In this document: in pieces, positions 1 through 64,000 of the stretch
How positions within the stretch are numbered: the first letter of the stretch is position 1
Layout: each line of letters begins with the position of its first letter
From: Candidatus Hydrogenedentota bacterium
Lineage (GTDB): Bacteria > Hydrogenedentota > Hydrogenedentia > Hydrogenedentales > SLHB01
Reading direction: 5' to 3'
Assembly (NCBI GenBank): GCA_045863295.1
Contig: BTWA01000027.1
Location: 25,025-89,024, forward strand
DNA length: 64,000 bases
Program-made: the position numbers and the translations under genes
Notes under the pieces: generated by a model
What the model was told of the DNA's origin: nothing
What the model saw: only the letters and a program-made list of their open reading frames with translations
Databases searched by the model: none

Positions 1-33
1 TGACAACCCCCACATCTGGCGGTATAGTAAACT

Positions 34-2934
34 GTGCGAAGATCGCTCAATTCGAGGACGTTCATGGTCTCGCTCAGGCTACTCTGCCTATATGGATTGT
101 TCGGGATGTCGGCTTTTTCCGATCTCTCGAACGGCTATGTCGAACAGTGGGACTTCCGTCACTATCGTACTCCGGAAACGTTGGGAGACGATCGCATTAC
201 AGACATAGAAGAGTCCGGAGATGGTTCCATCTGGGTCGCTACATGGGGGAGCGGCTTGAGCCATCTCAGAGGAACTGAATGGACCCAGTACAACACCAGT
301 AACGGCCTTCCCGGCGACTGGTTGCGTTGTTTGCTGGCCGATCCTGATGGGAGCATGTGGATCGGAACGGCGGACGGATTAGCCCACATTCGGGACGGAG
401 TTGTAACAGCGTATACTTCCGCCACGATTCCCGAACTCTACGACAACTCCATTCGATCGATGATTCGTTTGGAATCCGGTGCTCTCTGGCTGAGTATCCA
501 AGAGCATCACATCGTACAATTTGAGCCAAATCTACCGGGATCCGGTCGTTGGTCCGTTATTGCGGACCAATCGATTACCCAAGGTGACTCCATCCGCGCC
601 ATGATCGAAGAAGGTCCAGGCCATGTGTGGATTGCCACGGAAAATCAAGGCCTGTTGGAGTTTAACGATGGACAGTGGCAATGGCATGACATTGGCGATG
701 GATTCGGTGCTGGAAGTGACTTGTTTGCCAAGGGCCCGGATGGGCGGTTGCTTGCCTCTTCGGACCATCACGTCTGGCGACTGAACGGGAGTGCATGGGA
801 AATCCTGTATTCGCCGCCGGAAGGTACAACGTGTTTAGGCGTATCAAGCAATGGTAATGCTTATATTGGACTTACATCGGGTTTGGCTCGTGTAGTCGAC
901 GGCAATCTGCTGCGTATGCCGTTAGGCCAAGAAATCGGCGCACCCCATGTGACCTCATTATTGGCCAGCAAGTCCAATATGCTGTGGGTGGGTACTCAAC
1001 AGGGACTTGTGCATGGTGTACTACCCTCATGGAAAAGCTATGCGGAATATGTTGCGGAGAATCTGAACATAGGAACGGCATTGGCAGCCGAAGCCAGTGG
1101 CGACATGATCGTAATGGACGATCAGGGTGATGTATTTGGGTTTGAACTGGCTACGCAGGCCTTTGAGCGGATTGAGATGCAACGGCCGGACGTTGGATCC
1201 GTACAATGGCTCACACGTGATCCGGATGGAACCTACTGGTACTTGACCACAACGCACTTAGTCCATTTTGATCCTCGGCAAAAAGCTGTACTCAGCCAAT
1301 TGCCCCTGCCCGAATCCTCCGATGCCTCCCGGCTGTACCTTGATTCCAAGGGCAACAAATATATATACGGCGGCCGCACCTTCCAAACGACGACTGGAGA
1401 CCACTGGAGGGTTGCCTTCGATGGATTGAGCAGCATAGAAAACCGAGTCACATGCATGGTGGAGAACGCAGACGGTTCCTTCTACGTGGGCACAGACTGG
1501 GGTGCTTATCACTGCCAAGGCGGTCAGGCGATTCCACTCGAATCTATTTATCCGGTTGCCAAAGACGTCCACTTCAAATCAGCCTTTCTTGCCAAAGACG
1601 GATCTAGTTGGCTTGGCACCTACGGTTCTGGGCTGTTGGTGATTGCAGACGGCGGGGTAAGACAGATTACGCGCAAAGACGGACTGTTAAGTGACCACAT
1701 TTCGGCGATCTACGAAGCGTCAGACGGAACGATGTGGATTGGGTACCGTCGCAAGGGTGTGGGTTCATTCAAGGACGGACTATGGTTAAACTATTCCAGT
1801 GAGGATGGCTTGCCAAACGGGTCTGTAGAGACGGTTTGTGAGTTTCCCGCCGGCTCCATATGGGCCGGAACGTCTCGATTTGGACTCTATCGATTTGAAC
1901 CGGATGCCGCCGCCCCTGAAACGGAATTCCTCGGTTTCCCATCTGAAATTCACCACCGCGGCACTGCCGTATATTCATTTGCCGGGCGGGATGCATGGAA
2001 CCGTCAACTAACCAGCAAGCTGGTCTTCTCGTGGCGTCTGGTCTCGTTGGATGGCGACGATCGCGAGGTTCCCTGGTCGCCATTTACTTCAAAATCCACA
2101 ATTGTCTTAAGTGATTTGAATCCTGGCCGTTACTATTTCGAAGTCCGCGCGTCCGATGGTGACCGCAATGTCGATTCCACGCCTTCGGCTCAACTGTTGG
2201 AAGTCCATCCGCCACTTTGGTTCACGCCGGAGTTTCTGGTCCCCGTGTCTCTGTTATCTGTCATGGTCGTTATTTCTCTGGGTATCGGCATGGGCAAGCA
2301 CATAGCCTTACTGAACTCACAGCGCCTGCTCACGGATAGCGAACGGAGCCTGGCTGAGGCGCAGCGAATCGCCCATCTTGGGCATTGGGTGTGGGACGTT
2401 GGCACTGGAGAGGTAACGTGTTCCAACGAGCTTTTGCGCATTCTCGGACTATCCAGAAAGTCCAGCCCGACTACGAGCGACACCTTTCTTGGTGCAGTGC
2501 ATGCCGAGGATCGGCTGCAAGTGGAAGAGGCCGTAAACACATCCATTCGCAAGGGAAATCCAATACGAGTTGACCATCGTGTAATCCAACCCAATGGTGA
2601 GCAACGATTCGTACAGACTCAAGGCGAAGCGATAGTGGACGCTGAAGGCCAGGTCGTACGTTTTCAGGGTACCGTGCTGGACGTAACCGAACGAAAGCGT
2701 GCGGAAGATGAGCGGGAAAAGTTGATCCAGGACTTGCGTCTTGCATTATCCCAAGTGCGTACCTTGCGTGGCCTACTACCCATTTGCACGTCTTGCAAAC
2801 GGATACGGGACGACAAAGGGTACTGGGAGCAGGTTGAAGTGTATTTTCGGGACCACACGGAAATTGATTTTTCTCATAGCATTTGCCCTGAATGCGTCAA
2901 GCGGCTATATCCAACACTGTACAAGGCCGATTGA
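34..2934 (+). CDS. Membrane sensor: two-component-regulator beta-propeller ectodomain + Y_Y_Y-like domain + TM + PAS + C-terminal Cys/His (putative Zn) domain
   Basis: Repeated 'DGSxWxGTxxG' propeller units, 'LNPGRYYFEVRA', TM 'FLVPVSLLSVMVVISLGIGM', PAS ('AQRIAHLGHW..VHAEDR..DVTERK'), tail 'LLPICTSCKRIRDDKGYW..FSHSICPEC'. Confidence 0.8.
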   Translation: MRRSLNSRTFMVSLRLLCLYGLFGMSAFSDLSNGYVEQWDFRHYRTPETLGDDRITDIEESGDGSIWVATWGSGLSHLRGTEWTQYNTSNGLPGDWLRCLLADPDGSMWIGTADGLAHIRDGVVTAYTSATIPELYDNSIRSMIRLESGALWLSIQEHHIVQFEPNLPGSGRWSVIADQSITQGDSIRAMIEEGPGHVWIATENQGLLEFNDGQWQWHDIGDGFGAGSDLFAKGPDGRLLASSDHHVWRLNGSAWEILYSPPEGTTCLGVSSNGNAYIGLTSGLARVVDGNLLRMPLGQEIGAPHVTSLLASKSNMLWVGTQQGLVHGVLPSWKSYAEYVAENLNIGTALAAEASGDMIVMDDQGDVFGFELATQAFERIEMQRPDVGSVQWLTRDPDGTYWYLTTTHLVHFDPRQKAVLSQLPLPESSDASRLYLDSKGNKYIYGGRTFQTTTGDHWRVAFDGLSSIENRVTCMVENADGSFYVGTDWGAYHCQGGQAIPLESIYPVAKDVHFKSAFLAKDGSSWLGTYGSGLLVIADGGVRQITRKDGLLSDHISAIYEASDGTMWIGYRRKGVGSFKDGLWLNYSSEDGLPNGSVETVCEFPAGSIWAGTSRFGLYRFEPDAAAPETEFLGFPSEIHHRGTAVYSFAGRDAWNRQLTSKLVFSWRLVSLDGDDREVPWSPFTSKSTIVLSDLNPGRYYFEVRASDGDRNVDSTPSAQLLEVHPPLWFTPEFLVPVSLLSVMVVISLGIGMGKHIALLNSQRLLTDSERSLAEAQRIAHLGHWVWDVGTGEVTCSNELLRILGLSRKSSPTTSDTFLGAVHAEDRLQVEEAVNTSIRKGNPIRVDHRVIQPNGEQRFVQTQGEAIVDAEGQVVRFQGTVLDVTERKRAEDEREKLIQDLRLALSQVRTLRGLLPICTSCKRIRDDKGYWEQVEVYFRDHTEIDFSHSICPECVKRLYPTLYKAD

Positions 2935-2996
2935 GGAGGCACTTCACGTGTCTCCCGCTCGTTGAACCCGACCCACGTAAGCGATATGATCTTTGT

Positions 2997-3689
2997 ATGA
3001 AAATTCTGGCTCTGGACACTTCGACTTCCATTCTATCCGCGGCGGTTTGCCATGACGACGCAATATGGGCCGAGTACACAATCGATTGTGGAAGGACTCA
3101 CGCCGAACGGGCCATTGACTTCCTGGACATCCTGTTGTGCGACGCGGGACTGAAGCTTGCCGATTTGGACGCTTTAGCGGTATCGCACGGCCCCGGATCC
3201 TTTACAGGAGTTCGGGTCGGCGTCTCCCTGTGTAAAGGTCTGGCATTGGCCAACGGACTACCGCTGTACGGGGTTCCCACGTTGGATGCCATGGCGCGTG
3301 GTTTCGGGTTAGGGTCCGGTTCGCTGTGTGTGATGTTGGACGCAAAGATGAGCGAAGTGTTTGGGGCCGCATTTCGCTTCGACGGCAGCACGCGGGTAAA
3401 GACCTGCACCGACCAGGCCGTCGCGCCGGAACGTTTGGCCGGGCAAATGAAACCCGGCACGGTGTTCATGGGCGACGGTGCGGTTTTATATGCCGAACAG
3501 ATACGGGAAGCGTGTTCCGAAGCCGTCGTATTGCCAATGGGATTGTCCATTCCCAGGGCGTCCATGGTGGGATTTGAGGCGATTGAAATGGCACGAAACG
3601 GGGATCCAGGGGATGCCGCGGCCGTAGCTCCGGTCTACTTACGCCCATCTCAGGCTGAACAACTATACTCCCGGATGGGCAAGCAGTGA
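2997..3689 (+). CDS. tsaB: tRNA t6A biosynthesis protein TsaB
   Basis: MKILALDTS, GPGSFTGVRVG, C-terminal PVYLR; start moved to ATG 2997; followed by rimI. Confidence 0.92.
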   Translation: MKILALDTSTSILSAAVCHDDAIWAEYTIDCGRTHAERAIDFLDILLCDAGLKLADLDALAVSHGPGSFTGVRVGVSLCKGLALANGLPLYGVPTLDAMARGFGLGSGSLCVMLDAKMSEVFGAAFRFDGSTRVKTCTDQAVAPERLAGQMKPGTVFMGDGAVLYAEQIREACSEAVVLPMGLSIPRASMVGFEAIEMARNGDPGDAAAVAPVYLRPSQAEQLYSRMGKQ

Positions 3690-4147
3690 CGATCATGCAG
3701 GATAGTCTACTTGAGTTTGAACCGATTGAGTTGAAGCACCTCGATGCGATTATGCTTATTGAGCCCGAGGCGTATCCTGAACCCTGGACCGAGGCTATGT
3801 TTCGTGACGAAATTCGCGGAAACCGGTCGTACTTCTATGTTGTCAATTTGGGACCGGAACTCATTGGATACGGAGGGTTTTGGCTGGTCGTTGACGAAGC
3901 GCACATTACCAGTGTGACGATCCGGAACGATCTGCGAGGCCGCGGCTACGGCCGGTGCCTGCTTGCGTACCTGTTGGAGGTTGCGGTAAAAGTAGGGGCT
4001 GAAGTGGCTACCCTGGAAGTGCGGACCTCGAATGCGGTGGCGCGCGAGTTGTATGCCAGTATGGGGTTTCGGGTTGCAGGCTTGCGGAAGAAGTACTATC
4101 CCAAAAGCAACGAAGACGCGATTATTATGACCAAGGAATTGGCCTAG
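3686..4147 (+). CDS. rimI: Ribosomal-protein-alanine N-acetyltransferase RimI
   Basis: GNAT motifs RGRGYG, LEVRTSN, RKKYY, EDAIIM; overlaps tsaB stop. Confidence 0.9.
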   Translation: MTIMQDSLLEFEPIELKHLDAIMLIEPEAYPEPWTEAMFRDEIRGNRSYFYVVNLGPELIGYGGFWLVVDEAHITSVTIRNDLRGRGYGRCLLAYLLEVAVKVGAEVATLEVRTSNAVARELYASMGFRVAGLRKKYYPKSNEDAIIMTKELA

Positions 4148-4345
4148 TCCCGATTTTTCACAACGACGTGTGAATGATTGCGTAGCTTGATCCGAACTGC
4201 TGGAAGTGTGATAAAGGATTTATGTGCACTATGCGCCTATTAAGTGCAGCAAGAAATCCTTTGCAAACGATGACACATCGCGCACGCTTTGAGCGTGGCA
4301 AACCAAAAGGGCCGGCCAGAGGCGGAAAGGTGCGATCGCAGTAGC

Positions 4346-6949
4346 ATGAGCATCGAACAAGGCGGATCGCCTTTAGCAGGGAATTCTTACGGTGTTCCGC
4401 TCGGCGGCGTGGGTGCAGGCTGTATTGAAATGGGCCGGGATGCCCGCTTTCGCAATATCACCATTAACAACAATCGCACATCCGCCACACGCATCCCCAT
4501 TTCTGAGGGCGCGTTTCTGGCGGTTCGGGCGGCGCGTCGCGGCCGGGTCGTGACCCGTATACTTCAATCGGCAACGGGACTCCCGTTTGCTGAAGCGGGA
4601 ATTTCGCCATCGTACGTTCCGCCGGAGCAATTGAACTGGCGCGGACTCTATCCTGCCTCCAACTATCGCATGGACGATCCGCAATTCCCGCTCGAAGTCA
4701 GTTGGACTGCCATGTCGCCCATTATTCCTTATGACCACGAAGCTTCCACGTTGCCACTGGTATATATCACCGTGTACGTCAAGAATTTGACTGAACATCA
4801 CGTGGATGTGTCGACAGTAATGAATTGGGAGAATTTGTGCGGTTGTACTGCAGGGCATTTTCCGGAAAAGCGCGGCCCTATTCGCCCCGTACTATTGAGC
4901 GAAAAGGCGGATAAGAAAACGCTAAGTGTTGAAGAAGATGATGAGGCGGGCAACGATCAGTCCAGTCCGCGGAAGCTTTCCGGACTCGATTTTGGTTTTC
5001 GTAGCGAGTATCGCACGAACGCCGAGGGTAACTTTTGTCTGGTGGCAAAACAGCAGCAGGACGTTGACATCAGCATCCTGAGTTGGAACGAACGAAATTC
5101 CAGAGAGCTCGATGTATTCTGGGAACAATTCTACTACCAAGGGAAGTTGTCCAACCAGCGATCCCGGAGTGAAGTGAGCCACAGCGGCAGTGTGTGTTGC
5201 AACGGATCCATTCCACCCGGAAAAGGCCGCAGTTTCCTGTACGTACTCGCGTGGTACACGCCGCGATTCGTGGTGGATGGGGTGGATGTGGGGAATGGCT
5301 ATACGAATCGTTTTCCCCACGCGGTGGCCATCGCGGATTTTGGACTAACCTATTACCGATACTATTTTCAGTCGGTTGAAGATTGGCAAAACCGCATCCT
5401 GACTTCGTCGCTCCCGCGCTGGTTCAACAAGATGCTGATCAATAGCGCGTCGCCGTTGTCTACAAATACGTACTTTACCAAAGAAAACAACTTTCTGATG
5501 ATGGAGACACCAGAAGATCCGCGTGTTGCGGTCGTGGATCGAAGGCTTCCGGCGTCGTTGGGTTCGGTTCTCTTTTTTCCCCAATTCGAGGAATCGGAAC
5601 TGGCACTAATTGCTAAAGCGAAGGATCCAAAAGATCCAGGCCGGATCTTTCGCACTCTGGGCCGGGGCCACCATCAAAGGCCGGAACACGCCTCGTGTGA
5701 TGGGGCAATCGAATCCAACCTGAACTTTGTACTGGCCGCGTGCCGCAATTATGCAATGACGGGCCGTCGGTTTATCCTTGATCACATCCTGCCGAGAATG
5801 GCGGAAGCGATGGCGTACGTTGTTCAGATGGATCACAATAAGGACGGTTTACCCGACGCCGAGGGATTGGCGACGACTTATGAAGATTGGCCAGTATCCG
5901 GCGCCAATTGCTATACAAGCGGCCTGTGGATTGCCGCATTGCGCTCATACTCGCAGCTCTGCAAAAAGGTGGGCCAGAAAGAGGAAGCGGACAAGTATTC
6001 GGAGATCCTAACCAAGGCCATTGATTCATACGAACGAACGTTTTGGAATGACGCGGACGGATATTACAAATATCTTGGCGATTCATTGGATTCGCCAGAC
6101 TTGGCATCGGCATGTCATGCGGCGCAACTGGCCGGTCAATGGTATTCGGATTTTCTGTGCACAGGCTGCTTATTTGATCCCGGACATGTTGAGCGAGCGC
6201 TTGGTGCAATCTGCAAGGTGAATGAGAATCGCAACGGGGTTGCCTCGCTTGCCCATCCGGTACCTGACTCGGCGCAAGCAATCGGTACCGGTTTTGGGAT
6301 GAACAGTTGGCCCAACTACGACGCCGTGATCTTAAGCGCCTTGCTCATTCGGCACGGATATGTCGACCGCGGTCTTTATGTAATCCAAAAGATGTACAAG
6401 AATGTCCATGGCCGCCGGGGGCGGACATACAGCCAGCCACTGAATTGGGACTTGGCCAAGAACGATGTCACAGGCTGGGGCGCGGATCGCCATATGGGGG
6501 GGACTTCGATCTGGCACGTGGTTTATTCGCTGCTGGGATTCTATCTCAATGTGGCCGATGGTGTTCTGTGGGTGAGACCCAAACTTCCCACCGGCGTCAA
6601 TTCTATCAATGTGCCTCTTTTTACGCCGGTCTGCCTCGGTAGAATGAGGTTTAGTGAAGACGATGAGCACGGCTATCGAATGCGTATGACCATTTCATTC
6701 GATAGCCCCATTACACTCAAATGCATCGCTGTCGGCGTCCCCATGGAAGTGGAGGATGCGCACGTGATTTGCGAGAGTAACGAGGGTAAGGAAGAGGTAA
6801 AGTCGACATTCGCGGTGGATGGCCGCGACAAAGTGGTCGAGATTCTGCCCAGTAAGCCGCTGCAGGTGGGATTGCAGCTGAACATATTTATTCAGCAGAC
6901 CAAGGGAAAGCGATTTCAGTTTCCCAAGAAGTCCACGGCGAACGCATGA
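4346..6949 (+). CDS. GH116-family (GBA2-like) glycoside hydrolase homolog, divergent
   Basis: GVPLGGVGAG, SPIIPYDHEASTLP, 'D.NKDGLPD', QLAGQWY; several active-site motifs altered. Confidence 0.8.
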   Translation: MSIEQGGSPLAGNSYGVPLGGVGAGCIEMGRDARFRNITINNNRTSATRIPISEGAFLAVRAARRGRVVTRILQSATGLPFAEAGISPSYVPPEQLNWRGLYPASNYRMDDPQFPLEVSWTAMSPIIPYDHEASTLPLVYITVYVKNLTEHHVDVSTVMNWENLCGCTAGHFPEKRGPIRPVLLSEKADKKTLSVEEDDEAGNDQSSPRKLSGLDFGFRSEYRTNAEGNFCLVAKQQQDVDISILSWNERNSRELDVFWEQFYYQGKLSNQRSRSEVSHSGSVCCNGSIPPGKGRSFLYVLAWYTPRFVVDGVDVGNGYTNRFPHAVAIADFGLTYYRYYFQSVEDWQNRILTSSLPRWFNKMLINSASPLSTNTYFTKENNFLMMETPEDPRVAVVDRRLPASLGSVLFFPQFEESELALIAKAKDPKDPGRIFRTLGRGHHQRPEHASCDGAIESNLNFVLAACRNYAMTGRRFILDHILPRMAEAMAYVVQMDHNKDGLPDAEGLATTYEDWPVSGANCYTSGLWIAALRSYSQLCKKVGQKEEADKYSEILTKAIDSYERTFWNDADGYYKYLGDSLDSPDLASACHAAQLAGQWYSDFLCTGCLFDPGHVERALGAICKVNENRNGVASLAHPVPDSAQAIGTGFGMNSWPNYDAVILSALLIRHGYVDRGLYVIQKMYKNVHGRRGRTYSQPLNWDLAKNDVTGWGADRHMGGTSIWHVVYSLLGFYLNVADGVLWVRPKLPTGVNSINVPLFTPVCLGRMRFSEDDEHGYRMRMTISFDSPITLKCIAVGVPMEVEDAHVICESNEGKEEVKSTFAVDGRDKVVEILPSKPLQVGLQLNIFIQQTKGKRFQFPKKSTANA

Positions 6950-7542
6950 AGATCATTGGGTTGACCGGTGGTATCGGCAGTGGCAAATCCGAGGCCGCCA
7001 GACGATTCGACGCTTACGGTATTCCTGTGATCGATGCCGACGCTATTGGGCATGCGCTGCTCCGGCCAGGAAGCCCCGTGGAATCTGAGTTGCTCCGAAT
7101 CTTTGGGGTCGATATTATTGTGAACGGGGCTATTGATCGAGGAAAGATTGCGGAAATCGTATTTCGTGATGCCAATGTGCGTGCCGACTTAAACCGGTTG
7201 GTTCACCCACTGATTGTTTCGGAGGTTGCCCGGCGGTGCACTGAATTGTCGGATCAAGGTAAACCGCGCGCTATTGTGGAGGCTGCACTGCTTGGTGAGG
7301 CAGGCGTTCGGGAACCCTACTTGGATGGTCTTATACTTGTCCTCGCACCCGAGCCGGTTCGCGTAAGCCGTTTAGTGGAACGGCGGGGGATGACGGCCAA
7401 GGATGCCCGGTTGCGCGTGGCCGCGCAGCAGCCGCCTGAAAACAAACTTGCGATAGCCGACTGGGTCATTCACAATGACGCAGACTTGCCACATCTTCAT
7501 CGACAAGTGGATACCATCATTCGCGAATGGGCAAACGTCTAG
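6946..7542 (+). CDS. coaE: Dephospho-CoA kinase
   Basis: IGLTGGIGSGKS, IDADAI, IDRGKI, VHPLI motifs. Confidence 0.93.
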   Translation: MKIIGLTGGIGSGKSEAARRFDAYGIPVIDADAIGHALLRPGSPVESELLRIFGVDIIVNGAIDRGKIAEIVFRDANVRADLNRLVHPLIVSEVARRCTELSDQGKPRAIVEAALLGEAGVREPYLDGLILVLAPEPVRVSRLVERRGMTAKDARLRVAAQQPPENKLAIADWVIHNDADLPHLHRQVDTIIREWANV

Positions 7543-7596
7543 ATCTCATTTTGGGAAAGCGAGGCACGTATTCATCGCACGATTCTGAAATATACC

Positions 7597-8649
7597 GTGC
7601 AAGGCTTGATTGGTCTTGCGGTGGGTTTTCTGCTCATTTGGTTTCTGTTGCGCGGGATATCTTGGGAAGAACTCAAGTCATCGGTCACAGGGGTCAGCGT
7701 GGGATGGCTTTTGCTCGCGCAGATTCCTATTTGGCTCAGCTTCTTCACGCGTATTTTGCGCTGGAGCTATATTGTCAGGGCGGTACATCCGGCGTCATTT
7801 CGAAGCATGTTCAGCGCGACTCAATTGGCATTTCTCGCGAATTTCACCATTGCCATGCGAATAGGGGAGTTCGTGCGGGCACTTGTGCTGAGCCGCCTGG
7901 CGGGAATTAGTTTCTCCAAGAGTCTTGCTCTGGGCGCGCTGGATCGCGTAACGGACCTGATTGGTTTAATGGCCGTCATGCTGGTCACTGTTGCGGCGTT
8001 CCGGCCGACGGACGATATTATCCTTCCGGAAGGGCTTTTCGGATTCGAGAAACTCCCGCCGATTCGTGCCGGACTCATACAATCCACTGGGGCCGCCGTA
8101 GCAGTTGGTCTGGTGGGATTGTTGTTCGTGCTTGTCATGCTCTATGTGAATCAGAAACTCGTCATTCGAGTTACGCGCGCCGTTGTGGGAAGAGTCTCCA
8201 GCAGGATTGCGGACTGGGTATGCCATCTTTTCGAGCAATTTGCCCAAGGGCTCCATGTCTTCCGTTCCGTGGGAGATATGGCCAAGTCTACTGCGTATTC
8301 GTTAGTCACGTGGTCGTTCTTTATGTTGGCGCTCTATTTCACACTCAACGCGTTTCACATTTCCTATCCTTGGTACGGACCATTCGTAATTCAATCCCTG
8401 TTGGCTTTGGCGGTAAGCGCGCCCATCGCCCCAGGGATGTTGGGCCAATTTCACCTTCCTCTCGTTGCCGGCATCATCATCGTTTCGCCTGATACCCCCA
8501 TTACGGACGCAACCGCGCTCGCAATTGTGACGCATCTCACCAACCTCTTTCCGGTAATCATTCTCGGAATACTCTCGATCATGATGGAAGGGGTAGGGAT
8601 TTTGAAGTTTCGTAGTTCGACCGACACCTCCAACGAAGAGGCCCGCTAG
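7597..8649 (+). CDS. Lysylphosphatidylglycerol synthase TM-domain / flippase-like membrane protein
   Basis: Multi-TM; R..RW, 'RIGEFVRA', 'DRVTD', 'PIAPGMLGQFH' motifs. Confidence 0.8.
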   Translation: MQGLIGLAVGFLLIWFLLRGISWEELKSSVTGVSVGWLLLAQIPIWLSFFTRILRWSYIVRAVHPASFRSMFSATQLAFLANFTIAMRIGEFVRALVLSRLAGISFSKSLALGALDRVTDLIGLMAVMLVTVAAFRPTDDIILPEGLFGFEKLPPIRAGLIQSTGAAVAVGLVGLLFVLVMLYVNQKLVIRVTRAVVGRVSSRIADWVCHLFEQFAQGLHVFRSVGDMAKSTAYSLVTWSFFMLALYFTLNAFHISYPWYGPFVIQSLLALAVSAPIAPGMLGQFHLPLVAGIIIVSPDTPITDATALAIVTHLTNLFPVIILGILSIMMEGVGILKFRSSTDTSNEEAR

Positions 8650-8654
8650 TCCCA

Positions 8655-9452
8655 TTACTGCGACAGAAACCGGGCTGCGATTTGTTTTGATTCTTCGTCA
8701 CGTCGAATGCCCAGCCGTGTGAGGGCGAAATCGTAGCGGACCGGGTCCTCCGGCGCGAGGGTTCGAAATACCTGCGTGATTTCCAAGGCTGTTTTTCCAT
8801 CAGCGGATTTTCTGTGGGTTATATTCAGTGCACGCGCAATCCGATGCATGTGTGTATCCACCGGGACGAGAAGCAGGGAGGGAGAGACGCTTTGCCAGAC
8901 GCCGGGATCGACCGCGTCATGTCGAATCATCCAACGGAAGTACATGTGCAACCGTTTGCAGGCGCTACCTTGTGCAGGATCGGGTAAGAGATAGTTCTTC
9001 TTACGCCGGTCACAGGATCGCAATCGTGTGGCAAACCGTTCAGCCGCATTGAGCAAGTCGGTATCCGATGGCCGCAGTTGATCGGCGAAGCATGCGCCAA
9101 GGGACCCGTATTGGACCAGAGCGCCGCGCATGCCCAATAGCAATGGCACCAGGTCGTCGCAATTTGTGTATCTGTGTTGAAACTCGCGCAGCAGACGGTG
9201 CATGGCATTCGGCGGTTCCAACATCACAAAGTCGCGAGGTGAACCGATTTTTTGGAACAATCCCTCCAGGGTGCGTAGAATCTGTCCCACATTGCCGAAG
9301 GCCAGCGAAGACGCCATTAGCCCGGCCACCTCTCGATCTTCAGGTGATGTGAACCAGTAGACCGCTTCCAGTGGATCCGGGTGGATATAGCGTGAGTCAT
9401 TGTATTGCCAGTACAGCGATTCCAGGCGTTCTCTAAGGTGCTCGAAGGACAT
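8655..9452 (-). CDS. TIGR02757-family (HhH-GPD-like) protein
   Basis: 'IHPDP', 'SACKRLHMYFRWMIR..VDPGVW', 'PVDTH', 'EDPVRYDFAL'; start trimmed to MSFEHL. Confidence 0.85.
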   Translation of the reverse strand: MSFEHLRERLESLYWQYNDSRYIHPDPLEAVYWFTSPEDREVAGLMASSLAFGNVGQILRTLEGLFQKIGSPRDFVMLEPPNAMHRLLREFQHRYTNCDDLVPLLLGMRGALVQYGSLGACFADQLRPSDTDLLNAAERFATRLRSCDRRKKNYLLPDPAQGSACKRLHMYFRWMIRHDAVDPGVWQSVSPSLLLVPVDTHMHRIARALNITHRKSADGKTALEITQVFRTLAPEDPVRYDFALTRLGIRRDEESKQIAARFLSQ

Positions 9453-9519
9453 ATGCAACATTCTACAGTCTCGGCAGGGCACAATACCTCTGCCGCAATC
9501 GTGAAATGCTGAGGGTGCT

Positions 9520-10374
9520 ATGAACGCCACAGGGAGATCGATACTAGTTACCGGCGCTTCAACCGGCATAGGAGCTGCCTGTGCACTGCGATTCGACGGA
9601 CAAGGGTATCGCGTTTTTGCCGGAGTCCGAAACGAGGCGGACGCGGATTCGCTACGATCCCGGGCGTCTAACCGGCTTGTGCCGGTACTTTTGGATGTGA
9701 CGGACTTGGAATCGGTAGCGTTCGCGGCAACTCAGATCGACGAATGCTTGGATGGTGGCGGATTGTTTGGCCTGGTCAATAATGCGGGAATCACGGTAAA
9801 TGCACCCATGGAATTTGTGCCTATCGACATTCTACGCAGGCAAATTGAGGTGAATTTTATCGGTCAGGTGGCCGTGACTCAGGCGATTTTGCCCATGCTT
9901 CGCCGAGTGCGAGGGCGTATCGTAAACATGGGATCGATCGCGGGCCGTGTATCCCTCATATTTGGAGGTCCCTACAGCGCCTCCAAATTTGCGCTCGAGG
10001 CGTTCACTGATGCCTTGAGGATGGAACTTTCACCCTGGGGTATGCACGTTGCCATTGTGGAGCCCGGCCCAATTGCCACACGCATATGGGATAAGGGAAT
10101 GCGACAGGCCGAGACGCTCATCGATTCCATGCCGCCACAGGCTCGCGAGTTCTATGGTCACCTTATTCCGAAGATGATGGCAACGGTGAAGAAGACGGCC
10201 GAATCGGCCGTTGCCCCAGAGGTTGTCGTCGCCAAGGTCGAACACGCGCTTACCAGTAAGCGGCCGCGCACTCGGTACCTCGTCGGCCCCAACACTGGAA
10301 TGCACTTGATGCTAAGCCGGCTTCCGGATCGCTGGAAAGACATTGTTGTTCACATGTATTTAAACCGCCAGTAG
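9520..10374 (+). CDS. SDR family oxidoreductase
   Basis: TGASTGIG, NNAG, YSASK. Confidence 0.92.
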   Translation: MNATGRSILVTGASTGIGAACALRFDGQGYRVFAGVRNEADADSLRSRASNRLVPVLLDVTDLESVAFAATQIDECLDGGGLFGLVNNAGITVNAPMEFVPIDILRRQIEVNFIGQVAVTQAILPMLRRVRGRIVNMGSIAGRVSLIFGGPYSASKFALEAFTDALRMELSPWGMHVAIVEPGPIATRIWDKGMRQAETLIDSMPPQAREFYGHLIPKMMATVKKTAESAVAPEVVVAKVEHALTSKRPRTRYLVGPNTGMHLMLSRLPDRWKDIVVHMYLNRQ

Positions 10375-10420
10375 GTGCGTTTGCCGCTTGAGGTCCTTTG
10401 CCAGCGATTCATTGGGTCGT

Positions 10421-12643
10421 TCATTTCCCGATGGAAGGGCGAGCCGGCCCCGCATAGGGTTCGGCCCCCAAGTGCAGATTACGAGACTCCACGTGTACCA
10501 AAGCGGGATCAGTTTCGCGCGGCGCCTTGATGAATCCGTGGTAACGCCCCATCCAATAGGCGTCCAAAAATCCGGACGGATCGACCACCTCCTGGCCGGA
10601 ACCGCCGTCGGGTTGCACTGTACCGTCCGTCCAACGCATGCCCCCTCGTTCTCGCGGAGAGAACGCCCGCACACCTCCCGCATACGCAATATAGTCCTCA
10701 ATGGGGTGGATGTCCGCGCGATGGGAATTGTGGAATGGATGCGCCACCATGTCCAATGGCCATTCCCGCATATGCCGCACCGCCTGCAACGATTCACAGT
10801 CGTTGCCTGTTATGGCTCCGTAGATAAAATTGAACCAGGGATTGGATTCGATTCGCTCGATTTCCCAACTGCGCTCCAAGCTCCTGCGGTATATCGATCG
10901 AAGAACAGGGTCGGTTTCGTATTTCAGCATCGTGTAGTACAAATAAAATGCCATGCGATCGTCAGAGTGATTCACGAATCCCGGATGAAAGATCAGCTTC
11001 AGCCGTAACACATCCGGTAAATAGCCCCGTGTCTGATACTGCTTGTAGGCATCCTCGAACTTGGGATCGCCTGTTAATGTCGCTGCCGTGCGAAGGTAGG
11101 TCAACGCTTCGAACCCGTTTAGCCCACGCGCATAGAATCCGAGTGGCGTGTCGAGGTATGCCGGGTCCCATCGCCCCCAACGCGTAGGCAGGCCATCCAC
11201 GTCTCGCAGTACAAAACCGTTGTCAACAAGATGGCTGACAATCCTGTGGATATGCTCTTTTGCATGCGTCTTGTAGTTTTCATCGGCCACCAGATCGTGA
11301 AAGATAGCCGCCGCATAGATGTGAGCGTCGGTTTCGTCGCTGGATGTATCTCCCTTCCATTCAAACTGTCCATCTTCGGAAAGGTGCCATTCTGCAGGCA
11401 ATCCACCCGATCCATGCATTGCTTTGTGGCCCTTTTCGCCTACCGCCCAAATGGATCGTGCGGGAAATCCGTCTATGGACGTAATTTCCTCGCTCCACTT
11501 CATCGCCTCGAATGCATCAATTGCCTTGGCCTTGGCGTCTTTGTCTCCTGTTACCGCATACTTAAAACACATGGCCGCCAAATAGTGCGTACTCCAACCG
11601 ACGTCGTTGTCGCTGATCTCGCGCATCCACTGATTCGATTCCCGGTCCCATTCGAGCTTGTGCGTGAACCCGAGGCGGTATTGTCCCCATTCGGTCAGGT
11701 GCCGTTCGTAGAACAGTGCCTTCTTTTGCAGCGTATAAGGCACGTAGTCGATGATACCGAGGCCGCCATCGGTCGCGATGTAAACGGATTGGCCCATCGA
11801 GGCCACCGCATTTACCGAATTTCCGGGCAGCCAGCGTGGACCGGCGAAGTAGTGATATTCACCGTTGGTGATGCGCACGGCTCCCCAATGAGTGCCAACC
11901 CAGGTGTCGCCGTCGAACCCAGGTGCAAGACATCGGGTGTCTTCGTAAGGAAGACCATCCTCGCCTCGGATTGAGGAAATCGCCATGCCGCGCAGTACGC
12001 CCAAGCCTTGATCGGTTGCAAAGAAGAGTTTGCTTCCTCGGACAAGAATGTCCCGGATCTGCGTACCGGGAAGACGTTCGCCCCAATCAGCTACGTTCGA
12101 AAAATCGTAATTGGCGCCGGTCCAAATCCCGATGCGATCGCCGAAGGTGCAGTAGATGGATTCCGCATAAGATTCCACGTGATCCGCGCCGCCCCGGGAG
12201 TCCGTGATCGGGACTGGAGTTTCAGCATCTACCCGCACAAGGCCGGTCGAAGTTGCCGCAATTATTTGACCGAGGTGATCGCACAGGTCGGTCACCCCAC
12301 CCTCCAATACCAGTTGCCACTTTATTCCGTCGTAGCGCTGCAAGCCAACATTGGACAGTACCCAAAGCGCATCTCCAAGTGCTTTTATTCCGGTAATGGG
12401 CCCCTGTGCGCCGGAGAGCTCTTCCAAGGTTTCGCCGTTGACTACGTATATCGTCTTGGCATCTGAGGCATATACACGATTGCCAAAGACAGCTACACCG
12501 GTAAGCGGTACCTCGGTCTTAACCTGTCGCCCGGTCTCCTGCAGATACACGTCGTCGTCAATCGGTGACCACAATGGGGCGGCACTGGCAAATTCGCTGG
12601 AAATGCAGACAGCCATCATCGCGAGCGGCAAAGGGAATTTCAT
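10421..12643 (-). CDS. Secreted hypothetical protein: beta-propeller N-half plus helical C-half
   Basis: GGAG RBS and signal peptide (MKFPLPLAMMAVC..ASA); propeller repeats; 'WKGDTSSDE' motif. Confidence 0.7.
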   Translation of the reverse strand: MKFPLPLAMMAVCISSEFASAAPLWSPIDDDVYLQETGRQVKTEVPLTGVAVFGNRVYASDAKTIYVVNGETLEELSGAQGPITGIKALGDALWVLSNVGLQRYDGIKWQLVLEGGVTDLCDHLGQIIAATSTGLVRVDAETPVPITDSRGGADHVESYAESIYCTFGDRIGIWTGANYDFSNVADWGERLPGTQIRDILVRGSKLFFATDQGLGVLRGMAISSIRGEDGLPYEDTRCLAPGFDGDTWVGTHWGAVRITNGEYHYFAGPRWLPGNSVNAVASMGQSVYIATDGGLGIIDYVPYTLQKKALFYERHLTEWGQYRLGFTHKLEWDRESNQWMREISDNDVGWSTHYLAAMCFKYAVTGDKDAKAKAIDAFEAMKWSEEITSIDGFPARSIWAVGEKGHKAMHGSGGLPAEWHLSEDGQFEWKGDTSSDETDAHIYAAAIFHDLVADENYKTHAKEHIHRIVSHLVDNGFVLRDVDGLPTRWGRWDPAYLDTPLGFYARGLNGFEALTYLRTAATLTGDPKFEDAYKQYQTRGYLPDVLRLKLIFHPGFVNHSDDRMAFYLYYTMLKYETDPVLRSIYRRSLERSWEIERIESNPWFNFIYGAITGNDCESLQAVRHMREWPLDMVAHPFHNSHRADIHPIEDYIAYAGGVRAFSPRERGGMRWTDGTVQPDGGSGQEVVDPSGFLDAYWMGRYHGFIKAPRETDPALVHVESRNLHLGAEPYAGPARPSIGK

Positions 12644-12818
12644 GTTGGCTTTGGTCTCCAAACGTGTGTGTTCAAGGCAAGACCGGGGACCGGTACGCTC
12701 AATCGCCCGGTGCGGAATACTGCCAGCAGCGAGGCGTGGAAGTCCATTACGAGGTTGATTGCCAATAGCAGAATTCTGTAGCATCGCCGCAGTGCGTGGA
12801 AAGGCAGTGTGAAGTCCA

Positions 12819-13697
12819 ATGCAGGTCACCTCCGGATACATTGGCTCGTTTTCAAAGCCGTTAATTCAGAATGTTTCATGGCGGCATGCCATGAATTTCG
12901 CGGCGGCCGTGGGTGACCTTAATCCCGTCTACTTTAATGATGAAGCAGAAGCCGGGATCGTCGCCCCGCCACTCATCGCGGTTTCGCTTACCTGGCCGTT
13001 TGGCATTGATGCCGATCAGTATTGGGATGCGGAACGTTTTCCGTTGCATTTGCTCATCCACCAGGTGCACTACACTGAAACGTTAGAGTTCTACCGGCTC
13101 ATGCGCCCCGGAGACCAGCTGACCTTGACAGCGCAGGTCATTGCCATGAAGCCTCACCGTGCGGGCACCCACGTGTACATCACCACAACCGCGGTGGACG
13201 AGCACGGATTGATGGTTTTCAAGGAAACGGCCGGCACGCTCCTGAGAAATGTAACGTGTCTTGACAGCGGAGGAGGGGAGGAGAACGTTCCGTTGGTGCC
13301 CAAGTTATCGGGCAAAAGCGACCCGGTATGGGAGGGTACGTTCCTTGTCAGCCCCGTTGCAGCGCACATCTACGATGGCGCGGCGGATATCCACAATCCT
13401 ATTCACACGTCCGTCAAATTCGCCAAGGCCGTAGGGCTGCCCGGTACGATTGTCCATGGGACGTATACTTTGGCCGTTGCCGCAAGGGAAGTCGTTAATC
13501 GAATGGCCGATGGTGACCCCGGCCGCCTCAAGTCGCTCAGTTGCCGGTTTACGGGCATGGTGCTGCCCGGCACCGAAATTGTCGTTCGTATTCGCGGAAC
13601 CGAACCGGCGGATACCGGAGACAACGTCTATTTCGAAGTAATCAACGCAGAAGGACGAAAGGCCATTAGCTACGGCCATGCATTCATCGCGCATTGA
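12819..13697 (+). CDS. MaoC-family double hot-dog dehydratase
   Basis: GDLNPVY and DIHNPIH..AKAVGLPGTIVHG hydratase motifs. Confidence 0.85.
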   Translation: MQVTSGYIGSFSKPLIQNVSWRHAMNFAAAVGDLNPVYFNDEAEAGIVAPPLIAVSLTWPFGIDADQYWDAERFPLHLLIHQVHYTETLEFYRLMRPGDQLTLTAQVIAMKPHRAGTHVYITTTAVDEHGLMVFKETAGTLLRNVTCLDSGGGEENVPLVPKLSGKSDPVWEGTFLVSPVAAHIYDGAADIHNPIHTSVKFAKAVGLPGTIVHGTYTLAVAAREVVNRMADGDPGRLKSLSCRFTGMVLPGTEIVVRIRGTEPADTGDNVYFEVINAEGRKAISYGHAFIAH

Positions 13698-13704
13698 GCG
13701 CGAC

Positions 13705-16339
13705 GGTAAGAATTGCTACCAGGCCATGATCGATTACACTTTCCACGCGGAGTTTCAACGCGGGTTTCCGTTGCGGATTGCCTACCAGGCCATGATCGAT
13801 TACACTCGACGGCCGCAGCACTCGCGCAGAAGGCGGTTGCGGATTGCCTACCAGGCCATGATCGATTACACTCGCAGCGGCGGGTTTCCTCCTGATGCCC
13901 AGGTTGCGGATTGCCTACCAGGCCATGATCGATTACACTCGAGTGTCGGGCATAGGCGCGTCACTCTCTGTTGCGGATTGCCTACCAGGCCATGATCGAT
14001 TACACTGTCCAACGCACACACCCATCCTCATACCGGTTGCGGATTGCCTACCAGGCCATGATCGATTACACTGGCCTGTATCGAAGCGTCGGAACTCTCC
14101 GAGTTGCGGATTGCCTACCAGGCCATGATCGATTACACTTAATGCCGTGGAGGATATGATGCGGATTGCGTTGCGGATTGCCTACCAGGCCATGATCGAT
14201 TACACTTTGTCCAGACTGCCCACTTCGTAATCATCGTTGCGGATTGCCTACCAGGCCATGATCGATTACACTCGGAAAGCGAAGAGTGCGAAGAGTCCCG
14301 CGTTGCGGATTGCCTACCAGGCCATGATCGATTACACTTTCCACGTGGAACCACGCCTTGTGGCATCAGTTGCGGATTGCCTACCAGGCCATGATCGATT
14401 ACACTTAACTGTCCGTGGCATTGTCAAAGCCAAGTGTTGCGGATTGCCTACCAGGCCATGATCGATTACACTCGGCAATGCGTTGGGCTTTTCCGAACGT
14501 AGTTGCGGATTGCCTTCCAGGCCATGATCGATTACACTGTCGCCCGTCCAGTGACACGGTGCGTCAGTGTTGCGGATTGCCTACCAGGCCATGATCGATT
14601 ACACTCATCGTCGCGTGCGCGTTCGATAACGAAGGGTTGCGGATTGCCTACCAGGCCATGATCGATTACACTCTCGCGGCCTAATTCCGTGTCAGCCGAT
14701 TGTTGCGGATTGCCTACCAGGCCATGATCGATTACACTATTCCCGTTTCGACGATCACCGCTATTTACGTTGCGGATTGCCTACCAGGCCATGATCGATT
14801 ACACTTCTCCGCCCCATTGGTTCAGCATGGACTCTGTTGCGGATTGCCTACCAGGCCATGATCGATTACACTTGTCGGGAACGCTCGCATCCGACGGGCA
14901 CGGTTGCGGATTGCCTACCAGGCCATGATCGATTACACTATATATTCTGAGACTGTTTGGTTGTTCGGGTTGCGGATTGCCTACCAGGCCATGATCGATT
15001 ACACTCAAACCGTTTGGTTCAAACGGCGCTGGACGTTGCGGATTGCCTACCAGGCCATGATCGATTACACTCGGTAGACTTGCCGGAACCGAATGGTCCC
15101 CGTTGCGGATTGCCTACCAGGCCATGATCGATTACACTGTCCGCATAAGGAGAAAGTCATGAACATCGGTTGCGGATTGCCTACCAGGCCATGATCGATT
15201 ACACTCACGTCTCCGGCCTCATCATGGAATTTACGGTTGCGGATTGCCTACCAGGCCATGATCGATTACACTCGCATTCCGCACGGGCGATTGATTGAAT
15301 CGGTTGCGGATTGCCTACCAGGCCATGATCGATTACACTCAGGTCAACGCGATGATGTCGGTATAGCTGTTGCGGATTGCCTACCAGGCCATGATCGATT
15401 ACACTCGCCCTTACCAACTACCATCGAAACATGCTGTTGCGGATTGCCTACCAGGCCATGATCGATTACACTCGTTCAATAGACGCCAACGTAGGGCCCT
15501 AGTTGCGGATTGCCTACCAGGCCATGATCGATTACACTGTCTCCGTACAAATACATACGAGATTGCCGGTTGCGGATTGCCTACCAGGCCATGATCGATT
15601 ACACTTACAGGAGGAGTCCGACCGCGAGTTCGCGCGTTGCGGATTGCCTACCAGGCCATGATCGATTACACTCGATGTGGCGATGGATGCGTGGGTAATT
15701 GCGTTGCGGATTGCCTACCAGGCCATGATCGATTACACTTTTGCAGGATTAGTCCAACCAGTATCTATAGTTGCGGATTGCCTACCAGGCCATGATCGAT
15801 TACACTTGACTCGTGCTCAAGCACGTAAAGGCCATAGTTGCGGATTGCCTACCAGGCCATGATCGATTACACTATCAACCCGCGCTGCCGTGGGCGAACT
15901 GAGTTGCGGATTGCCTACCAGGCCATGATCGATTACACTCTTCCGGGTGCGTAACGACTACCCCGGGTTGTTGCGGATTGCCTACCAGGCCATGATCGAT
16001 TACACTCTCACACTCCCGCTGTTCGCGAAATTGGCGTTGCGGATTGCCTACCAGGCCATGATCGATTACACTCCAATCCATCATCTTCTTGGTCCCGTCC
16101 GTGTTGCGGATTGCCTACCAGGCCATGATCGATTACACTCATGGGGCCGGACGGAACAGGGAGATGGAAGTTGCGGATTGCCTACCAGGCCATGATCGAT
16201 TACACTTGTGCTCCGTCGTGAACACCACGGCGTCTGTTGCGGATTGCCTACCAGGCCATGATCGATTACACTGATGACGAGGTCAGGGAGTTACAAGCAT
16301 GAGTTGCGGATTGCCTACCAGGCCATGATCGATTACACT
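13705..16339 (+). CRISPR. Type II-C CRISPR array: 40 repeats (first degenerate), 39 spacers of 29-30 nt; repeat GTTGCGGATTGCCTACCAGGCCATGATCGATTACACT (37 nt including invariant terminal T)
   Basis: Direct repeats every 66-67 nt from 13770 to 16303; degenerate copy 13705-13740; one variant (A>T at 14516); + orientation inferred from tracrRNA complementarity. Confidence 0.98.
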
Positions 16340-16386
16340 ACGTGCTTGGTAAACATCTTATCCGCAAGGGGTTATGGGCGATCCGG

Positions 16387-16716
16387 CTAGAAGAATTCGA
16401 GCTGGGCTGGCGGTTCCTCTGGTGGTTTTCGGCGTTTTCCCCAGAAAACGCGCATGCGCTCAAACTGTTTTTCCGTGATGACGATAAGCCGAACCTCGCC
16501 ATCCGGGGGAAGCGATTTTTCGACACGCTTGACGTGTACATCCACATTCTCCTGACTGGGGCAGTGCCGGATATAGACCGAATACTGCATTTGCGCGAAC
16601 CCATCTTTCAACAGGCTCGTACGGAAGCGCGTGTACTCGCGCCGCGCATCCTTGGTATCCGTGGGCAAATCGAACATGGCCACTATCCACATGAAACGGT
16701 ACTTGCTAAGCTCCAT
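16387..16716 (-). CDS. cas2: CRISPR-associated endonuclease Cas2
   Basis: MWIVAMFDLP, FRTSLLKDGFAQMQYSVY, ITEKQF; between cas1 and the array. Confidence 0.95.
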   Translation of the reverse strand: MELSKYRFMWIVAMFDLPTDTKDARREYTRFRTSLLKDGFAQMQYSVYIRHCPSQENVDVHVKRVEKSLPPDGEVRLIVITEKQFERMRVFWGKRRKPPEEPPAQLEFF

Positions 16717-16722
16717 GGCCGT

Positions 16723-17625
16723 CTAATCCATGCTGGACTCCGGGATCCAAAGGTTCGAATCGCTGCCCTGAATACACCTGACCAGTGAATACGCCATTTT
16801 CTGGACGCCGTTCATCATGGGACATGTATCGCCCTCGAAAACAACCGTGCCGTGGAGGAGGCCAAGCAGTTCACTCTTCGCCTTCGGTTGAATCGTGCCG
16901 ATACCGGCCTCATCCAATTTGCGTACTGCCGCATCAACCATGGGGCGCAACGGCTCGACCAAATCATCAGCGAGGCAAAAGGCATTGGACCGATTGCAGT
17001 GGTGAATGCCGAGCGCGGTGTTGAGTCCCGCGCCCACAAGGGCGCGCGCCACACTCGCCCTCATAAGGGCATAGCCATAATTCAGCAGCGCGTTGATGCC
17101 GTCCCCATCGGGATCGCGGCGAAACGCGCGGCCCTCGCCAAGCCAATTGGCCCAGTACAGCTTCGCCGCCTGCGCTTCCATGTTTGAGGGATCCCCGGAC
17201 CGCACAGTACGGCTCATCTCCATCAACCTGCGGCGAGCCGGCGTATCGCCCCCAAGATTGCCGGCCTGCGCCCGAATCTTCGCGACCACCAATTGCCGCC
17301 ATAGGCTCTTTCGTACGGGTTTAGACAAGGCAATCTGATCATGAATGCGGGACACCACTTCGAGATGGTCTGAGAGAGGCAAAACCATGCCCACCGGCAG
17401 ATGATTCCCGCCACACAACACGACAACGGTACCATGTTTCATCAACGTTGCCAGACCATGATGCGAATACGTCACTTGCCTTTGATCGACAACGAGGGCG
17501 CCCAAATCCTCGCAGGGAATTGAAACAGGCGGCCCCTCTCGCTCAGGAAACCGCAATTCAAGCTGGTCCAATGTTGCACTGATGTACGCAGGGGCATTCG
17601 AAACCTCGACAACGCGTTTAATCAT
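16723..17625 (-). CDS. cas1: Type II CRISPR-associated endonuclease Cas1 (300 aa)
   Basis: IPCEDLG, EAQAAKLYW, NALLNYGY, LGIHH..NAFCLADDLVEPLRP; start MIKRVV overlaps the cas9 stop. Confidence 0.95.
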   Translation of the reverse strand: MIKRVVEVSNAPAYISATLDQLELRFPEREGPPVSIPCEDLGALVVDQRQVTYSHHGLATLMKHGTVVVLCGGNHLPVGMVLPLSDHLEVVSRIHDQIALSKPVRKSLWRQLVVAKIRAQAGNLGGDTPARRRLMEMSRTVRSGDPSNMEAQAAKLYWANWLGEGRAFRRDPDGDGINALLNYGYALMRASVARALVGAGLNTALGIHHCNRSNAFCLADDLVEPLRPMVDAAVRKLDEAGIGTIQPKAKSELLGLLHGTVVFEGDTCPMMNGVQKMAYSLVRCIQGSDSNLWIPESSMD

Positions 17626-20600
17626 GCTCAACCCTGATAACTGCGCCCAGCGGACTGACGCGCACCTTATAGGGGCCTTCAGACGCAGTCGGACCGCAGT
17701 TGGCCAGGTCAGCGGGCGATACAGACCAACGTTCCTGGTCTGCGGCACTGCGTGCATCCCAGTCCGGCGCCAGGACAATACTGATGCTCTTGCCATCGAG
17801 TTCAAGCTTTTTTACAACAAAATACCCAGTTTCGCTGCCTTGCTTAGGTCTTGCATGGATCATTTCCCCTTCAGCGAGCGACATAACAAACTGCAACTTG
17901 TCGCCATGATTCTTTTGAATAAGCAACGTATTCGCCGATTCGTCCACTCCTTTAAGGCGCTGGATTGCTTCATACATGCTTACACATCTGCCTGACCACC
18001 TTCCGTTGGAACGGTTCCGAAGTATTTCGACATGATGATTATTGCCCCCTATGTAAACACGCCTGGGCTTTCCGCGGGACTGAATTACAACGGGGTTCTT
18101 GATTGTGCGCAAGACTTTCACTGCAGTTATCGGCACCCCGCTCGGCATCCGAAAGGCACCCGACTCCAACAGGCGTTGTACATCCTTTGGGGAGAATTCA
18201 TCCGCGGAAAGATGGTTCGCCTGCATAATCTCACGCAGTATGCGCCGCATTTCCAAATCGCGAACCAACCCTCCCTTTCCTAGGGGCGGGTCCATAAGCA
18301 CAGTGCATCCATTATCATTCTCGATTGGAACGGGCATGCGGAGCATCTTTGGGGTCAGCTTTACGAGGGGGAGACGAGTCACAAACACCTTGGCTTCCAT
18401 ATCGACCGTTCCATACAAAGTCTCTTCATGCAATGCGCCGACAAGGCGGCGTTTCACAGGTCGGTGACATATGACCAGCCCCCGTGTTTCATTGTCACCG
18501 AAAACATGGCCCATGACTTGGGCGCGGAACGTCTCCAAACTCGTCCACGGTTTAGGAACCGGCAATGTATCGCGCTTTTGCCGCTCACCTGTCCGTTTGT
18601 AGGTCTCCTCCTGGCGTGAAGCAATATCGGCCAACTCTTTCACGATAGCGGGACCACTTAACGCGATCACGACGGCATCAATCGCGTGATGGTAATGATT
18701 CGCCCGGGTCTTCGATGCCGGCTTCGCACCGTCCTCCGATGGCGCGGCGACTTCATGATAAAGTTGCCAATCTGCGCGCAAAATTGCCGTGTACCGCCCC
18801 TTCGTGAATAGAATCTGCCGCCGGTTGCGGGGCGCATCGTGAAAGAGGGCCTCTTGAAGGTAGGCGCTCACTTCTCGCGCGGCATAGGACGTGTCCGACA
18901 ACTGAGATTCGCGCCAAGCAGCTACATCCGCCTCTTTGACATCTCTGTCTAGATTATCCCTCTTGCGCTTGAAATCCGACCGCCGAAAATAGCTGGTGTC
19001 GGATTTCGTCGGCTTGGCTAAGTGAGCAAAGCGCTGCTTAAACGTGTCAACCAACCCTTTGCGCGCTATCCACTCTTTGGCGGTCTCGTTGCCCTTGTTG
19101 CGGTTGCAATCCCTATGGCAGAGCACCCGGTTATTGAGGCCATCCTCACCGCCACGGCTCTTGGGAATTACATGGTCGACTTCAACGCCATGCCCCCGCG
19201 CAGCATCGGTGTCGGACATCTGCTGGGGGGAGTCGCAGTAGGGACAAAGCCCTTTCTGCTGGCGCCAGAGCAGAACGCGATCCTCGCCCCTGCGCCGTTG
19301 ATTCTCATTGAGATTCTCCAACTGGTAGTCTTCGGCAATTTTCTTCCTGATCTTCTCCCGTTGCCTGTTCCGCGCCAGAATCTCATTTCGCACCTTGCCG
19401 CTTTGTTTGGCCTCGCGCGCCATTTCGATCACGACCCGGTCCGGCTTACGGCCAAACCGCCGCAGATACTCATTCAAATGCCGACGCACCTCGTGAATCG
19501 CTTTGCGGACAACGGGATTGGCCAGCATGGGGGCGGGCGGCAGCACATCAGCGTGCTTTTCCATGAACCGGCGCTTGGCTTTGTTCGCGCCCCTCAGGCG
19601 CAGAAGCGCCTCGGCTTTTTGCTCGCCAACCAATTCATTCAGCAATTCAATCAAATCAGCATCAACGGTGAACGCATAGCGGGCGCGCTGTTCTGGCGTT
19701 GCGCTGCTTGCCGCATCTTTCGAGAATGCTTCGCGCGCTTCAGTAACGGAAGCCCCCAGGCGCATGTAAGGCAGTAGATTCAAGATGGCGTGCCGGGATA
19801 GACTGACTCTATTTTCCAGCTTGGGGCGTTTCTTCCATGCGTCATTAAGCTTTCCGGTGCTCTCTTCTGATAGGCCCCACCAGGCCCGGCACCCACCGGC
19901 AAGCCGCTCCCGATCTAACTTGACATCCGGATCGAACTTCTGGAGCGCCCGGTTTACGGATTCTTTGCGGCTTTCGTCGAAAGTGAACCATGTATCTTCA
20001 CCGATTGCCCCAAGTACAATTTCGCGGTAGAACCAATCGGTGTTGATCTCCCGTTCCGCATCTGAATCCGTATTCAACTCATAAAACGCGGCGACCTCGC
20101 GCCTGTTTATGCCCAAGGCCGTTCGGATTGTTTTACCGGTGGCCTTCTTCTGATTTCGGAGCGCGGCAATCACTTTCTCGCGCTCGCTGTCACTCAAGGC
20201 TCTCATTTCTTCGTCGTGCTTCCGAATACGGATATTGTTCACGTTTTCCAGAACCCGGAATTCTTGAGCGTGCATGTCAGCCATTGGGCAGCATTGATCG
20301 GTCGGCTCTAAATCACATCGGCCCATCGTTCCTGTTCGCCAATAGGACTTGCGCTGTTCAAATACAATGCCCTTGTGCCGGAAAGTGGCGTCAGGTTTGG
20401 GGTTGTCAAACTGGGTTCGAAACTCGTCGGTGAGTAATTCGGCCAGGACCCCTCCAATAGAAACCTGCTTTTGCCAGATTGCCTCAAACTCGTCCAGGAT
20501 CATCTTCCGGGTGGCGTGAAACTCGTGGCTGTCACGCCGGTTTCGAATCGAACCATGTATGGCAAATGGCTGATTTTTTCTGTTAGTAGCTGGAGTTTGC

Positions 20601-21148
20601 CTTTCCACATATAGGCGGGCCATAGTTTGGCCAAAATGTTCGTCCTGCCGCCTGACTTTTTCCAGTTTGTCGATACCAGCCTTGACGGCACCTTCTTCCT
20701 TGGACTTCCCGTCTTCCTCTTCCGCATTTTCGGCCGCTTCAGCTTCGTCCGATTCAGTGAGGATGCCAAATGCTCCTCTGCGCTGGTTCAGGTGAACCAA
20801 GAGCCGTCCAAACTCATGGGGCGTCAGCGCGCGCTGTAATGCGTCGGTCCTGAGTTCCCATGGATTTGTCCGCATCAGGTGATTGAAATCAGACTGGGTC
20901 TCTGGGAGTAGACCGTGCTCAACCAGAACCGCCCGCAGACGCTTCTTACGGCGTGCGCGCCGCTCAATAATCCTGCGCGATTGCCGCTTTGCTCTCCGCG
21001 CCTGATTCTTGGGGGCGCCGCGCTTGTTGCTGCTCTCCTCAACGCCAGCCGGGAATACACTTACACCGGCCACTATTTCCCCAGTCTCCGTATCAACCCA
21101 AGCACTGCCAACGGAGTTGCTGCCGATGTCCAAACCTATAGAAATCAT
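17618..21148 (-). CDS. cas9: Type II-C Cas9 (about 1176 aa)
   Basis: RuvC-I GLDIGSNSVG, Arg-rich bridge helix, RuvC-II IEMARE, HNH VDHVIPKS..N..N, RuvC-III HHAIDA; GGAGGC RBS before ATG 21148; no csn2 or cas4. Confidence 0.97.
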   Translation of the reverse strand: MISIGLDIGSNSVGSAWVDTETGEIVAGVSVFPAGVEESSNKRGAPKNQARRAKRQSRRIIERRARRKKRLRAVLVEHGLLPETQSDFNHLMRTNPWELRTDALQRALTPHEFGRLLVHLNQRRGAFGILTESDEAEAAENAEEEDGKSKEEGAVKAGIDKLEKVRRQDEHFGQTMARLYVERQTPATNRKNQPFAIHGSIRNRRDSHEFHATRKMILDEFEAIWQKQVSIGGVLAELLTDEFRTQFDNPKPDATFRHKGIVFEQRKSYWRTGTMGRCDLEPTDQCCPMADMHAQEFRVLENVNNIRIRKHDEEMRALSDSEREKVIAALRNQKKATGKTIRTALGINRREVAAFYELNTDSDAEREINTDWFYREIVLGAIGEDTWFTFDESRKESVNRALQKFDPDVKLDRERLAGGCRAWWGLSEESTGKLNDAWKKRPKLENRVSLSRHAILNLLPYMRLGASVTEAREAFSKDAASSATPEQRARYAFTVDADLIELLNELVGEQKAEALLRLRGANKAKRRFMEKHADVLPPAPMLANPVVRKAIHEVRRHLNEYLRRFGRKPDRVVIEMAREAKQSGKVRNEILARNRQREKIRKKIAEDYQLENLNENQRRRGEDRVLLWRQQKGLCPYCDSPQQMSDTDAARGHGVEVDHVIPKSRGGEDGLNNRVLCHRDCNRNKGNETAKEWIARKGLVDTFKQRFAHLAKPTKSDTSYFRRSDFKRKRDNLDRDVKEADVAAWRESQLSDTSYAAREVSAYLQEALFHDAPRNRRQILFTKGRYTAILRADWQLYHEVAAPSEDGAKPASKTRANHYHHAIDAVVIALSGPAIVKELADIASRQEETYKRTGERQKRDTLPVPKPWTSLETFRAQVMGHVFGDNETRGLVICHRPVKRRLVGALHEETLYGTVDMEAKVFVTRLPLVKLTPKMLRMPVPIENDNGCTVLMDPPLGKGGLVRDLEMRRILREIMQANHLSADEFSPKDVQRLLESGAFRMPSGVPITAVKVLRTIKNPVVIQSRGKPRRVYIGGNNHHVEILRNRSNGRWSGRCVSMYEAIQRLKGVDESANTLLIQKNHGDKLQFVMSLAEGEMIHARPKQGSETGYFVVKKLELDGKSISIVLAPDWDARSAADQERWSVSPADLANCGPTASEGPYKVRVSPLGAVIRVEHD

Positions 21149-21186
21149 TGCATTGCCTCCGCCCACGACGGCAATCCACTCATTTC

Positions 21187-21215
21187 TTGACACGACTAGT
21201 GTCGCATGATAGCAT
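21187..21215 (+). promoter_or_regulatory. sigma70 promoter for tracrRNA
   Basis: TTGACA(21187-92)-17 bp-TAGCAT(21210-15), with extended TG at 21207-08. Confidence 0.8.
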
Positions 21216-21221
21216 ATCGAA

Positions 21222-21345
21222 CGTGTAATCGATCATGGCCTGTTGGTTTTTCGCAACAAGACGAGAGATTCGCAGGCACCTCTAATCCTTCGGGAGTAGA
21301 GACCAGCCGCAGCGGAGCGACCCTCCTTCTGCGGCTTTTTGCTTT
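21222..21345 (+). ncRNA. tracrRNA
   Basis: GTGTAATCGATCATGGCCTG (21223-42) is a perfect 20-nt complement of the repeat; then ..CGCAAC-AAG pairing with the repeat 5' GTTGCG; cUUCGg hairpin (21280-21301); terminator hairpin plus U-tract. Confidence 0.92.
21305..21340 (+). terminator. Intrinsic terminator of tracrRNA
   Basis: AGCCGCAG...CTGCGGCT followed by TTTT. Confidence 0.8.
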
Positions 21346-21448
21346 AACAGTGCATGGCATCCCTCGGTAATCACTTGCTTTCTCCAATCCCGTTGATCCA
21401 TCCTGCCCTCGGTGGTTAGCCGCAGCACTCCTGGGAGCCTTATGCGCT

Positions 21449-23050
21449 ATGAATGGTGGCGATCTGTCTTTGACCTGGCAGTATGTTGACAAGTGGGCGA
21501 AAGACAATCCAGAAGGCGAAGCCACGGTTTTTCACGGTACCCGTTTGACATGGACCCAGTTCCGGGACGAAGTGGATAAGGCGGCCAAAGCCCTCATTGA
21601 GTGCGGTGTGAATCGGGGTGACCGGGTCGCGTTCCTGGCAATGGCCCAACCTGAGTTTCTAATCACGTTCATGGCTGCGAATAAAGTCGGGGCTATGTGG
21701 CTTGGTTTGTCCCCGAAGTTTACCTCGGATGAACTCGCCTACATCGTCGGGGATGCAAGGCCCGCTGCATTGATTACACTCCATGATTACCGGGGCCATG
21801 ATCTCAATTCGACTATCCACGCACTGGATTTGGCCTCAGAATTCAAAGTAATTTTGCTGCTCGGAGATTCGCCCGTATTGGACTTGAACTGCCGCGCCCC
21901 GGTCTTTGCTTACAACTCGTATGTAAACCACGATCGCTCGAATCTGGACGAGTCCTTGCGTGACCGCGTGAAACAGGCCAAGCCGGACGACAATGCGCTG
22001 CTTATGTACACTTCCGGTTCTACCGGGAAACCCAAAGGCGTGGTGCATACGCATGCCAGTATTATCGCGAACATTGCCGCACAAACGCGTCATTTCATGA
22101 TGGAAGAAACAACCCGCTCGCTGATTCACTTTCCCATCAATCACGTGGCTGCCGATGTGGAACTCGGATTCGGTTCGATTTTCGGTGGCGGAACGGCCGT
22201 GATGATGGATGCCTTCGATCCCGTCGAGACATTGGAGATCGTCGAACGAGAGCGGATCACCATGTTTGGGCAGGTACCCGCCATGTTTTTCTTGGAAATG
22301 ACCACGCCTAAATGGCGTGAAATGGACTGGTCTTCGGTCAAGGCTTTTCTTTGGGGAGGCGCTTCGGCGCCTAAGGAATTGCTTACCGTCCTTGACGGCA
22401 TTGCTAGGAAACACGGCGCACTGTTGATGACGGGATACGGATCCACGGAAGTCGGAGGCTTCGTCACCTACTCGGAACCTGACGACTCCCTCGAAACGCT
22501 TGTGTCCGGCGCAGGCCGGTGCGCACCGGAGTTTGAACTGCGGATAGTGGATGAAAACAGGCAACCTGTGTCCACAGGTGTGGTGGGAGAGATTGCCGTT
22601 CGCGGTCCGTTGTTAATGAAAGAGTACTTGAACAATCCAGAAGCGACTGCGAAGGTACTCGACGATCAAAGCTGGTACTACACGAACGATTTGGCTCGAC
22701 TTGATGAAGCCGGCAACCTCCACATAACCGGCCGAAAAAGCGAAATGTACAAATCTGGGGGCGAAAACGTGTTTCCACGCGAGGTGGAAGCAGTAATCGA
22801 GGCCATGCCTGAGGTGCTTATGGCCGCGGTCATCGGTGTACCCGATCCGCTTTTTCAAGAGGTGGGCCATGCATTTGTGATGCCGCATCCCGGCAAGTCC
22901 GTGGACGAGGAGGCCCTCCGCCTGCATTGCAGAGAGCATCTTGCCAATTTCAAAGTGCCCAAACACTTCGACGTTAAGCCGTCGTTGCCACTTCTGGCCA
23001 CAGGGAAGATCAACAAAGTCGCATTGAAGCAGATGTATATCGGTGAATGA
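21449..23050 (+). CDS. AMP-dependent acyl-CoA synthetase
   Basis: YTSGSTGKPKG, GYGSTE, GGENVFPREVE, TGKINK. Confidence 0.92.
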   Translation: MNGGDLSLTWQYVDKWAKDNPEGEATVFHGTRLTWTQFRDEVDKAAKALIECGVNRGDRVAFLAMAQPEFLITFMAANKVGAMWLGLSPKFTSDELAYIVGDARPAALITLHDYRGHDLNSTIHALDLASEFKVILLLGDSPVLDLNCRAPVFAYNSYVNHDRSNLDESLRDRVKQAKPDDNALLMYTSGSTGKPKGVVHTHASIIANIAAQTRHFMMEETTRSLIHFPINHVAADVELGFGSIFGGGTAVMMDAFDPVETLEIVERERITMFGQVPAMFFLEMTTPKWREMDWSSVKAFLWGGASAPKELLTVLDGIARKHGALLMTGYGSTEVGGFVTYSEPDDSLETLVSGAGRCAPEFELRIVDENRQPVSTGVVGEIAVRGPLLMKEYLNNPEATAKVLDDQSWYYTNDLARLDEAGNLHITGRKSEMYKSGGENVFPREVEAVIEAMPEVLMAAVIGVPDPLFQEVGHAFVMPHPGKSVDEEALRLHCREHLANFKVPKHFDVKPSLPLLATGKINKVALKQMYIGE

Positions 23051-23141
23051 ACCGGCCCCCATCTCCGGCTCGGGTCTTGAAGGCTCGGGAATGTCTATGC
23101 TAGCGTTACGCGGGCCTGAAACACCTTTGGAGACGCGATTT

Positions 23142-23261
23142 ATGAAGCACGTTCGCACAATGTCGAAGTTCCCCCAGCCCGCCACGATTGGTCCGGGACT
23201 GTCTTGGGTTCAGCAGTTGTTTCTGTTGTTGACCAAGGGCCGCTTTCTGCCCGTGAAGTAG
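23142..23261 (+). CDS. Small 39-aa peptide with MKH leader (MKHVRTMSKFPQPATIGPGLSWVQQLFLLLTKGRFLPVK)
   Basis: GGAG at 23129-32 before ATG; fills the gap between ligase and ferritin; N-terminus resembles ORF at 35919. Confidence 0.55.
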   Translation: MKHVRTMSKFPQPATIGPGLSWVQQLFLLLTKGRFLPVK

Positions 23262-23334
23262 TCTTTGACCTGTAGTAAAGCGCACCTTTGGACGGTGCCC
23301 CCAGCACGATGGAACCAATCACAGGAGACGTGCC

Positions 23335-23847
23335 ATGGCCAGCAAGAAGATGATCGAGGCACTCAACAAACACGTAAACCTAGAGCTGTACTCGGCCTAC
23401 ATTTATGCTGCCATGGCGGCGTGGTTCGACGGCGAAAACATGCATGGGTTCGCCTCTTGGATGAAGGCCCAAGCCGGCGAAGAAGTCGGACATGCCGCGA
23501 AGATGTACAAATACATCCATGACGTGGACGGTCGCGTGACGCTGGAAGCCATCGAAAAGCCCCAAGATCGGTTCAAATCCCCGCTCCAAGTATTCGAAGC
23601 GGCGTATGGCCACGAAAAGGTCGTAACCAAAGCCATCTACGCTTTGGTGGATCAGGCGATAAAGGAAGGCGATCATGGAACCAATGCCTTCCTGCAATGG
23701 TTCGTCAATGAGCAAATCGAGGAAGAGGCCACGGCCTCCGATGTTGTGGGCCGGCTGAAAATGGCCGGAGATGCTCCGGGAGCGTTGTTGCTTCTTGACC
23801 GGGAAATGGGCGGCCGATCCGCCGGAGCCGGCGAATCCGAAGAATAG
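23335..23847 (+). CDS. ftn: Non-heme ferritin
   Basis: NLELYSAYIY, QAGEEVGHA, LQWFVNEQIEEE ferroxidase motifs; AGGAG RBS. Confidence 0.92.
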   Translation: MASKKMIEALNKHVNLELYSAYIYAAMAAWFDGENMHGFASWMKAQAGEEVGHAAKMYKYIHDVDGRVTLEAIEKPQDRFKSPLQVFEAAYGHEKVVTKAIYALVDQAIKEGDHGTNAFLQWFVNEQIEEEATASDVVGRLKMAGDAPGALLLLDREMGGRSAGAGESEE

Positions 23848-23979
23848 TTGGTTCTGACGATTGGTGGGATGGAGGTATCTTCATCCTACCTTTTTTTTGT
23901 CAACGTTGTCATTTTTTGTGCTGATCGCGAAGAGTCCTTTCAATTTTCGTCGGAATTCCGTTTTTCAAATCCCCTCAAC

Positions 23980-24017
23980 TTGACAATTCCTGTGTTCATT
24001 TCCTACACTATTGTCAA
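23980..24017 (+). promoter_or_regulatory. Putative sigma70 promoter of the NifA-like gene, bracketed by an inverted repeat
   Basis: TTGACA(23980-85)-18 bp-TACACT(24004-09); TTGACAAT/ATTGTCAA inverted repeat. Confidence 0.6.
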
Positions 24018-24068
24018 TTCAACTAAGGAGCCATACCTTTCGGTGAAGTAGCCGGAAGGTTTTTCTAT

Positions 24069-25637
24069 ATGGGAACAAGACAATCCTATCCAAAAATACG
24101 GCGCGACGTTTCTGAACTAGCGCTTTTGTTCGAGATAAGCCAGATCTTGGAAAGAAGTCTGGACCTGCGCGACGAGATGGGGCACGTGCTGAGCGCCATT
24201 TCCGATAATACCGGTATGATGCGCGGCACCATTACGCTACTCAACCGCCATACCCACGAAATTTTCATTGAGGCCGCACATGGGCTTTCCACCACCCAGC
24301 GTGAGCGGGGTCGATACAGGCCCGGAGAAGGCATCACCGGGAGGGTTGTAGAAACCGGCCGACCCATCGCGGTACCTCGGATTTCTCAAGAACCGGCATT
24401 CCTGGACAAGACCCGTTCTAGAACCGAGCTTCAAAGGGACGAAATCTCCTTTATTTGCGTACCCATCAAGATCGGAAACGAGACCATTGGAGCCCTCAGC
24501 GTGGATCGGCTCTTTTCCGACACGGTGTCATTAGATGAAGACATGCGTCTTGTGACCATTATCGCGTCGATGATCGCCCAGGCCGTACGAATTCGCCAAC
24601 GCGCCCAAGAAGAGCGTATGGCGTTGCTACAAGAGAACATGCGACTTCAAAACGAGCTGAAGGAGCGGTTTCGCCCCGCGAATATCATTGGATCTTCCAG
24701 GGCGATGCAAAAAGTATACGATCTTATACAACAGGTGGCTCAAAGCGATGCCACGGTACTTATCCGCGGTGAGAGCGGTGTAGGTAAGGAACTTGTTGCC
24801 AGCGCCATACACTACAACAGTTCACGTGCCAATTCTGCGTTCATCAAAGTCAATTGCGCGGCGTTGCCTGAAGCCGTTATCGAAAGTGAGTTATTCGGTC
24901 ACGAAAAAGGCGCTTTTACGGGGGCCGTAAACCAACGCAAAGGGCGATTTGAACTTGCCCACGGCGGGACGATATTTCTGGATGAAATAGGGGATTTGTC
25001 ACCCACCATGCAGGTTCGCCTGCTTCGGGTATTGCAGGAGCGGGAATTCGAGCGGGTTGGCGGAACAGATACCATTCGCGTGGATGTACGTGTAATTACG
25101 GCTACCAACCGTGACCTGGAAGTCGCGATGACAAAAGAGGAGTTTCGGCAGGACCTCTATTACCGCCTGAACGTTTTTCCCATTCATATTCCGCCGCTTC
25201 GAGAACGGAAGACGGACATTCTGGAATTGGCGAACTTTTTCGTTGAGAAGTACAGCCAGAAAGCCCATAAAAACGTGCGACGTATCTCGACGCCGGCCAT
25301 AGACATGCTCAGCAGCTATCATTGGCCCGGCAATGTCCGTGAGCTGGAAAATGTCATAGAACGCGCGGTGCTTTTGACGAACGACGATGTTGTACACGGC
25401 CATCATCTTCCCCCCACATTACAGACCGCTGAAGCCAGCGGAACCATAATGGAAGGCACTCTCGACGCTACACTTAACAATGTCGAGCGCGAAATGATTA
25501 TCGAGGCGCTCAAGAATGCTCGCGGGAATAAAGCCAAGGCTGCATCGGCCCTCGGTATTACCGAGCGCATTATGGGTTTACGGGTCAGAAAACACTCCAT
25601 TGATACCCGAATGTATCGTTCTGCCAAGATTGTTTAG
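24069..25637 (+). CDS. NifA-like sigma54-dependent activator (GAF-AAA+-Fis HTH)
   Basis: GAF ('[11 protein letters not shown]', 'SFICVPI'), [44 protein letters not shown]. Confidence 0.93.
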
Positions 25638-25882
25638 TGCGGGACTCCGCCTCATGTCCCTATATTTCCTACCGATTTGTTGTATCCCATCATTTCAAAG
25701 GAACATCCCTGTCGATTCTTCCACTTGTCTCGGCGTTTGCGCCGGATTTCCCTGATTGCGATTTTAATCTCGCCGGAAAGTCCACAAAATACTTATTTGT
25801 ATAAACTTATGTTAAGTATTTCGCATATGTTTCAGGTATTCCTACGTGTTGCATAACCCTAAAATCACGTATGCTTTGGCGT

Positions 25883-25898
25883 TGGCACGTCTATTGCT
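25883..25898 (+). promoter_or_regulatory. sigma54 (-24/-12) promoter
   Basis: TGGCAC-GTCTA-TTGCT, consensus with correct spacing. Confidence 0.88.
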
Positions 25899-25921
25899 GG
25901 TTTGGCTATCAGGAGTACAAC

Positions 25922-26905
25922 ATGGTTGCCTATCATCGGGCTGACTCGTCCCATCATGTCGACCCGGTGCCCGTTTCAGCTGCGGTCAGGGCTGTGGACG
26001 ACCTCATTGCGCAGTTTGCCAAGGGTAGCACACCCATATTGATACGAGGTGAAAGGGGTACCCGGAAAGAGGATATTGCGCGCGCCATCCATGTGCGGAG
26101 CCCGCAAGCGGATGGTCCTTTTATAAAGGTAAGTTGGGCGGAAGTAACCGAGTCCTTCGTGGAAGGAGAACTCTTTGGCTACAGTGAACCGACGGCCGCG
26201 ATGGCCCTGTTATCCAAGCGGGGAAAATTTCAGGAAGCGGAAAAGGGGACCCTGTATCTTGAGGAAGTAAGCGACTTTTCAGCATCTACCCAAGGAAAGC
26301 TTTTGCGCTTCATTCGGAACGAGGGCTTGCAGCCTCTTGGGGCCATTTCTCCGGTCGATGTCGATGTCCGACTTATATTGGCCAGCAGTCAAGACTTGGA
26401 GCAATTGGTTGAACGAGGAAAGGTGCTCCGGGAACTCGTGGAAGAATTGTCGGCCTTTTCGATCCAGATTCCACCTCTGCGAGATAGGAAAACAGACATA
26501 TTAAGCCTGGCGCAGCAATTCGTGCGTAAGCATGCACAGAAAGTGCGCAAGCCCACCCAACACATTTCCTCTCGTGCCATGAGTCTTCTTGTCAGTCATA
26601 CATGGCCAGGCAATCTCGTGGAGTTGGAGCAGTGCATGGAGCGTGCGGTGCTGCTTTGTGACGAGAGTGTCATTGACGTCCGGCACTTACCTCCTGCGTT
26701 ACAGGAGCTGAATACGCAAGAAATTCAAGGAGAAACGCTTCAGGATACTCTCGATATCATTGAGCGTGCGCTCATTTTGGACGCCCTGCGCGCAGCCAAA
26801 GGAAACCGATCCCGAGCGGCCCAGATATTGGGGATAACCGAGCGATTGATGGGCCTTCGGGTCCGAAAATATTGCATCGATCCAAGGGAATTCCGTACAA
26901 AATAG
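25922..26905 (+). CDS. Degenerate sigma54-activator-like AAA+-HTH protein (327 aa; no sensor domain, ATPase and GAFTGA motifs lost)
   Basis: AGGAG RBS at 25911; colinear with the upstream activator but GERGTRKE, EPTAAMA, YLEEV, VLRELVEEL, WPGNLVEL; HTH conserved. Confidence 0.85.
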   Translation: MVAYHRADSSHHVDPVPVSAAVRAVDDLIAQFAKGSTPILIRGERGTRKEDIARAIHVRSPQADGPFIKVSWAEVTESFVEGELFGYSEPTAAMALLSKRGKFQEAEKGTLYLEEVSDFSASTQGKLLRFIRNEGLQPLGAISPVDVDVRLILASSQDLEQLVERGKVLRELVEELSAFSIQIPPLRDRKTDILSLAQQFVRKHAQKVRKPTQHISSRAMSLLVSHTWPGNLVELEQCMERAVLLCDESVIDVRHLPPALQELNTQEIQGETLQDTLDIIERALILDALRAAKGNRSRAAQILGITERLMGLRVRKYCIDPREFRTK

Positions 26906-27253
26906 TACTTTTGCTTCAAAAATGTGCTGACAATTGAGGTTTTGGAGGTACGCTATTATTTTTGATAATATAGTTAAAGCTACAATTTTGTATGTTCAGT
27001 AATTAATATTGAAGCTTATAAACCGTTTTATGCGCTAAATTTCAATAATTTATAATATAGTCAAATATATTAATTCCAATGCTTGTTATAGCATAATGTA
27101 ACAAAATACCATCTGGTAATTATCAAATTACTCCATTTCTACCATAATGTAGTCTTTCTTGCTGTCCACAGAAATGCCCTTTTCGGCAACGTATTTCGCA
27201 AGGTGTTCGTATTGAAATAGTTAGGAATCGCCTTTCCAGCACGGATCCATGGA

Positions 27254-27269
27254 TGGCACATCGATTGCT
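27254..27269 (+). promoter_or_regulatory. sigma54 (-24/-12) promoter of amtB-PII
   Basis: TGGCAC-ATCGA-TTGCT upstream of amtB. Confidence 0.88.
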
Positions 27270-27349
27270 CTTGGAACTCAATCCCTTCCTCATTTCGGGG
27301 TATTGCGGGCTGAACGTTGGTGTGCACAATGAAAGGAGATCCGTGAAAC

Positions 27350-28750
27350 ATGCGAAGCAGAATCAAATTGCCAATCCCCGCCCTCTTGGTGGTGGCTGTT
27401 CTGCTGGCGCTAGCGCCGGCAGTGTTTGCCCAGGAAGAGGCGGCCGCACCGCCACCCAGTGAAGTCGAAGTCCTTACAACGAATTTGAACATTGTCTGGA
27501 CGTGCGTCGCTGCATTTCTGGTTATGTTTATGCAGGCTGGATTTGCCTTGGTGGAACTGGGTTTGACGCGCGCGAAGAATGGTATCAACATCATGATGAA
27601 GAACCTGATGGACTTTTGCATCGGTTCGGTCGGCTTCTTCATGATTGGCTATGCGTTGATGTTCGGTCCTACCAATGGGTTCTTCGGCACCGAAGGATTC
27701 TTCTTAAGCGCCATTGACTACAGCAGCGAATCGCCGTTTACGGATTGGAATTGGACATTTCTAATTTTCCAAACCGTGTTCTGCGCTACTGCCGCCACTA
27801 TCGTGTCTGGCGCCATGGCCGAGCGGACCAAGTTTGTCGCCTATCTTTTGTATAGCGCTGCCATAAGTATCGTCATTTATCCCATTTCCGGTTCGTGGGC
27901 GTGGGGAGGGCTCTTGAACGGCGGAGGGTGGCTGGAAGCGCCGGAAGGCGGCTTTCTCGCAAACGCGGGGCTTCCGGGTTTCTGCGACTTCGCGGGCTCA
28001 ACTGTTGTGCACTCGGTGGGTGGCTGGCTCGCGCTGGCTGGCGCGATCGTGCTTGGTCCGCGCACCGGTAAGTATGGTCCCGACGGAACGCCGCGGGCCT
28101 TGCCCGGTCACAACATTCCCTTGGTGGCTTTGGGTGTCTTTATCTTGTGGTTGGGTTGGTTCGGTTTCAATCCCGGATCGGCGACGACCGGCGACGGCAC
28201 GATTGGCTATGTAGCCGTTACGACCAACCTTGCCGCGGCGTGTGGCGCGATCAGCGCGATGATTACGGCTTGGATTATCTTCAAGAAACCGGAAGCAACC
28301 ATGACTTTAAACGGTGCATTAGCCGGACTCGTGTCAATAACGGCGCCGTGCTACACGGTCAGCCCATTGGGTGCGTGCGCGATAGGTCTTATTGGCGGCG
28401 TCCTGGTGGTCATTTCAGTGATTGTGATTGATCGCGTTATCAAGATCGACGACCCAGTAGGCGCGGTTAGCGTTCACGGGGTGTGCGGCGTATGGGGCAC
28501 TTTGGCGTGCGGCCTGTTCAATCTGGAAGGAGGGCTGATTTACGGCGGCGGCGCGAAACAGTTGATCACTCAGCTTATAGGCGCTGGCGCCTTCTTCGTG
28601 TGGGCGTTTGGCCTGGGCTTGATTCTCTTCTTCATTCTCAAAATGACGGTCGGTCTGCGTGTGAGCGCGGAAGAAGAGTTGAAGGGTCTGGATATCGGCG
28701 AACACGGTATGGAGGCCTACAACGGATTCCAGATCTTCACAACGCAATGA
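27350..28750 (+). CDS. amtB: Ammonium transporter
   Basis: [47 protein letters not shown]. Confidence 0.96.
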
Positions 28751-28793
28751 CGCGGTTCACGGCCATCGGCCAACGAAGAGGAGACTGTGTATC

Positions 28794-29135
28794 ATGAAAC
28801 TGGTGATAGCCTATGTGCAACCAGACAAACTAAACGCCGTGAAGCAGGCGCTGCAAAGCAATTCAATTTCCAAGATGTCCGTAACAAACGCCCTTGGATG
28901 CGGCCAGCAAGGCGGGTATCACGAGAGCTACCGAGGTACAGATATCGAGGTAAATCTGCTGAAGAAGGTCCGTTTCGAAGTTGCGGTCAACGACGATTTT
29001 GTGAAGCCCACGATCGACGCGATTATCAAAGGCGCGAAAACCGGTGAGATAGGCGACGGCAAGATCTTCGTGTTGAATCTTGAACAATGCGTCCGGATCC
29101 GGACAGGCGAGGCAGGCTCGGCCGCTATCGGCTGA
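28794..29135 (+). CDS. glnK: P-II nitrogen regulator (GlnK-type, linked to amtB)
   Basis: GCGQQ..YRG T-loop, [17 protein letters not shown]. Confidence 0.9.
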
Positions 29136-29155
29136 CCATTTCGCTTTTCGACCAT

Positions 29156-29202
29156 GCCTGGGGTTCCCTGCTCTTGCGGAAGGGGGAACCCCGGGTTTTT
29201 TT
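29156..29202 (+). terminator. Intrinsic terminator of amtB-glnK
   Basis: GCCTGGGGTTCCC / GGGAACCCCGGGT stem followed by a T-run. Confidence 0.88.
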
Positions 29203-29732
29203 GTGCGGTTGGCGGAAACCGAGTCTGCAGCGTCCATAGGCCGGGATGTAAAACCTGTACCTCGGGACAAGCAAGATGTAGCACGAACACCATGGCCGAC
29301 TGCCTCACAGCCGGCAATACCGAAATTGAAGACTTGATCGCGCCTTACTACCGGTTACCGCAGGGCGGCAGGGTTTAGAACCGTGGACGTGACGGAACGC
29401 GCCAATGTAACCCAGGACGTGCGTATCGTACTTAACCCTGTAGGCAAACTTGCAGTCAGAGTCAATCAAGCGAGGTTTGCCGCGAATGCCTCCGCCAGTG
29501 CAGATTAGCGGGGGTGATTTCGAAGTCGTGACAAGTCCGGCCAATCTCAAAGGTGGGTTCTCTGCGGGAGATCTAATCCCTTGGATAGATGAAGTTTCGA
29601 TTGCGGCTGGCGAGTTTGGAATTCAGGCTCCGCGGGCGGAGGTTGCGGGGGACTTCATTATTCTTACTGGAATGACCTTGTAAAGATGAATGCGCACCCA
29701 ATAGTTTTGCTGTTTACGGGCAGCTTCTCTGA

Positions 29733-32700
29733 TTACGAATCTTTTACTTTGGATTCCAGTGTTGCAATCAGTTCATTCAGGACACCGTGTGCGGCATCCG
29801 TATCGAAATTATCCAGTGTTTCGCCCAGCCGGTTCGACCATTCGTGAAGCGTCGTACCGGTAAGCACCCGCTTGAACTCAGCAAACTGCTCAACGGCCTG
29901 GGAGAGGTCGGAATCAAGTAGTCGACTGATATCCCCGGCTAGTTGCAGTGCGGCCGGAGCATCTAACTGCGCTGAGCGAACTTGATCGTCATCCTGTTTT
30001 GGCCGAAGCAACTCCAGACTTTGTACTACGACGGCGAGGTCGGTTTGGAATCGCTGGGCCGGTGCGGAGGAGAGATCATAGTCCCCTGATTTGAGCTGCG
30101 ATTCCAGCAACTGGCCGGATTCGTAGAGTTCGAGGGCACCCAGATTTCCTGCGACACCTTTCACGGAATGGGCCAAGCGAGCCGCAGCCTCATACTCGCT
30201 GCCCTGCAACAACCGCCCCAGATCCTCAAACGCCCCGGCGTACTTCCCTGCAAACTGCGTCAGCAGTTTGCGATACAGCGTCTCATTGCCTGCAACGCAC
30301 TTCAGCCCCGCCTCCATTGAGATTCCAGGTACGTCTCTCAGTTCCGGAAGACCGGGTGTGTGATCTACCGTTTGTTCAGGCGTGGGAAACGTATTAGCCA
30401 CTTCTACTTCAAAACTCGGCGCCCACTCCAACAAAGTTTCGTATAGTTGTGCCGGATCGATCGGTTTGGCAACATGGTCATTCATCCCCGCTTCCAGGCA
30501 CTTTTCCCTGTCGCCGGCCATGGCGTTGGCCGTCATGGCTATGATTGGAACTGTAATGTTCCCCAAATCTTCGCGGATCTTACGTGTTGCGGTGTATCCG
30601 TCCATGACCGGCATTTGACAATCCATCAGCACTAGCAGATATGGCTTTTCACGCACCATTGCAATGGCCTCTTCACCGTGATTCGCGATGTCGGCATGTA
30701 TTCCCACACTGGCAAGGATTTCCGTGGCAACTTGTTGGTTGATCTCGTTGTCTTCCACCAGCAGCACGCATGCACCTCGCAAGCGCGATTGGATCTCCGC
30801 TTCAAGTCCAGCATCCTTTCTCTCACGCCGGTGTCGGTTTGCATCGGGGCCAAGAATGGAAATGATTGTATCAAACAAGGTGCTCGGTGAGATTGGCTTC
30901 AGCAAGACGGCGTCGAGATTGTGATCTTCGGTCATTGAAGAAACCAATTCGCGTCCATAGGCGGTAACCAGGAATATAAATGGAATGTTTTTAAGTTGCG
31001 GATCGGTTTTGATGGTTTTCGCGGCTTCGACGCCGTCCATGCCGGGCAACTTCCAATCCATCAATATGAGGTCGAATGGATTTTCGCTACTCGCCCGTGA
31101 AATGGCCAAAAATGCATCCTCGGCACTTGCGGCGCAAACGACATCGTATCCGAATGAAGTCAATATCGACTCAAGAATTGTCCTGGAAGTCTCGTTGTCT
31201 TCAACCACGAGGACATGGAGGTTTTGAATCGTTTTGTCGGCTGGGAGAGTGCGTTCCCGTTTATTGCCTTTACCAAATGGCAAGGCAAATACAAACGAAC
31301 TTCCTTTACCCGGGACGCTGTGGGCTCTAATCGAACCGCCCATGAGTTCACACAGTCTCTGCGAGATGGTAAGTCCCAATCCCGTACCGCCGTATTTTCG
31401 CGTAGTTGAACTGTCCGCCTGTGTAAACGGAGTAAAGAGTCTGGCAAGTTGATCGGGCGTCATTCCAATTCCGCTGTCTCGAATCTGAAATTGCAGCAAC
31501 GCCGTTGCCTGCGTTTCCTCCAGAGTCTGCGCTGAAATGACAATTTCGCCTGCGTGCGTGAATTTCACCGCATTGGTACACAGGTTTACGAGCACCTGAT
31601 TGAGGCGCAAGGGGTCCCCCACCAAAAAGCGGGGTATGTCGGCGGGAAAGTCAAATAACACTTCTATATCGGGCTTATCGACGGCCTTTGCGGAGATAAT
31701 GCTGGAGAGATTGTCGAGTACCTCATCCAAGTCAAATTCCACATTCTCGACATCCAGTTTTCCGGCTTCGATTTTGGAGAAATCAAGAATGTCGTTGATA
31801 ATGCCCAAGAGGGCGTTTGCCGATGACTGAATTTTGCACAAATAGTCGGTTTGCTGATGGGTGAGCGTAGTCCTCAATGCCAGATGGGTTAAACCAATGA
31901 TGGCGTTCATGGGGGTTCGAATTTCATGGGACATCGTGGCCAGAAAATCGCTTTTCGCGCGCGTGGCTTCTTCTGCAATTCCTTTGGCATCGTTAAGTTC
32001 GGCGGTGCGCCTTTCTATACTGGCGGCCATGGAATTAAAGGCATTGGCCAACTCACGCATCTCGTCGGCTGCAGCAATTTCAATCCTTCGTGAATAATCC
32101 CCCTCTTTGATTGCACGAGATCCTTCTTCGAGCAGAGAAAGCGGGTGTACCACTCGGCGTTTCAGCAAGACGTAAGCATAGATGGAGGCTATGATGGCGA
32201 GTCCTGACAGGGCGGCAATGGACCACAGTATGGCCCAATTGCGCGAACGTACGCGGTTCAATTCATTGGTGGTTCGCAATTCAAGCAGGGTAAAGAACTC
32301 ATCGAGACTCCTCATTATCCGGGACTTGGCAGCCAGATATTCGTCACTATCCAAAATTCTTCGTGCACTCTCAAGATTGGGAGGTCCATTAACCGTGAAG
32401 TTGCCGTCAGAATCCCTAAACCGGCCTTTGACCGCGTTCATCGCCTCATCTTCCAATGAGACGAGACTATCGGATTCCCGCTTGGAGTTGGCGAGCTTAT
32501 TGCGTTCAGTTTCGGAAAGGGCAAGTTGTTCTATCCGGCTCTCGATACTGTAGGTCGGACCGCTGGCGTCAATAGGCACACCGCCGGCTATTACATAATC
32601 CCAATAGGAAGTTGTGAACTGTTTCGGATGAGGCTGTTTACCATCCCTGATTGCCACAATGGTTCGGAAATATTCTTCGAAGCGCGGGTCTCCAGTCCTT

Positions 32701-35639
32701 GCGTAGAACCGAGCCATTCGCGTCAGGTCGTCGGACGATTGCTTGAGTTCCAGCGCCAGTCGCAGGGAATCGTATTTCCGCTCTTCGATTTCGGATTGTT
32801 GCTTTGCGCCGTCTAGAACTATAGATACCAAGGCCCCTACAAAAACGGTTAGACCGGAGAATGCGATGGAGATCATCAAAAGTGTTTGCCGGATGGTAAA
32901 TTGTGTAGGCCGTCCGATCGCAATCCATGCAAATACCATGAGGGCGACAGCAAGCGCGAATCCAAGCGCCAGAATCTGAAAAAAGGCTGAACCGGTCGGT
33001 GCCGCGGGAAGCAATTGGACTGGTTCTTCCGCACCTCTAACCCACTTCTGGCGGATTGCGGACTTTTCCGATTCGGATATGGTTTCCATGACTTTATTCA
33101 AAACGGACAATAGTATTGGCGAGTCGTTGCGAACACCAAACCCCAGATCGAGTGAAAGGTCGGTAAATCCGATGACGGCAAGATTTGAGACGCCGTATTC
33201 GGACATGATGTACGCGACCGTTGGATACGTTTCTATGAGAGCGTCGACTTTACCTTCTGCGAGGAATCGGACACCTTCCCGGACGGTGTCCACTTCGACA
33301 TAGTCCAAGGACGGAAATTGATCGCGAAACGGCACGATGTAGCCATAGTTTTTCACGACGGCGACCCGCTTTCGTTTCAGCTCATGGGGCGTGGACACTC
33401 CCGGTGTGCCCTGTCGCGCAAATACAACGACGGGGAATTTGATATAAGGCTGCGTAAATGTCAGCTCTTTGCGTTCGGAGTTGGTTGTCTCCGAGAGCAT
33501 ATCGACATTTCCTGTTTCGGCCAAATGCACGGCGTCCGTCCAGGCTGTAACAGGAATACGTTCGAATCGAACTCCAAGCCGTTGCTCAAATAGATCAAGC
33601 ATGTCGGCCACAATCCCGATATAGTTTCCTTCTGGCGTAAATGACTCTTGGGGCATCCAGTCTGGATCGCCCGTAAATCGAATTGTTGGATGTTCCCTCA
33701 ACCAGGCTTTTTCGTCGTTGGTGAGGGAGTTCCAAAGCAACTCCTTGGCTCCAACCTGACTCTGGGAACCGGTCACCATCCACGGCTTGGCAAGGGCCTG
33801 AGTCTCTTCTTGCGAAATGGATCCGATACCTTTGTCGAGAATTCGGGCCAAAATCGTATCTTCGTGCCTGACGCCCATGCGGATTTTGGCATGTTCCTCA
33901 TCATCAATTCCGGGGTCTCCAGTGATGCGTAAACCCGCTAGGAAGTTCTTTTGCATGGTGTAACGCAAGACTTCCCTGTTTCCGATAAAGGCGTCGGCCT
34001 GCTGATCAAGGACTGCCGTCATTCCATCGAGGAAAGATGGAACAAGCACAAGTGCTATATTGGGATAGTCCCTTCGGACGATTTCCTCGTAATAATACCC
34101 CTGCACCACGGCCAGACGCTTTCCATTGAGGTCGGATACATGGTTAATAGGCGGATAGTTTTCCCGGACGATTGTTGCCGATGGATTGTCGAAATACGGG
34201 CGGGAAAACGTCATAAATGATTTTCTGCCGGCCGTCTCGGATACCGTGGGCATGATGTCCACATCTCCACGCCTGAACATGGCCATTAGCCCTTCCCATG
34301 TGTGGCCGTATACGGGATTAAATCGTAAACCGATCTTGGTGCCGAGGGCGTGGAGGTAGTCCACCACAAAGCCTCTGGGTTCGCCATTTTCAACAAAGCA
34401 GAATGGTGGCCAATCCATTTCGATGGCCACATTCAGAACGGGGTGAGCACGAATCCAATCCATTTCTTCTGTCGTCAAAGGGACTGCCGGTTCCAAAGTG
34501 CCGGCATAGACGAATCCGGGTAGATCCTTTCCTCCTTCCAAGAAACCCAATTTTGCATAGGTGTCGGCGATGATTCGTTGTCGGGCGGGAAGGAGCGAGC
34601 CCAGGGCAACAAATTCGCGGGAAATCGCGACCGAGGTCATTTGCGCCTCGTATTCCAGTTTTTCTCGAGTCAATTCGCGCGTATTGTATTTGCTAAGGAT
34701 TAGGTCGATTACTTCGTCCGGATGGTCCAATGCGTAGTTCCATCCCCGCATAGTGGCTCGAATCATCTTCGGCACTCGTTGCGGATTGCGTGCGATCTCG
34801 GACTCCGTTGTGAACAGATTGTCACCGTAGAAATCCACACCGTAGCTCTGCGGATTGATGATATTTATGTCAATGCCCCTCTGTCGGAAATCGAACGGTT
34901 CGTTTGTGATGTAACCGTCGAGAACATCGACTTTGCCATTGATCAGGTCGTCTAACGTGAACGATTGGGGAATGTAGGAAATATTCGGGGTTCTGCCATG
35001 CGTGGCCATGATGGCTGCAAGCAGGGGCGCCTCATCGTGGGACCCGACATCCATCATGACGCGTTTGCCGTCCATTTCGAATGGACTTGTAATTCCACTT
35101 TCTCTTAGCGAAATGAAGACATGGGGTGAATGCTGAAAGATCTGCGTCAGCAACACGACAGGCATTCCCTTGGCTCTGTCAACGTACAAACCGGCATCAC
35201 CCACGCCGTATTCAGCCTTGCCGCCGGTCACAGCCTGTACCGGATTTGAAGTTGTATCTCGTTCCACCAAGAGAACGTCCAAACCTTCCTCGGCATAAAA
35301 CCCTTTTTCCACCGCCGCGTAGTACCCTGCAAACTGAAACTGGTTAAACCACTTGAGTTGAAGGCGAACCGTTTCCATATCTTCCGCGGAGCCCAATTGG
35401 TATTCAGGGAGCGCAGCAAGAATAAGAAGCAGGATGGCCCAATGGCGTACGACGGAAACTAACGCAATGGAAAAGCCGCGTCGGCACCCCGAGAGTGGCA
35501 TGCAATCCGAGTTGAGGAGGGAATTGCCATTTCGAATTTGAGTGGACAATTCTTGAAACGTCAAAACAACTACCTTCCTGCCCGAGGCTTGTTTGGACGC
35601 TGCTACGATCATTGCGTGCGCAAACCTAGCGCCAGTCAC
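29733..35639 (-). CDS. Large hybrid histidine kinase: NMT1/THI5-like + two amino-acid-type PBP domains, TM, sensor, HAMP, HisKA, HATPase, 2 REC, HPt
   Basis: [29 protein letters not shown] repeats, [17 protein letters not shown], two REC domains, [12 protein letters not shown]; start uncertain. Confidence 0.9.
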
Positions 35640-35825
35640 ATCTTAGCCCAATCCTACTCAGATTGAAATGCTATGTTTGCGGGGGATCCTCCAATATTCA
35701 TCCAATAGGAGGTGAACCGATCCGTGCTCAGGGGGTTAAGATGCCATGGCTGCCATGAACCTAGCCAGCGCGTGTAATGTTGCTGTACCTTGCGAGGCTT
35801 GGATTTTGCCTTGGCTAGAAAACTG

Positions 35826-35854
35826 TTGACAGAATTGCTCATCTCCGGTAAAAT
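35826..35854 (+). promoter_or_regulatory. Near-consensus sigma70 promoter
   Basis: TTGACA-17 bp-TAAAAT. Confidence 0.8.
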
Positions 35855-35918
35855 ATACTCGTGGGTCAAAGGACGCTCGGCTCTTTTACTTGAGCCAGTT
35901 ATGAGGAGAATGCAACCC

Positions 35919-36113
35919 GTGAAGCACTGCAAACGCATTACCAAATCCCTGCCAATTGTGGCGGCTCCGTGGGCGGAATTCGTATGCCGGGTGTCGACCA
36001 TTTGGTTCGATATCCTGTCGACCAAGCAGGGCTCAATTCCATTTTTGACCTACATCGACGAAAAGTGCCAGCCGAGCGAAGATTTGGAAGGTCAAAACAA
36101 TACCGGCGGATAA
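35919..36113 (+). CDS. Small 64-aa protein with MKH leader (MKHCKRITKSLPIVAAPWAEFVC...DEKCQPSEDLEGQNNTGG)
   Basis: GAGGAG RBS at 35903-08, GTG start, own promoter and terminator. Confidence 0.7.
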   Translation: MKHCKRITKSLPIVAAPWAEFVCRVSTIWFDILSTKQGSIPFLTYIDEKCQPSEDLEGQNNTGG

Positions 36114-36144
36114 TCCTCCTTCGAGAACTGGACAAAATCAATCC

Positions 36145-36179
36145 GGGCACATGCAGGGGATCCTGTTTGTGCCTTTTTT
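36145..36179 (+). terminator. Intrinsic terminator after the small ORF
   Basis: GGCACA-GCAGG / CCTGT-TGTGCC stem followed by TTTTTT. Confidence 0.75.
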
Positions 36180-36362
36180 ATTTGACCCAGTTCAATTTAG
36201 GTTCTCTCTTGCCATGCAGTGGCGCCTCATCACCGTTCGTGACACGTTGCAAAGGCATACATGAATACATAAGGCGAAAGTCCCGAAAAGCGGGACTTAA
36301 TCTGGCGGACCTGAACGGTCGGTCACGAGGCCTAGGATGATTTTCCAGGCGGGAGCGATATA

Positions 36363-36572
36363 ATGGGAGAATCCCTAAATCAGTCCGGTGCTGGTGAAGT
36401 GACCTGTTCATTTTGTGGCAGAGCCATGCGGCCGTCAAACGGAAACCGCTGGACCGCAACCGTGGCATTTGAGTGCCCGCCCTGTGAAAACTATCGGTTG
36501 GTAGTACGGTCAGGGCGCGAGTTTCCACCTATGATTGGCTTGCTTTACCCGCAATACATGCCGTCCCGATAG
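36363..36572 (+). CDS. Small putative zinc-ribbon protein (69 aa)
   Basis: CSFC...CPPC pair; GGGAG before ATG. Confidence 0.45.
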   Translation: MGESLNQSGAGEVTCSFCGRAMRPSNGNRWTATVAFECPPCENYRLVVRSGREFPPMIGLLYPQYMPSR

Positions 36573-36710
36573 TCGAATTCCCTTCCACCAAACGTCAACC
36601 ATGCGGCATTTGAAGCGTCTCAATTTCAGGTGCTATACTTTTCCAACGTATTCGTTGACAACAGCTTGCAGCGGCCAATTCGCTTCAAAGCGGCGATAGA
36701 ATGGGCATCC

Positions 36711-37220
36711 TTGCGTGCATACTTGAGTCTTGGCAGCAACCTTGGTGACAAGACCGCCAATCTGGTCTTGGGTATTCGAGGCATCGCGGCATTGCAGGGA
36801 GTACGTTTGAACCGCGTATCCAGTTTTTACAAGACAAGGCCTTGGGGATACATCGAGCAGCCTTCTTTTGTCAATGCGGCGGCCGCGGTTACGACCGACC
36901 TAGACCCCGTTGCGTTACTGGATGACCTCCAGGCCGTCGAACGCGGGCTTGGACGTGTACCGGGTACGCGCTGGTCGTCCAGGGTGTTTGATGCGGATAT
37001 CGTACTTATGGACGAGTTGCAGGTGGAGTCAGAGAGGTTGTGTATTCCGCACCGGCTCTTCCGGGAGCGCGCATTCGTACTGATTCCACTCGCCGAGATT
37101 GCAGCTGAAGTTGTAGACCCGGTATCTGGAAGGGCGATTGGCGAATTAGCCGGGCTTTTCGGGAACGATGCTGGTTTGGTTAAGATTGGTACTTACGAAG
37201 ATTTTGCACTAAAGGTGTAG
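36711..37220 (+). CDS. folK: 2-amino-4-hydroxy-6-hydroxymethyldihydropteridine pyrophosphokinase
   Basis: AYLSLGSNLG, QPSFVNAA, IPH..RAFVLIPL; start uncertain. Confidence 0.9.
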   Translation: MRAYLSLGSNLGDKTANLVLGIRGIAALQGVRLNRVSSFYKTRPWGYIEQPSFVNAAAAVTTDLDPVALLDDLQAVERGLGRVPGTRWSSRVFDADIVLMDELQVESERLCIPHRLFRERAFVLIPLAEIAAEVVDPVSGRAIGELAGLFGNDAGLVKIGTYEDFALKV

Positions 37221-37291
37221 CCTGCTGAACCGCTCCGCTTGGAGCCCAACAGGGACCGGGACGGGTTACGTCACGGTTCAGGAGCTGCCGG

Positions 37292-38089
37292 ATGAAACGT
37301 ATTACCGCGGTCACTATTAGGGACCGCAAGCCCGCCGGCGAAAAGATTGCCGTATTGACCGCATACGATTTTCCCTCCGCGCGGATCATGGATGAGGCCG
37401 GCATCGACATCATACTGGTTGGCGATTCGTGTGGCATGGCGGTGATGGGGAAATCCAGTACGCTTGGCGTGACCATGGAACACATGGTCTACCACACTGA
37501 ACTGGTTTCTCGAGCAGTACAGCGTGCCCTCGTGGTGGCGGATTTGCCGTTCATGGCGTATCAAGTAACTGCCGAAGACGCCGTCCGCAATGCTGGCCGT
37601 TTGGTCGCGGAAGGGGGGGCGCAGGCGGTCAAGCTGGAAGGCCCGGCCCGGTTGTATGGCAGTGCGGTCCAGCGAATCGTGGAGGCGGGTATTCCGGTCA
37701 TGGGACACCTTGGACTGACGCCACAGTCCATCAATCGGTTCGGTGGGTTCAAGGTGCAAGGCCGCGAGGCCGATGCCGCGGATCAGATGGTTGCAGATGC
37801 CAAAGCGCTGGAGAAGTCGGGGTGTTTCTCTCTAGTCTTGGAATGCATTCCCCGTGATCTGTCGAAACGGATTACGGAGGCCGTGGCGATTCCGACCATT
37901 GGAATTGGCGCGGGTGGGGGGTGCGACGGGCAAGTGCTGGTTATGCACGACTTGCTGGGACTGGGCATGTATACGAAATTTTCAAAGGTATATGCCGACG
38001 TGAAAACGATTATGCACGATGCATTCGCAGCCTACGCACATGATGTTAAGAACGGAACATTCCCGGGCGAGGAACAGAGTTTTCAATGA
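37292..38089 (+). CDS. panB: 3-methyl-2-oxobutanoate hydroxymethyltransferase
   Basis: LTAYD, LVGDS, VKLEG, GHLGLTPQS. Confidence 0.96.
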   Translation: MKRITAVTIRDRKPAGEKIAVLTAYDFPSARIMDEAGIDIILVGDSCGMAVMGKSSTLGVTMEHMVYHTELVSRAVQRALVVADLPFMAYQVTAEDAVRNAGRLVAEGGAQAVKLEGPARLYGSAVQRIVEAGIPVMGHLGLTPQSINRFGGFKVQGREADAADQMVADAKALEKSGCFSLVLECIPRDLSKRITEAVAIPTIGIGAGGGCDGQVLVMHDLLGLGMYTKFSKVYADVKTIMHDAFAAYAHDVKNGTFPGEEQSFQ

Positions 38090-38961
38090 GTGGTTTGCAA
38101 ACACTTGAGACTGCCGAGGCGACTCGCGCCTGGGCGATTCAGCAGCGTTGTGCAGGCAAGTCGATTGGATTCGTGCCTACGATGGGGGCGCTTCACGAAG
38201 GGCACGGCAGTCTCATCCGGGCGAGCGTTGCGAACAATGATGTGACCATCGTGAGCATATTCGTCAATCCGGCACAATTTGGCCCCAACGAAGACCTGGC
38301 GAAATATCCAAGGACGTTCGACGCGGACCGGTCGCTTTGCGAAGAGCTTGGCGCCGATGCCATTTACGCCCCGCGCTCGGCGTCGATGTATGCGGCGAAC
38401 CACGCGACCTTTGTAAATGTTGAGCGATTGAGTACGCATTTGTGCGGCGCCTCGCGGCCTGTCTTCTTCCGGGGCATAGCCACTGTAGTAACGAAACTGT
38501 TCAATGTTGTTTCACCGGATCGCGCCTATTTCGGCCTCAAAGACGCGCAGCAGTGTGCCGTCATCAAGCGGATGGTGCGCGATTTGGACTATTCTATCGA
38601 GATAGTCGAAATGCCCATTGTACGCGAGCCGGATGGCTTAGCCATGAGTTCTCGCAATGCGTATCTTTCGTCAAGGGATCGCGAGCGTGCGCTGTGCCTT
38701 TCAAAGTCATTGATCGAGGCTTCGAACCTGTTTGCCGAAGGCGAGCGCGATGCCAACAACATCAAGCGGTTCGTTCGTGAGCAATTGAGTGGCGTGGATA
38801 TCGACTATGTGGAAGTGGTGGATGCATGCGAAATCCAGCCGGTTGATCGCATTGAGGGCAAGGTTATTTTAGCCGTTGGTGCGTGGCTTAACCAGACCCG
38901 GCTAATTGACAATATACACTTGGATCCGGACAGCAAAGTCAATTCGACCGCAAACTCCTGA
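38086..38961 (+). CDS. panC: Pantoate-beta-alanine ligase
   Basis: VPTMGALHEGH, FVNPAQF, GLAMSSRN, RLIDN. Confidence 0.96.
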   Translation: MSGLQTLETAEATRAWAIQQRCAGKSIGFVPTMGALHEGHGSLIRASVANNDVTIVSIFVNPAQFGPNEDLAKYPRTFDADRSLCEELGADAIYAPRSASMYAANHATFVNVERLSTHLCGASRPVFFRGIATVVTKLFNVVSPDRAYFGLKDAQQCAVIKRMVRDLDYSIEIVEMPIVREPDGLAMSSRNAYLSSRDRERALCLSKSLIEASNLFAEGERDANNIKRFVREQLSGVDIDYVEVVDACEIQPVDRIEGKVILAVGAWLNQTRLIDNIHLDPDSKVNSTANS

Positions 38962-39000
38962 AGCGGCGGACATGGCTAAGACGAGAGGGAAGTCAACGAG

Positions 39001-39375
39001 ATGATGTTGAATATGCTGAAGAGCAAGGTACACCGGGCGACGGTGACCGAAGCCGATTTGAACTATGTCGGTAGTCTGACATTGGATATCGATCTTATGG
39101 AGGCAGCCGGCATGCTTCCGTTCGAGCGGGTCCAGGTGCTAAACCTCAACACAGGAAGCCGCCTCGAAACGTACATAATTGAAGGAGAGCGCGGCAGCGG
39201 CATCGTCTGTCTAAACGGCCCCGCGGCACGGCATGGCGCCAAAGGGGACATTGTAATCGCGCTGACGTACGCTTGGATGGACGCCGAAGAGGCCAAGTCA
39301 TGGCATGCGACGACCGTGCATGTGGACGCGCAGAACCGCATCACGTCAGTGCAGACCGGCGAAGAGCCGGATTGA
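39001..39375 (+). CDS. panD: Aspartate 1-decarboxylase
   Basis: KSKVHRATVT, YVGSLT self-cleavage site, LNGPAA. Confidence 0.96.
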   Translation: MMLNMLKSKVHRATVTEADLNYVGSLTLDIDLMEAAGMLPFERVQVLNLNTGSRLETYIIEGERGSGIVCLNGPAARHGAKGDIVIALTYAWMDAEEAKSWHATTVHVDAQNRITSVQTGEEPD

Positions 39376-39432
39376 CAGGAGCTGCACTGGATCGCAATGG
39401 CAACCGCATCACGATCAGGAATTGAGCTGAAC

Positions 39433-40911
39433 ATGTCTGAAATTCGCGTACGTATCGCCCCGAGTCCTTCCGGCTTTTTGCACATTGGGACCGCCAAAAT
39501 GGCGTTGTTCAACTGGTTGTTTGCCCGAAAGCACGGAGGCACGTTCATCCTTCGACTTGAAGACACGGATGCATCGCGTACCGAGGAAGAATTTGTCGAA
39601 GCCATGTGCGAGGGCTTTCACTGGCTTGGTATCGAATGGGACGAGGGTCCTGCATTTGGTGATGTACCGGAGAAAGGGCAATTGGGCCCCTACCGGCAAT
39701 CCCAGCGGAAGGCGTTACACGTGGCCGAGGCGCAGCGATTAATCGCGGAAGGGAAGGCCTACAAGTGTTTTTGCACGAAGGAGGAATTGGACGCGGCACG
39801 GGAGCGTGCCATGCAGGAAAAGCGGGCTCCGCGTTACAGCGGCAAATGCCGATCCCTCACGGCGGAGGAAACGGCTGCCAAAGGTGACTTGCCGTTCGCT
39901 GTTCGATTCAAAGTGCCCGATGGGGAAACCACCGTCGACGACATGGTGCAAGGACCGGTTACCACGAAAAATGTGGAGATAGACGATTTTATTATCGTGA
40001 AACCGAATGGCGACCCTGTTTTTCATCTGGCTGTCGTTGCAGATGACGGGCTGATGAAGATAACGCATATCATTCGTGGCGACGACCATCTAACCAATGC
40101 GGCCCGTCATGTCATGTTGTTTCATGCATTGGGATATCCGCTGCCCCGATTCGCGCACCTGCCCATGGTGCTGGACGAGCGTGGGAAGAAGTACAGCAAG
40201 CGGGACCGTGGCGCGAATGTCCTGGATTGGCGTGATGACGGTTATCTTCCCGAGACCATGATCAACTACGTAGCGCTGTTGGGTTGGACTCCCGAGGAAG
40301 AGGGCCGGGAGTTGTTTACACGAGAGGAATTAGTAGACGCATTTACCGAGAAGCGCCTCGGAAAATCGGCTGCGAAATTTGATTTGAAAAAGTTGCAGTG
40401 GCTCAACGGCCAGCACATACGACGGCTTTCCGCCGACGATTTGCGCGATCGCGTTGTGCCAATCCTGCGCAATGCTGGCTTCGACACGGGTGTGAAATCC
40501 CAACAATGGCTGACACGGATGGCTTCCATCTGCCAGGAAAAGATTCCAACACTGAATGACATCGTGACGTACACGGATTTCTTCTTTAGCCCGCCCGGCG
40601 AATACGAGGAAAAAGCGGTCAGAAAGCAATGGTCGCAGGAAGACAGCATGACGCGAATGGGAGAGATACGCGCTATGATCGCCGAGGTCAATCCCTGGAC
40701 GCATGAGGCGATAAAAGCTCAATTCGAAGGGAAGGTCTCTGAGACCGGAGTGAGTCTCGGGTTGTATGTGCATCCAACCCGGCTCGCACTTACGGGAAAA
40801 AGTGTAGGTCCGGGTCTGTTCGAGTTGACCGAACTGCTGGGACGTGAAGAATGCCTCTCCCGCATTGACCGGGCGTTGGCATATATCGGGACAATGGGGG
40901 GAGTCTCATGA
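39433..40911 (+). CDS. gltX: Glutamate--tRNA ligase
   Basis: RIAPSPSGFLHIG, LRLEDTD, IIRGDDH, KYSKR. Confidence 0.94.
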   Translation: MSEIRVRIAPSPSGFLHIGTAKMALFNWLFARKHGGTFILRLEDTDASRTEEEFVEAMCEGFHWLGIEWDEGPAFGDVPEKGQLGPYRQSQRKALHVAEAQRLIAEGKAYKCFCTKEELDAARERAMQEKRAPRYSGKCRSLTAEETAAKGDLPFAVRFKVPDGETTVDDMVQGPVTTKNVEIDDFIIVKPNGDPVFHLAVVADDGLMKITHIIRGDDHLTNAARHVMLFHALGYPLPRFAHLPMVLDERGKKYSKRDRGANVLDWRDDGYLPETMINYVALLGWTPEEEGRELFTREELVDAFTEKRLGKSAAKFDLKKLQWLNGQHIRRLSADDLRDRVVPILRNAGFDTGVKSQQWLTRMASICQEKIPTLNDIVTYTDFFFSPPGEYEEKAVRKQWSQEDSMTRMGEIRAMIAEVNPWTHEAIKAQFEGKVSETGVSLGLYVHPTRLALTGKSVGPGLFELTELLGREECLSRIDRALAYIGTMGGVS

Positions 40912-41891
40912 GCAAGGGAGTCATCGGAATTGATTTGGGAGGCACGAATGTCAAAGCCGCGCTTGTATCCGTCGATGGACAGGTATTAGAAAAGGTATCG
41001 CTGCCGACACACGCGGACGAGGGGCTGGAAAAAGTCTTAAGCGTTATGCAGGGGTCCGTTGAAAACCTGCTGCAAAAAACCGGGGTGAGCCGCGCCGATG
41101 TGTTGGCCATGGGGATTGGCGCTCCTGGTCCCATGAATTGGCAGACCGGCGTTGTGTACAGTCCGCCCAATCTGCCGGGCTGGAAGGACGTGCCCCTTGC
41201 GGACCTCATGGCCGAACGTACGGGCATCAAGACCTACGTGGACAACGACGCAAACGTTGCGTGTTGGGGCGAATTCTGGCTGGGTGCAGGTCGAAACGTG
41301 CATTCAATGTGCGCCCTCACGCTGGGAACCGGATTGGGCGGCGGCATTGTCGTATTTGGGAAGCTGTTGCGGGGAATCGACGGTACGGCCGCGGAAATCG
41401 GGCACTTATGTGTCCAGCGTGACGGCCGCGAATGCGGCTGTGGCGCCAAAGGTTGCATTGAACAGTATGCATCGGTCACGGGAATGGTGCGGACAGCCGT
41501 CGAAGGCTTGAAGGCAGGCAGACAATCCCGTTTGACCGGCATGTGCGGAGGGGACCCAAACGCCATAACCGGCAAACTGATCTCCGACGCACATGCCGCT
41601 GGCGACGAATTTGCAGGTTGGGTATTGCATGAGACCGGAGTATGGCTTGGCACCGCATGCGCCAGCCTGATCAATTTGCTGAACCCGGAGATGATCGTGC
41701 TTTGTGGCGGCGGAATTGCCGCGGGCGAACCCCTGTTCAAGCCAACCCGTGAAACCGCGCTGGCACAGTCGTTCGAAGTCCCGGGCAGGCGCTGCCAAAT
41801 CGTGCCGGCGGGACTGGGCAATGACGCGGGAGTCATTGGGTGCGCCGGCTGTGCCCTGGAAAGGTATCGCGAAGAAAACGGCGTCGCCTAG
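40908..41891 (+). CDS. ROK family sugar kinase (glucokinase-like)
   Basis: GIDLGGT, DNDAN, EIGH, CGCGAKGCIE. Confidence 0.92.
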   Translation: MSKGVIGIDLGGTNVKAALVSVDGQVLEKVSLPTHADEGLEKVLSVMQGSVENLLQKTGVSRADVLAMGIGAPGPMNWQTGVVYSPPNLPGWKDVPLADLMAERTGIKTYVDNDANVACWGEFWLGAGRNVHSMCALTLGTGLGGGIVVFGKLLRGIDGTAAEIGHLCVQRDGRECGCGAKGCIEQYASVTGMVRTAVEGLKAGRQSRLTGMCGGDPNAITGKLISDAHAAGDEFAGWVLHETGVWLGTACASLINLLNPEMIVLCGGGIAAGEPLFKPTRETALAQSFEVPGRRCQIVPAGLGNDAGVIGCAGCALERYREENGVA

Positions 41892-41910
41892 ACGCAAAAC
41901 CGAGGACTGA

Positions 41911-42534
41911 ATGATTGCCATTGTCGATTACAAAGCGGGAAATCTGAAAAGTGTGGAACTTGCACTGCAATTCATGGGGGTAGAAGGAAAGGTTACACGA
42001 GATCCTGCTGTTATTATGGCTGCGGATCGTGTCATCTTCCCGGGCGACGGCGCTGCCGCATCCGCCATGCAGCACCTGAACGAACTCGGACTTGCCGGAC
42101 CCTTGCGCGCTGTATACGAGCGTGGCACTCCGCTCCTTGGCATTTGCCTTGGCACCCAAGTGATCATGGATCATTCGGACGAAGACGGAGGAGTGGATTG
42201 CCTGGGTCTGCTACCCGGCAATGTGGTTCGCTTCAAGCCCAAGGAGAAGATGACGAAGATTCCACAGATGGGTTGGAATCAAATGCGATTCAAACGCGAT
42301 CATCCCCTGTTCAATGGCATCGAAAACGACAGCGAGTTCTATTTTATTCACAGTTATTACCCGAAACCCCTGGATGGATCCCACGTCATGGGTGAGACCG
42401 CCTATGCCGATGCCACCTTCGCTGCAGCAGTAGGGTGCAATAACTTGTTTGCAACGCAATTCCATCCTGAACGAAGCGGCCGAATTGGTATGCGATTGCT
42501 CGAAAACTTCACGACTTGGGACGGGCGCAACTAA
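41911..42534 (+). CDS. hisH: Imidazole glycerol phosphate synthase glutaminase subunit
   Basis: GICLG, PQMGWN, YFIHSY, QFHPE. Confidence 0.95.
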   Translation: MIAIVDYKAGNLKSVELALQFMGVEGKVTRDPAVIMAADRVIFPGDGAAASAMQHLNELGLAGPLRAVYERGTPLLGICLGTQVIMDHSDEDGGVDCLGLLPGNVVRFKPKEKMTKIPQMGWNQMRFKRDHPLFNGIENDSEFYFIHSYYPKPLDGSHVMGETAYADATFAAAVGCNNLFATQFHPERSGRIGMRLLENFTTWDGRN

Positions 42535-42564
42535 CCCAACTTGCAGTATTAGAGGTACGAATAC

Positions 42565-43344
42565 ATGCTGACCAAACGAATCGTCCCCTGTCTTGACGTG
42601 CGCAATCGTGTCGTCACCAAAGGGGTAAAGTTTCAAAATAATATCGACCTTGGCGATCCCATAGAAATGGCGGTAGCCTACAGCGACGGCGGCTGCGATG
42701 AACTGGTGTTTTACGACATCACGGCTTCGGCGGAAGGCCGCCGTATTGACATCGACATGGTGCTCGAAGTCGGTAAGGTCATTCACATTCCCTTTGCGGT
42801 TGGCGGGGGGATTCGCAACCTCGACGATATGTATGATGTGCTAAATGCCGGCGCGGAAAAAGTCTCCGTGAACTCCCTTGCGGTTCAGAACCCCGGCATT
42901 ATCGGAGAAGGCGCGCGCATATTCGGATCCCAGTGTATTGTGCTCGGGATGGATCCGGTCAAAACTGACGACTTGGGCAAGTGCCCAAGCGGGTACGAAA
43001 TTACCGTGCGGGGCTTCCGCGAGCGCACAGGAATGGACGCCCTAGACTGGGCTAGACGCGCCGAGCAACTTGGCGTGGGCGAAATAGTCGTCAATTCAGT
43101 CGATGCGGACGGCACCCGGAACGGGTTCGAACTGAAGTTGACGAAATTAATCGCGGAGAATGTGGGCATTCCGGTTGTGGCCTCTGGCGGCGCAGGTACG
43201 TGCCAACATCTAATAGACGTATTCAAGATTTCCCATGCTGACGCAGCGATTGTGGCGAGCATGGTACATACCGGCGACTATACGATTGCGGACATTAAGG
43301 ATGACCTGGATGCCGCAGGGATCCCGGTACGTAAGAAATGGTGA
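42565..43344 (+). CDS. hisF: Imidazole glycerol phosphate synthase cyclase subunit
   Basis: KRIVPCLDV, VGGGI, DADGT, ASGGAG. Confidence 0.96.
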   Translation: MLTKRIVPCLDVRNRVVTKGVKFQNNIDLGDPIEMAVAYSDGGCDELVFYDITASAEGRRIDIDMVLEVGKVIHIPFAVGGGIRNLDDMYDVLNAGAEKVSVNSLAVQNPGIIGEGARIFGSQCIVLGMDPVKTDDLGKCPSGYEITVRGFRERTGMDALDWARRAEQLGVGEIVVNSVDADGTRNGFELKLTKLIAENVGIPVVASGGAGTCQHLIDVFKISHADAAIVASMVHTGDYTIADIKDDLDAAGIPVRKKW

Positions 43345-43345
43345 A

Positions 43346-43720
43346 ATGCAAACACGGTCTGAACAAATCAATGTCAAGATGGATCAGGACAAGCCGCTAC
43401 AAGTAATGGTCGACTTGTGTATCGTACCGTTGGGCGTGGGCGTTTCTCTGTCGCCCTACATCGCCGAGTGCGAGAAGCTGATTCGAGAGGCGGGCCTTTC
43501 ACATTGCCTGCACGCGTACGGAACTAATATTGAGGGCGATTGGGACACAGTATTCGAAACGGTCAAGCGCTGTCATGAGGCCGTACACGCCATGGGAGCG
43601 CCGCGTATTACAACTACATTAAAAGTTGGGACCCGCATCGATCGCCCGCAATCGTTGCACGACAAGGTCGCAAGCGTGGAAGAAAAGCTGAATGGCGCCA
43701 AATGCGCCGGGACCCAATAG
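43346..43720 (+). CDS. MTH1187-family thiamine-binding protein
   Basis: [35 protein letters not shown]. Confidence 0.85.
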
Positions 43721-43727
43721 CAGAGCC

Positions 43728-44489
43728 ATGGAAAAACGCAACTTTCTCATCGACATGGACGGCGTTCTCGTTAGCGGACACACCGCCATACCGGGTGCAG
43801 CCGACTTCATACAACGCCTGATTGCGGGCGAATACAAGTTTCTCGTAGTCACGAACAACCCACTTTATACACCCGGCGATTTGTCGTACAAGCTGCGTTC
43901 CCGTGGGCTGGATATACCGATGGACCGGATTTATACCTCGGCTATGGCGACCGCGCATTTTTTGCAGAAGCAGAAGAAGCGAGGGACAGCCTTCGTGATC
44001 GGTGAGAGCGGGTTAACCACCGCGCTTCACAATGCGGGTTTTGTAATTACCGATCAGAATCCCGAATATGTCGTGGTCGGCGAGACCACAAACTACAGTT
44101 TCGATCTGATCGCTAAAGCTATCCGTTTGGTGGCGGCCGGGTCCAATTTCATCGCCACGAACCCCGACGCTAACGGCCCGGCCGAGGAAGGTATTGTCCC
44201 TGCGTGCGGTGCAATGGCCGCTTTGATCGAAAAAGCAGGAGGGCACCGGCCTTACTTCATCGGCAAACCGAACCCACTCATGATGCGTAGCGCCCTCAAT
44301 TATCTCGGCGTACACTCCGAGAACACATGCATGATCGGCGATCGTATGGATACCGATGTGATTGCAGGGATCGAAAGCGGCATGGAGACCATTCTAGTGT
44401 TGAGCGGTGTGACGAACCGCGACGACAGTCTGCGATTTCCCTACCAGCCCAGCCATATCGTTGGCAGTGTGGCCGAAATCGAACTGTGA
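43728..44489 (+). CDS. HAD-IIA hydrolase (NagD-like)
   Basis: DMDGVL, TNN, GKPNP, GDRMDTD. Confidence 0.9.
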
Positions 44490-44490
44490 A

Positions 44491-45525
44491 CTATAGCCCC
44501 GCCAGTTCCACGCGGTTTCTTCCCAATTCCTTGGCGCGGTACAGTGCCTCATCCGCCGCTTTTACCATGGCGCCGGGTGAATCGTAGGTCGTTTCGTACT
44601 CGGCCACCCCAATGCTGGTGGTGACACGAAGCGGGTCGGGTCCCTGCCCTTTAAAGTCCGTGTTGCGGACTTCCTGGCAGAGTTTATTCGCGAGCACCGA
44701 CGCTTCGGTCATTCGAGTCTCGGGTAAGATGATGGACATCTCTTCGCCACCGTAGCGGCAGCAGATGTCGGCCTTGCGCGTTCTATCTTCCAACAGTGCC
44801 GCAAACTGTTGAAGGACCATGTCTCCGGTCTGGTGGCCGTGCGTATCGTTGAATTTCTTGAAGTGGTCGATATCGCTGAGCAATACAGAGAATGGGCGCC
44901 CGTACCGTTTGGCTTGGTCAAATTCCTCATCCATACGCAAATCGAAATACCTTCGCACATACAAACCGGTAAGTCCGTCGGTTACCGCCAGGGCGTAAAG
45001 TTGCGCATTGTTTATCGCAATGGCGATCTGTTGCCCCAGGGACTGGAAAAGGAATGCGTCATCCTCTGTAAATGGCTCGCCGTCCTTCGGATCCTGCAGC
45101 AGCATCACGCCGAGTAGTTTGTGTTGCGCAATGAGCGGAACCAGCGCGGCACACTCAAACTCAGATACGTCCAGATGCACCCGCCTTGCCGCGAGTGCCC
45201 GTCCCATAATTGAACCTTCCCAAGGTCGTGGATCTTCATCAAGGCGGTCCTTGCCAATCAGATCCTCGCCAAATTTTGCGATGACAGGAAAGATGAGCTT
45301 TCCCGTCTTATCCAGTTGATAAATCGTCACCCGCCGGACTTCCAAGGCCCCCTGAACCACATTCGCAATGAGCGTTAATGCTTCGTCCAAGTTCAGGGTA
45401 GTGCTTATGGCAACGCCGATTTCTCGCAATATCGATAAATGGTCGACTTGCCGCCGAAGCCCCAGGTAGCTGCGGTACAGGTTTTCGTAGTCGCGGGCGA
45501 GTTGATCGGCCGGAGTATCTGACAT
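44491..45525 (-). CDS. GAF-GGDEF diguanylate cyclase
   Basis: TDGLTGL, DIDHFKKFND, RKAD I-site, RYGGEEM; start trimmed to MSDTPAD. Confidence 0.9.
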   Translation of the reverse strand: MSDTPADQLARDYENLYRSYLGLRRQVDHLSILREIGVAISTTLNLDEALTLIANVVQGALEVRRVTIYQLDKTGKLIFPVIAKFGEDLIGKDRLDEDPRPWEGSIMGRALAARRVHLDVSEFECAALVPLIAQHKLLGVMLLQDPKDGEPFTEDDAFLFQSLGQQIAIAINNAQLYALAVTDGLTGLYVRRYFDLRMDEEFDQAKRYGRPFSVLLSDIDHFKKFNDTHGHQTGDMVLQQFAALLEDRTRKADICCRYGGEEMSIILPETRMTEASVLANKLCQEVRNTDFKGQGPDPLRVTTSIGVAEYETTYDSPGAMVKAADEALYRAKELGRNRVELAGL

Positions 45526-45630
45526 GCAATGGCTGCTCCATCCACCGTTGGGCCATAGTACCACGCGTTGCATGACACAAGCGACAGGGCGTATAAAGGC
45601 GCCTAACGCGGTGTGGCAAAGGAGCAAAGT

Positions 45631-46059
45631 ATGGCTATTTGGAAGTACGCCTTCACTTTGGATGATTTGAATGCGCGATGTTCGGAGACGTTGGCCGAGC
45701 ACCTTGCCATTGAATTTATCGAGTTTGGCGATGATTTCATCAAGGCGCGAATGCCGGTGGATCGGCGCACTCGCCAGCCCGCTGGGCTCTTGCACGGCGG
45801 CGCATCCGTTGCCCTGGCGGAGACCATTGGCAGCATGGCCGCCAATCTGTGCGTGGACATTCAGCGATTCATGTGTGTCGGACTCGAAATTAATGCCAAC
45901 CATGTGAGACCCGTGACCCATGGATATGTCATTGCGGAAGCCCGTGCGCTGCACATCGGCAAGTCTACACACGTTTGGGACATCAAGCTGCGAACAGAAG
46001 AGGGGAAGCTCGCCTGCGTCAGTCGTCTCACCATGGCGGTTCTTGCCCATTCGGAGTGA
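45631..46059 (+). CDS. Hot-dog fold thioesterase (MenI/YdiI-like)
   Basis: QPAGLLHGGASVALAETIGS, GLEINANH; AAGGAG RBS. Confidence 0.9.
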   Translation: MAIWKYAFTLDDLNARCSETLAEHLAIEFIEFGDDFIKARMPVDRRTRQPAGLLHGGASVALAETIGSMAANLCVDIQRFMCVGLEINANHVRPVTHGYVIAEARALHIGKSTHVWDIKLRTEEGKLACVSRLTMAVLAHSE

Positions 46060-46163
46060 ACCGCCAAAAACTCGATTTTCACGCCCGCCAAACGCTATCA
46101 TCATTTCCCTTTGTTTACTGACAATGGGCTGATTTTGGCCTTGAGTAGTGTGGGAGATGTGGC

Positions 46164-46760
46164 GTGCGTAGAGCAATTGTGAGTTGTTATGACAAGACCG
46201 GCATAGTGGAATTGGCAGGCCTGTTGCGTGAATTCGACGTCGAGATTATCAGCACGGCCGGTACGCTTCAGGTGTTGCACGATGCCGGAATCGATGCGGT
46301 AAGTATCGGTGAGTACACCGGGGTTGCCGAAATGCTGGACGGGCGGGTGAAGTCGCTGCACTCTAAAGTGCACGCGGGACTCCTGGGTCTGCGCGACAAG
46401 AAACTGCACCAAGAACAGATGGCGGCTGCTGAATATCCGTGGATAGACTTCTGCATCGTGAATTTGTACCCCGTAGCCGAATTCATACAACGGAGTTCGG
46501 TGACGGTCGATGAGGTTGTGGACCACATCGACATCGGTGGTCTCGCCATGATCCGGTCGGCTGCCAAGAATTTTCGCTATGTGACGTGCTCGGTGAATCC
46601 AGACCGCTATAGCGCAATCATGCATGAACTACGCGCCCATGACGGAACGGTGACATTCAAGACACGGTTCAGGCTCGCCCAAGAGGCATTTGCTCATACG
46701 GCCCAATACGATCAGGTAATCGCCGATTATCTCAAGCAAGTAGAACCGACCGATGAGTGA
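46164..46760 (+). CDS. purH: IMP cyclohydrolase-like domain of PurH only (no AICAR transformylase domain)
   Basis: RRAIVSCYDK, GRVKSLH, VNLYP, IDIGG, RSAAKN, AFAHTAQYD; ends at 198 aa. Confidence 0.8.
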   Translation: MRRAIVSCYDKTGIVELAGLLREFDVEIISTAGTLQVLHDAGIDAVSIGEYTGVAEMLDGRVKSLHSKVHAGLLGLRDKKLHQEQMAAAEYPWIDFCIVNLYPVAEFIQRSSVTVDEVVDHIDIGGLAMIRSAAKNFRYVTCSVNPDRYSAIMHELRAHDGTVTFKTRFRLAQEAFAHTAQYDQVIADYLKQVEPTDE

Positions 46761-48051
46761 AGTGAATGTGCTTATAGTCGGCAGCGGCGGACGTGAGCAC
46801 GCGCTTGCTTGGAAACTGCAACAGAGCCCTATCGTCGGGAAGTTGTATTGTGCGCCGGGCAATGCGGGCATTGCTAACGTGGCCGAGTGCGTTCCAATTG
46901 GTGTAAACGATTTTGACACGTTAATTGCCTTTGCGCGGGAAAAAGACATTGGACTGACGGTGGTGGGACCTGAAGATCCGCTTACTCGTGGTATTGTGGA
47001 TGCGTTTGAGAAAGAAGGCTTGGTTGCATTTGGCCCCTCGGCAAAGGCGGCTCAATTGGAGGGAAGCAAAGCCTTTGCAAAGCAGATGATGGCCCAATGG
47101 GGCATCCCCACAGCCGCCTATGCCGAATTTACCAAGGCCGATAAAGCCGTCGCCTACATCCAGGAACGGGGCGTCCCCATTGTAATCAAGGCTGATGGTC
47201 TCGCCGCGGGAAAGGGCGTAACGGTTGCTCACACAGTAGACGAAGCCATTGGTGCAATTCATGCCGCCATGAGTGACCGCGTTTTTGGAGATGCGGGCGC
47301 AAAAGTCGTGGTTGAAGAATGTCTGGTGGGTGAAGAAGCATCAATCCTGGCCTTGTCAGACGGCACAACGATCATGGCGCTGCTTCCAAGTCAAGATCAC
47401 AAGGCGGCCTTCGACAATGATGAAGGTCCGAATACGGGCGGTATGGGCGCCTACGCGCCGGCCCCTGTTGTGACTGACGATCTCAAGTTGGAAATACAGC
47501 GGACTATCCTGGAACCCTGTATTGCAGGAATGAATGCAATGGGAATTCCCTTCAAGGGGGTCCTCTATGCAGGGTTGATGATCACGAAGGAAGGTCCAAA
47601 GGTCATTGAGTTCAATTGCCGGTTCGGTGATCCGGAGACTCAAGTTACACTGCCGCAACTCAAAGGCGACTTGCTGCCCTTGTTATTGGCATGCTGCACC
47701 GGTACGTTAGACCAGCATCCTCTCGAGTGGGAGGGGGGGGCTTGCGTGTCGGTGGTCATGGCGTCGCCCGGATACCCCGGCGAATATCCCAAGGGCCTGC
47801 CGATTGAGGGAATCGACAGGGCGGAATTGGGTGGAAACGCAATGGTCTTTCACGCGGGGACGGCGGTAAAGAATGGCCAATTGGTGACCAACGGCGGGCG
47901 AGTACTTAATGTGACTGCATTGGGTGATGGCATCGCGCAAGCCATAGACAAGGCGTACAAAGCGGTTAATTGCATTGAATTCAAGAATGCGCACTTCCGA
48001 CGAGATATAGGCAAGAAGGCTTTGGCGAAGTGCTGTTTCCCCCGGATCTGA
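46753..48051 (+). CDS. purD: Phosphoribosylamine--glycine ligase
   Basis: GSGGREHAL, KADGLAAGKGV, GPNTGGMG, EFNCRFGDPE. Confidence 0.97.
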   Translation: MSEVNVLIVGSGGREHALAWKLQQSPIVGKLYCAPGNAGIANVAECVPIGVNDFDTLIAFAREKDIGLTVVGPEDPLTRGIVDAFEKEGLVAFGPSAKAAQLEGSKAFAKQMMAQWGIPTAAYAEFTKADKAVAYIQERGVPIVIKADGLAAGKGVTVAHTVDEAIGAIHAAMSDRVFGDAGAKVVVEECLVGEEASILALSDGTTIMALLPSQDHKAAFDNDEGPNTGGMGAYAPAPVVTDDLKLEIQRTILEPCIAGMNAMGIPFKGVLYAGLMITKEGPKVIEFNCRFGDPETQVTLPQLKGDLLPLLLACCTGTLDQHPLEWEGGACVSVVMASPGYPGEYPKGLPIEGIDRAELGGNAMVFHAGTAVKNGQLVTNGGRVLNVTALGDGIAQAIDKAYKAVNCIEFKNAHFRRDIGKKALAKCCFPRI

Positions 48052-48129
48052 CCATCAGTAAGCCAGCCATCTCAAGATTGTTCGAGAACAGCGTTTAGAG
48101 CGGAGTCGAATTGCGGAGGTGTAGTTAGC

Positions 48130-48438
48130 ATGTTGGTTGTTCTGGTGGACGTACATGTATTGCCGCAGTACGTCGAGGCCTTTAGGGAGGCCACGATTGA
48201 GAACGCAAGAAACAGCGCGTTGGAACCAGGAATTGCACGCTTCGATGTGATCCAACAGCAGGATGATCCGACGCGATTTGTATTGATTGAGGTGTATCGA
48301 ACGCCGGACGATCCCGCCCGGCACAAGGAAACCGATCATTACAAGCGCTGGCGCGATACGGTGGAATCGATGATGGCGATTCCGAGATCCAGCCGTAAGT
48401 TTTCCAATGTCTTTCCGGACGATGTCGTGTGGGACTGA
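48130..48438 (+). CDS. ABM/LsrG-like putative monooxygenase
   Basis: [23 protein letters not shown]. Confidence 0.82.
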
Positions 48439-48444
48439 GCGTCC

Positions 48445-49417
48445 GTGAAGGATCCCAGGCGATTCGCAGGGTGGCGGCGGCGATCCGCAAATGTTTGTGC
48501 ACTCCTCGCGGTGTTTCCTGCATTGGGGACTGTCCTTGCCTTGCTTGGAAATCGTTGGTGGGTGGCCGACCTTTTTACGCATTTCCGTATCCAATATGCC
48601 CTCGCCTTACTTCTGACGACGGGTGTGCTCCTCGTGGATCGGCGCTGGATACTGGGGTCCTTTTACGCGACGATCACCCTTTGGAACTTGATGCTGCTTG
48701 CTCCCTTCTCCCTTCTACCTTTCTGAGCGAGGCAGCGGGAATCAACGCGATTTCAGGATTCTGAATGCCAATGTCAATACGGCGCAAGGAGATCCGGAGC
48801 GCCTGCTCGAGATAATCTCCCACTATAATCCGGACGTGATCTTGTTGCAGGAAGTGGGCGATAGGTGGCTGCCTTCGTTGGCTGCATTGAACGCTGAATA
48901 TCCATTTGAGCTGGTCTATCCCAAAAACGACAACTTCGGAATCGCCTTGTATAGCAGGCGCCCGTTAATTAATCCTCAGGTGCGGTTTATCGGCCATGTC
49001 GATCTAGCAACCTTGACTGCTCGAATCGAATTTGAAAAACAGGATGTTTATTTCATCGCTGCACACACATTGCCTCCTATGGGCTGGCAGAATTCATACT
49101 GGAGGAACAACCAGTTAAACCTACTGGGAGAGCACGCGAATGCTATCAATGGGAATGTCGTGCTGGCGGGCGATCTGAATGCGACTCCTTGGTCGGGACA
49201 TTTCCAGGAAATGATAAGAAATTCCGGGCTTCGAGATAGTGCCAGGGGATACGGAGTCCAGGCCACGTGGCCGGTGGGATCCCTCTTACTGCGTATCCCG
49301 CTCGATCATTGTCTACACAGTTCAGGGCTGGAAGTGGTGGGTAGAGAGGTAGGACCCGACATAGGTTCCGATCACTTTCCAGTCATTGTCGATTTGGTAT
49401 TTGCCGAGGCCGGTTGA
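48445..49417 (+). pseudogene. Membrane-anchored endonuclease/exonuclease/phosphatase-family gene frameshifted by a 7-bp duplication
   Basis: N-terminal TM part (LFTHFRIQY) ends at 48726; catalytic part (LQEV, GDLNATPWS, PLDH, GSDH) is in another frame; CTCCCTT x2 at 48701-48714. Confidence 0.8.
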
Positions 49418-49454
49418 TAGTGGACTGCGATGCGACTGCTTCAAAGATTGTTGA

Positions 49455-50747
49455 TTAGTATGCGCTCGGCAAGGACCAGGGGGACCGGTATCCAGCAAAA
49501 AGCAACGCATCAGCGGCCTTGCTATTCGTAATCCGTTCGCTTTCGGCATCCCATTCAATTTCGTCTTTAACCCTGTATGCAATGTTACCCAAGTGGGCGA
49601 TCGCAGTGACATGGTGGCCTACTTCGGGATTGGAAACCGGTTGCTCTCGCGACTTGATGCAATCCAGAAAATTGCGCACGTGTGCGGCACGGCCATCAGG
49701 GCTGGCTTCATGCTTCTCCGCTTCAAGCACCGCTCGCACGGAGGGATCAGGAATGACCTCCCAGCCCCCCGCCGAGGCAATGAGTGTGCCGTGGGCACCG
49801 CTGAACGCAGCGCCGCTGTCGGCATTGTGGGGGCCAATCGTACCCTGTAATTGGTGCTCCCAAGTGAGCGTGTAATGGGGAAACTGATATAGCACGGTCT
49901 GCGTGTCCGGAGTCTCAGTGATGGTACCCAACACGTTCGAACTACCGGCCGACGCAATCCGAGTGGGCCATTCCAGCCCTGTAGCCCACTGGCAGAAATT
50001 GATTACGTGAACACCCAGGTCGGTGGCGAGACCGCCCGCGTAGTCCCAGTACCACCTAAAGTTGCGGTGAAACCGATTAGGGTTGAAGGCGCGCTCGGGG
50101 CATGGCCCCGTCCACAAATCGTAATCCACACCCTGGGGCACAGGGCAATCGCTTTGTGGTTGTATGTCCCATGTCTTGTAGCACCACGCGCGGATAGAAC
50201 GAATGGATCCCAATTTGCCGGATTGTACATAAGCTGCCGCATCCGCATAGTGTTGAGCGCTTCGCCATTGCGTTCCCATTTGTACAATGGACTTATTCGC
50301 CTGCGCGGCCGTGACTATGGCGCGCCCTTCTTCGACGGTTCGCGCAAAGGGTTTTTCGACGTAAACATCCCGCCCTGTCTGGCACCCAAAAACGGTGGGC
50401 AACGCGTGCCAATGATCCGGGGTTGAAACTAGGAGCGCGTCGATGTCCTTTCGGTCAAGTACGCGACGGAAGTCTCTGTGCGTGTCCGGCTTATTGCCGC
50501 GCTGCGATTCTACGTTCGCCGCGCCTTTTGCGGCGTGCGCATCGTCGACGTCGCATATGACCGCACACTCCACTTCAGGATTTCGCAAAAACTCCGCCAG
50601 ATTGCCCGTGCCCCGGCTGCCGTAGCCTACAACCCCAAGACGGATTCGATCGCTGGGGGCGACCTGCGCATTGGCCAAACGAAGCCGGGCCGTCGCCAAT
50701 CCGGAAGCGGCGGCTATCACAAACGTACGACGCGTGACGGAAGGCAT
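49455..50747 (-). CDS. Gfo/Idh/MocA oxidoreductase with Tat-like leader
   Basis: TRRTF, GVVGYGSRG, TPDHWH, YVEKP. Confidence 0.9.
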   Translation of the reverse strand: MPSVTRRTFVIAAASGLATARLRLANAQVAPSDRIRLGVVGYGSRGTGNLAEFLRNPEVECAVICDVDDAHAAKGAANVESQRGNKPDTHRDFRRVLDRKDIDALLVSTPDHWHALPTVFGCQTGRDVYVEKPFARTVEEGRAIVTAAQANKSIVQMGTQWRSAQHYADAAAYVQSGKLGSIRSIRAWCYKTWDIQPQSDCPVPQGVDYDLWTGPCPERAFNPNRFHRNFRWYWDYAGGLATDLGVHVINFCQWATGLEWPTRIASAGSSNVLGTITETPDTQTVLYQFPHYTLTWEHQLQGTIGPHNADSGAAFSGAHGTLIASAGGWEVIPDPSVRAVLEAEKHEASPDGRAAHVRNFLDCIKSREQPVSNPEVGHHVTAIAHLGNIAYRVKDEIEWDAESERITNSKAADALLFAGYRSPWSLPSAY

Positions 50748-50843
50748 AGATGATTCCCTCGCGTTTGCTGACAGGGCAGCTTACCACGGTAGTCAAACAG
50801 GGATCATCCGGATAGTGTTCGTGGAACACGAATCAGTAAAGGG

Positions 50844-51836
50844 CTATCCGACTACGAGATTTCGAGCGACGATGCGGTCGTCGTGCCGGCTCTTCGCGCG
50901 AAAAAGGCCAGACATGGCTTCGCCCAACACAAAGTCGGCATCTTTGGCCTGACCGTTCTGGCAGGTAACCAAGCCTGCGCGCAGAATGACCTCGGTTGGA
51001 AAGCAGGGGTCAGCGAAGATGGTGCTATCGACTTCGCGCAGGATCTTGTCGGTGTAGCCACGTGCCTGATCAATCGGGGTGTGGGGGAGTATACAGGCAA
51101 AAACCGTTCCATCAAATCGAGCCACGATGTCATAGGTGCGCGAATGATTCCGGATAGACATCGCGATCTCCTGCATCAGATCGTCGAGGGAAACCGGGCC
51201 AAGCTCTTCGTCTTTGGCCACGATTTCGTCAATATCGATTACGACGCAGGAAACCGGGTAATCGTACCGGTGCGCCTTTTCTACTTCTTCTTGCAGCCTC
51301 TCCATAAGATAACGCCGATTGCGTAGTCCGGTAAGGAGATCGGTGTACGTCGAGTCTTGCAGTGAATCTTCCAGTTCGCGTACCCGTTCTTTCAGGCGAT
51401 AGGTGCGCATCGCGGAATCAACCCGAACCATGACAATAGGAAGGTTGTAAGGCTTTGTGATGTAGTCTGCCGCCCCAAGCTGATACCCAGTCAGCACGTC
51501 ATTATTGCTACCGCGGACACTCACAAAGATGACTACCGTGTCACGTGTCAGGGGATTTTCTTTAATCCGTCGGCAGACGTCATGCCCGCTGATATCGGGC
51601 AGACACACATCCAACAGAATTAGGTCGACGCCACCCTTTTCACAGGCAGCCAGCGCTTCCGTGCCGGTGCACACGGCAAAGGATTCGTAGTTGTTTCGCC
51701 GCAACCCCTCGCAAAGGGCCGCCGCAGACTCTTCGTTGTCGTCCGCCACACACACTACTAATGGTTTCACTGAATCCCCACTTCCGGTCACGACAAGAGA
51801 ACTACCATAAGTACCCTTCCCATGGGAGTTTACCAT
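50844..51836 (-). CDS. REC + degenerate GGDEF protein
   Basis: REC (ADD, LLD, KP); TDLLTGLRNRR; active-site position reads RFDGTVF. Confidence 0.82.
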   Translation of the reverse strand: MVNSHGKGTYGSSLVVTGSGDSVKPLVVCVADDNEESAAALCEGLRRNNYESFAVCTGTEALAACEKGGVDLILLDVCLPDISGHDVCRRIKENPLTRDTVVIFVSVRGSNNDVLTGYQLGAADYITKPYNLPIVMVRVDSAMRTYRLKERVRELEDSLQDSTYTDLLTGLRNRRYLMERLQEEVEKAHRYDYPVSCVVIDIDEIVAKDEELGPVSLDDLMQEIAMSIRNHSRTYDIVARFDGTVFACILPHTPIDQARGYTDKILREVDSTIFADPCFPTEVILRAGLVTCQNGQAKDADFVLGEAMSGLFRAKSRHDDRIVARNLVVG

Positions 51837-51940
51837 GAGTATTTGGAATCCGCCAAATTGCCAGTGGACATTCCGCGAAGAACCGGGACGGCGAATTCAG
51901 GGAGTAGGAGGGGGGCGGGAGTCGTAACTTCCAGCGAGAC

Positions 51941-52729
51941 CTAATCTTCCGTATCCGGCGCTGAATCGATGTACGAATAGGAGGAGGTCGAGCCGGACTC
52001 GGAAACGGGCAATTCTCCAGGCTCGCGCAAGCGTTTCAATCGGGCTCGTATACTTTCTGCAAATTCAGTATCGGGAAAGTCGGCCAAGTATTGCTCCAAA
52101 ACCCCCACCGCGTCCGCTGGTTGATTCAAATGCCGCTGGTAGAGGTCCGCGAGGCGGTTGGTAATACGAAGGCACTGGTCTGCCGAATTGGAGTTGCCAA
52201 GCGCAATCTCGAAATATTCCGCCGCCTCTTCGAATCGTTCGACTTTGACCAGATTGTCCGCTGCACGCAGGGGAGAAGTTGCATCCTTGGGAAACATCCG
52301 AGATACCGCCATGTACTCACGGGCCGCGTTTTCAAAATCGGATTGCCGCTCGAAGGCTTCACCGGCCCCGTAACGGGGCTCGTGGACGTCCGCATGGGCC
52401 CCAGGCATCACCAGTTCGACCAGGGAATGCGATACAAATGAACCAACAATTGGGCCGTACAAAGCCACGCCTGAGACAATGAGCCCAAGGCTCGCCAATA
52501 AGTATAGTGCGGGGGAACGGGCGAGCCATTGGTGCAACATGCTGAATTGCAGAAGGAAGAAAAAGAGCAAGGCGGCAACCGTGAAGGTCTCAGTCGCACG
52601 ATTGAAATCGAGGTGATGGCGGAGCCGGAAACGCAGGAGGTAGACGCCCCAACACAGGTAGGGGATTAGGAGCAGCCCGGCGATGATCCATGGGGCATCA
52701 AAGCTGGGGTTATCGAGTTGCAGCTTCAT
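51941..52729 (-). CDS. Membrane protein with C-terminal TPR-like helices
   Basis: Three hydrophobic segments followed by TPR-like repeats. Confidence 0.6.
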   Translation of the reverse strand: MKLQLDNPSFDAPWIIAGLLLIPYLCWGVYLLRFRLRHHLDFNRATETFTVAALLFFFLLQFSMLHQWLARSPALYLLASLGLIVSGVALYGPIVGSFVSHSLVELVMPGAHADVHEPRYGAGEAFERQSDFENAAREYMAVSRMFPKDATSPLRAADNLVKVERFEEAAEYFEIALGNSNSADQCLRITNRLADLYQRHLNQPADAVGVLEQYLADFPDTEFAESIRARLKRLREPGELPVSESGSTSSYSYIDSAPDTED

Positions 52730-53030
52730 ATCGTTTTGCGAATATTGCCATATTTGTCAATTATTAATTTACCACACCGATTCGCGATTTGCAAGGTTGA
52801 CGGGTTTTATATACCCAATTCGCGGCCTCGGCATGTTTCCAACGCACCATGCTTTCATCTTGCCGTTGATTTGCCTGGTGCAAGTCAGTATGATCGCGAC
52901 CGGATCCTTTTTCAACACTCTATTATTGCTCAAAAGGGCAGAATTGGCAAACCGCCCCTTCCCGATTCGATGCGATTCCGGTTTTGGCGGGTTTGCTTTA
53001 ACGTCAATTATTTCAGGAGGTTAGGGCGCC

Positions 53031-54314
53031 ATGAAATTGGCAGTAATCGGCGGTGGCAGTTCCTACACGCCGGAACTTATAGACGGCCTGTTTCCACGCA
53101 TCAAAGAAATCCCGATTACCGAGGTCTGGATGATGGACCCGGACATGGATCGGCTGAAAATCACGGGCGGTCTGGCTCAGCGCATGTCCGAGCGGAACGG
53201 CAGTCCGTTCCCTATTCATCTCACCACCGATATGCGCGAAGCGGTCAAAGGCGCTAAATACGTCGTAACCCAACTTCGAGTCGGGGGAATTCAAGCGCGG
53301 ATAAATGACGAGAAACTGGGGATTAAGCACAACATCATAGGGCAGGAAACGACCGGCGTAGGCGGATTTGCGTGTGCATTGCGCACCATTCCCCGAATTC
53401 TTGATATAGCCCGTGCCATGGAGGAAACCGCGCCCGAGGGTTATTTGATCAACTTTACCAATCCCTCCGGTATCGTGACAGAGTCTATTGTAAAACACAG
53501 CTCGATCAAGAGCGTTGGCCTGTGCAACGTTCCCATCGGCATTATCATGGAAGTGGTAAAGCATCTTGGCGTTAAAATGGAAAACGTGCAGTTGGATTAT
53601 GTGGGTCTGAACCATTTGGCCTGGGTTCGCCATTTCCACGACAGCGGCAAAGACATCACGGACGAAGCACTCAAAGCCCTACTTGACAATCTACACGAGG
53701 AGTGGGAAGACGAGACTATTCGAGAGAACATGAAGACTGCCATGGAAAGTCTGCACATGTTCGTCAACCCCTATCTTCAGTATTTCTATGCGACCGACCT
53801 TTTGCTCGCCAAAATCAAAGGGAAAGACAAGACACGCGGCGAGGAAGTGGTAGAGATTGAAAAAAGCCTGTTCGAGAAGTACCGCCAGCCGGAATTGAAG
53901 GAAAAGCCGCCCGAGCTTTCCAAACGCGGCGGAGCCCACTATTCGACAGCCGCATTCTACCTCATCGATGCCATTGAGAATGACCGCAGGAACACTCAGG
54001 TTGTATGCTGCAGAAACAATGGCGCAGTTCCAACCTTTGACGACGATGTGTGTCTTGAATTGCCTGCGGTCATCGGCAAAGATGGAGCCAAGCCGGTACC
54101 TCAGGGCGCGCCCGAACCACAAATTCGGGGACTGATGCAGCAGGTCAAATCCTACGAGACGCTTACCGTGCAGGCAGCCGTGACCGGCAACCGCGAAACC
54201 GCATTTCAGGCTATGCTTGAGAACCCGCTTATGCCGAATGCCACTGGCTGCAGAAAACTGTTGGACGAACTGTTGGAGATCAACAAGCCTCATCTCCAGG
54301 GCACGTTTTTCTAG
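53031..54314 (+). CDS. GH4 6-phospho-beta-glucosidase
   Basis: IGGGSSYTPE, GQETTGVGG, NFTNP, GLCN, GLNH, RGGAHYS. Confidence 0.92.
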   Translation: MKLAVIGGGSSYTPELIDGLFPRIKEIPITEVWMMDPDMDRLKITGGLAQRMSERNGSPFPIHLTTDMREAVKGAKYVVTQLRVGGIQARINDEKLGIKHNIIGQETTGVGGFACALRTIPRILDIARAMEETAPEGYLINFTNPSGIVTESIVKHSSIKSVGLCNVPIGIIMEVVKHLGVKMENVQLDYVGLNHLAWVRHFHDSGKDITDEALKALLDNLHEEWEDETIRENMKTAMESLHMFVNPYLQYFYATDLLLAKIKGKDKTRGEEVVEIEKSLFEKYRQPELKEKPPELSKRGGAHYSTAAFYLIDAIENDRRNTQVVCCRNNGAVPTFDDDVCLELPAVIGKDGAKPVPQGAPEPQIRGLMQQVKSYETLTVQAAVTGNRETAFQAMLENPLMPNATGCRKLLDELLEINKPHLQGTFF

Positions 54315-54454
54315 GTGGAATTTGAGGCGGGTCAGTACGCATGGTCGGGGAAAGACTATCTGGAACAAACGTTTGGATTTTGACTCCCCAAGCCGTGCAT
54401 TGTAATGGGGTGTTCGAGAGCAGGGTGATACCGTAGGGATTACAAGCTTACTTC

Positions 54455-55345
54455 ATGGTTCAGGCATTGCTCGAGACCCATTTGCCCGGCAGGAAACCCA
54501 GCCACCGGGGCAAAGTACGCGACATCTACGACACCGGAGATGCGTTGATCATCGTCGCGACTGATCGAATTTCCGCCTTTGATTGGGTGAATCCCGTACC
54601 TATTCCCGACAAGGGCCGCATACTCACTCAAATGTCCCTTTTTTGGTTTGACGTTGTGCGAGAGATTTGTCCGAATCACCTGATTTCAGCCGATATCCAG
54701 GAATTCCCCGATCCATTCATTACCGACCCCGCCCAGTTTGCCAAGCGAACCATGCTCGTGCGCAAGTGCGCCATGTTTCCCGTAGAGTTTGTAGTGCGCG
54801 GCTACCTCGCCGGCAGTGGCTGGAAAGAATACCGCCAAAATGGGACGGTTTGTGGTATACCTTTACCTGCGGGGTTGAAAGAGGCGGACCGGTTGCCCCA
54901 ACCCATCTTCACGCCCGCTACAAAAGCGACAGACGGTCACGACATAAACATTAGCCCTGAAGACGCCGAGGCCATAATCGGCCGGGACTATTGCCGTACT
55001 GCTGCGGGTTATGCATTAAAAATTTATAATTGCGCACATGCCTTGGCAAGCCAAAAGGGCATCATCCTTTGCGATACGAAGTTTGAGTTTGGGTTGATTG
55101 ACGGTGAAGTGGTGTTGGCGGATGAGATTCTTACGCCAGACTCGTCCCGGTTTTGGCCGGCCGATCAATACGAACCCGGCCATGGTCAGCCCAGTTATGA
55201 TAAGCAGTTCGTGCGCGATTGGCTGGAAACGACCGATTGGGACAAGAATTCTCCCCAGCCGCCATTGCCCGATGACGTGGTCCAGAAGACCCGTGCAAAA
55301 TATGTGGAAGCGTACCGTAGGTTGACCGGAAACGAGGATTTCTAA
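54455..55345 (+). CDS. purC: SAICAR synthetase
   Basis: GKVRDIY, TDRISAFD, DTKFEFG, LTPDSSRFW, DKQFVRDW. Confidence 0.97.
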   Translation: MVQALLETHLPGRKPSHRGKVRDIYDTGDALIIVATDRISAFDWVNPVPIPDKGRILTQMSLFWFDVVREICPNHLISADIQEFPDPFITDPAQFAKRTMLVRKCAMFPVEFVVRGYLAGSGWKEYRQNGTVCGIPLPAGLKEADRLPQPIFTPATKATDGHDINISPEDAEAIIGRDYCRTAAGYALKIYNCAHALASQKGIILCDTKFEFGLIDGEVVLADEILTPDSSRFWPADQYEPGHGQPSYDKQFVRDWLETTDWDKNSPQPPLPDDVVQKTRAKYVEAYRRLTGNEDF

Positions 55346-55348
55346 TCC

Positions 55349-56836
55349 ATGGACGAGGCAAACTTTCTCTTGCAAGGCGATCGCCACGATGACGACAAGC
55401 CCCATGAGGAGTGTGGTGTCTTTGGCGTTTTCGGTCATCCGGAATCGTCCACGCTGACTTATCTTGGACTGTATGCGTTGCAACACCGGGGTCAGGAAGG
55501 CGCAGGCATCGTGTGTAGCGATGAAGGTATGTTACGGGGGCATCGTGGTGTTGGGCTGGTGTCCGACGTTTTCAAGCCCCACCATTTGCAACGCCTTCAA
55601 GGCGACGTCGCCATTGGCCATGTGCGCTATTCTACGTTTGGTACAAGTGTATTGAAAAATGTCCAGCCCTTCATGCGGGACTACGCCCGGGGCTCTATGG
55701 CTTTATGTCACAACGGCAATCTGACCAATGCCGGTCAGGTGCGCGATCATCTCGAAGATCAGGGCGCCATATTTCAATCCACCTCCGATACGGAAGTGAT
55801 TCTCCATCTCATCGCCCGGTCCAAGAAAGAACGCTTCTGCGACTGTGTGGTAGAAGCATTGCAGCAAGTTGTGGGCGCGTACTCTATTCTCGCTACAAAC
55901 GGGGAAGAAATCGTCGCCGTGCGCGATCCCCATGGCTTTCGACCGCTTTGGCTGGGTCGCCTCGGCGGCGCATACATCTTCGCCAGCGAAAGCTGTGCGC
56001 TTGATATTATTGATGCAGAACACGTTCGCGAAGTAGAACCTGGCGAAATGATTGTTGCCCGCCGCAACCAACTGGAAACAAGTCATCCCTTCCCGAAGGC
56101 GCGCATCAGCCCCTGCATTTTTGAATTTGTCTATGTGGCGCGCCCAGATAGTTTCCTTTTTGGCCGTAGCGTGGATGAGGTCCGAAAACAACTGGGCCGA
56201 AATCTAGCCAAAGTGGATGATGTCAAAGCAGACCTCGTGATGGCTGTGCCGGACTCGTCCAATCAGGTGGCCCTGGGTTATGCCCACCAGAGCGGTATCC
56301 CCTTTGATATGGGCTTTATCCGGAACCACTATGTCGGCCGTACCTTTATTGAACCCGATCAACGCATTCGAGACTTTGGCGTGAAGATCAAACTCAATCC
56401 AGCCCGCACTGCTATCGAAGGAAAGAAGATCATTTTGGTGGACGATAGCATCGTCCGGGGAACCACCTCGAAAAAGATAATCAAGATGCTGCGAAAGAGC
56501 GGAGTAAAGGAAATTCACTTTCGCATCAGTTGCCCGCCCATCATCAATTCCTGTCACTACGGCATCGACACGCCCCAGCGCGAAAAACTGATTTCTTACA
56601 ACATGTCGGCCGACGAAATGCGCGATTATCTCGGCGTGGATTCATTAAAATTTCAGACCCTTGAAGGTCTCGTCGATGCGACGGGCTATAAAATGGACGA
56701 CTTCTGCCTCGCCTGTTTTAATAATCAGTACCCCACGCAAGTGCCGTCCGATTTTGAAGCCCGTGACAATAACCGCCGCCACATCGATATGAGTACGGAT
56801 CTCGCACACTCGGTCTTTGAAACGTATACGCCATAA
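55349..56836 (+). CDS. purF: Amidophosphoribosyltransferase
   Basis: EECGVFG propeptide site, LQHRGQE, GHVRYST, VDDSIVRGTT. Confidence 0.97.
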   Translation: MDEANFLLQGDRHDDDKPHEECGVFGVFGHPESSTLTYLGLYALQHRGQEGAGIVCSDEGMLRGHRGVGLVSDVFKPHHLQRLQGDVAIGHVRYSTFGTSVLKNVQPFMRDYARGSMALCHNGNLTNAGQVRDHLEDQGAIFQSTSDTEVILHLIARSKKERFCDCVVEALQQVVGAYSILATNGEEIVAVRDPHGFRPLWLGRLGGAYIFASESCALDIIDAEHVREVEPGEMIVARRNQLETSHPFPKARISPCIFEFVYVARPDSFLFGRSVDEVRKQLGRNLAKVDDVKADLVMAVPDSSNQVALGYAHQSGIPFDMGFIRNHYVGRTFIEPDQRIRDFGVKIKLNPARTAIEGKKIILVDDSIVRGTTSKKIIKMLRKSGVKEIHFRISCPPIINSCHYGIDTPQREKLISYNMSADEMRDYLGVDSLKFQTLEGLVDATGYKMDDFCLACFNNQYPTQVPSDFEARDNNRRHIDMSTDLAHSVFETYTP

Positions 56837-56860
56837 GGGCGGCTTGGTTCGCGTAAAAGC

Positions 56861-57262
56861 TTGAGAGACATTTTGCCGCATGGCTTCACGCTAAAGGACC
56901 TTGGCGTTGGCCGCGTGGAAGAATTGGTGACTTCATTCGGTCAGCATAGCCACACTTCGGGATTCGGACTATTCGAGTTTGTCCTGAATGACTCCCGCCT
57001 GGGTGCCTTTTTCGATTCCACTGACATTGATCCCTCTACTTGGAACTATCCGGTGGATTCACCAATTGTAATTGCATTCAATGGTAACAAGCGCAAATCT
57101 CACTACTTGGGAACTGGACTGAAGTTTCTCTGGGCAGGCGACTTGAATCGGGATGGAACGTCGGAAGTCATTTTCTGGGTCGATCGATACAATCAGAATG
57201 GATATGCCCTTTATGACCAGTCGCTAAATGAACTGGCGACCCACACGTGGACTTATCACTGA
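56861..57262 (+). other. Probable C-terminal gene fragment or hypothetical ORF
   Basis: Protein-like 'AGDLNRDGTSEVIFW..YNQNGY' motif but only a TTG start and no RBS. Confidence 0.35.
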
Positions 57263-57288
57263 CTAATGCGGAAGCAAATCTCCACAAA

Positions 57289-58359
57289 TCATATTACTTC
57301 CAGAAACTCACGCGACTTCAATCTAGGAAATGCCGCGTGTGGTTCGGTCTGATACCAGTAGGCCACCGACGCGATATCATCCTGCAGCGGCACATACCGC
57401 TTCCCTGTACCCCATCCCAATGCTTGAATGGTTACACGAAGGTCCCGTTCAAACCGGACGGGATCCATGACGTGCCATCGATACATGCCAAATCGTTGCT
57501 GCGACTTGTACGTTCCGTCCGGCCGAATCACTTGGTGCAATCCGGCATAGGCGGTTGAAAATGGAACGTACTGGCCGCCCCGGTCAAAATTATACGATCC
57601 GCAAAAGTAGTCTTCCGTGCCCGTACCGCAAATAGTTGGCCACGCCACATCCCCATCCATGTAAAACTTGATCTCGCCCTCGCCCCACCAACCGTTGTTG
57701 TTAACGCCCCAAGCCAGATACGTTCCCACATAATGACCGTGCCCGACAACTCCGTCCAAAATCATATAAACGTCTTTGTAAGGAAGAGGATTTACCCGGC
57801 GCCATTGCGCGTGAAAATAGGCGGCGTCACCCGGCACGTCAGTAAGTGTATAGTCCACCTGGTAGTAGAGAATCATGCTCTCGTCCGCGATGTTCTCTAG
57901 CGTGATACGGAAACCCTTTCGAAACGGCATCTCCCAGTAGCAATTGAATGCGCTACCTGGATTGACGCAGACGGCCATCGAATTCAGGTGCGCATACTCG
58001 CACCAGCCCATGCCGAAGAAATCACCAATCGGGCATTCGACGCTGGGTTCCAGCTCATCATCCCAGTGAATCCGGAGAATGGAGAATCGCCAATTCCCGG
58101 TGGGCGTCATCCAGATATGTTGAATGGCGCCTTGACCATGGATATCGGCCAAGGTAAACGTCTGGCCTGGCTCGATCCGTACTGAAGGCGAGATCTTCCA
58201 TCCACGGCCCAGGTCCCGGGCGCAAACGGCCCCGGTCCCCTCCGTCGCCATGCCTCCCGCACCTTTTTCGCCGGTGAAATTCTCGGGCGATATGGATCGT
58301 GTCTTCGCGTTGGAAAGGCGAGACAGGTTGCCAAGATGCATTCCAAGTCCATCGTGCAC
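57289..58359 (-). CDS. DUF2961 (GH172-like) protein
   Basis: SISPENFTGEKG, WWGEGE, GTGTEDYF, YRWHVMDP. Confidence 0.88.
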   Translation of the reverse strand: MHDGLGMHLGNLSRLSNAKTRSISPENFTGEKGAGGMATEGTGAVCARDLGRGWKISPSVRIEPGQTFTLADIHGQGAIQHIWMTPTGNWRFSILRIHWDDELEPSVECPIGDFFGMGWCEYAHLNSMAVCVNPGSAFNCYWEMPFRKGFRITLENIADESMILYYQVDYTLTDVPGDAAYFHAQWRRVNPLPYKDVYMILDGVVGHGHYVGTYLAWGVNNNGWWGEGEIKFYMDGDVAWPTICGTGTEDYFCGSYNFDRGGQYVPFSTAYAGLHQVIRPDGTYKSQQRFGMYRWHVMDPVRFERDLRVTIQALGWGTGKRYVPLQDDIASVAYWYQTEPHAAFPRLKSREFLEVI

Positions 58360-58362
58360 GGT

Positions 58363-59124
58363 CTATTCCTTTGATATCGGTTGTACGACGATTTGCGCTA
58401 TATCGATCGTCGGCTTGCCATTCTCGATTAGGTCAAAACCAAATCCGGTGTAATTCCCTGGGGATACGGAGAATCCATCCATTCCGGGTAGAGTAATGTC
58501 CTTTTGAAATCGTTGCCATTGGGTATTCAACCTGCAAATCGCGGCGGGTCGAGGCCGTCCTTGGGCGACTTTTACTTCGCCTGAGGTATCGGCTGCCTCA
58601 AACAATTCATACCCCTTTCCCTTCACTGCCGTGATTCCGGGAGTGACGTGATCCCGGCTCTGCCACACGATGGGAACTATGTCAAGTTCGCCTTCCATTA
58701 CGCGTGCGAAAAACGAGACCCGTAGAGTCTTACCGGCAAACGTGGAAACGTCTCCCATCCCAAAATACTCGAGAAAGGTGCAGCGATAGTCGGGCAAATG
58801 ATGTGCTTCGCCGGTCCAGCCTTCTGGGGCCTTGGACCACGATACGCGAAAAAAGTACTTGGGATTTCCGGGTACTTCTGTCTGGTTTTCAGTAAACTCC
58901 AGACGGTCATAGGTAGCCGTCGCGTTCACACCCGGTCCGCCGTACCAGTCCTTCGCAATGGATCCACTTGGCACGCCTACGCTTGTGGTTGTCACCCCGC
59001 CGGAATAGTCGTCCCAATGCTCGAAATTGCCATTCTTGACCGCGTTTCCGGCATCCTCGGCGGCCAGGTGGGCTGCCGCGCAAGCCAACAGCAGAACGAA
59101 TCCAGCGTGAGATTGCATACTCAT
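58363..59124 (-). CDS. Secreted hypothetical protein (possible carbohydrate-binding jelly-roll)
   Basis: Signal-like N-terminus, 'VKNGNFE', 'WQRF' pattern. Confidence 0.55.
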   Translation of the reverse strand: MSMQSHAGFVLLLACAAAHLAAEDAGNAVKNGNFEHWDDYSGGVTTTSVGVPSGSIAKDWYGGPGVNATATYDRLEFTENQTEVPGNPKYFFRVSWSKAPEGWTGEAHHLPDYRCTFLEYFGMGDVSTFAGKTLRVSFFARVMEGELDIVPIVWQSRDHVTPGITAVKGKGYELFEAADTSGEVKVAQGRPRPAAICRLNTQWQRFQKDITLPGMDGFSVSPGNYTGFGFDLIENGKPTIDIAQIVVQPISKE

Positions 59125-59128
59125 ATCT

Positions 59129-60487
59129 TCACACGAGCACTCGCGCATCGTGTGCCGACTGCATCCAAGCGCTTAGCATCCCATGGCACCGGGCGCGCAC
59201 TTTCTCCAAGTCGGCGTCATCCGCGCGGTTCGACTGCTGATAGGGATCCGAGGCGTTGTCGAATAACCATACCGGTCCGTCATCCAAGACCGCATAGGTG
59301 TGCGTACGCGTGCGCACACCCCGGAACAAAGGTGCCGGGTGATCCTTCCCGCCGGAGGCGCCGCCCTTGGCAATGTGCATGATGAATTGCGATTCCGGGT
59401 TGGGTCCTGTCTCGTTTCGCAGCCAGGGGGAAAAATCCAACCCCCTGCATGTCTGCGGGATGCCAATGCCCGCCATGCCGCAGAGAGTAGGGAAGACGTC
59501 AATCGTTCCGAATAAGGCGTCGGTGCTTCCTCTAGCGGGTATATGCCTTGGGCAGCGCATCAGAAACGGCACGCGAATCGACTCTTCATACGGTTGTCGC
59601 TTGCTGCCCACGCCGTGTGATCCGAACATGGATCCGTGGTCCGAGGTGTAAATGACAATGGTGTCCTCGGTTAGCTCCAATTCGTCCAAGGCAGCCAGGA
59701 CACGGCCAAGGGCTCGATCCATTCCAGTGATATTCGCATGGTAGCAACTGTAGTCTTTTTCACTGAATCGAAATGCGCCTTTGGCGTCCGTCTCTTTGGA
59801 AGGGGATGCATTCGGGCGCCAAGGCAGGGTTCCTTGTGGATAGAGGGCCCACAGATCGTCGGGTGCATCGTCAAATGGCGCGTGAGGGGGCACGTACGAC
59901 ACCATGAGTAGAAACGGCTTCGCCTTGTTCGCGACGATAAATTCGACGGCCTGCTCGGTCATCGTGTCGATCGTATACCCTTCTCGATGGACGGGGCCGG
60001 AATTCGAAGGGAAGTATTCGCCCGAGTGATGTCCCTTTACGTGCCACAACAACGAAGTGTCAAACCCAAAGGCTTCGGCCCGATCTCCGCCCAAGTGCCA
60101 CTTGCCGATATAGCCAGTCGTGTATCCGGCGGCCTGAAAGGCTTTACCAATCGTCATCTGATCCGGGCTCAATGGAATGTTGTTGTCAATGACACCCTGC
60201 TCGTATGGCCATCGGCCGGTCATCAGCATGGCGCGATAGGGAGAACACACGGGATAATTGCTGATGCAATTCGAAAACTCAAATCCTTCGTCACGCATAC
60301 GAGTCATGTTGGGAGTGCGAACCGGAGGGAGTTCCGTATGAGACATCGATTGCCAACGGTGTTCATCGGAAAACAGATAAACAATATTGGGCTGACGCTG
60401 CGGCGGCGACTGCGCTTTCGCAGCCATGCTTGTCGTGGCAGCGGCCAGCGCCGCCCCCGCCATAAACTTTCGCCGAGAGATGGACAT
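59129..60487 (-). CDS. Sulfatase with Tat signal
   Basis: SRRKFM, PNIVYLFSDE, CSPYR formylglycine motif, GKWHL, SDHG; GGAGG RBS. Confidence 0.92.
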   Translation of the reverse strand: MSISRRKFMAGAALAAATTSMAAKAQSPPQRQPNIVYLFSDEHRWQSMSHTELPPVRTPNMTRMRDEGFEFSNCISNYPVCSPYRAMLMTGRWPYEQGVIDNNIPLSPDQMTIGKAFQAAGYTTGYIGKWHLGGDRAEAFGFDTSLLWHVKGHHSGEYFPSNSGPVHREGYTIDTMTEQAVEFIVANKAKPFLLMVSYVPPHAPFDDAPDDLWALYPQGTLPWRPNASPSKETDAKGAFRFSEKDYSCYHANITGMDRALGRVLAALDELELTEDTIVIYTSDHGSMFGSHGVGSKRQPYEESIRVPFLMRCPRHIPARGSTDALFGTIDVFPTLCGMAGIGIPQTCRGLDFSPWLRNETGPNPESQFIMHIAKGGASGGKDHPAPLFRGVRTRTHTYAVLDDGPVWLFDNASDPYQQSNRADDADLEKVRARCHGMLSAWMQSAHDARVLV

Positions 60488-60654
60488 ACGAGCCTCCAAT
60501 AGTAGAAGCGACATCTTGTCGCTTCCGAGCCACCTGTATGCGGAAAGCAAAGCTATAAGTACTTTCACGAAAGCTTCATCGCCCGCGGGCGTGCGCTAAG
60601 GTGCCTGTCACATGCATGCAGCCCTGCGGAAGCGGCATGATGTCGTGTATGCCG

Positions 60655-62034
60655 TCAAGCTGTCCCGCCGACCGTGAGCTCCCGCACCCGTATTGTCGGT
60701 TGCGCATCACTGACCGGCACGCCCTGACCGTCCTTGCCACACGTGCCAATTCCGTAACCCAGATCCGTGCCCACACCCTCGATAGCAAGCAACGTATCCG
60801 GTCCATTGCCGATCAGCGTCGCGCCGCGAACGGGCGTCATCGGCTCGCCATTCCGGATGATATATCCTTCAGTAACTTCAAAAACATAGTCGCCATTCAA
60901 TGTGTTGACTTGTCCGCCGCCCATGCGCTTTACGAATAGTCCATTGTTTGTTCCCGAAAGGATGTCTCTGGGATCGGAATTGCCTGGTGCGATGAACGTA
61001 TTCGTCATGCGCGGAATGGGCTTGTATTCGTACGATTGACGGCGCCCATTGCCAGTGGGTGCGATTCCCATCTTTCGCGAAGTGCGCAAATCACTCATAA
61101 AGCGGACCAATCGGCCGTTTTCAACGAGCACCGTCCGTTGCATGGGTGTCCCTTCATCGTCCACATTGCAGGATCCCCGTTTGCCCGGCAGTGTACCATC
61201 GTCTACCACGGTTACCTCGGGCACCGCAATTTGCTCGTTCAACCTTCCACAGTACTTCGACATGTTCTTGTCGATATGATCCGCCTCAAGGCCGTGTCCC
61301 ACAGCCTCATGAATCATCGTCCCGCCGGCTTCACTGCTGAACACCACAGGCATGCGCCCGGCCGGTGCGGGATCGGCGTCCAACATCAACATGGCTTGCC
61401 GTGCCGCCATGCGGGCTACTTCTATTGGGTCATGGTGCTCGAAAATCTCGTAGCCCATAGTCCCGCCGATGTATTCCATCCCGGTTTGGATCGTGCCGTT
61501 CTCCGATGCCACTACTTCCACCATGAAGATCACTTGAGGGCGTTCGTCTTCGACATACCGCCCCAGAGAATTCGCAATCCAAACCTTTCGCAAGGAATCG
61601 CCATACACCACCGAAACCTGGCGTACCCGGGGGTCGCATTCACGCGCAACGCGATCCGCATCCCGAATTAGGGAGGCTTTCTCAGCAGTGGAAATGGATG
61701 CAGGCCTGGTTTTGACCGGCGACGCAAATCGCTCAATCTTGTAATCAAAGTCGCACTTGGATTTTGGACCCGAGTAACCATTAGCCAGGGTATGGGCAAG
61801 CTTGGCAAGTCCTTTCAGTGAGATATCGTTGGTATGCGCGTACAGTGTTCGATCCCCGGCAATCAGGCGAATTCCAGCGCCCGCTTCGGTGCCACTCACG
61901 ACCTTTTCCAACTTTTGCTCTTCCAATTTGAGTGATGCCATCGCCCTGTCTTCGACATAAATCTCGGCCATGTCGCCGCCGTTGCGAAGCGCGCAACTCA
62001 ATATTTCCTCGGCATGTCGCTCCAAATCCAGCAC
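60655..62034 (-). CDS. tldD: TldD metalloprotease
   Basis: HEAVGHGLEAD, DDEG, PRMTNT, CGKDGQGVPV. Confidence 0.92.
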   Translation of the reverse strand: MLDLERHAEEILSCALRNGGDMAEIYVEDRAMASLKLEEQKLEKVVSGTEAGAGIRLIAGDRTLYAHTNDISLKGLAKLAHTLANGYSGPKSKCDFDYKIERFASPVKTRPASISTAEKASLIRDADRVARECDPRVRQVSVVYGDSLRKVWIANSLGRYVEDERPQVIFMVEVVASENGTIQTGMEYIGGTMGYEIFEHHDPIEVARMAARQAMLMLDADPAPAGRMPVVFSSEAGGTMIHEAVGHGLEADHIDKNMSKYCGRLNEQIAVPEVTVVDDGTLPGKRGSCNVDDEGTPMQRTVLVENGRLVRFMSDLRTSRKMGIAPTGNGRRQSYEYKPIPRMTNTFIAPGNSDPRDILSGTNNGLFVKRMGGGQVNTLNGDYVFEVTEGYIIRNGEPMTPVRGATLIGNGPDTLLAIEGVGTDLGYGIGTCGKDGQGVPVSDAQPTIRVRELTVGGTA

Positions 62035-62165
62035 AAATTGGCTCCCTGGTGAATGATGAGATGAAGTTTATGGGTTTTCGATGGAGTGATCAAATTCAGG
62101 CTTTGAATGTTTCAGAGATTAGGCATAGGATGATTCAGTACAGGATTCGACTTGGGGATAAAAGT

Positions 62166-62666
62166 ATGCTAGACGTGAAGTCCATCGAACGCCCGGCGCC
62201 ACCATTATTGGCCTACTATTTTCTCGTCTCATTGTTATCTGGGCCGCTTATCATTGTCGCGTTCCCGCCTCTCTTTTTCCGGTACCACACGTTGCGCTAC
62301 AAGTTTGACAATGAAGGCGTCTCCGCAAGCTGGGGTTTTCTGTTTAAGAAAGAAGTGCATCTGACGTATCGCAGAATACAGGACATCCATTTGTCAAAGA
62401 ACTTTGTGCAGCGATGGATGGGTCTGGCCACCGTTAAATTGCAGACAGCCTCCGGAAGCGCCACTCCCGAATTGAGTATTGAAGGCGTTCTCGAAGCTGA
62501 AGCCTTGCGCGACGCGCTCTACCTGAAGATGCGGGGAGGGGTTGAGGAAGAAGACACGGGCATGGGCTCCGGCCTGGAAGTGCCGCAGCCGGACGAGGCA
62601 CTGCTTCTTCTGCATGAAATTCGCGACTTGATCCGCGGCATGGCACAGGGGAGGTCCAACCCGTGA
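62166..62666 (+). CDS. Bacterial PH (bPH_2) domain membrane protein
   Basis: TM segment then 'YRRIQDIH..VQRWMGLATVKLQTAS'. Confidence 0.78.
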   Translation: MLDVKSIERPAPPLLAYYFLVSLLSGPLIIVAFPPLFFRYHTLRYKFDNEGVSASWGFLFKKEVHLTYRRIQDIHLSKNFVQRWMGLATVKLQTASGSATPELSIEGVLEAEALRDALYLKMRGGVEEEDTGMGSGLEVPQPDEALLLLHEIRDLIRGMAQGRSNP

Positions 62667-63400
62667 ATGGCGACATTCGAACGACATGGCTTGAATCGGG
62701 CTTGGGAGCCGTGTTGTCCGCGGTTTTGAAAGTTCCTGCCGAACCCCCGAGGTTGCCTGCGCGAAGTAGCGAGCAGGTCGTTACTACCCATCCTTCGCCC
62801 GGTTTCCTGCATTATTCACTGCTCGGATTGTGGATTGTTTCCGCCATATTCGTGCTTGGATTGGTTCTGCTCAGCGTGATTGTCGCGATTGAAGAGCCAG
62901 CTATTGCCGCGCTGGTGCTCGTGGGGGGCGGCAGCCTGCTCGCATGCTTTGTCATAATCCTGTACCTCTTGACTTACGTTGTCTATTGCACAACATGGTA
63001 TGTCATCACCGATCGAAGTGTGCGAATACGGACTGGCGTGCTGACAATTCTGGAAACAACTATTACCTTTGAAAACGTGCAAAACGTTTCGGTAAGCCAA
63101 GGACCCCTTCAGCGCATCTACGGAATAGCCGATGTGCAGATAGACACGGCAGGGGGTGGGGGAGGGGCAGCGGCACAAGGCGGACAACCGACCCTGCAGA
63201 ATATGCACAAGGGCGTCATCCGAGGTGTTTCAAACGCTCCGGAATTGAGGGATTTAATAGTGAAACGAATGAAGCATTCGCGTACAAGCGGGCTCGGCGA
63301 TGATCGCAAGAAACTCGTTCGATCGGAGGGACTCAACGGAAGAGAATATATTGCCGCGCTACACGAAATTCGAGATGCGCTGCAAAGCCTGGCTCGATAG
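62663..63400 (+). CDS. Bacterial PH (bPH_2) domain membrane protein
   Basis: Two TMs, 'FENVQNVSVSQGPLQRIYGIADVQIDTAG'. Confidence 0.8.
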   Translation: MNGDIRTTWLESGLGAVLSAVLKVPAEPPRLPARSSEQVVTTHPSPGFLHYSLLGLWIVSAIFVLGLVLLSVIVAIEEPAIAALVLVGGGSLLACFVIILYLLTYVVYCTTWYVITDRSVRIRTGVLTILETTITFENVQNVSVSQGPLQRIYGIADVQIDTAGGGGGAAAQGGQPTLQNMHKGVIRGVSNAPELRDLIVKRMKHSRTSGLGDDRKKLVRSEGLNGREYIAALHEIRDALQSLAR

Positions 63401-63403
63401 CGC

Positions 63404-64000
63404 ATGATGCGCCAGAGAACTGCAAAGCGGGTTGTATGGCTGTTGATCCTGGGATTCTGTCTCTCGGCAGGAACGGCCGTCTACATGCGCTACCTGGCCA
63501 CGTTTCGATTTTGGTTTCCCAACCCTGTTGGAAGCGGTCCGGCTGGGCCCGAAGTGCTAGGTGAAAAGTTCCAACAGGTTTGGCGAGAAGGACCGGTGAA
63601 ACTCCTGGGAATCGGCGATAGCATAACTGCAGGTTTTGGCGCCTCCCCAGGACATTCATACTTTGAACGGCTACTGAAAAGTCCACCAGGAGATGCCTCC
63701 GATTTGTCCGGTGTTCACCTTCATGCCGTATTTCCTGATCTTTCAGTCGAAAACCGTGCAATTTCAGGTTCGAATTCCATCGAGCATTGGGAAGAACAAA
63801 TCTCCACCTTGGAGACGGCCGATCCCGCGGTCTTGGGAGTAGTCGTTATGACAACGGGCGGCAATGACCTCATCCATTGGTACGGGCGCGGCACTCCAAA
63901 GGAAGGCGCAATGTATGGAGTTACTTGGGAAGATGCCCAGCCCTGGATAGATCAATTTGAAGTCCGCTTGGCGTCAATGGTCACCCGAATACATGACTCG
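63404..64000 (+). CDS. SGNH/GDSL hydrolase (runs off the window end)
   Basis: Hand translation from ATG 63404: N-terminal TM, GIGDSITAG, NRAISG, GGNDL blocks. Confidence 0.82.
   Translation, partial: MMRQRTAKRVVWLLILGFCLSAGTAVYMRYLATFRFWFPNPVGSGPAGPEVLGEKFQQVWREGPVKLLGIGDSITAGFGASPGHSYFERLLKSPPGDASDLSGVHLHAVFPDLSVENRAISGSNSIEHWEEQISTLETADPAVLGVVVMTTGGNDLIHWYGRGTPKEGAMYGVTWEDAQPWIDQFEVRLASMVTRIHDS

Follow-up and report, generated by a model that had tools for sequence, protein, structure and literature searches.

Why would a bacterium keep, between a sigma54 activator of the NifA family and the ammonium transport operon amtB-glnK, a second activator-like gene whose product has lost the motifs that define such activators? 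The question is raised by a stretch of 64,000 nucleotides from Candidatus Hydrogenedentota bacterium (GCA_045863295.1 BTWA01000027.1:25025-89024), referred to here in its entirety as the window. The first-pass annotation of this DNA saw in the second gene a catalytically dead twin of the activator, induced by it from a sigma54 promoter and damping amtB-glnK expression in return. The features of the locus, counted from the first letter of the window, are the following.

23980..24009, plus strand: candidate sigma70-type promoter of the activator gene (TTGACA-18-TACACT, 10/12 consensus positions)
24002..24017, no strand: weak palindrome, scoring 5.5, that lies across the -10 box of the activator gene; candidate autorepression site
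24069..25637, plus strand: GAF-AAA+-HTH sigma54 activator of the NifA family, 522 aa, catalytic motifs all intact
25668..25683, no strand: candidate upstream activator site of the dead paralog gene (one mismatch, score 10.2)
25883..25898, plus strand: sigma54 -24/-12 promoter of the dead paralog gene (consensus match)
25911..25915, plus strand: AGGAG ribosome-binding site of the dead paralog gene, read from the sequence
25922..26905, plus strand: pseudo-ATPase paralog ("dead paralog"), 327 aa, an AAA+ shell and a Fis-type HTH without sensor domain
26979..26994, no strand: distal palindrome before amtB (score 12.3)
27105..27153, no strand: tandem palindromes before amtB, 33 nt apart (weak at 27105-27120, perfect core at 27138-27153)
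27254..27269, plus strand: sigma54 -24/-12 promoter of amtB-glnK (consensus match)
27350..28750, plus strand: amtB ammonium transporter (TIGR00836, above cut-off)
28794..29135, plus strand: PII protein in the glnK position (PF00543)

Just upstream of the activator lies a ferritin gene with a strong terminator (23335-23847), a neighbour that the activator lacks in the related loci examined. A ten-pair hairpin with a T run (24035-24060) directly precedes the activator start codon, where attenuation or translational control is possible. Elsewhere in the window, the minus strand of 16387-21193 holds three ORFs resembling cas9, cas1 and cas2.

An activator and its disarmed paralog

The activator has the GAF-AAA+-HTH architecture of NifA and scores 557 bits against the NifA model TIGR01817 (cut-off 529). 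In alignment its recognition helix is unlike that of Azotobacter NifA, and the activator is 45% identical to a plasmid-borne Desulfovibrio protein. The source genome (6.3 Mb, 96% complete) holds rpoN, GlnD and four PII-family matches; unlike NifA systems, it yields no match over cut-off for nifH or NifL in a search with family models. With nifH missing, the "NifA" of the window probably acts as a general, NtrC-like regulator of nitrogen genes, doing the job of NtrC. The claim that the module works without NtrBC or NifL stands insofar as neither NtrC nor NifL is found over family cut-offs in this genome, but receiver-type activators encoded there reach as much as 460 bits with the NtrC model, so that a divergent NtrC is possible. 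The same genome encodes a second activator-like ORF (a 559-aa frame at G000:C6:57189-58865, L238) that fits none of the four patterns for canonical motifs and whose helix differs, and in three other genomes of the phylum (L139, L141 and L143) a second, more distant NifA-like protein adjoins divergent PII gene pairs.

Both reading frames at the locus are intact and their products share 45% identity. An alternative start of the paralog at 25871 was discarded, since it would overlap the promoter and since orthologs start at the position corresponding to 25922. The paralog matches PF00158, PF25601 and PF02954 over cut-off; the domain search found neither a GAF nor any other sensor domain, and the N-terminus is a short, low-confidence tail. 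A structure model (pLDDT 83) matches an NtrC1 chain with a TM score of 0.90 and an rmsd of 2.2, while its top fold match, NtrX, reflects the shared fold only. The missing GAF domain, the AGGAG site and the intact frame had all been described correctly by the first-pass annotation, and so had the motif losses GAFTGA>PTAAMA, FLDE>YLEE, FRQDLYYRL>LRELVEEL and VREL>LVEL, each of which recurs in our alignment. Its reading of Walker A (GESGVGKE>GERGTRKE) needs a correction. The change is real, but the S>R replacement is no defect by itself, because an otherwise intact activator-type ORF in the same genome carries GERGTGK; the damage is G239>R, with the lysine kept. Walker A GK, Walker B DE, the switch Asn, sensor I, the Arg fingers and sensor II are all disrupted in the window's paralog. 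The recognition-helix segment, by contrast, is identical to that of the activator at 12/13 residues, as had been noted, and is common to only these two among the 26 activator-like ORFs of the genome, the others reaching 5/13 at most.

Paralog residues were matched to PspF numbers by spacing, a correspondence that is presumed here. When 25 rows of the dead family are compared with 50 activator rows, the F and T of GAFTGA are kept in 0/25 dead rows, and likewise the sensor I Asn, the sensor II Arg and the switch Asn (0/25 each). Walker B DE remains in 1/25 and Walker A GK in 8/25; of the trans-acting arginines, R360 is found in 1/25 and R366, the Arg finger, in 5/25, and no dead row retains more than two of five motifs. 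These residues serve ATP hydrolysis or sigma54 contact (PMC12054792, PMC7175178; papers are cited by PMC number for the portion of their text available). The share of activator-conserved positions that survive in the dead rows rises from 45% in the core and 61% in the lid to 92% in the HTH and 99% in the recognition segment. Newly conserved residues cluster directly ahead of the lost loop (C263>W in 18/25, A265>E in 18/25, V270>F/Y in 25/25), and the main text of the NorR paper offers no residue mapping onto them. E235, G237, the family-typical R236 (20/25) and an E-E pattern in Walker B are conserved as well; nucleotide-pocket residues differ widely between members. To judge from these sequences, the dead paralog is not a canonical sigma54 activator: the fold is present and the defining motifs are absent.

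An old family under purifying selection

The 25 dead rows comprise 13 short relatives from a protein search, seven from a profile search, four taken from loci and the window's own protein. In a quick tree of 81 rows they form one clade with a support of 100, outside the Hydrogenedentota activators. A long-branch artefact was considered and dismissed, as eight other degenerate long-branch proteins stayed outside the dead clade in quick trees. The word "twin" does not hold, and neither does a recent duplication: a sister relation of the window's activator and dead paralog is rejected (p-AU 3e-68, 36-row set), while the topology test leaves room for a duplication at the base of the order (p 0.27). 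The dead paralog represents an old, conserved Hydrogenedentota family, neither debris nor a recent twin.

The eight outsiders (P0229, P0272, P0186, P0241, P0268, P0197, P0205 and P0245) are themselves NifA-like proteins with activation motifs partly or fully lost. Most have 480-510 aa, so the N-terminal domain is probably kept, and those with a named source come from Acidobacteriota, Myxococcales and Lentisphaerota. Their position outside the dead clade suggests repeated, separate disarming.

An activator-type match at E 1e-90 or better is present in 112/135 genomes of the phylum and the dead gene in 12/135, spread over six genera and two families. All 12 also hold the activator, and about 100 of the 112 activator-bearing genomes are without the dead gene. 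A second search of the phylum with a wider alignment, in which the best 16 candidates per genome were scored and 772 weaker matches lay beyond, returned the same 12 genomes. Of 27 activator-only loci, 23 include enough flanking DNA to judge, and in these no dead gene follows the activator. Beyond the phylum set, no dead-family gene was seen among the 80 loci listed by a metagenome scan with at least 80 matching; among the best 80 of 362 from a GTDB-wide pattern scan, dead genes occurred only in loci also in the phylum set; and an atlas search returned generic sigma54-family clusters only. The gene order proposed from the window alone is shared by relatives to a large part: the activator lies directly upstream of the dead gene at 9/12 loci (two contigs break there and one locus is rearranged) and amtB-glnK downstream at 7/12 (it is not adjacent at 4/12, and one contig ends).

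Absent or neutrally decaying orthologs had been named as findings that would speak against the proposal. Orthologs exist in the 12 genomes, and none of the genomic matches contains an internal stop codon. In three pairs sharing no genome, dN/dS is 0.083, 0.070 and 0.083 for the whole dead gene, 0.083, 0.069 and 0.108 for the core, and 0.030, 0.045 and 0.051 for the HTH, and purifying selection on the core is significant in each (Fisher p 2e-15, 5e-32 and 2e-12). Among ten pairs, the eight that are unsaturated range from 0.07 to 0.23; both pairs that include the window's genome are saturated at synonymous sites, and the selection figures come from its relatives. The AAA+ and HTH part of the activator gives 0.013 and 0.016 in two of the three pairs; compared with it, the core of the dead paralog is relaxed, yet far from neutral. 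The expectation of a constrained HTH beside relaxed ATPase motifs was therefore right about the former, but the ATPase core is constrained too. Purifying selection acts on the dead family, its ATPase core included.

A shared palindrome and a predicted nitrogen regulon

The sigma54 consensus TGGCAC-N5-TTGCT occurs at 25883 and 27254, two matches against 0.08 expected, a number reached in 1/100 shuffles. A sigma54-like promoter, as first noticed in the window, precedes the dead gene at 12/12 loci, nine of them strict and three with one change. Within 260 nt upstream of it, CTAC-N6-GTAG is found at 11/11 loci, nine of them perfect (one near-identical genome was left out, and the genomes are kin), where chance would supply 0.045 per 260 nt with one mismatch and 0.0015 for perfect copies; since the palindrome was first spotted by eye in these very loci, the count is no independent test. 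The same palindrome stands before amtB at 6/6 loci, and the idea of sites shared by the two promoters is thus upheld for predicted sites. Compared with the sites of its relatives (118-152 nt), the window's own dead-gene site is weaker and more distant, lying about 215 nt upstream of the promoter.

Independent checks come from a score matrix. Trained without the window's genome, it finds four tandem pairs in that genome, 31-32 nt apart. Among 74 activator loci without a dead gene, 26 have a sigma54 consensus downstream (some are close kin, and several belong to other phyla), and the matrix scores above 9 at 18/26 of these activator-adjacent promoters against 0/26 coding control windows. These checks suggest that CTAC-N6-GTAG is likely the site of the activator family. 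Tandem palindromes accompany the following genes.

G000:C68:7238-9385 (L242): glnB-glnA, predicted regulon member, with tandem palindromes and a sigma54-like site upstream
G000:C14:128150-130535 (L234): second glnK-amtB, predicted regulon member, with tandem palindromes and a sigma54-like site upstream
G000:C4:234073-239652 (L240): two divergent genes, likely regulon members, with strong tandem palindromes between them, near a third sigma54 site

The divergent genes look like what we take to be circularly permuted ATP-grasp and alpha-E proteins. A tandem pair on contig C18 was discarded as a chance match, as it overlaps a tRNA-like stretch recognised by eye. The PII protein at 28794-29135 has Ile where the uridylylated Tyr51 would be expected (presumably the modified position in PII proteins), and the PII protein at L234:5886-6278 has Tyr. 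Most relatives' activator genes carry a strong palindrome in their own promoter region, and that of the window is weak; sigma70-like sites show no excess in the locus (7 matches against 5.1 expected), the activator's candidate being the best of the seven. The target that the first-pass annotation had named, amtB-glnK, does bear palindromes and a sigma54 promoter, but the predicted regulon is likely wider, taking in glnB-glnA, the second glnK-amtB and the activator's own promoter. The site pair before amtB outscores that before the dead gene in 6/7 genomes, a ranking that is circular in that the matrix was trained on those sites and in which three genomes are near-identical.

A candidate brake and its alternatives

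In a single clade under purifying selection, the activation motifs are lost, the recognition helix is kept, and both promoter and palindrome are conserved. The palindrome is very probably the site of the activator family, and the activator would drive amtB-glnK, glnB-glnA, the second glnK-amtB and the dead gene. The dead paralog very probably reads the same site and should be unable to open a sigma54 promoter itself; being predicted unable to activate, it would lower output. The net effect is plausibly inhibitory, mainly through occupation of enhancer sites by a homodimer or by a heterodimer with the activator, and the dead paralog perhaps also helps to repress the activator's own promoter. 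If the weaker site pairs at its promoter matter, the dead gene might be delayed relative to amtB, as would follow from the higher score of the amtB pair. We moderately favor the reading that the dead paralog is an activator-induced, sensor-less competitor for the activator's sites, and hence a device of negative feedback. Its extension to the whole family, in which pseudo-ATPase enhancer-binding proteins (EBPs) would be activator-induced decoys that seize enhancers and shut the NtrC-independent nitrogen regulon of the phylum, we consider an even bet.

The conservation gradient agrees best with competition for sites. Mixed rings may also be poisoned, but this reading has less support because the ring-interface arginines are mostly lost, which makes it the weaker half of the original proposal. 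Pure site competition needs the HTH only, yet the AAA+ core is under selection, so the core would have a further role; some protein contact is suggested, and it is here that two rival explanations find their footing. Two observations speak against a brake: known pairs of paralogs with common sites mostly co-activate (PMC9542535, PMC3105312), and PspF mixed 1:1 with one of its loop variants retained 55% activity (PMC3467059). Resting activators are known to repress (PMC12754779).

The dead paralog could instead be a co-activating partner that, bound at the enhancer, either scaffolds the activator or relieves it of repression, through hetero-oligomers or by titrating the activator's GAF domain, in a loop of positive feedback. 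A core that keeps its fold and is under selection would suit such a partner, as would the new conserved residues 263, 265 and 270 next to the lost loop. There are precedents for paralogs that share sites or lie in tandem, as here for predicted sites, in VnfA1/VnfA3, HrpR/HrpS, RedR1/RedR2 and FleQ/FleT; vnfA3 is induced by VnfA1, and the two share sites and co-activate (PMC9542535). These pairs co-activate, whereas here one partner has lost the whole sigma54-contact motif; HrpR and HrpS each keep a GAFTG-like motif (PMC3105312). Loss of R360, R366 and sensor II should moreover harm any ring that contains the subunit (roles in PMC12054792), and most relatives run the regulon without the dead gene. 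We regard co-activation as unlikely on this balance. A shade less likely still is an atypical EBP with a separate function: induced when nitrogen is limiting, it would activate or repress sigma70 promoters in the manner of VpsR, TyrR or NtrX, and a small ligand bound in its altered nucleotide pocket might act as a gate. The conserved E235, R236, G237 and Walker B E-E pattern speak for it, together with the one weak palindrome lying across a sigma70-like -10 box upstream of the activator and a top fold match to NtrX that reflects a shared fold only. TyrR, HupR, PhhR, HsfA and NtrX have sensor domains. VpsR has a receiver domain (PMC6158489), whereas the dead paralog has no sensor at all. These six atypical EBPs combine AAA+ and HTH without GAFTGA, some with altered Walker motifs, as is the case here; such proteins act at sigma70 promoters, and NtrX represses (PMC6158489). 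They act on their own targets, however, whereas the dead paralog keeps the living activator's helix; the lack of divergence of this helix along long branches points to the activator's sites as its targets rather than to new ones. Unlike theirs, its gene stands under a sigma54 promoter with the activator's predicted site; its pocket residues differ widely among members, and the locus has no excess of sigma70-like sites. Long branches and a patchy presence in 12/135 genomes would suit a decaying duplicate without function, but 0/12 matches with an internal stop, the low dN/dS of the eight unsaturated pairs, the conserved promoter, site and helix and the rejection of a recent duplication already contradict functionless decay for the dead family, and we give it very little credence. 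The one sequencing run that turned up in a search for RNA, with a small share, is probably DNA and does not cover the dead gene.

A brake of the favored kind, acting by competition for the activator's sites, has partial counterparts. NifL, PspA, HrpV and FleN exert negative control on a sigma54 activator in trans, as is proposed here; they have unrelated folds and bind the activator, whereas the dead paralog is a homolog predicted to act via a DNA site. To our knowledge, the known brakes on sigma54 activators are either unrelated proteins or built-in sensor domains. The principle resembles that of TrlR, a defective TraR paralog of Agrobacterium that is inducible and blocks the activator via inactive dimers (PMC3907764), although TrlR belongs to the LuxR family and is without a DNA-binding domain, the best-kept part of the dead paralog. 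The VnfA site, GT(T/A)C-N6-GTAC, has the same geometry as CTAC-N6-GTAG, and negative regulation by hetero-oligomers is raised there as a possibility (PMC9542535). In Desulfovibrio, DVU1949 is predicted to control nitrogen operons and is not a response regulator, and the predicted sites of DVUA0143 include CTAC-N6-GTAG forms, like the predicted site of the window's activator (PMC4641369). The available portion of that paper describes no dead paralog. As for the names, the DNA-binding sequence labelled DVU1949 in one of its supplements matches the plasmid-encoded protein (L239:1477-3024), and the labels may be swapped.

A literature search at the level of listings and opening lines of abstracts returned no description of the dead family or of an induced, disarmed decoy among bacterial EBPs. 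The accessible text of a Hydrogenedentota genome paper (PMC10866078) does not mention NifA or amt, and that of a sigma54 survey (PMC12316311) does not mention the phylum. Surveys that keep only proteins with GAFTGA drop such paralogs (PMC12316311), and annotation files them as ordinary activators; databases name several dead-family members "Nif-specific regulatory protein". For an uncultured phylum in which a "NifA" exists without nitrogenase, the analysis yields a predicted nitrogen regulon and a predicted binding site. If the proposal is true, the modes of sigma54 control would gain one more, a disarmed and induced homolog with its DNA-reading helix retained, and disarmed NifA-like proteins, which apparently emerged independently in other phyla too, may represent a recurring and overlooked form of it.

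Follow-up and report, generated by a model that had tools for sequence, protein, structure and literature searches.

A conserved tagged peptide gene of Candidatus Hydrogenedentota and a cassette that may process tagged peptides in trans

Why would a 64-codon open reading frame, standing by itself in an intergenic gap, begin with much the same residues as a 39-codon frame elsewhere on the same DNA, when the remainders of the two peptides differ? Both frames lie in the window, by which we mean the whole stretch analysed here, 64,000 nucleotides of a Candidatus Hydrogenedentota bacterium. An earlier note on this DNA had described the longer frame as part of a complete small transcription unit and had read the pair as a conserved leader followed by a variable core, the layout of RiPP precursors or of substrates of a dedicated processing or export route. 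To our knowledge, no member of the Hydrogenedentota is in culture, and the cell biology of the phylum has hardly been described.

The window gene and its orthologues

Every part of the transcription unit that the earlier note had named (promoter, GAGGAG ribosome-binding site, 64-aa ORF and terminator) was recovered by scanning, reading and folding (Table 1). The region 35000..37200 holds three promoter-like sites against a shuffle mean of 2.0. An exact TTGACA is found 58-137 nt upstream of the orthologue in 21 of 23 relatives, paired with a TAAACT-like -10 element across a spacer of 16-18 nt, a count made without a shuffle control. The putative terminator, a stem-loop at 36145..36174 with a T-run to 36183, has a folding energy of -25.8 kcal/mol (z -2.8; 1 of 200 shuffles was equally stable) and was overlooked by a terminator consensus scan because of its internal loop. 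Sigma-54 activators are found upstream of the orthologue in three loci, which led us to look for sigma-54-type promoter patterns; none was found 5' of the window gene or of the orthologues in 23 relatives.

The ORF starts with GTG rather than ATG, in a frame that stays open further 5', with in-frame ATGs at 35901 and 35910. All 23 orthologues examined begin with ATG, GTG or TTG followed by x-His, 6-11 nt 3' of a GGAG-type site. Because these starts and the Shine-Dalgarno spacing agree, we place the start at GTG 35919. The gene occupies a 1-kb gap with a 1968-aa hybrid histidine kinase on one side (minus strand) and folK-panB-panC on the other, and no modifying enzyme, protease or transporter adjoins it among these neighbours. 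Rfam gave no match in the 64-kb window at gathering thresholds, and at E<=10 the interval 35400..36800 returned only an 18-bit asX2 match at 36247..36298, against a cut-off of 70. A small-RNA reading of the locus was dropped on the strength of the substitution ratios given below. Two RNA sequencing runs contained small parts of a 2.8-kb stretch examined here, and their contigs leave 35834..36491 uncovered, which weighs neither for nor against expression.

Table 1. Features of the window and distribution of tagged ORFs in this genome
Feature	Position	Strand	Details
Putative sigma-70-type promoter, TTGACA-17-TAAAAT	35826..35854	+	Near consensus, 11/12 positions matched (promoter scan); counterpart upstream in 21/23 relatives
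Shine-Dalgarno site, GAGGAG	35903..35908	+	10 nt 5' of the start codon
CDS, 64-aa 'family-1' peptide	35919..36113 (stop included)	+	GTG start; orthologues, dN/dS
N-terminal tag, codons 1-16, M-K-H-x-K-x-I-T-K-x-x-P-x-x-A-A	35919..35966	+	Tag alignment A3
Core: predicted helix, G-G-x-x-P loop, helix, loose C-terminal tail	35967..36110	+	Cys23 and Cys50 invariant
Predicted intrinsic terminator	36145..36183	+	Interrupted G+C-rich hairpin, then TTTTTTATTT; folding
Second tagged gene, 39 aa	23142..23261	+	ATG start; GGAG at 23129..23132, 9 nt upstream; 24.3 bits against the A3 profile, which includes it
Ferritin gene	23335..23847		74 nt downstream of the 39-aa tagged gene
Tagged ORFs of this genome	Two in the window; three in tandem on C30; two on C74		
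Tagged ORFs of this genome, continued	One each on C25, C10 and C13; probable pair on C9		

A six-frame search of 40 relatives detected the 64-aa protein at about one copy per genome: 25 relatives have it at E<=1e-3 and 38 at E<=1. All 25 relatives' loci inspected carry an intact ORF of 51-67 aa (23 recovered by tblastn, the remaining two by a tag scan). The ratio dN/dS is 0.05-0.18 in five of six gap-free orthologue pairs, with synonymous sites near saturation in these comparisons and saturated in the sixth. Searched with a profile, 1.84 billion representatives yielded 163 clusters at E<=1e-3, of which 118 remain at E<=1e-10; among the 150 clusters listed, six are long repetitive proteins, apparently spurious, and the others are 45-104 aa long, most of them aligned from residue 1 or 2. 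A word-indexed protein search matched only the 64-aa protein itself, which is a limit of that index. Judged by this conservation, the 64-aa ORF is a genuine protein-coding gene with its own predicted promoter and terminator, kept at roughly one copy per genome across Candidatus Hydrogenedentota.

In an alignment of 24 family members (A1), M1, H3, P12, C23, P41 and C50 are invariant and G37, G38 and K49 nearly so. The earlier note had drawn attention to two further cysteines; the family has two that are invariant, Cys23 and Cys50, and in the window copy position 4 is a cysteine as well. Strong purifying selection extends over the entire single-copy peptide, core included. The AlphaFold2 model built on A1 is of low confidence (mean pLDDT 62.7) and shows a disordered tag (residues 1-12), helices at 13-34 and 41-50 joined by a G-G-x-x-P loop, and a loose tail. 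Inspection by eye of residues 1-20 showed no hydrophobic stretch as long as 10. At E<=1 the 24 members are without a match in Pfam and NCBIfam, a search of PDB sequences with A1 returned unrelated proteins (best E 0.14), and the ESM Atlas gave no usable match.

Most of the orthologues have a neighbour in common. In 31 of 35 loci they are followed on the same strand, at a distance of 62-591 nt, by a gene for a leucine-rich-repeat (LRR) lipoprotein of ~200 aa, which has LRR_4 repeats and whose N-terminal signal ends in G-C-P; the 35 comprise 25 loci from our genome set (21 of them with the LRR gene) and ten from public contigs, some of which duplicate species already counted. In this genome folK comes next after the peptide gene, and the LRR gene is on another contig, C58, where no tagged ORF precedes it.

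A tag shared by small proteins of the phylum

By several pattern counts, the first ~16 residues of the window peptide are a tag common to many otherwise unrelated small ORFs of the phylum, with the consensus M-[KR]-H-[ILVM]-x-x-[ILVM]-[ST]-[KRQ]-x(1-3)-P-x-x-A. The earlier note had proposed a motif search for further members, and these do exceed chance expectation. A strict regular expression has 55 matches in the six-frame translation of this genome, of which 11 follow ATG, GTG or TTG where codon frequencies predict 2.8, and seven follow ATG where 0.9 are expected. A scoring matrix built solely from the 23 relatives' orthologues of the 64-aa protein, and so independent of this genome, found seven start-codon sites of at least 12 bits against one in the reversed genome; with the same matrix, four sites against none reach 16 bits. 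With a profile of 35 aligned tags (A3), 11 short ORFs reach 15 bits in this genome against one in its reverse, although the comparison is in part circular, since this genome contributed ten of the 35 tags. The tag of the window peptide scores 27.9 bits against that profile, in which it is included, and 23.0 bits against the independent matrix. The 39-aa ORF at 23142 is present as described, and both the independent matrix and the regular-expression controls place its likeness to the window peptide beyond chance.

The tag is not confined to this genome. At E<=5 its profile has up to 24 matches per genome and 15 in this one, against a background of one and four in two genomes of other classes and none in a further genome. 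Nearly all of the matches listed begin at profile position 1, in open frames of ~40-130 aa, many of them in tandem. His3 is invariant in all 35 tags of A3, including those on cores that have no cysteine. The cores of different tagged families cannot be aligned, as had been said of the remainders of the two window peptides. One conserved leader on paralogues with different cores is a mark of RiPP precursors, and A3 displays it. The proposed layout of conserved leader and variable core therefore holds for the tagged peptides as a family; it fails for the window core, which is single-copy and evolves slowly. The suspicion of a dispersed, possibly undescribed family has been borne out, with about 11-13 tagged small ORFs in this genome, tag matches in 100 of 101 sampled genomes of the phylum, and no name in the libraries searched. 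PDB sequences gave no match to the A3 profile, and NCBIfam gave none at E<=10 for the two window peptides or at E<=1 for 22 other tagged peptides. Neither the tag nor the 64-aa family is named in Pfam, NCBIfam, PDB sequences or the ESM Atlas, and we found no literature on the tag, the family or the cassette described below, as judged by titles and the openings of abstracts.

Tagged genes occur in several settings. These were seen in 16 arrays or top tag matches chosen from the phylum, whose neighbours were scanned selectively (57 + 31 ORFs); the sample is biased to arrays because the loci were picked as tandem or high-scoring. In seven loci a gene for an ECF sigma factor and one for a zf-HC2 anti-sigma protein of ~520 aa are followed by two to six tagged peptides, and contig C74 of this genome is of the same type. 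Two loci carry tandem tagged peptides of 29-32 aa, rich in Lys and Pro, to which the C25 copy in this genome is similar, and two others carry short tagged peptides bearing a cysteine pair. The nrfHA genes are another neighbour. The 39-aa peptide has orthologues in three further genomes, each directly 5' of a ferritin gene on the same strand, so that this arrangement is found in 4/4 genomes having the peptide.

A cassette headed by tagged peptides

The inspection of neighbours for peptidases, transporters and modification enzymes, also proposed in the earlier note, led to a conserved cassette. It begins with two to five tagged peptides, followed by two or three Acetyltransf_3 (RimJ/RimL-type) GNATs, a CPBP (Rce1-like) membrane protease, an ABC ATPase, an ABC-2 permease and a CteB-like protein of 640-670 aa. 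In this genome the cassette is on C30, with three tagged ORFs, three GNATs, the CPBP protein, the ABC ATPase, a 317-aa ORF without a family match and the CteB-like protein, here called P0153 (642 aa). Three other loci repeat the gene order of C30. We looked at 20 further cassette loci, drawn from the 94 genomes with P0153 for contig room and spread over families, and tagged ORFs of at least 10 bits lie just upstream in 19 of them, with none found in the remaining one.

Of 101 sampled genomes, 94 have P0153, mostly in one copy; among the 81 of high quality, 79 have it. The best tag match has an E-value above 0.1, or there is no match, in six of the seven genomes lacking P0153 versus eight of the 94 that have it, a descriptive comparison in which related genomes are not independent. 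One genome, 88% complete, has a tag match at E 0.004 and no P0153. Cassette and window gene are unlinked in every genome where both could be placed on a contig, this one included. Most cassette peptides have no cysteine, and the invariant Cys23 and Cys50 of the window family therefore have no obvious enzyme in the cassette. The suggestion of a processing or export route is supported by the presence of this cassette beside tagged peptides; no enzyme of that kind stands beside the window gene, whose product would be served in trans.

P0153 matches the NCBIfam models for SCIFF, nif11 and PapB maturases, among other peptide-maturase models, at E 1e-13 to 1e-21, all far below the models' cut-offs. 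Its entries in public databases are annotated as 'SPASM domain-containing protein', 'hypothetical' or 'uncharacterized'. Its AlphaFold2 model (pLDDT 83.7) has strands at 7-11, 14-19 and 24-28 and helices at 30-36, 44-51 and 57-72. As modelled, the N-terminus is a beta3-alpha3 domain resembling a RiPP recognition element (RRE), after which come a barrel and a SPASM-like part. Foldseek ranks CteB first (5wgg_A, E 3.4e-17, TM 0.70 on the target, 479 columns), a protein which, according to the review PMC8172795, joins an RRE at its N-terminus to a radical-SAM barrel and a SPASM domain. The C-terminus is a GNAT fused to the CteB-like part; it is RimL-like in NCBIfam, and Foldseek pairs it with the GNATs SpeG, RimL and RimJ. 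The CxxxCxxC triad of radical-SAM enzymes is absent from all four P0153 homologues compared, in which other cysteines are conserved, namely an N-terminal C-F-C-F-E-C and a C-x2-C-x5-C...C group. Loss of the radical-SAM cluster leaves no basis for assigning a chemistry to P0153.

A controlled prediction of the complex, run from the alignments of P0153 and of the window peptide, had a median score of 0.60 (runs 0.60, 0.50 and 0.68), with 0.00 for the best of three controls, and was graded a weak pass. The mark used is reached by 116 of 157 solved complexes and by two of 215 mismatched pairs; values that reach it at or below 0.60 include only 18 of the 157 solved complexes but both passing mismatches. 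The runs have at least 54% of their contacts in common, and the pLDDT of the partner is low, at least 37 and 38-40 in the runs.

Possible routes for the tagged peptides

How might the tag and the cassette belong together? We propose a model in which the tag acts as a leader that would dock on the RRE-like domain of the CteB-like protein. The GNAT domains would acylate the docked peptide, the CPBP protease would remove the tag near P-x-x-A and the ABC-2 system would export the product. The scattered precursor genes, that of the window included, would be served in trans by the cassette, as dispersed precursors are in prochlorosin, Nif11 and NHLP systems. The mature product of ~48 residues would be a two-helix hairpin, which Cys23 and Cys50 could staple outside the cytoplasm, and it would act with the ~200-aa LRR lipoprotein encoded next in most relatives. 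An exported lipoprotein as partner would fit an extracytoplasmic role, where a Cys23-Cys50 disulfide could form. We give docking, acylation, cleavage and export in trans, taken as one mechanism, an even chance of being right. Strong purifying selection and a single copy are what one would sooner expect of a protein with a structural or signalling role; natural-product cores are typically hypervariable. The ferritin link of the 39-aa peptide gives no pointer to export, ferritin being cytoplasmic.

It is tempting to speculate further that the MKH tag is a phylum-wide, Sec-independent address label through which up to two dozen small proteins per genome pass one machine, and this broader reading is tentative, its probability well short of even. 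The machine, a catalytically dead radical-SAM scaffold with GNATs, a CPBP protease and an ABC-2 exporter, may then be a general maturation and secretion pathway for small proteins and not a natural-product cluster. The window peptide may be a nearly universal client of it, a disulfide-stapled helical hairpin and ligand of a dedicated LRR lipoprotein.

The same observations allow for a tag without a cassette. The tag could be a general N-terminal address or interaction motif, for another export or membrane-insertion route or for a chaperone, in which case the window protein would be an unmodified partner of the LRR lipoprotein that never meets the cassette. Tagged genes do occur in unrelated contexts with conserved neighbours of their own (LRR lipoprotein, ferritin, ECF sigma/anti-sigma, nrfHA), the family-1 core is slow-evolving and single-copy, and the window gene is never linked to the cassette where both have been placed on a contig. 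Against these points, the CteB-like protein is the only tag-linked protein we found with a recognised peptide-docking fold, tag and cassette co-occur across the phylum, and the complex test reached its mark, albeit as a pass labelled weak (0.60 versus 0.00 for the best control). Other candidate receptors of the tag were not met, though no systematic search was made for them. We consider this alternative a serious one of lesser probability, at about three chances in ten when put plainly.

The absence of an evident hydrophobic signal sequence from the first 20 residues, seen by eye, and the ferritin link of one tagged relative would also suit a protein that stays inside the cell. It might be a small metal or redox protein, or a regulator, working through His3, Cys23 and Cys50, all three invariant in 24/24 sequences, and the shared N-terminus would then reflect common descent. 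We think this improbable: His3 is kept in 35/35 tags, also on cysteine-less cores, which makes it part of the tag and not of a cysteine site; the cores of the tagged families are unalignable; and the usual neighbour is an exported lipoprotein. Far less probable again is that the ORF is untranslated and the locus encodes a small RNA, or that the two ORFs resemble each other by chance. A stand-alone unit in a 1-kb intergenic gap might be expected of an RNA, but dN/dS values of 0.05-0.18, the conserved start codon and Shine-Dalgarno site and the lack of an Rfam family argue for a protein, and the excess of tags over reversed-genome and codon-frequency controls argues against chance.

Should the docking and export model be true, the tag and a nearly universal cassette that docks, acylates, cuts and exports would constitute a new leader-peptide system, and its notable part would be a radical-SAM maturase turned into a non-radical scaffold. 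The two-cysteine peptide and the LRR lipoprotein would be a candidate peptide-receptor pair in a bacterial envelope. The tag is also a simple handle for real small genes missed by gene callers and family libraries; the dispersed tagged peptides outside the cassette, the two-cysteine/LRR family and the ferritin- and ECF-linked sets are among the findings here.

The nearest known system is that of the SCIFF peptides, or ranthipeptides (CteA or Tte1186a with CteB/ScfB; PDB 5WGG; TIGR03973, TIGR03974). SCIFF precursors may begin with a similar tag. In common with these systems, small precursors with a short N-terminal tag lie beside the cassette protein, P0153 has the CteB fold over ~480 residues with weak matches to the ScfB, nif11 and PapB models, and a beta3-alpha3 domain is modelled where CteB has its RRE. 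The differences are as clear. P0153 lacks CxxxCxxC, carries a C-terminal GNAT and is unlinked to the window gene; no active radical-SAM/SPASM maturase is adjacent to that gene, and the only related enzyme found in the genome is the one on C30. A SCIFF precursor has six cysteines in its C-terminal ~45 residues, whereas the 64-aa family has two that are invariant, and the tagged peptides are not Cys-rich. The SCIFF models of Pfam and NCBIfam match none of the 24 members of A1 at E<=1, and over the whole genome the SCIFF model has six matches, the best (E 0.26) an out-of-frame stretch rich in Cys and Arg and none on a tagged ORF. PMC8172795 places SCIFF systems in Clostridia. They are not known from the Hydrogenedentota.

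In genetic logic there is a likeness to other families. Nif11- and NHLP-leader precursor families were reportedly described by Haft et al. in 2010. In these two systems, and in that of the prochlorosins, a single enzyme acts on a large number of precursors encoded at scattered sites. The likeness to the tagged peptides is one of logic only: a single leader on many unrelated cores, genes both scattered and in tandem, and a single processing locus. Leaders of those three systems are several times longer than the ~16 residues of the tag, which has no match among NCBIfam leader models; the cassette has no lanthipeptide synthetase or cyclodehydratase, and its exporter is of the ABC-2 type.

Loci of class II bacteriocins combine a leader peptide, an ABC exporter and CPBP/Abi-type proteins, and tandem small amphipathic or hydrophobic peptides beside a CPBP protein and an ABC transporter recall them. 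The cassette differs from such loci in having GNATs and a CteB-like protein, and it is nearly universal in the phylum, not strain-specific. The tags differ too: they end in P-x-x-A and are not closed by a double-glycine motif (G-G, G-A or G-S). In the 64-aa family the only G-G noted is at residues 37-38, inside the loop of the core.

The promoter region of the 64-aa family gene

Genes of the 64-aa family encode the two-cysteine tagged peptide. In at least 14 of 21 relatives, their promoter has a -10 box, TAAACT, followed by N-TTTAC-AA. There GTAAA-N3-TTTAC forms a short inverted repeat spanning the -10 box and the likely transcript start, and it is possible that this repeat serves as an operator. 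It is degenerate in the window copy. In three relatives the family gene is closely preceded by a gene for a sigma-54 activator, yet a search for -24/-12-type patterns ahead of the peptide gene gave none.

Divergent from the window peptide gene is a gene for a 1968-aa hybrid histidine kinase. Its translation predicts several periplasmic solute-binding-like regions, a HAMP domain, the kinase, two receiver domains and an Hpt-like end.

The C-F-C-F-E-C motif of the CteB-like protein

Residues 23-28 of P0153, the 642-aa CteB-like cassette protein, read C-F-C-F-E-C, and the motif is kept fully or nearly so among 23 homologues. The AF2 model places it on strand three of the RRE-like domain, the strand with which the leader pairs in known RREs.

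Surroundings of other tagged genes

The gene for the 39-aa tagged peptide has a ferritin gene directly downstream in the same orientation, both in the window and in each of the three relatives where this peptide occurs (G005, G011 and G029). Elsewhere, genes for an ECF sigma factor and a zf-HC2 anti-sigma factor of about 520 aa precede arrays of 2-6 tagged peptides, among which two types recur across genomes, one Trp-rich and the other ending in a conserved W-L-Q motif.

Tagged peptides of 29-32 aa also occur in tandem, with cores of Lys/Pro-rich repeats of the K-P-V-K type; the copy in the window's own genome has a YkuD transpeptidase gene before it and an LRAT/NlpC-like gene after it. Contig C9 of that genome probably carries a further tandem pair of tagged ORFs, of 86 and 74 aa, which score 11.5 and 16.7 bits, respectively, against the tag profile and are alike in their post-tag sequences. 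On contig C10, nrfH-nrfA, the genes for cytochrome c552 nitrite reductase, are immediately followed by a tagged ORF of 50 aa in the same orientation.

Locations of the features described (L, fetched loci; C, contigs of the window's own genome)
Feature	Location	Strand
Upstream regions of the 64-aa family gene, relatives	L003-L027	
Degenerate inverted repeat	window 35849..35865	
Hybrid histidine kinase gene	window 29733..35639	-
Sigma-54 activator genes	L006:1-1167, L017:1180-2802, L022:3358-5469	
P0153	L040:2866-4794 (C30)	
39-aa peptide and ferritin genes, window	window 23142..23847	
39-aa peptide and ferritin genes, relatives	L029, L030, L031	
ECF/zf-HC2 arrays	L084, L085, L086, L088, L089, L090, L091; L041:25-1447 (C74)	
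Lys/Pro-rich tagged peptides	L087:8023-8525, L093:2653-3138; L042:5918-6034 (C25)	
Probable tandem pair	C9, starts 86820 and 87143	+
50-aa tagged ORF after nrfH-nrfA	L043:9685-9837 (C10)
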